Assembly (NCBI GenBank): GCA_021432655.1 | Contig: MU271432.1 | Coordinates: forward strand, 1 to 35,901 | Length of the DNA stretch: 35,901 bases | Direction: 5' to 3' | Source of the DNA: Atractiella rhizophila | Taxonomy: Eukaryota | Shown here: positions 1 to 35,901 of the stretch, piece after piece | Layout: each line of letters opens with the position of its first letter | Position numbering within the stretch: the stretch's first letter is position 1 | Translations under genes and position numbers: made by a program | Notes under the pieces: generated by a model | Databases searched by the model: none | What the model saw: the letters and a program-made list of their open reading frames with translations, nothing else | Told to the model about the DNA's origin: nothing

Positions 1-823
1 AGGTGGAAGGAGGACGTACGCGTTTGACTGAAGGCCTATAAAGAGCGGCGGTTAGGTTGCGTCCCTATAACGACAAAGTTGAGTTCAAGACTCCACTCCA
101 ACTTCAAAAACAAACAGCAACCTAGAAATGTGTTTTAGAAAATATGTAGATCCATCCAGGTCATCACCCCAAGAACCGCCCTGCTCCCCTTCCTACAGAG
201 AGAGAAGGGCTCTAAAGGCAATGGTTTGTACAGGACCCTTCCAATAAATAGAGTTCACTCTTGCGCTCCGTCTGGTCGGCAACAGCGTGTGCCCTAGTTC
301 CTCTCGTGGAAGAAAGGACAGAGTGCCAGGCCGGAATTAAGAAGCGCGATGCAGCAGCATGTTATCTCTAACTCATTTGAATGCCTAAGCAAGATAAACT
401 CATTCATTCTAGCACATTTGTTCAGCAGTTTTAGAGCATAATCAAGAGATGACTAGTTTGAACGTCACGTCTAGTACGCGATGCAAAATAAACCTGACGA
501 ACTCGTGTCCCTCTCAAACCTGCAGAAGAGACGAAGAGTAAGATGCAAGAAACTGCTCACCTCTCTCCACTTCCACTGGCCTCCACCCCTTTCCCCGCCT
601 CACTCTGTTGCAAGGCCAGTTTCCTAACCACCATATTCGGCATGAACTTCATCCTCGTCGTCCCCACTCTGCTCGGCTGCCCTGCCATCGAAGTGATTGG
701 AGCGTTAAGCAGGGCTGAAGTCGCCGTTGGCGCTGGACCTGACGTTGGAGTCGCCGTCCCTGATGTTGAGCCTGAAGGTGTGGGACGCCCGCGACCGCGT
801 CCGCGGGGCTGAGGAGCTGACAT
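1..823 (-). CDS. 5' part of a spliced gene running off the left edge; N-terminus resembles RNA polymerase III subunit RPC4/RPC53 (tentative); snoRNA host gene
   Basis: ATG at 823 opens MSAPQPRGRGRGR...GTTRMKFMPNMVVRK..., donor GTGAGC at 560. A CTAAC branch plus TATAG acceptor (AG at 37-36) gives a 16-nt in-frame micro-exon 35-20 (R-PSVKR), followed by donor GTACGT at 19. The RPC53 assignment rests only on the recalled 'MKFxP' N-terminal motif. Confidence 0.4.
142..425 (-). ncRNA. box H/ACA snoRNA, snR42-like guide for LSU rRNA pseudouridine (yeast 25S U2975 equivalent); 5' end uncertain
   Basis: Minus strand 3' hairpin: lower stem 238-233 with 153-148, upper stems 223-215 with 170-162 and 213-208 with 177-172. 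ACA at 147-145 plus 3 nt; pocket top is 14 nt from ACA. Pocket strands ACCUG (161-157) and GUACAAAC (231-224) pair with rRNA CAGGU-[U]A-GUUUUAC. Candidate H box AGATAA at 367-362. Confidence 0.8.
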
Positions 824-1031
824 CTTTTGGGAGAGAAGTCGCAAAGCAGGACCTGGAAAAATCAAAATCTGGCTCAAGGCCTGGGGGCGAGAATGACTGC
901 TTGAGGGGTATGAAAATTATTCAACGATCGATCGGCCACCAGATTCAAGTCAAGCTCGAGTCGAAGTGTCGGGGAGAAAACCAGCCACGATAAATAGGAA
1001 CGATTATTAGGATTGTGATTAGGGAGTTAAA

Positions 1032-1762
1032 ATGTCTATTCCAGCTAATTTTGATGCCGCCAATGCTCCAAACCATGCAGACGTGAGTTCCTTCTCCAGC
1101 GTTGTGAAGAATGTTTGTGGTTTTCTCATTTGGGACTGTAGATTGAGAAGCAGTTTGCTGTCAAGTGTGTCGAATACGCCGAGGTGTATGAAGAGCTATT
1201 GCAGAAGCTCCCACCTCACACTTTGAAACTGACACGGTGACTCTTCTTCCTAGATTGTTGCAGACAGGGTATTGAGGAGGGGAGAAGGTAGACATGATGA
1301 CGAAATCTACTCTGCACTCAAGGAAAAGTTCCCGGAAATTGCTGAGAACAGAGACGGGAAGTTGCAGACGGTAGATGAGGAGGATATGAAGAGTAAGGAG
1401 GGGAAGGAGAAGTGGAGAGATTTCATGAAACCTTTTGAGAAAAGTTAGTCATCATTTCCTCCTCCCCACTGTTCCCAGTCTCCTCAAACGAGAATTAAAC
1501 TCACAAGTGGCTTGGTTGCGGTTGCGGTGTAGAGGTGCAGGATTGGAATTTCGGAACGTTGCTCAAGAAAGACTGCAAAGCCGGATTCACCGAAACAAAC
1601 ACGATCTTCGGTGAGCATTTACTCTTTTATCTCTCTTTCTGCCCAGGAAGCGCGGATGTTGAAGTGAGATGTGGTACAGTGCTCAGACTACAGTTCCTTG
1701 CCTTTGAGATCGCTCGTAATCGGACAGGGCTTAACGATCGCAGCCCCTCCACAGCTTCTTGA
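1032..1762 (+). CDS. PBDC1: PBDC1/YPL225W family protein (polysaccharide biosynthesis domain), about 5 exons
   Basis: Spliced translation gives IEKQFAVKCVEYAEVY...DEEDMKSKEGKEKWRDFMKPFE...DWNFGTLLK...LRLQFLAFEIARNRTGLND, matching the family motifs. Confidence 0.9.
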
Positions 1763-2379
1763 CCCACCATCGAGCGAACTTGAACTGCTGGAGGATGTAC
1801 GGCGGATATGTACCTTTTTACGAGGAGCAGCATATTGTATCGGAAATGGAAAGAATGAGAATATTGTTGTCCTGTGTCCCTCCCACTTCCTAAGCTCGCT
1901 TTTCATCAAACTCTGCTGTACTTCTCCCAGTTGGCTTGGATACGCAATTCGTACAGTATAGTACCTGAGAGGTTTAGCGAGACGGCAAACGGAACATATC
2001 AATTCGAGCACACAGTAATAATAACTTGTTCTTTCGTCTGCTTCTTTCCGGATGGAGCCGTTTTTGAAACGGGAGCAACCAAGTTCCCAGTACGATTCCA
2101 ATGCTTGGAACATGGAAGGAAGGGATACATTCCGGCGACGCAGTGAGAGCTTACGCCCGCTTTGAGAGGTATAAAAGCTTGAGGCCCTTTGTTCCTGTCA
2201 AGTTCCTTTGAGCCTTTGCGTCCATTCTTTCCAGTACAAGTTCGGCATAATAGAAAAATTAGCAACAGAATACCAATCGAAGACGTGATATTCTTTCGCT
2301 TTCCTAAGGTGATTCTACTCAGGAGTCGCCTGGAGACTGTTCTGACGGTACCTTAGTAAGGAAGATAGAGCATTCTGTG

Positions 2380-4134
2380 ATGTCTTCCACTGCGACGGCC
2401 ACTCGAACGTTTACCACTTCCTCATTGACGTCGGCCGAACAACTTCGCACAACCGCAACTTCAGCCTCAACCAACAGCCTCAACCGTCGAGAGCCCACCC
2501 ACGCCAGTTCTGGTTCGACCAACAGCTCCTCCAGACCGTCAACCCCGCCTGAGTCTCGCTACCACTCGTCTGAGTCGTCCGTCCAGGAATCCCTCTTTTC
2601 GCCCACGTCAATCTCCAGAGTTTCCTCACCCCTCCCAAGTCCGACCTCCCTCAAAGGCTTCGGTGTCGGCGGCATCAACTACATCACTGTACCGACTGGA
2701 AACAGCATTGGATTCGGCGGAAAGATGTCGACGAAGCAGCTGAGCGAAGAGGAGGAGCTTCAAAGCTTTTTAAAGAAGGATGAGAGGCAGAGAGCAGAAG
2801 CTGGTTTACCGTTGCCTGCTACAGCACAGGAGAAGGAATCCAACTGGGGATTGGGAGGAGCTTTACCTATTCTGAGTTATTGTGTGGCGAGCATCATGAT
2901 GACTGTCATTAACAAGGTAGGTCCGATCCCCCATTTCTTATACAATGGGGATGAGGTAGCTCACTGGCTCTCGCAACATCAGTTCGTCGTCTCTGGGAGA
3001 GACTTCAACATGATTTTTCTGCTTTGTGCCATCCAGTCGGCAGTCTGCGTTGTCTGTGTAGTAGCAGCAAAACGGTTAAAGGTCCGTTCATTGACCTTGT
3101 CGCCAGAAATATCTCACAATTGACACAGTTCGTCTCGTTTCGAGATTTCGACAAAGAGGATGCACGACGGTGGATGCCTGTTTCTCTTCTTCTTGTGGGA
3201 GTAATATACACATCTAGCAAGAGTTTGGTGCGGTTTCTCCTCTGTGACAGTGGGGTGTGCGTTAACGTGAGATGTGGAGCGCAGCAATTCCTTCGGATAC
3301 CAGTGTATACAATCTTCAAGAACCTCACTACCATCCTTATCGCTTATGGAGAGGTGATTTGGTTTGGAGGCGAAGTCACCGGACTCGCGCTCGCCAGTTT
3401 CTGCCTCATGGTCCTCTCATCCTTCATCGCTGCTTGGTCAGATATCACGGACGCCATCGCGTCCTTTTCCTCCTCCACTGCTGCCACCTTAGATCCCACC
3501 ACGTCGACTGAAGCACTTCAATCGTCCTCGAGATATCTCGAGCTTGTACGAGCGGTGGGGAACCTCAATTCAGGCTACATTTGGGTCATGGTGAATTGCA
3601 TCGTCTCCGCAAGTTATGTCCTCTTTATGCGCAAGAGGATAAAGACGACTGGATTCAAGGTCCGTTCTTCCCATCATACATTTCTCGCTAATTCTGAGAT
3701 CCGTGTTATGATAGGATTGGGACACGATGTTCTATAACAACCTTCTCTCCATCCCCTTCCTCGTTGTCTTCTCCTTCCTCTTTGAATCATACTCCTCCGA
3801 AAACCTCCACAAAAACTTTCCCACGGAATCCGGGAACACCCTCATGACCCTCATCATCGTCTCTGGAATGGGAGCCGCCTTCATCTCCTATTGCACGGCT
3901 TGGTGCGTCCGAACAACGAGCTCGACCACTTTCAGCATGACGGGAGCTCTCAATAAACTCCCAGTAGCCGCTAGCGGCATGATCTTCTTTGGCGACCCAG
4001 TAACGGTTGGCTCCGTCAGCGCCGTGTCGACAGGTTTCGTTGCCGGTATTGTGTTTGCGATCGCGAAACAAAACCAAGCGAGGGCATCCAGACTCCGTTC
4101 GTCCTTCTCTTCTTTCAGCGTTAAAGTAGACTGA
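2380..4134 (+). CDS. VRG4: Golgi GDP-mannose transporter
   Basis: [45 protein letters not shown], and [17 protein letters not shown] with the GALNK motif; four GT-AG introns join the ORF pieces. Confidence 0.95.
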
Positions 4135-5145
4135 GGATATTTGTTGGGTTGCAGGAACAGCAAATGGAGGGATTGAGATGGGATCGAGACCGCGATAGTA
4201 GTTGTTGTGACTTTGGGGAGGTTTAGACTTTCAAAAAAGACTTCGAGTTTCTCGCGTGGCACAGATTAGACCTCACTTTAGCTACATTCCCTTTCTTTAG
4301 GATACCTCTATGTTCTGGTGGTTCTCGTTGGTCGACTTGTTGAGCCAGTACATATTCCAATCCGCCTTCCGTCAATAATACGTTTGGATCTTTATCGCCC
4401 CAAAGGATGGACAGATTTTAGACTCAAAATGGACTTGCACGCTTTCCTTACCTCTAGACCACCTGACACTTCGTCTCACAGTCTTCAGTCCATTTGTCAA
4501 CATCCACTTCACATTCGCATTCAGGGCTTTCTGTCGTTCGTTACAATCTATTCAATCTCGTCCTTCCTTACAATCTCTTTCTGTCAAAATGGACTTGTCG
4601 ATGTCGTTCTAGACTTCTGTAATTTTCTGGGATGTGCTGAGGTAGCTCACATACGGTCCATAGATTTGGAAGCAACATGCTTAAACCCACATTATTCATG
4701 CAGTTCCACTGTTAATGAGTTCATTTGATATTTGAAATCAACATGACTGCCTTTTTGGGAGAATGATACATTGGTCCATTGGTCCGCAGCAACTTGCACA
4801 AACACAAGCGATTGTCTGGAGAGAACAACGCTGTGAATTACTGATTGCCGATTCGAGCCTGCTTAAGCAGAATTTTGATATAAACAGCGGGCTCAAGTGA
4901 GTATTCTTCGTTGGTTTCATTCTTCAACTGGTATCCTGTCTGTTGTTCCAGAATGACTGCTTGTTGTGTCAGTTTACAGACAAAACACATTGTCATACAG
5001 ATATGTCATTATACTAACGCATATCTTGAATGAAAATTTAGTATCAGATATCTTAAGCATCTGACTAGGAGAAATAGCCATAACCATGACAGGCAACAAC
5101 TCACAACTACTACACGCTGACAGATTCATAGGTCATAACAGTACA

Positions 5146-6821
5146 ATGTCGAATACTTCGTCTCCTCTATCTTCCGTTGCCTCGTCACCTCCCGAATCCG
5201 AGCAAGAGGAAATTGAAGGATCCGCCTCTCCCCTTCCTCCCACATCGGCGACGATACGGCCCAAAACCCCTTCGCCAACTCCCTCAGAACCGTCGTCTGA
5301 CTCAGGAACGACTGGCGCTCGAGGGAAGAAACGAGCGCGAGATGAAGACGATGAAAGTTACGACGAAGGACAGACGAAGAAACAGACCCAGTCTGTTAAA
5401 AAGAAACGACAGCTTGCGCCGTCGACAGATGAGGAGAGTGCTGAGGAAACGATTCCGAATAAGGCGAAAGAAACGCTGACCAGCACCAGAAAGACTGCTC
5501 CCAGATCGAAGAACCAGCCATACAAAGCGGGTGCCGCTACCTCCACCGTGAAGAAAACGTCTTCTGCCGCTGTGGCTGCGACGAAATCTACCTCAAAACC
5601 GAACACGCCTTCCACCTCCAACTCTCTGAACCACACACAGAAAAAATCATCTCTCGCTCCCGCCACTGCGTCAACATCGAAAGACAAGGCATTTCTGCCG
5701 TCCCACCAAGCTCTCCCCCTCCGTTCGTCCAACCTGGCCAAGGGTTCTCCCAATCCAACTACTGCAAAACAGCCTTCGACAGCTGTCGCAGGCGCAAAAC
5801 CTACTCCTTTCCCTTCAGCTCGCTCCCTTCCGCCAGCCAAACCAAAACCGTCTCAATCAGGTCCCTCAGCCGCAATGCAAGCAACTACTAAGAAACCACC
5901 TGCCAAAAGTTCGATGGATATGCAAAATGTTGATGTTTTCGAATCCCTTTTCAATTTCGGACCTGCTAAATCATCACCGAAACCACATCCGACTACTCCT
6001 TCTGCAGCAGCTCGAGCAGCAGATAGGGAACGGGAACGGGGGGACACCAAATCTCGTCTGAGAGAAGGAATTTCTACAGTCGCGGCCGCCAGCAACGACC
6101 AAATGGAGGTGGATGCGATGAAGCCGAGCGAGAAATCGGAGAACGCAAGGAATCAGGAAACGGAGACAGCTCAAATTTCTCCTTCCAAACCTGCAGACCC
6201 TCCGAAATACGACCAAACCACGGCAGACTTGAACGCCATCAAGATATCAGTATGGAATTTTGGCTACATTTTGAGCTCTGCTAACATTGGCCCGTATGTG
6301 GTTCTAGAAAGTGAAATCCGCTCCTGCAATAGCAGAGAAACCACAGCGAAGACAAGAAGCGGAGTTTACTACGCAACAGAAACTGTATGCCCAACCCACC
6401 TCCTTCCCCTATGACAACTTTGGCTCAATCTTTGGACTAACAGGGATAAGCTCTACTCTGGTATTCCACAGGCTGCAACCAAAGACTTGCTGCAGACAAC
6501 CCGAAGAGAAGCTCGTCAACTGCATGAAGAACTCAAGGTGTGCTTGCTCTGCTCTGCATTTCTCCTGCCGTCAGGTTGAACAAAGTCCAGAACGGCTCGT
6601 TGGATTTAATGCGCATGCCGATGGAGATGGCCCAACTAGAGGAAGAGTTTAAAACTTACCTGAGGGGATTGCATGACCCTCTCCCCACTGGAACCTTTGG
6701 AATTCAGATTCTGAAGGGAATTGGGAGGGACGGAGATGGCCAGCGTGGAGGATATGATCACGAATATGGCTACGGCAAACAAGGGAGAGATAGCAGAGGG
6801 AGAGACCCTTGGACAGCTTGA
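5146..6821 (+). CDS. hypothetical low-complexity Ser/Pro/Lys-rich protein, probably nuclear
   Basis: Long exon 5146-6249 with basic clusters (RGKKRAR, KKKRQ); three canonical introns join it in frame to ...NGSLDLMRMPMEMAQLEEEF...PWTA* ending at 6821. Confidence 0.65.
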
Positions 6822-6992
6822 TGTAATTTCCCATTATCCTATTTGCCGCTCCGTCTAAGGTTGGATGATAAACATTTGGTCAACAGAAACTGATATAGCT
6901 CCCCACAGTTAGACTGCCTCGGTACTACGCCGAATAAATATCACACATATTGAATAACATCGCAGGCAAACACGGGGCGACATAAGGGCACG

Positions 6993-8156
6993 CTACACTA
7001 ACGCAGCGGCTCCTGCAACTATGAGGGCAGCAGCTTGAAGCGGAAGCGAAGTAATCGTGACAGGCCTTCGCAAAGGTCAGTGGTGTGTGTGATAATGAAA
7101 TATCTCACCTATCACGAGAAGCACCAGATCCACCACTCCCCTGACCACCCCCCGATCCAGGGTTTGTCAGGCCCGGCGTAGAAATGACAGCTTTTGTGGT
7201 GCTGTTGAGCACCCATTGGATGCTAGTTGAGGATTGTTGGATGGAGAAGGCAAGTCTATTCAGAAAGAACTCACCCATTAAGAATATGGTTTTGGTATGT
7301 TTGATTTTGCCACGTACTGATTTCGTGCCTGATACGTGAGTGTCAAGCCCGTCTCTGATATCGAAACACACTGATATCACATACCCGAGGCTGGTATACC
7401 ACATTCTTCCTTTAAAGGTCCCATCGTTCCAGTTGTTGTCAACAAGATCTAGACCTTGCTGATTCCCATCTCTGAACCACGCGATGGGGTGGGGTGTCCC
7501 TTGAATCTGGTCTTCTTGAGCTGCGTTATGTGTTGTCGTATCGTTGTATGAAGCTGGGTCGACGCTCATGATGACCGTCACGTCATTGTCTCGGGGATTC
7601 GAGCGAAAGTAATAGACTTCCTCGGTGAAGGTCCATCGAGCAGGAAGGGACGCTGTAGAAGGGTGCGAGACGTTTAGAGGGATAAAGGTCTATCGCAAAG
7701 GCGTGAAGTGAATTATCAGACAGGTCAGAGCCAGCGCTCCAGCAACGGGGGACTTACAGCAGGCTGCAAATCTGGATGATAATCAAAGAAAGCTCCAAAC
7801 GCCTTGCCATAGAACGAAGTGTTGAACAAGGCAGCAGTAGCTGAATGTATCCCAATGAGATTTCCTCCACTCGTCAGATAGCTGAACAAGTTGTCCTTCC
7901 CGTCTGAGTCCAAAATTTCGTCCGAATTGTGTAAAAATACTAGAGCGTCAAAATTGAGGAGGTTAGATAGAGCGAAGTCCGCTGGATCCTCTGAGAATGT
8001 GCAATTGATCTTTGGACTCATTTGCCCAAGAAAAGACTGAGCTGCTGGGATGCTGTCATGACGATAGCCAGCGGTCCTACTATAAACGAGCAGCTTCTGC
8101 TGTGTGCTTTGGGCCATGACCAACGCAGCGAAGGAAAGAAAGAGCAAGTGCAACAT
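6993..8156 (-). CDS. secreted ThuA-like (trehalose utilisation / class I glutamine amidotransferase-like) domain protein with GPI-type tail
   Basis: Signal peptide MLHLLFLSFAALVMA; LLVYSRTAGYRHDSIP, GGNLIGIHSA, FGAFFDYHP, WTFTEEVYYF, HPIAW, GRMWYTSLGH; Gly/Ser linker then hydrophobic LQAAALIVAGAAALV*. Confidence 0.88.
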
Positions 8157-8320
8157 GAAGAGTAAACCTGTTTCTTCCCTCCCCGAAACTTGAAGTTCTG
8201 GTGGTCATCAGTCACGTGGATGTCCCCTCGCAACGACTACTTCTCCGGCCCCGGACAATAACAGTGTATGGGTCGATTCAGAACACCAGAACGACCAGGT
8301 GCTTGTGATCAGTCTAATCC

Positions 8321-9835
8321 ATGATGAAGCATCGAGAGGCTAGGGATGGTCCTCCCATAGATATCAGTCTGTTTGTTTCCCCTCCAAGTTGTGTCGATTG
8401 AAGTTTCTGCTCAGCCAAGTCAAGATATGACCTTTCGACGTATTGTCTGTCGAATCTTTCTGGTCTGCAGACGCGTCTGGGCTGAATTATCTCCCCAGAT
8501 GGGCGGATCAGGCACTTCCAATCAGTTACTTCGCCTCTGACTCTGTTTTACTCCTCGAAATCATTGGAAGATGCCCAACAACTCATAAAGGACTACCAAG
8601 TTTGTTGTTTTCTTACCATTCCGTGCAACTGCAGTCGCTGATATGGTTTTTGCGCAGGAGGGAAACGAGCGTGGAAGAAAGCTTTGGGGGCGTGAAGAAG
8701 AAATGGGAGTATGGAAAGCAAAACAACGTCTGCTTCCTAACTTTGTATGGTGATAAGCGCCTCATTGTACCAACAGTGGTGGACTCGTCTATCCATCCAG
8801 GTTCGTCCCCAACGTCGAAACATCGCACACAGTGTTGTAATGAAATATTCGCACACAGATACAGGAAAACCGGTTCCGCTGCCATTTCGAATGAGCGCTT
8901 TCGTGCCAACAAACATGATTATCTGTCTTGGTGCAATTTTCACTGATGAACGAAGTCAAGAATTGAACAGAATATAGGTATGCTGATGCCGAATGCTACC
9001 CTTCGGAGCACAATATTTTGGCAATGGGCGAATCAATCGCTAAACGTTGCAGTCAATTCTGCCAATGCCAATAAATCCACACCTCTCTCAACACAAGAGG
9101 TGCGCACATTTGAGCTCGTGAAAAGTCATAGCTGAATCTGACGGTCACACAGATGCTTACTTCCTATGCATGTGCCACGGCTGCATCTGTGGGCATTGCG
9201 ATGGGTCTCACCCGCGTCGTTCCTCTACAGATGACAATCTTACGTCGTCTTGTCCCTTTTGCCTCTGTCGCAACTGCGGGGATTGTGAATATTGGCGTGA
9301 TGCGCTCGAAAGAAATGACAGAAGGTGATCCCCTTCCTCACTTCCGTACACCACTCATCATTATGACCGTAGGTGTTACAGTCTACGAACCGGGAACGAG
9401 CGAGCAAGTAGGAACAAGTCGGATAGCAGGCTGCTATGCCGTTGGTCAAACTGCTGCTAGTCGGATCATGGTGCTATGAAAGCCCTACTTATGTCCCTCC
9501 TGCTCATGCTTCTTGTGCAGGTCAATGTTCCTACTCTGATCTTCCCACCACTCGTCATGACATGGCTGGAACGACGAGGCACTTTCCGTGGTCCCCACGC
9601 AGCGAAAATCCATACGCTTGCCAATCTAGGTCATTTCTCTTTAAGCTGTTGATGTTGTTTAACACAAACTCTAGGTCTTATCACAAGCTCTCTCTTCTTC
9701 TTTCTTCCTCCAGCGATCGCCTTCTTCCCTCAACGGGGATCTGTCAAGGTCAAGAATCTGGAAGAACATTTTCACGATCTCACGAACAAGGATGGTGAAA
9801 AGATAGAAAAAGTGGAGTACAATAAGGGCCTATAA
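8321..9835 (+). CDS. sideroflexin (mitochondrial Mtc/SFXN carrier family); start approximate
   Basis: Spliced RYDLSTYYGRIRHFQSVTSPLTLF, HTDTGKPVPLPFRMSAFVPTN, IFWQWANQSLNVAVN, VPFASVATAGIVNIGVMRSKE, and C-terminal YNKGL*. Confidence 0.92.
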
Positions 9836-10551
9836 CACTGAATTGTGATGCAAGTGATGCCGGGCAATTCATGCATGTTACTCCAAGGATCACATCGACC
9901 GCATGCGATGACATAATTCGGTTAAGCAATCAACGTACACATCAATGTGTCAAACCGATGGAGTCGTTACATACTAGATGTCAAGATCATGCCAACCCTC
10001 TACTTCCACACTCCTGCATCCACTGCTGCAACCCAAAAGCTGAAGGAAATTGGCACCTCGACATGCCGAGCTGAGGCTATATCCAGGATCGAAATAGAAT
10101 GATCCAGTGAGCAGGTTAACTGCACTCTACTTTCTAGTTAGCAAACTGCTTGAGATTTCCCTTTCATGGTCTCAAAGTTGACCACTCTCGTCATCGCACA
10201 GCTAAAGTCAAGGGACTGAAATTACTGTACATCTAACCTCTCAATGGTGCTCTGAATGGTGCTTCCTTGGAAGTGCTTACATCGGATGACATAGCTAGCT
10301 GCCCACGCCCAATCGATTTTATTTCGGTTTTTCCGTCCGCACATTTAGAGCAAGCAACAAGGTTAACAGAAGTGATCGAACAAAGACACGTCGGCCCTTG
10401 GCATTTTGTCCCGGGCTTGCGGAACTGACTCAACGAAGAAGCACGTTTTTTTTATCGCATCAGCAACGTTGCTGATAAAGGATTATTTTATTCTTCAGGC
10501 CCGCCACTTCGATCTGCTTCGACCCATCCCCCCTCGACTTAATACCCTAGC

Positions 10552-11037
10552 ATGGACGTTGTGTCTAAAGCTACGCTCACAGCACAGCTAAACAATATCA
10601 CTAGGAAGATAAGGAGCAGGTGAGAATTTGAAGCTGCATTTGATATGGCACCCTTTTACTGATCTATATCTTCTCATGAACAGGTTTCCAGCGCAACCTG
10701 AAGTCCACGCTGTCTGTTTATACCTCTTGACAGCTTTCCGAAATGGGGAAGACAAGCTGCCTGTGCGTTCAAAGTCATCCCTGTTACGCGAGTGGTTTGC
10801 TGACCCGATAGTCTGATTTAGATATGGATAAAGATTCGCAAGTTCCTTCAGAACGAACCCGACCTTCTCGAAGAAGTCGAAATTTTCCTCGACTCGAGGA
10901 GAGAAGGAGAAACGCCTGTGCAAATTGATCCATTCGTTGTCGCCACCGTGACCCCCGTCCCATCCAGCCCCCCCATCCCAATCCCCATTCCCATCCTAGC
11001 CGAACAACCCATTACGTTCCCAAGTGGAAAGTTATAG
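10552..11037 (+). CDS. 120-aa stand-alone PAH (paired amphipathic helix, Sin3-like) domain protein
   Basis: Exons 10552-10619, 10684-10762, 10822-11037 (GT-AG, CTGAT/CTGAC branches) translate to MDVVSKATLTAQLNNITRKIRSRFPAQPEVHAVCLYLLTAFRNGEDKLPIWIKIRKFLQNEPDLLEEVEIFLDS plus a Pro-rich tail. In-frame TAA at 10540 lies upstream of the ATG. Confidence 0.7.
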
Positions 11038-11299
11038 AGATAGAGAGTCGTCAAGATACCAGCCGTCGCCTTTTGTGAAGCTGTGACGTGTGCGCATTAT
11101 TTCGTTATATGTTCTTTAGTCTCCCTCCGTATCCTCCACGACTCAGTTCGTTCGTGCCAGCGTATGTAACCTCAATCCATGATTTATAGAGCCCACGTAA
11201 TGCAAAGAAACACGCCTTTTATGATGACAGCCATTCAGCCAGAATCAGGCGGGAATTCCCGACTATCGAAGAGAACAAGGGACCGTGCTTAACCTTATT

Positions 11300-11838
11300 T
11301 TTTTTGCAAGGATTCTCATCTCTCAAACAAGCAAAAGCACAGTTTTGATAAATCCGATCGACCCCGAACATATTCTTTATACAATACCATTGTGCGATGA
11401 AGTCTGGAAAAAAGCGACCTGCGTTGGAGGAACTTTCAAGTTGCTGCCTGCGACTTTGCGATACGAGGTGCGATATGAGACCTTTCCCGCTCAATGTCTC
11501 TTGCATGTAAGATGCTTGCAATTATTTTTCACGGAGACAAAATCTCAGAATGGCAAATTCCTGTTGTCCGACTCTGGATTGTTGCAGCTACCTGTATCAT
11601 CATGGCATTTGCAGTACAATTGTCTGTCTTCACCGGTATAGCTTTGGGACAAAATACCGCTCATTATCACCATTACTCGAAGCCTCAGTTCAGTTGGAAA
11701 TTTGTTCTCCAAATGCCGTTCTTCCTCCGCAACATGAACAACTCGGGCTATTACATGAGCATTTGTCATCCAAATTGGAAGATCGAGAATCCTGCGGTGG
11801 CACCATGGACAAACACATTGAGAAAAAGTCCACTCTGA
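11300..11838 (+). pseudogene. possible F-box-like gene or fragment
   Basis: Removing a GTGCGA...TAAG intron (about 11468-11511) joins LLPATLRYE to MLAIIFH...RLWIVAATCIIMAFAVQLSVFTGIAL, an F-box-like spacing. No clean start found. Confidence 0.3.
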
Positions 11839-12169
11839 CGATGATCTGACGGTTCTCAACTCTGGTCCTGAATTGTTTAGGGCTGGTGTGGGTGGACAGA
11901 TTAGAATGGTTGAGTTGATAGGCCGAATGACGCGCGTCTCCCGATTCTTTCAACTCGGGGAGCGCGGGAACAATACCTCAGATCGGGGTGGGCCACTGCT
12001 TTATTGTTGGCCTGCCCTCGCCTTTCCCGCTCAGACCGGTAACGCCAGAAGGTTTACAGCGGCGTATAAAGCTACATGTTCACTCTTATCGCCTGCGTTG
12101 CCCCAACTTCTCCACGTTTCACGTTGAGACTTCAGACGAATTCAGACGATCTGCAAAGGAATCGTCAAC

Positions 12170-14767
12170 ATGGCTGACATCAAGAAACGGAACTCGACAG
12201 AGACCCTCACGTCCCCTAATGCCAACAAGGAGAAGAAGCTGGAGAAGGAAGACACGGTTGTAGGCTCGCGTCCTTCGAGCATGATTGCACCCGGGAAGAA
12301 GGAGGAGAAGAAGGTTGGTCAACTGGAGGCATTTGCGGAGGTGCGGGATGAAGATTTTGAGGTGGACAGCAAAGTCAGCATCATATTTTCGGCTCCCGTC
12401 TCTGCGTCAGTTGCTAAAGCAGAATACAGTTCCTCATTACATTTTTCGGTTTGGCGGCTGCTACGTTTTTGGCGGGCCTTGACCAAACCATCATTGTAAG
12501 CTTGTCAATTTATATGGAACCTCACCAGCTGACAACCATCTCAGGCGCCAGCGATACCGGTTATTTCGAATGATTTCAAGACAATCTCAGATGTAGGATG
12601 GTGGATCTCTGCTTACTTCAGTTCGTTTCCAAAGGTCCTATACAAAAGGAGTCTAACAGCAAGACAGTGACTTCGACCTCCCTGCAACCTCTTTACGGTC
12701 GCTTATACTCCTTTTGGTCTCTGAAATGGGTGTATTTGAGGTAAATTTTAGCTTGAGGGAATCCATTCGAGCTGATCTAGACGGAGTTAGCGCGATTACA
12801 ATCTTCGAGGTGGGATCCTTGATATGCGCTTTAGCAAACGATTCGAAGACATTCATTGTTGGACGAGCCATTGGTGAGCGCAATCGTCTCAGGCTATCAG
12901 ATTACTGAAGCATTTAGAAAGCTGGTGTGGGGGTCGCTGGTGGATATATTGGAGGACTGACGATCCTGGCGGCTTCGCTTCCCGTTTCAAAGCAAGCACT
13001 CTTTTCAGCTTTAATCGGTGCTGCATTTGGTGCCGGAGGGTAGGCATGATCTCGTTTTGTAAGAGACAAGGAACTGAGTGTGACATCAGTATCGCTGGCC
13101 CTTTGCTTGGAGGTGCGTAGAATTGTTTAGTTACTATATCATCTCAACACTCTGCACTAGGGGTGTTTACATCGTCAGTCACCTGGAGGTGGTGCTTCTG
13201 GATTAAGTAATCGGCTTCTCTTTGAATCTCTTCGTATTCTAAGCGGAGGGTGCAGTCTGCCCATTGGAATCCCCACCATCATTGCTATCGCATTCCTCTT
13301 CAGCCCACCGCAAAGAACAAACACTCTGACACTCAAAGAGAAGGCTCTGAGGATCGACTGGTACGATCTGATCCATAGGGAAGACTCTTTCTTATGAAAG
13401 AACAGGGTAGGAACGGGATTGGTTCTCGCTTCCATCACGTGCATTCTCCTCGCTCTCCAATGGGGTGGACTACAGTACGGCTGGTCAAACTCCAAGATCA
13501 TTGGTCTGTTGATCGGATTTGGTTTGATCGGAATCACCTTCGTCGTAGTCCAATATTTTATTGGAGAGAATGCCACTCTTCCGCTTCGCCTCCTGCTGAC
13601 GGTTGGGGCTCTTCCACTTTCGCAAATGTCCACTGATCTTTGAGCAGAGAACCGTCGGTCTGGCTGCAATATCGAACTTTTGTATCGGTGCTTCCTATTT
13701 CACGCTTGCTTACTTCGTTAGTGGATTTGCTGACGTTTAAGCTGAAAGTACTAACAGCCCTGGAAAGGTCCCAATTTATTTTCAAACCATTAAGGGCAGC
13801 TCGTATATCTGGTCTTCTTTGGTTTAGTCACCTATTTGACAGCATGCTGTAGTGCGATCCACTCAGGAATTCAAGCTCTGCCTTTGATCCTTTCAGCCAT
13901 CATCGCGGTCATGTTTGCTGGTGGTTTGGTTCCTGTTGTTGGCAAGCCATTTCCTGATAGGACACGTGTTACGCATTAACCATCGATTATAGGGTATTCA
14001 AACCCTTTTATTATCCTCGGGTTTGTTTCAACAGTCTTATCTGCACTGCCAGTCTAAGTGGCTGGATGGCTTTAGTTCCATTCTCGCTGTTGTCGGATCA
14101 GCCATGGTCTATACGTGGGGAGTCGGGACTGGTAAGTATCCATTATGTATAGGCTAGGAGTAAACTGACTTTCAGATCGGTAGGTTCTGACAAGTGGATT
14201 GGATATCAAGTGCTGGCGGGACTTGGTGTCGGGTTGGCGTTCATGGTGCCAGTGAACATTGTCCAGGCTGCTTACACGGGTATATCTTCATCCTTTCGAA
14301 GTGTGGCGAAACTGACGGCCTGTATTGTAAGGCACGAGAGATGTTGAGATTGTAACGGCCATTACAATCTTCTTCCAAACACTCGGGGGTTGCTTTTTCG
14401 TTTCAATCAGTGAGGGCTTTCAAATATGAAGGGCAGTCGCTAACACCTCTCAGGTCAATCCATCTACCAAAACTTTCTCTTGAACAACTTGATTGCCTCC
14501 GTCCCTCCAGATCAAGTAGGCCCGATCATCGCCAACGGGCTATCAGCCTTCAGGAAGTTTGTTCCACCCGAGCTATTGCCCGTAGTTGTTGAGGCAGCAA
14601 TGTGCGCTTCTACGAGTTCCATGATAATAGCAACTGATTTTCTTTGTAGGGATGCTCTCAAGAAAGCCTTCATCCCTCCCATAGCCCTATCCGCATGTCT
14701 TGCACTTGTGGCTCCACTTCTTCCTTGGAACAGCGTGAAGGGGCAACAGGTGTCGGTGGCTGCTTGA
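12170..14767 (+). CDS. MFS drug/toxin efflux pump, DHA2 (14-TM) type, about 18 introns
   Basis: [20 protein letters not shown]...[89 protein letters not shown]. Confidence 0.92.
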
Positions 14768-15040
14768 TCTGGCTTGCCCTGATGTGCAAGGTGCAAGATG
14801 AGGTCCTAACGTTACGATGTATACATGGTGCGATAGATTACCCAATGTTTACGATGTATGTATTACGGTGCTCGTAAAGCAATGTATTTTTTTTTCTCAG
14901 ACTGGCACTCCTTCGCACTGCCTCAATTTCAGAGAAACAACAGAACCTCACGTTTCACCACAGAGCTATACAACAATCCAAACATCTCAGGCTTAGGCAG
15001 AATCTATCTCTTCTAAGAAGCTGACATGGAATCAATACCT

Positions 15041-18249
<3,209 letters not shown>

Positions 18250-18476
18250 GGGTTAAGTGACTGTGCATTGGGTTGGGTTTTGTGTAGCATCAAAATGGAG
18301 AGAAAGAAAAACAGACCTGTTATAAATCAGCTTGAATACAAATGAAATGTGCTTCTATCAAATTATCTGGGACTACCTGCAATTTGAGCTCTCCCTCAGT
18401 TGAATTGAATTCATTGTACATTCCATTCCAGTAATATTCTATAGTCCTTCGTATCCCACATTGCCATCATTTATGA

Positions 18477-20328
18477 TCACGTCCGAACATACCTGTCCCA
18501 TCATTAGCCTTGCTGTGTATAGGACAACTATCTCAACAGAACACATACGTTGCATCGATCTGCTTCACCTGGGGAAGCATCAACATCACCTTCCTCCGAT
18601 ACGCCGAGCCTTCCTCCCTCTGCAGTGGGTTTCCCTCAAGGTAGATGGTTGATAAGTTGGGGTTATGTTCCTGGGAGAGAGGGAGGGAATCGAGAGAAGA
18701 CAATTTGTTATCGTTTGCCTGCCCGATCGCATACGATACGTCAGTGAAGGAAGTCGCGGCACTGCGAAGAGGGACAGACCCAAAAGTCCTCTAATTCTGT
18801 GAGATGGGAGAGAGGGGCGATGGTAGCAATTTTATTCGCGGCACAGTCTAAAATCGTGAGTTTTTTCTACGTCCCTTTCAGTCTCCACCAAGATGAACCA
18901 ATAGGTCGCACTCACGTTCTCCTCTAGTCCATCAAGGACTGTCAACCCATTATGACTCAAATACAACTCCTCTAACTTCGTCAGCGTCCTCAGTGTCTCT
19001 CCTATCTCCGTGAGGCGATTACTTTGCACAGAAAGTGTCTTGAGATTGACCAATTCCTCCAATCCGGCTAAAGAAGTAATCTTGTTTTTCCCTAGCCAAA
19101 GCATGGTCAGCGTTGGAGCCAATGGCGATAGGTTTTCAATTTTCCGTAAGCGGTTGCCGCCTAATTCGAGGTATGTGAGGGAGGAGAAGGAGGAGAGATT
19201 CTCGACGCGGGAGATCTTGTTTTGGACAAAGTAGAGGTGGGTGAGTGTTTGCCGGAGGGATGATTGGGAGAGATGGCCATTTATCTTTTTGATCAGATTA
19301 AAGGAGAGGTCGAGACTCCTGTTCTCACCACTCATTAGCAAAATTCGAAATCTGAAAATCAGCAAGGGAGACCAACGTAAGTTTTGGGAGGTCATCCAGT
19401 CCTCCGATTTCCTTTATTTTGTTGTCATATAGATCGATTTCCTCCAACTCCGGCAGATTGGATAGAGGCGCCAGGGGTTTGTCATCTTCTCCTTCGGAAA
19501 GGACGAGTGTAGGAATCTCATTTTGGCGTAAACAGATCCTCTATGGCTGGACTGAGGATAGCAATCAAATAGAAGGGAGCATTACGTACTTTCAGCTTGG
19601 TGAAGGGACGGAAATCTAAACCCTTGAGAGTCTTGATTCGTGCATGGGTGAGCTCAAGGTCTTCACTGTCTAGAGGAACTCCAGCAAGTACGTGATCTGA
19701 GGTCTCTGCCGATCCGCATACAAATTACCACACCTGCATCATTTAATCCAAAACCACTCACCAACATCACCATTTTCGACCTCGGAAACGCGTTTCTGAT
19801 CCTCAAACGCCCTCTCGTCCAACAATTTTTCCTTCCCTTCGCCCTCAGCCCCAGAATCTTCGCTGTCTTCCTCGTCCTCCTTCCGCCCTGCGGCTGGTCG
19901 TTCAGAAGTTGTAACATTCCCCTGAAGGGACGGAAATCTAAACCCTTGAGAGTCTTGATTCGTGCATGGGTGAGCTCAAGGTCTTCACTGTCTAGAGGAA
20001 CTCCAGCAAGTACGTGATCTGATGTCTCTGCCGATCCGCATACAAATCACCACACCTGTGTTGTCTAATCGAAAACCCACTCACCAACATCCCCATTTTC
20101 GACCTCGGAAACGCGTTTCTGATCCTCAAACGCCCTCTCGTCCAACAATTTTTCCTTCCCTTCGCCCTCAGCCCCAGAATCTTCGCTGTCTTCCTCATCC
20201 TTGTTCCGCCCTGTCGCAGGTCGTTCAGAAGTGGTAACATTCCCTTGAACTGTTACCGCGCCGAGTCTAATTGCTCCACTTGCGCTGGATTCTGCAATTG
20301 GTTCGTTTACACCGTTTACGCTAGACAT
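18477..20328 (-). CDS. SDS22: protein phosphatase 1 regulatory subunit 7 (SDS22-type LRR protein), carrying an internal tandem duplication
   Basis: DLELTHARIK, ICLRQNEI, LDLYDNKI, LDLSFNLIKKI, LYFVQNKI, LELGGNRLRKIENL, LWLGKNKI, LSVQSNRL, LYLSHNG, YLEGNP, and terminal KQIDATYVRT*. Confidence 0.92.
19601..20245. repeat. two-copy tandem duplication, units 19601-19922 and 19923-20245
   Basis: Direct alignment by eye: first 100 nt identical, then scattered substitutions and a 1-nt intronic indel; TGAA microhomology at the junction. Confidence 0.97.
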
Positions 20329-21708
20329 AACTGACAAGGCGCGTTATAGATCTGTCTAGGCAGGGTCTATGCAAGTGCGTTTCTGCTGGTTTCTGGTTTC
20401 CGAAATGAATGAGGAGTAAGATCCTTGTTGAGTCAGGATGAGATCAGATCATTTTCCGTCCGCTTTACTGCGTAAGAACAACAAAACAACATCCACACCC
20501 GCGATATTTTTTGAGAGACTCTCAATGACATCCCTTCCACGCTTTCAGCCGTTTATCGATGCCTGACTATCCTGATGCAGATGTTCCATCAGTACAGGCA
20601 CGCAACCTCCTGCAATGTTGTTAGCAGAAGGAATAATGTGGCAAGTTTGAACTGATGGGATTTAGGAACAAAGGAATGGTCAATGTCACCGTTGTTGCTG
20701 TCGAGGTGAGCTATGTTTGGTCAGGTCGGGAGAATGGTTGTAATGTCTGCCTTTTCCTTTTCGAGTCCTGTAAAATTTTTACATTCTAAAGCCATTACCG
20801 CACTTCAGACTTCACTTGTTTAACGATTGAGGAAATGCTCTCCAACACTCTGGTTCAGGGACTTTTACTCTATCCCTGTTCCTCATTTTATGAGTAGCTA
20901 GATGAAAGAGCGCCTTATAGACACCGTCCAATCTGCCTCTTTCGGCCTGGTGGTTATCACGGTCATTTAAGGTGTACATTTAAGGTGTACATCGTACTTT
21001 TGCGTCTGTAGGCTCCTATGTAGAATGTTGGGCCACATAAAATGATACTACAATCTGAACTTGTGCCTCATGAATGTTTGGACATAATGAGGTGAATACA
21101 TCTCTGCGATTCTCTCCCTCGTCCTCCCCGCCTTACTTGTAAGGACCTGGCAAGAGCTTTCATTCCACGTACTTTCGCCCCCGTCGCACCTCAAGGCCAA
21201 TGCCGTCAATAGGTTTATTTCAAGTCGCAGATAAAAAGTACAATTTTTACAGCCAGGATTCAACTTGGTTGGGTTAGATATGGGAGAAACTACGAATCCA
21301 CTGAGTTTACTGGGCAGCGATTCTCTGGCTTTCTACCCCCCATCGGAGGAAAATGGATCGAATCCAGCTATGAGCCAGTTGAAATTGACTCCAATAAACC
21401 ATTTCAGTGTTCTTCTCGTAGCTAGACGTTATCTCACTGTTCTGCGTAGAGTCAATATCATACCAATTATGGTTATCGATATCGAAGTGCAGGTATATCT
21501 TATTTTACTATTGTGTAATTCAAGCTCAGGCTATATAAAGTCTAGGGTCCGTCAACCTGCGTGAATGTGGTTAAGATCTGCGAAAAAAGAAAACTTTAGT
21601 CCATAGAGTGCAAAATGAGGCGATTAATGCAAGAAGAGAGCTATATGGAACAAAAACAATGACAACGTAAAGCAACGAAGACTAAGAAAGGCTCGAACAG
21701 TCCAGTGT

Positions 21709-22806
21709 CTAGAATGGCCACAGATTTTTAAAGAAATTGACCGTCAGTCCTGCAGCACGGCCCAAATTGTAAGCGAACTCGTCCATGAAATTTGAAACCC
21801 CAGCCTCTTCCAAATCCTCCCTATGACGGAAACCAAATTTGCCTCCAGCCATTAAGGCGTCTTGGTATCCATGCGTCGAGTCGCGTTTCGGACGAACGTT
21901 ACCTGCAGCGTTTGGATCGGCAGGGTTCTTCTCATTCAGTGGTTTGCCTGATTCGGAACCCGTCTTCTGGTGCTTTCGCTTCTTCTTCTTGTGCCGTCGT
22001 CGACGGCGCCTCATTCTTTCCGAACTACAAAACTCGAATCAGTTATGTGGCTTGCAAAGAAAAAAGACACGAACCAAGCACAGAAGATGATGAAGAGAAG
22101 GAGAAGGAGACCTCCTATCCCTCCTACGACTCCTCCAACAATAGCCCCAGTCGAAGGGCCATTGTCTTCTGAGATACTCCCATTTCCTGCGCCACCTGAT
22201 GTTCCGCCTCCACCGCCCCCTCCTCCATCTCCATTTCCTCCTGAGCCGCCCCCTGAACTTCCTCCACCAGCTCCACCTCCAGTTTCGGAAGGGGATGCCG
22301 TGCCACTACCTGATATTGTCGTCGTTGGAACGGTCATGGAGTTCGTGATGGTATTGAAAGTCGCAGAATCGGTTGGAAAACCAGTTCTGCAAGATAGTTC
22401 CCTCAACCGCTACTCATAAAAAAATATGGCCACTTACCCAAAGCTACTACTCCCATTGCCTCCGCCGCCAGCCCCTCCAGTTACAGTCGTGCCACCGTTA
22501 TCATCTCCAGTTTGAGTTCCACCACCACCTCCTCCAACACCTGTGACAGTACCCCCGCCAACGCCTCCATTTGTGCTCCCTGAACCACCAGAACCTCCGT
22601 TCGTGCTCCCTGAACTTCCAGCGCTACCACCTCCGTCCCCATCTCCACCACCACTTCCTGAACCACTTCCAGCTGTTTGAGAAGGATCATAAGTTGCTAC
22701 AAGTAAAAGGTCAGCGTTCTTCTCTTAAAGAGAAGAGAGACGTGCTCGACGTTGTCGTGTGCCACCAATGTTCATTCGGCTCGTGTGCTATTGCAGCGGG
22801 TGGCAT
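21709..22806 (-). CDS. Gly/Ser/Thr-rich single-pass membrane protein (Mid2-like TM segment)
   Basis: Gly-rich exons, TM GAIVGGVVGGIGGLLLLLFIIFCA, then after an intron SERMRRRRRRHKKKKRKH...KNLWPF*. The start at 22806 requires a GC-AG first intron. Confidence 0.7.
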
Positions 22807-23122
22807 TTCTCGTTATTCTCGTTGGTACAGACGTAAGGGTATCGTGTAAAGGGAATCTAGCGGCCGTAACGCCTTGTGTGGCTTTGTCGTTGATGATTCT
22901 TGTTACTTTGGGAGTAGACAATCAATCAACATGGATAAACGTCATTTTGGCGTCCCTGAGATTAGGTTACATTTTCAAGATTGTTGTCCTTGTTTGGTAT
23001 TTTCAAATAGAATTTCATAAAGTAACCAGCAATCAACAACTATCCAGTTGTGCTACTAGCAGGCATTATTTTCCTGACCAACATATTCACAGCTAACCTG
23101 CCCGTCATAAAGGATCACCAAA

Positions 23123-24625
23123 ATGGCTACTGTGTTCCCAGAATTTACTCTCAACGACGGTCGCAAGATTCCGAGCATCGCTTTTGGTTCGTTGTTCCCT
23201 TTCCAGATCCAGCAAATACTGACCAGCGCGATATTTAAAGGAACCTGGACGTCAGGTGACAGAGCTGCTGGAGAAGTCCTGACAGCAGTGGACAAGTTTG
23301 ACTTCTATCACATTGACACTGCTCAGGTAAGCATGTGTATCATGGCATGCTCCATTTGCAATGCTCAATGCACTATAGGTCTATAGGAACGAGGTCTGCA
23401 GCTTTTTATTGATGAGGAGCAATGCTGAGATTATGGAGTAGAATGGTGTAGGAAAGGCGGTCAAAGAGTCCAAAGTGGATAGGGACAGCCTTTGGATTAC
23501 GTCGAAGTTCAGCGGTCTCAAATCATTTGACGACTCTCTCTCCGACTCCCTCTCCTTTGTGCGTCATTCTGGAGCTTAAAGTTCCTTTACGAATTTCTCT
23601 ACAGATTGGAACTGACCACCTCGATCTCTACCTGATTCACCACCCTCGCGTTGCTGCCAGGGAAGGAGGAATCCAAGCGGCTTGGAAAAAGATGGAGGAG
23701 GCGCAAGCTGCTGGGAAGTCGAAGGTGCGATGGTTCGCTTTCAAGGCGTCATATCGCATGCTGACCGCATCAACTTCTCGTGTGCACAGAGCATCGGCGT
23801 ATCTAACTTTGGCATTTCCGACCTGGAGGAGTTGTTCAAAACGTCCACCGTCAAGCCAGCGGTGAACCAGGTTCGATAAAATTCTTCCATTCGTCCTACG
23901 CATCCCAATTACTTTCTCCAGATCCTGCTGCACCCTTACGTGTATGCTCAACAAAAGCCACTGCTCGAGTATTTGGCCAAACATAAGATAATCGCTGAAG
24001 CCTACTCCGCGCTGAACCCCATCACTCGAATCCCTCGTGGTGGACCGCTGGATGCGGTCCTCGCCAAATTGACGAAGAAGCACGACGCGTCAGAGGATCA
24101 AATCCTTCTCGCCTGGGTCAAAGCTGTACGCTCTCCTTCCTCAATTCTTTTTACTTCAACGAGAAAACAACCTGATAAACGTATGATGTATCATGTTAAT
24201 AGAAAGGCGCGGTCATCGTCACGACCAGCTCGAAGGAGAGCAGGCTCGCTGGATACATTAAAGTCAACGACATTAACTTGACAGAAGAGGATGTCGCTGC
24301 TATCGATGAAGCCGGAAGCAAGGGATGGCCTTTACAAAATAAACTGGAATGTGAGCCATCCTCTTGTTTACTCTTACGTCGACGCTGAACAATTCAACAG
24401 TGAGCAAGGAAGAAGAAGCGTTTGGCGTCCGTAAGTCAATTCTCGATCAATCTTAGGGAGTGCATTGCTGATCTGTTGTCGATAGCGCCTGCGTATATGG
24501 AGGAGGAAGTGCCGCAGCTTGATGCTTACGCTGGCCTCAAGAGAGCGGCGAGAGCTCTCACTGTCGGAGCTGCGGTCAGCTTCTTGATCTGGACGTTGGG
24601 AGGGAAGGGATGCGGAAGCGCATAG
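23123..24625 (+). CDS. aldo/keto reductase with hydrophobic C-terminal extension
   Basis: FTLNDGRKIPSIAFG, HIDTAQ-VYRNE (catalytic Tyr on a 15-nt exon, 23379-23393), WITSKF, DLYLIHHP, SIGVSNF, PAVNQ, QILLAW. Confidence 0.93.
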
Positions 24626-24955
24626 ACAAGCGCGACGACTCAGTTGTTGAGCGGCCTAAAGTGTTGTTGAAGTAGTTCCTTAAATAGGTCGAGTGCAATC
24701 AAAACAGATTCGACGTTCATGATAAGGAAAGTTGAGTTCGAAACAATCAATGCAGCTGAACAGAATATGAACATTCCAAGCCCAGTCCATATGCACGACG
24801 AGAACTAATCAAAAGATAATGGAATAAGGAGAAAACTATGCAAGGGTGCCAAGCCTAAGGTCTGTGATGAAACTCGTTAAAGGGTCCGTGACGCTGGCAA
24901 CAAGCTCTAGAGGAGGATATGAAAAGAAAATTTGTACAGAATGCTACGACCCTCC

Positions 24956-25862
24956 TTAAAGAATGAGGAATGCCATTCCAGCTACACCTGCGAGCGCCGC
25001 AACTTGGTTTCGCAAACCTGTGCTTTGTGCATCAGCCTTCTCTGCGGACAAGGTAGGAATCAGCATACCAGGAGTTAAGGACATAGCGGAGTCAACAAAG
25101 ACGTTTGGAGCCTTGCTTTGCGGTCCCCCCAAGGACGTCGTGGTTGAGGGAGACGACGTCGTCGTCCTATTTGCAGACAGAAATGCATCAACGCCACAAT
25201 CAGGATCCATAAGGAGAGGAACCCACGAATCCGAAGTAGTAGTCGTGGTCGTACTGTCAGTAGTTGACGTCGTAGTAGATTGCGTCGTAGTTGAGCTCGA
25301 CGTAGTTGACGAGGTGGAAGAGGTGGTAGTAGCCGCGGTTCCCAGGCCAGCGTTGGCATTTGGACAAGCCGCTGTTGTCGCACTACGCGATGTCGAAATC
25401 ACCACAGACACGATATAGACAGAACAAAGCTTACACCGTAGTCGCTGCAACGACCACAGTCCTAAAGGAAAAGTCGAGAACATCCGTCAGTTCTTCTGTC
25501 CCTATCCAATGCCAAGACACAAGCGAAATAAGACGAACTCACCCCGAGCTCTCAGTAGCACCAGCAAAATCAGTAACCACAAAACTAATCTCCGTTCCCT
25601 CCTCAGCAATATCGTCAATCCAAGGCACCATTCCAGGAGCAGCGATGGTGAAACTCTCGAGAGGAGTTCCAACAGCGGTCGCACCCTGATAGACCGCAAA
25701 GGTGTAAGGAGGGGTTCCACCAGCAATCACTATTTCCGCCGAAGCGATGCAGATTTCGATAGCTGACGGGGTTGTGATCGTGAGCGGGTCCCCAGTTGCG
25801 ACTTGAGCGCGGGCGAGGAGGGGAAGTTGGAGGAGGAGAACTGGAAGCAGGGAAAAGATCAT
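24956..25862 (-). CDS. secreted Ser/Thr-rich GPI-anchored protein (family member 1, divergent)
   Basis: Signal peptide; TITTPSAIEIC...GGTPPYTF...W...GTEISFVVTDFAG; Thr/Ser tract; tail VAALAGVAGMAFLIL*. Confidence 0.8.
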
Positions 25863-26631
25863 CGTGGCTGCAAGACGTGTGTAGTCGATCGAAGGAATAC
25901 GTTAGAGATCAAAACAAAGCCAGAGTTGTTCCCAGCAAGAATAGAATGAGGTCGTCGAACGGATGAGCTCAATGTAAGCTCAAGCTCCTGGGTTCTTTCG
26001 GTGGGCGAGTAAAGCCGAAACACACGTGAGCGTATTCTTATTTTCCCTTGTCCAAGCTGGCTCAAAGAGTTTCTTCCTTTCTTTCTGTTCTCACATTGGA
26101 AAGACTTTAGAGAATGACATTCATACGTAAACACAACTCCACAGGGGACCGTGAACTAAACTGATCGATCATTGTTCAGTCTCGCCCAACAATTCAAGGT
26201 TCAATGCGCAACCAAGTGAAGATAGATGAAAAGGAAGATGGATTGTTGAGGTGTTCAGCATCATAAGAGGAGACAGTGGAGGTTTCGTCCCGAGTAGGAG
26301 AAAGTCATATATTCAGAACAACAACCGCCAAATGGAGCTTCACACAACAAAATCCAATAAGTAACTTGCGTGAAGCAAACCAAAAGAGTGAGAACGCAAT
26401 CGAGAAAGGTGTAGAAAAATCAATTAAGAAGTTAGCTACGGATGGGAGGGAAAATAGGCCGAGGAAGCGACCAGAAAATTCACTTCCTGCGGAAAAGTCC
26501 GATCGACAAAGCAGAATCAAATAAGTCCTTCTGCGTCTATCAGTGCTTCAGCTTGTCCAGTATCAAAGATGACAGAAAAATTGATCCAGTTGACGTCCCA
26601 ATGTCAAGCAGTCCGGAGTGACCTTGACCGC

Positions 26632-27647
26632 TTAGAGGACAAAAGCGGCAATTCCGGCAATAGCAGCAACGACAGAAATAACTCCTCCCTCTGCATTAGG
26701 CGTCAGTTCATCCAGATGAGCCAGGGTTGAAAGAAGACGAACGGAGAACAAAGCGGGAGTCAGCCGCAGAGTTACCACCAGTTCCGGAAGAAGTGGTGTT
26801 GGTGCTGGCGGGAGCAGAGTTGGTGGTGCTGGAGCTCGTTTGCCTGCTGGATGACGACGTGGTGGTAGAAGAGCTGGAAGAGGTAGTAGCCGGTGGGGAC
26901 GACGTCGTGCTGCTGCTATTCATCTTGTTCACCAGTGGCTAAATGAAGAAACCAGGTCGCTCACGTTGTGGCCGCTCCAGTGGTGCCAGTGCCGGTGGTG
27001 GCACCTGTGGTGGCACCGGTACCAGTAGTCGCTCCTAAGCACGCACTAGAGGTTCCCTCTTGAATGGTCAATTGGCCAGAGAAGTTCTGCTGTCCATTGG
27101 AGTCTCGGATCGCCAAGGTGACCTACAAGGATGAGTCAGAACCAGAGGACTCGGCGATGGAGTAGCGCCTCACAGTGGTACCAGCGGGAAGGTTGACAAT
27201 CCAGGTGTAAGTGCCAGCAGTCGCCTACGATGGATTGTTAGTCACCGAGTTCACAACTCTGTACCAGTCACTCACTTGATCGGGGAGGAGCTCAAGGGCT
27301 GTATCACCAGAAACTATGTCACTCCGAGCTAAAGATAGCTTGGCAACAACTTACGAGTTGCGCTGGATTGGCCACCCTTCACGATATTGTAAGAACATGT
27401 CCGTCCAGAAAGGGACCAATACTCACAGGTAGAACCGAGATGAAATAAGGTGCGACACCGGCGCTAAAAGTGAGTTGGGCAGGTTGACATTGGACCAATC
27501 TTCATCACAAAAAATCTCACGACCCCATTCTTCAAAAGAGGAAAGGATAGCGCACGATGAAGGGGTCTGAATGACGGGTTGAGACTGTCCGAAAACCAGA
27601 GTGGGGACGAGCGACAGAGCTACAGAGAGGGCGTTAATTTTAACCAT
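26632..27647 (-). CDS. secreted Ser/Thr-rich GPI-anchored protein (family member 2), multi-exon
   Basis: MVKINALSVALSLVPTLVFG signal; IQTPSS-LVQC, YTWIVNLPAGTT, LAIRDSNGQQNFSGQLTIQEGTSSACL; Ser/Thr tract; tail ISVVAAIAGIAAFVL*. Confidence 0.82.
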
Positions 27648-28188
27648 TTTCTGTTGACCAAATTTCATCAGCTTCTTCGCTCTTTGAACGACGTCGAGGG
27701 TCGAGAACAGTAACGAGCATAACTTACGATTTTGGATGTCAAAGGGGATCTAGGAGCAAGCTGCTTGGTGGATCACGGACTGAACTGAAAGAAGTTTCCA
27801 CGAGGCTCTCTTTATATCCCGCAGCGGAGCCGTTACGGCCAATGGCCTCGCCGGATGTCGAGTGACGGCAATTTCGCGGGGGCAAATTTATCTTGGCTAG
27901 TGCATTGTGCAGGCTTGTGTTTTGAAGTTCACGAAGAATCAGATGAAGAAGTTTTGAAGAGCCTTGGACAACTGACAGGCGGGAGAGCTGGCTGGCACTG
28001 GGAGGGTTGAAAAGTATTACTTGAACTTTGACAGTAGTGGAAGCAATAATGGCTCTCCACCGCAATGGTTCTGAGAAATGGCATGCACAGAATGTCACAT
28101 TTCATAAGCGCAGTGAAGGTTGTTCATGAGAACCATAGATTGGTAGGCATAGACAAGGAGTAAACAGATTTCGTCCCGAACACCACGC

Positions 28189-28954
28189 TTAGTAGAAGGT
28201 GGAAGGCCTCTTGGCGACGAAAAGAGATCGGCTTTTGACGGCACGGTGAGGGAGAGGGAAACGAAGTTGAGGATCGAGGAGTTGTTTGATGTTTGCCCGG
28301 CGGACGTCGCTCGTCTTCTCCAACTCTGTCACTCGAAGAATCTGCTTTCGCCATTAACCGACACAGCGGAATTGAAGCTTAGGATAACGAACCTGGATGG
28401 ATCTAAAGCGAGCGCGATGACGAGCAGCCATGTCCTGGTAGAGGGACTCGACGGCATCAGCTCTCGAGAGCTCCCTGAACTCCTTGTACATATTGTGTGT
28501 TCCAGAACGAGAGTCGTATCGCAGCCAGATTCCAAAGTTCTTCACTTTCTCGGGCTTTTTCTCGTGAATCTTGCAACACATTTCTCAACCATTTGCATGA
28601 ACCTCGAATAGAGAGGCGTACTTGATTGATGGAAACCAACTCTCCATGAGCCTTCTTGATTTTTCGCAGCTTCCTCAAATAATACCAGAACCTCGACTTG
28701 GCGACCACATCGTTAGGAGCAAAGATGCGCATGCGGTAAAGCTTTGGGGATGCATCTTTCTCATCAGGGAGCCTTCTCCCGATGACCTGATATTCTTTTG
28801 AGGAAACATGTCAATGACAGCACGGAGAGGTCGCAAGTGAGGCTTGGAAGATCGGTTCGAAAGAGCTTGACATTGCCTCTCCTCGCCCCTTTGATCTCCC
28901 AGACAAATACCGAGACAGAGCTGACTGGAACATACCTTGATATCTGCCAACCAT
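28189..28954 (-). CDS. RPL20: 60S ribosomal protein eL20 (L18a)
   Basis: [87 protein letters not shown]; three introns. Confidence 0.97.
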
Positions 28955-29017
28955 AATTCTTACCAACCTTTTCGCTTTACCGTTACTGCCTGTCCAAGAG
29001 GAAAACAAAAGCCACCT

Positions 29018-29029
29018 CCCTAACCCTAA
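29018..29029. promoter_or_regulatory. double telomeric hexamer (CCCTAA)2, telo-box/Tbf1-type site in the RPL20-DIB1 divergent promoter
   Basis: CCCTAACCCTAA lies in the 168-bp gap between the two start codons. Confidence 0.55.
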
Positions 29030-29122
29030 ATTCAACTTTCACCACTAAAGTTCGATCACAATTCCGTCCGGCACGCTCCGTTCATCTGAACTGACTGAAC
29101 GACGATCAAGGTTGCTTGAGAG

Positions 29123-29787
29123 ATGTCTTATTTCCTGCCCCATTTGCCCTCTGGATGGCATGTAGACCAAGCAATTGTAGTAGAGGAGACCAGGGTGGTG
29201 TGTATTAGATTTGGGCACGATTGGGTGAGCATGCTTCTTCCATTTCTGTTACGTACGGGTGGCGGGTTCTGGAATGCCAACGATTTCTGTCTGGGGACGC
29301 AGGATACACAGTGCATGAAGATGGATGAGACACTCCTTGCCGTCTCTGAAAGGGTGAAGAACTTTGCTGTGATTTACCTTGTGGATATCACCCAAGTTCC
29401 AGATTTCACCAAGGTCTGTTCTTGCTTTCTGCCTCAACCTTCTCCTCTAATAGATGCTGGGCAGATGTACGAGCTTTATGATCCCTGTACGGTTATGTTT
29501 TTTTATCGCAACAAGCACATTATGATCGACCTGGGGACGGGCAATAACAATAAAATCAACTGGGCCATGGAGGACAAACAAGAGGTACAAATCTACTTTT
29601 TCACAGATAGATGATGTCTCAAGGATCTCCTTTATACAGCTCATTGATATTATTGAGACTGTCTATCGCGGCGCTAGCAAAGGCAGAGGTTTAGTCGTTA
29701 GTCCCAAAGGTTCGTTCCTTCTTACCCACTCGACAGCAGCAGTACCTAAGACTGTGCACAGACTATTCCACTCGCTACCGTTATTAG
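29123..29787 (+). CDS. DIB1: U5 snRNP thioredoxin-like protein Dib1/TXNL4A
   Basis: MSYFLPHLPSGWHVDQAI, IRFGHDW, VKNFAVIYLVDITQVPDF, MYELYDPCTVMFFYRNKHIMIDLGTGNNNKINW, GLVVSPKDYSTRYRY*. Confidence 0.98.
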
Positions 29788-30392
29788 TGAGAGTGAGAAT
29801 CTGTTCCAGGGAAGGCTAAAGACTAAAGACGACTCTGCCACGTTCGAGTTTTGGTTGTGTTTTTTGTTTTTTGCTCACACCTGATGCCTGCAACGTTACG
29901 CGTATACATACTAGTGATTGCCCCTTTTCGTTTGCCCTTTGCAGTTGAAGCCGTATTTTGTACCATATTCAGTGCCTCACGACATTGCAATGCAAAGATT
30001 CGGAATAGAAGCCTGGATCGATTCCCTGCAAACGGATGCTGCAACAACTTGCTATGCGTCTATGTAAAAATCTTCAATTGACGATCTGCATCTGCCAAAG
30101 AAGTACAGGGAAAAGATGAACAAGAAATTGGGAATTAATCTGAACGATTGTTCATTCGTTTGTAAATGTTGGATGTTGGGGAGGGAGTGTAGAGTGTAGG
30201 TGAAAGAGTGAAGGGATGCTATGTCCTGCACCCAAAGGGTTGAGGTGATAAAACCAACTCCCCTAGACGACTCGCATTTCGGGAAGCGAGTCCAATCACG
30301 TCAAAATCTGCCACGCAATGATACTGAACTGTTGAAAAGTGCTGAAAGTGTCCATCTATGCCAAACCATCCACAAATACTCTCCTCAAACCC

Positions 30393-31473
30393 TTAAGCGA
30401 CAAGTCGGAGGAAGGCAGCAGCGGCCACGACAGCGAACGACACTATTTGAAGCTTAGTCTTTCTTATCCAAAGACTCAGAAACACATACTCGAGACGGTG
30501 GACGCAGCGGAGTTGTCATTCTGGGATGCGGTGGTGCCAGTGGTCGTGGCAGCGGTGTTCGTTCTGCTGCCAGTGCTGCTGGTGCTGCCCGTGCTAACGC
30601 TAAGAGGAGTCTAGTGAACGCCCCCTACCGAGAGGAACAACATACGTAGCCTTGGTGCTGGCAGTAGAGTGCGTGGCAGTGTTGGATGCCTGGCTCTTCG
30701 TGCTGGCGGTGTTCTGGGCCGCAGTGTCAGAAGCACTGGTGCCAGATCCACCAGAGACGGAAGCGGTGACGCTAGCACCGGTGGCGGCCGTCAAGCAAGA
30801 GTCGGAATTTCCCCTGCCAGTGACCATTTAAAAGAAAGTAGAGGATGGAGAGCGCAGGAACGCACTGCTGGATCGTAACCTGCTGAGCAAAGTTCTGTGC
30901 TCCGGTGCTATCGGTGATGGCAAGGGAGACGGAGGTACCAGCGGGAAGGTTGACCTAGTCCTTGCTCAGTCTTTTTCAGAGATCTGTTATGAATGGGAGG
31001 CTGACAGTCCAGGTGAAAGTCCCAGCGGAAGCCTGCTCGGGGAATCGGATGAGAGCCTCAGCAGAGGGTTGGCCACCCTAACAACCGGCGGATGAGTATT
31101 TTTGTCCACCCCTGATTAGCACAAGAGCATACGGGAAGGACGGAGATGAAGTAAGGAGCGGTACCGTCGTGGAAGGTGAGGGCAACAGGCTACCAGATGG
31201 CTGTTAGCAAGGAATTGACGTCAAGACTAAAGGAGCTGAAACTCACTTGGCACTGGACAACTGGAGACGAGGCAGGAAAATTTGTCAACAGGCGGGAAAA
31301 AAGGGATTAGGAGAACATACGGGAGCTGGGAGTCTACAGAAAGAGGAATTCAGAACCACTGACCCAGGACCACAGAATGGAAAGGATGGACTCACGTCAA
31401 TGACAGGGCCACTCTGAGCGGAAACAACAGAAAGGATAGAAGCGATGGCAGAAAGCTTGGTGAAGGTCTTCAT
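30393..31473 (-). CDS. secreted Ser/Thr-rich GPI-anchored protein (family member 3, copy A), about 9 exons
   Basis: MKTFTKLSAIASILSVVSA signal; micro-exons 31333-31321 (13 nt) and 31260-31247 (14 nt) give TPSSLVQCQ; PVALTFHDGTAPYFISVLP, FTWT-VNLPAGTSVSLAITDSTG, DSCL; Ser/Thr tract; tail SFAVVAAAAFLRLVA*. Confidence 0.85.
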
Positions 31474-31989
31474 TGTGTCGAGATTGATGATTTTCTAAGA
31501 AAATGTAAATGCAAGCGAGCTCTTGACTTGAATAAAATGATGGACTTTTGGGGACTTTGTTGCAGAAGCCAGCCTATTTTATTGGCGCGCAGGCCGATGC
31601 GCAAAATCACGCGGCAGCGTCGCACTAAGCAGCTTCGTTGCCTTTTTCGATCAAAGGCCGACGCGGACTCGGGGCTTCATTCAGTCCAACCGGGACAACC
31701 AACATTAACCAACGTCAGCAGCAGCCGGTTGTTGCTGGTTCTTGATTTCTTGCATCCGGATTTGCGAGACTGGGATTTTTCTTATCTTGTCCAAGGTTGT
31801 ATGCGTTCTAAGAACCGTTCAAGGTCTTACTCTCGTGAACTCCTTAAGCGACAGCTTGCGCTACGGCTAAGGTCAAGCAGGAACCAAAAACCTGCTGGGC
31901 ACGCTGTTGCTTCTGTTGCTTTCAGTAAATAGATGATTCCCTCCCGAGACAAGAGGGAGTCACTGTTTATCCCGGGTTTCCTTTCAGTT

Positions 31990-32037
31990 CTGCTTGATCC
32001 TGCTTGATCCTGCTTGATCCTGCTTGATCCTGCTTGA
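31990..32037. repeat. 10-bp minisatellite (CTGCTTGATC), 4 full units plus a partial; 2 full units plus a partial in copy 2 at 34929-34956
   Basis: Read directly from the sequence. Confidence 0.95.
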
Positions 32038-33352
32038 CAATGATCGACATTATCATTATGAACTCCTGAAAAGACAACATGTTGGCGACAATCAAAACTA
32101 CTCTTGCCCATCAATAACAATTAAACAGTTTCAGCGTCGAACTTCGGCCTAATTTCCAACTTCCGTTGTGACTTGTATTCGAGGTGACCCCGCTTCTATG
32201 TAACTCGGATTGTCGAAGATTTTGCTCAGTCGCTTTATCACGGCGCAAATGTGATGAAGGGCCGTTCTAGGAGGTCTCCAAGTTGCGTTCTGGGAAATGT
32301 TCCTCCTTGTCTTGTCAAGCAGCAAAACGACGGAACGTACCTTGCTATCTCGCTAACATCAAGGAGCATTGTTCTGCTCCGACTCCCTCTTCATCTGCTC
32401 CTTCGACTTCGTCTTTCAGCGCTCGACTTCCCCCACTCCCCTCCAACAACAATAGTATCACGAAGAACCCGCAAAAAACGCGTTGACGTGGAAAAGAGAG
32501 AGGGTGGAGGAGCCTGTCGAGAATCAAGAAGTGGAACCAGTCCATCCCTGCTATTCCACCCCGCATCGCGTAATGGATGTGTCCTCGGTCTCAGGCTAGT
32601 GTTCATTCTCCTGACACAACTCCTTCCCAACAGCCTGTCATCCAGACCCCTCACTCCGCCTTACTTCTAAGTGATGTCTCTCATCGGAGGATTCGGCGCA
32701 GTGAAGTTGGCAACAATGTCACATCATCGTCTTAATCAAGGCACTTCTCCCTGACGTGTTTGCGGCAACGGATTTGCACCTACCCACGATGTTCCTTTCA
32801 CAATCTAGGAGAGCCCTTCACCTTCCTACTCCGCACCCTCGTTGGAGATCATATTCCTTTCCACTAAGATGCTCTTCCAAGTTGCTTCAGTGATGAGAGC
32901 TCCAGCGCTCGAAAAAACAAACAATGTTGATATTCCATTGAGAAAACAAAACAATGTTTTTGAAACGGGCACATGACAAGTACCACGCGTACACTCCACG
33001 TCGTACGCACATTCCCCAAACAGCCCAACATTGTCAACGAGGCTCTCGTCCTCAGAATCGGATATTCACGACTACCGCCTCTGAGAAGCATCTCGAGACG
33101 TGAAGTTGAGTCCCATATGGCCCCACAGCCAGAAAAAGAGAAAATTCCGGTTGGCTTATATCCCTTGATGAAGGGATGCTATGTCCTGCACCCAAAGGGT
33201 TGAGGTGATAAAACCAACTCCCCTAGACGACTCGCATTTCGGGAAGCGAGTCCAATCACGTCAAAATCTGCCACGCAATGATACTGAACTGTTGAAAAGT
33301 GCTGAAAGTGTCCATCTATGCCAAACCATCCACAAATACTCTCCTCAAACCC

Positions 33353-34433
33353 TTAAGCGACAAGTCGGAGGAAGGCAGCAGCGGCCACGACAGCGAACGA
33401 CACTATTTGAAGCTTAGTCTTTCTTATCCAAAGACTCAGAAACACATACTCGAGACGGTGGACGCAGCGGAGTTGTCATTCTGGGATGCGGTGGTGCCAG
33501 TGGTCGTGGCAGCGGTGTTCGTTCTGCTGCCAGTGCTGCTGGTGCTGCCCGTGCTAACGCTAAGAGGAGTCTAGTGAACGCCCCCTACCGAGAGGAACAA
33601 CATACGTAGCCTTGGTGCTGGCAGTAGAGTGCGTGGCAGTGTTGGATGCCTGGCTCTTCGTGCTGGCGGTGTTCTGGGCCGCAGTGTCAGAAGCACTGGT
33701 GCCAGATCCACCAGAGACGGAAGCGGTGACGCTAGCACCGGTGGCGGCCGTCAAGCAAGAGTCGGAATTTCCCCTGCCAGTGACCATTTAAAAGAAAGTA
33801 GAGGATGGAGAGCGCAGGAACGCACTGCTGGATCGTAACCTGCTGAGCAAAGTTCTGTGCTCCGGTGCTATCGGTGATGGCAAGGGAGACGGAGGTACCA
33901 GCGGGAAGGTTGACCTAGTCCTTGCTCAGTCTTTTTCAGAGATCTGTTATGAATGGGAGGCTGACAGTCCAGGTGAAAGTCCCAGCGGAAGCCTGCTCGG
34001 GGAATCGGATGAGAGCCTCAGCAGAGGGTTGGCCACCCTAACAACCGGCGGATGAGTATTTTTGTCCACCCCTGATTAGCACAAGAGCATACGGGAAGGA
34101 CGGAGATGAAGTAAGGAGCGGTACCGTCGTGGAAGGTGAGGGCAACAGGCTACCAGATGGCTGTTAGCAAGGAATTGACGTCAAGACTAAAGGAGCTGAA
34201 ACTCACTTGGCACTGGACAACTGGAGACGAGGCAGGAAAATTTGTCAACAGGCGGGAAAAAAGGGATTAGGAGAACATACGGGAGCTGGGAGTCTACAGA
34301 GAGAGGAATTCAGAACCACTGACCCAGGACCACAGAATGGAAAGGATGGACTCACGTCAATGACAGGGCCACTCTGAGCGGAAACAACAGAAAGGATAGA
34401 AGCGATGGCAGAAAGCTTGGTGAAGGTCTTCAT
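33353..34433 (-). CDS. secreted Ser/Thr-rich GPI-anchored protein (family member 3, copy B)
   Basis: Coding sequence appears identical to 30393-31473; only one intronic difference seen (31341 A vs 34301 G). Confidence 0.82.
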
Positions 34434-35901
34434 TGTGTCGAGATTGATGATTTTCTAAGAAAATGTAAATGCAAGCGAGCTCTTGACTTGAATAAAATGA
34501 TGGACTTTTGGGGACTTTGTTGCAGAAGCCAGCCTATTTTATTGGCGCGCAGGCCGATGCGCAAAATCACGCGGCAGCGTCGCACTAGCAGCTTCGTTGC
34601 CTTTTTCGGTCAAAGGCCGACGCGGACTCGGGGCTTCATTCAGTCCAACCGGGACAACCAACATTGACCAACGTCAGCAGCCGGTTGTTGCTGGTTCTTG
34701 CATCCGGATTTGCGAGACTGGGATTTTTCTTATCTTATCCAAGGTTGTATGCGATCTAAGAACCGTTCAAGGTCTTACTCTTGTGAACTCCATCATGCGC
34801 TACGGCTAAGGTCAAGGAGGAACCAAAAACCTGCTAGGCACCCTGTTCCTTCTGTTGCTTTCAGTAAATAGATGATTCCCTCCCGAGACAAGAGGGAGTC
34901 ACTGTTTATCCCGGGTTTCCTTTCAGTTCTGCTTGATCCTGCTTGATCCTGCTTGACAATGATCGACATTATCATTATGAACTCCTGAAAAGACAACATG
35001 TTGGCGACAATCAAAACTACTCTTGCCCATCAATAACAATTAAACAGTTTCAGCCTCAATTCCAACTTCCGTTGTGACTTGTATTCGAGTTGACCCGCTT
35101 CTATGTAACTCGGATTGTCGAAGATGTTGCTCTCGCGTTATCACGGCACAAATATGATGAAAGACCGTTCTAGGAGGTCTCCGAGTTGCGTTCCGGGAAA
35201 TGTTCCTCCTTGTCTTGTCAAGCAGCAAAACGACGGAACATGCCTTGCTATCTCGCTAAACATCAACGAAACGAGCATTGTTCTGCTCCTACTCCCTCTT
35301 CATCTGCTCCTTCGACTTCGTCTTTCAGCGCTCGACTTCCCCCACTCCCCTCCAACGTCAATAGTATCACGACCAACCCGCAAAAAACGCGTTGATGTGG
35401 AAAAGAGAGAGAGGTGGAGGAGGCTGTCGAGAATCAAGAAGTGGAACCAGCCCATCCCTGCTATTCCACCCCGCATCGCGTAATGGATCTGTCCTCGGTC
35501 TCAGGCTAGTGTTCATTCTCCTAACACAACTCCTTCCCAACAGCCTGTCATCCAGACCCCTCACTCCGCCTTACTTCTAAGTGATGTCTCTCATCGGAGG
35601 ATTCGGCGCAGTGACGTTGGCAACAATGTCACATCATCGTCTTAATCAAGGCACTTCTCCCTGACGTGTTTGCCGCAATGGATTGTTCGCAATCCGCACC
35701 TATCCACGATGTTCCTTTCCACAATCTAGCAGAGCCCTTCACCTTCCTACTCCACAGCCTCGTTGGAGATCATATTCCTTTCCACTAAGATGCTGTTCCA
35801 AGTTGCATCAGTGATGAGAGCTCCAGTGCTCGAAAAAACAAACAATATTGATATTGCATTGAGAAAACAAAACAATGTTTTTGAAACGGGCACATGACAA
35901 G

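Follow-up and report, generated by a model that had tools for sequence, protein, structure and literature searches.

The DNA analysed here, referred to as the window, is a stretch of 35,901 nt from the fungus Atractiella rhizophila (contig MU271432.1, assembly GCA_021432655.1). At its low-numbered end a gene is read on the minus strand, and a candidate box H/ACA snoRNA would sit downstream of the first exon of this gene, in sequence that is transcribed but non-coding. The features at the level of the gene are the following:

561..823, minus strand: exon 1 of the same-strand gene (ATG at 823-821; 87 codons plus 2 nt)
36..560, minus strand: putative intron holding the snoRNA (525 nt; GUGAGC at 560, CUAAC at 55-51, UAG at 38-36)
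65..121, minus strand: nested GU..AG intron inside the putative long intron (57 nt), skipped in the RNA contig X6
142..347, minus strand: proposed mature box H/ACA snoRNA (about 206 nt; presumed 5′ end near 347-350, presumed 3′ end at 142)

The product of exon 1 matched no Pfam family and is without a longer relative; its sole protein relative is its own 104-aa prediction, P0003. An assignment of the host protein as an RNA polymerase III subunit found no support and was dropped. Two sequencing runs, X4 and X5, cover exon 1 only. A hand count gave seven differences between X5 and exon 1, five of them at third codon positions.

The preliminary description of this DNA had placed the RNA in an intron from 560 to 36. 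The reading frame and the splice signals fit such an intron, as the frame remains open when 561 is joined to 35. The contigs of run X3, which comes from a relative (organism B), break at 558/563, and the RNA contigs of X3 and of X6 both stop at 38. The case is weakened by the X3 piece over positions 1-34, whose depth is 12 compared with 168 for exon 1, and by the end of the window at position 1. Against the long intron stand a rival intron, 560→494, and the nested intron 121→65. The former belongs to the gene model P0003, which stops near 445, so that the snoRNA would sit in the 3′ UTR. The P0003 tail differs from X3 at 7 of 49 positions and does not look coding, because only three of these differences fall on third codon positions. 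In the neighbouring PBDC1 gene, introns were estimated by eye at about 60 nt.

The nested intron was seen in X6, a soil metatranscriptome contig of 172 nt with no differing letter and a depth of 3.3, in which 266→122 is joined to 64→38. The skipped 57 nt have the ends CT..AC on the plus strand, that is GU..AG on the minus strand, which shows that transcription of the region runs on this strand. Because the contig passes 142 and continues to 122, it represents a precursor or an isoform and not the mature RNA. Hence, the small intron 121→65 had been removed from an RNA that still held the snoRNA part 266→122.

The same contig also suits a reading in which the segment is a conserved element of the host transcript, such as part of an alternative exon ('poison' or otherwise non-coding), a 3′ UTR structure or a splicing-control structure, and only looks like an H/ACA RNA by accident. 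The part retained in X6 has stops in all three frames across the joint, and the P0003 model with its end at about 445 would make the element part of a 3′ UTR. We regard such an element as very unlikely. It leaves unexplained that two pockets, placed 14 nt from an ACA and an AGA-type box, match two known pseudouridine sites, and that a second copy in X3 resembles the locus only in hairpins and boxes, with the likeness ending just after the ACA. The genomic position does not discriminate between the readings, because fungal H/ACA genes occur in introns as well as in 3′ UTRs; of 20 H/ACA snoRNAs of N. crassa in PMC2780460, two are intronic and two are found in 3′ UTRs of protein genes. Returning to the snoRNA reading, the RNA is probably intron-encoded, with the putative 525-nt intron 560→36 as its host.

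Two guide hairpins and their boxes

The proposed RNA consists of these elements, given in 5′ to 3′ order of the transcript:

263..347, minus strand: 5′ guide hairpin (lower stem 347-341/269-263 of 7 bp, pocket, upper stem, apical stem-loop)
334..340, minus strand: 5′ pocket, 5′ strand UUAAUUC (U335-A338 pair with AAUU of the SSU site; unchanged in X3)
270..276, minus strand: 5′ pocket, 3′ strand ACCAGAC (C275-C270 pair with GUCUGG of the SSU site; unchanged in X3)
256..261, minus strand: H-type box AGAGUG (A1, G2 and A3 agree with ANANNA, whereas the sixth base is G instead of A)
239..255, minus strand: hinge, unpaired or with a 4-bp mini-stem that is lost in X3 (X3 differs at 246 and 250)
148..238, minus strand: 3′ guide hairpin, folding as a single hairpin (G236>A is the only X3 difference)
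224..232, minus strand: 3′ pocket, 5′ strand UGUACAAAC (AAAC, 227-224, pairs with GUUU of the LSU site; unchanged in X3)
154..161, minus strand: 3′ pocket, 3′ strand ACCUGGAU (ACCUG, 161-157, pairs with CAGGU of the LSU site; unchanged in X3)
142..147, minus strand: ACA box (147-145) directly after the last pair G238.U148, and tail UAU (144-142)

We read this layout as hairpin-hinge-hairpin-ACA, the usual two-hairpin kind, starting near 347 and not at 425. The two hairpins and the hinge make up the minimum-energy fold of 347→142, in the window as well as in the X3 version, with an unremarkable folding energy (z = -1.7). In H/ACA RNAs the top of the pseudouridylation pocket lies 14-16 nt from the H or ACA box. 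The top pairing base was found 14 nt from the box in both pockets, namely 161..148 for ACA and, in the pairing register, 275..262 for AGAGUG.

For the 3′ part, a minus-strand hairpin at 148-238, closed right before ACA plus three nucleotides and with an internal loop whose top is 14 nt from ACA, had been noticed from the letters alone, and both features were recovered in the fold of 238-148. This hairpin has an energy of -37.7 kcal/mol (z = -1.9), and 9 of 200 shuffled sequences fold as well. Its lower stem of 6 bp (238-233/153-148) runs from G238.U148 to C233-G153 and contains two G.U pairs. The two pocket strands face each other as an internal loop, with A161 at the top.

The 5′ part differs from the earlier proposal, in which 257-325 was an extra branched domain closed by a CACUCU/AGAGUG stem and the RNA reached 425. 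Instead, we find a 5′ guide hairpin, 347-263, with its own pocket and an H-type box, followed downstream by AAGAGUGA. The closing stem (325-320/261-256) would bury the H box. It does not appear in the minimum-energy fold and carries a penalty of 8.6 kcal/mol when imposed; in X3, U257>C disrupts one of its pairs. Likewise rejected were the 5′ hairpin and H box formerly placed at about 362-425. This segment lies in the flank, where X3 differs at 25 of 211 positions, and has diverged like it; two of its five outer pairs are lost in X3 through uncompensated differences at 406 and 380. Because of this divergence and the two broken pairs, we infer that the mature RNA starts near 347 (347-350) and extends to 142. 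An ANANNA at 367-362 survives in X3, and the box alone does not exclude the former 5′ hairpin.

An exact ANANNA was not found between 262 and 239. The spacing of 14 nt from C275, the same as in the 3′ hairpin, places the H-type box at AGAGUG (261-256), whose departure from the canonical ANANNA at the sixth base counts against the assignment. In fungal H boxes, according to the excerpt of PMC5824354 used here, A1 and A3 are highly conserved, the second base is G in nearly 80% and the sixth A is more variable.

Conservation in a relative and a second copy

From run X3, a 440-nt contig covers 121-558 with 31 substitutions and two insertions. The differences are distributed unevenly: six fall within the 206 positions of 347-142 and 25 within the 211 positions of 348-558 (Fisher p = 5.7e-4), and they are hence four times rarer in the proposed RNA than in the flank. 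Within 142-347 they were found at 344, 301, 257, 250, 246 and 236, while 133-235 is free of differences. The start of the conserved part coincides with the start of the second, 5′ hairpin at 347. None of the 31 pocket positions and none of the three ACA positions differ, so that the pockets and the ACA box are conserved in this one relative.

All three differences in stems keep a standard pair: C344>U gives U.G with G266, G301>A converts G.U311 to A-U and G236>A converts G.U150 to A-U. These kept pairs provide only mild support, because all three changes are transitions, which often preserve a pair by chance. At 257, X3 has C, which is the fifth (N) position of the H-type box.

In addition, a 796-nt contig of X3 holds a second copy, matching 144-175 with four differing letters and 255-290 with three. 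The matching blocks correspond to the 3′ halves of both hairpins plus the boxes and are separated by 67 letters, compared with 79 in the window. The ACA is unchanged, and the likeness stops one nucleotide after it, at 144, where the contig departs from the window. Judged by eye, apical stems can still arise from the 30 loose letters past 290; two compatible changes, each on one side, preserve the outer stem, and a new inner stem of 5-6 bp, perfectly paired, is possible. The comparative support comes from a single relative plus a second copy that is partial, and a covariation test would need more sequences than these. A 21-letter stretch of the 3′ hairpin had no match in a metagenome scan, which therefore yielded no further orthologues.

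Candidate targets in the ribosomal RNAs

Possible targets were read from rDNA of metagenome loci (at least 109) and not from the own rRNA of A. rhizophila. The loci were fetched with the LSU sequence considered here, and this sequence is therefore present in the scanned loci by construction. Against LSU GACAGGU[UA]GUUU the 3′ pocket forms 5 + 4 = 9 Watson-Crick pairs, leaving the bracketed U-A unpaired. The pairing of ACCUG with CAGGU and AAAC with GUUU had been proposed earlier, and when the pocket was scanned against rRNA this was the best-scoring site in all five long eukaryotic rDNA loci. The identification of the unpaired U with yeast 25S-2975 also agrees with the portion of the table in PMC8307265 that we used, which lists this position of the peptidyl-transferase centre as a pseudouridine with snR42 as its guide and marks it as conserved in human.

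Taken alone, the LSU match is weak evidence, because 73 of 2000 shuffled 3′ pockets reach at least 9 pairs somewhere in one 5716-nt rRNA and two window hairpins, the 3′ hairpin itself included, reach this number. The window contains 1149 ACA triplets, 35 of which follow a comparable hairpin with a pocket, and just two of these 35 reach at least 9 pairs: the 3′ hairpin 238-148 and an unrelated hairpin inside an ORF, ending at 18800 on the minus strand, which attains 10 pairs with rRNA. The bare motif is expected 0.25 times per window and occurred in 21 of 100 shuffles. An exact 15-nt repeat of 147-161 was noticed at 28391-28405, with neither ACA nor hairpin alongside, and was treated as a chance occurrence.

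These counts, together with the weak z-scores, are what one would cite for a functionless chance hairpin in a long intron. Such a hairpin would hardly account for a region in which X3 differences are four times rarer than in the flank (p = 5.7e-4) and stem pairs are kept, for the existence of a second copy in X3, or for a second pocket with an independent match, and we consider it the least credible of the explanations. With good confidence, we assign 347→142 on the minus strand as a box H/ACA snoRNA.

The independent match is that of the 5′ pocket. In the register UUAAUU/CCAGAC it forms 6 + 4 = 10 Watson-Crick pairs with GUCUGG[UU]AAUUCC in helix 34 of the SSU in the metagenome rDNA, for which A276 and C334 have to be unpaired at the top. 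The main register, UUAAUUC/ACCAGAC, gave no rRNA site with at least 7 pairs in locus L005. When two registers were allowed, 16 of 2000 shuffled pockets did as well as the 5′ pocket anywhere in the scanned rRNA.

In each of the 12 SSU copies among the loci listed, the targeted SSU uridine follows the second C of GGCCG at a distance of 30 nt. The modified nucleoside ac4C sits in a CCG motif. Yeast 18S has ac4C1280 and Psi1290 and is without modification between 1290 and 1415, so that the equivalent of human Psi1367 is unmodified there. For human 18S, the consulted portion of PMC6182160 gives ac4C1337, Psi1347 and Psi1367. The offsets +10 and +30 both fall on a U only if the acetylated C is the second C. 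From the offset of +30 (ac4C1337 to Psi1367) it follows that the 5′ pocket points at the equivalent of human Psi1367, the 18S:U1367 for which the relevant entry in PMC10835520 names SNORA15 as the guide.

The sequence of helix 34 varies among the loci. Two fungus-like SSU loci, L062 and L074, which match the ITS1F primer with one mismatch, carry the GC..GC form GUCUGCUUAAUUGC, with which the 5′ pocket would lose its top pair. Ten of the 12 SSU copies have the GG..CC form, which, among the loci listed, occurs only in those not matching the fungal primer. To our knowledge, Basidiomycota carry the GG..CC form of this helix.

It may also be that the H/ACA RNA is real and that the LSU match, the SSU match or both are coincidental, with the RNA directed at another target (an snRNA or another rRNA site) or being an orphan. 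The pairings comprise just 9 and 10 pairs, which the 73 and 16 shuffled pockets out of 2000 also achieve, as does, with 10 pairs, the unrelated hairpin of the window. Furthermore, the sites come from metagenome rDNA instead of the rRNA or snRNAs of A. rhizophila, and the variant in L062 and L074 fits the 5′ pocket less well. Nevertheless, both best sites are uridines known as pseudouridines in other eukaryotes, and few of the 1406 U in the scanned rRNA are such sites. The two pockets moreover have the 14-nt spacing in common, and their four strands are unchanged in X3. Coincidental targets are therefore unlikely in our view. Judged by complementarity, the 3′ pocket is a likely guide for the LSU uridine equivalent to yeast 25S-2975. 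For the 5′ pocket we favour, on balance, the SSU helix-34 uridine as its predicted target, on the assumption that a G precedes the target U in the SSU of A. rhizophila.

Relation to known guides and a working model

The preliminary description had proposed an equivalent of snR42 and a comparison with Rfam. In the whole window, nothing reached the Rfam gathering score. Searches of 1-900 and 125-365 with Rfam 15 detected no H/ACA family at E ≤ 10; the sole matches at this threshold were to lncRNA and C/D models at chance level. Of the proposed equivalence, the shared LSU target stands by complementarity, and likeness at the level of the family found no support among the Rfam 15 models. The resemblance to snR42 and to SNORA15 is thus one of targets, predicted ones in both cases.

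With S. cerevisiae snR42 the RNA shares the class and, if the rRNA is taken as conserved, the target uridine in the LSU. In contrast, no likeness in sequence or covariance model was found within the scope of the Rfam 15 models, and the other hairpin of the A. rhizophila RNA has a plausible target at a site unmodified in yeast. The A. rhizophila RNA, about 206 nt long, lies downstream of exon 1 of a gene and is probably intronic, whereas snR42 is reportedly about 350 nt long and is said to be an independent gene. According to the part of PMC5824354 used here, the snR42 family (HACA_33) is reported in Taphrinomycotina and Saccharomycotina and not in Pezizomycotina.

The 5′ pocket would share its SSU helix-34 target uridine with human SNORA15 (ACA15), given a G before the target U in this fungus. 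SNORA15 is an intron-encoded H/ACA RNA, and the A. rhizophila RNA is probably likewise. The entry in PMC10835520 gives CCT6A as host gene, a length of 133 nt and a single listed site; the A. rhizophila RNA is longer, has a second (LSU) pocket and lacks an Rfam match. It resembles the H/ACA set of N. crassa, an ascomycete, in that this set, in the portion of PMC2780460 used, has sizes of 160-309 nt and includes members encoded in introns or 3′ UTRs. Differences are that neither target appears in the rows of the N. crassa list consulted and that here the intron itself holds a spliced 57-nt intron. The sections consulted of PMC12723226, on rRNA pseudouridines of Chaetomium, contain nothing on the LSU or the SSU site. 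A literature search turned up no paper on H/ACA snoRNAs of Atractiella, which is not proof of absence.

Beyond its two targets, the RNA is a plain member of a well-known class, an ordinary H/ACA snoRNA that was previously unrecognisable. Homology searches do not easily find box H/ACA guides. In several Pucciniomycota, according to PMC5824354, at least 86% of the H/ACA snoRNAs appear to be lost, although the short bipartite pockets are conceded there to limit detection. A guide in A. rhizophila that is invisible to Rfam argues for divergence, and not disappearance, of the pucciniomycete H/ACA guides, and the RNA at 347→142 offers a concrete seed for finding the remaining ones. The two predicted pseudouridines would lie in the peptidyl-transferase region and in helix 34, and budding yeast lacks the second of them. 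If the combination of the two targets is old, it would help to trace the shuffling of guide functions between snoRNAs.

In our working model, the segment 347→142 would be trimmed, after splicing, out of what is most likely a 525-nt intron (560→36). We infer that the RNA would then be bound by the snoRNA proteins Cbf5, Nop10, Nhp2 and Gar1, and both modifications as well as this pathway of release are to be taken as predictions. The 3′ pocket would place the LSU U (25S-2975 in yeast numbering) of the peptidyl-transferase region in the active site of the pseudouridine synthase Cbf5, while the 5′ pocket would pair with GUCUGG and AAUU flanking the U-U in SSU helix 34. More tentatively, and with less than even expectation, we suggest that a single pucciniomycete RNA, with an H box ending in G, joins the LSU target of snR42 with the SSU target of SNORA15, that the guides of this lineage have diverged beyond recognition instead of being lost, and that the release of this one may depend on an intron that holds a spliced intron. 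Removal of the inner 57 nt shortens the distance from the ACA box to the outer branch site from 90 nt to about 33 nt.

Small intron downstream of the proposed snoRNA

Between the proposed two-hairpin box H/ACA snoRNA (347 to 142, minus strand) and the end of the putative long intron that contains it (560 to 36), a further and much shorter intron was observed:

65-121, minus strand: 57-nt intron with GU..AG ends, spliced out in an RNA contig of the soil metatranscriptome run X6

The snoRNA region upstream of this intron was kept in the same RNA contig. On the minus strand, the GU of the small intron (121-120) is directly preceded by UAG (124-122), and this juxtaposition of a 3′-splice-like site and a 5′ splice site at 124-120 resembles recursive splice sites. 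About 90 nt separate the ACA box (147-145) from the CUAAC element of the long intron (55-51); with the small intron removed, only about 33 nt would lie between them. In X3, a sequencing run of a relative, one contig ends at exactly position 121 and overlaps the next contig by 30 letters.

Gene model P0003 and contig depth

The sole protein relative of exon 1 (823 to 561, minus strand) is P0003, a predicted A. rhizophila protein of 104 aa, in which this exon is joined to RFILHRVLDVTFKLVIS via an intron from 560 to 494 on the minus strand (region 445-560). The RFILHRVLDVTFKLVIS tail differs in X3 at 7 of its 49 positions, and no branch-site-like CUNAY was found near the acceptor of the P0003 intron. 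P0003 is probably a mis-predicted protein.

Contig depth in X3 was 168 over exon 1 (contig range 563-873), 23 to 42 for the downstream sequence (121-558), a seven-fold difference, and 12 for positions 1-34; given such uneven depths, X3 appears to be an RNA and not a DNA data set. Exon 1 may have its main partner exon beyond the start of the window.

Second copy in the relative and probable chance matches

A diverged second copy of the snoRNA is present on a 796-nt X3 contig. Likeness of at least 80% is restricted to the 3′ halves of both hairpins and their boxes; compared with the snoRNA at 347 to 142, the copy has a spacer shortened by 12 nt.

Two matches were noted elsewhere in the window:

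28391-28405, plus strand: exact 15-nt copy of minus-strand 161-147
about 18800-18890, minus strand: hairpin with pocket and ACA that can pair with an SSU site of the metagenomic rDNA locus L005 through 10 Watson-Crick pairs

The former spans the 3′ pocket strand and the lower stem and reaches into ACA by one A; AAG follows instead of CA, and no hairpin adjoins the copy. About 0.01 such 15-nt matches are expected by chance, and the copy is probably a coincidence. The hairpin lies within ORF 18832-19395 and was taken as a chance match, providing an empirical example of a false positive in pocket-versus-rRNA pairing.

Neighbouring genes

1032-1448, plus strand: divergently transcribed gene of the PBDC1 family, whose last exon matches Pfam PF04669 (E = 6.7e-13)
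5086-6414, plus strand: ORF with two A. rhizophila database matches

Two A. rhizophila database proteins, 100% and 93% identical to the ORF at 5086-6414 and both lacking Pfam domains, point to a recently duplicated, lineage-specific gene. The PBDC1-family gene apparently possesses two introns of about 60 nt each.
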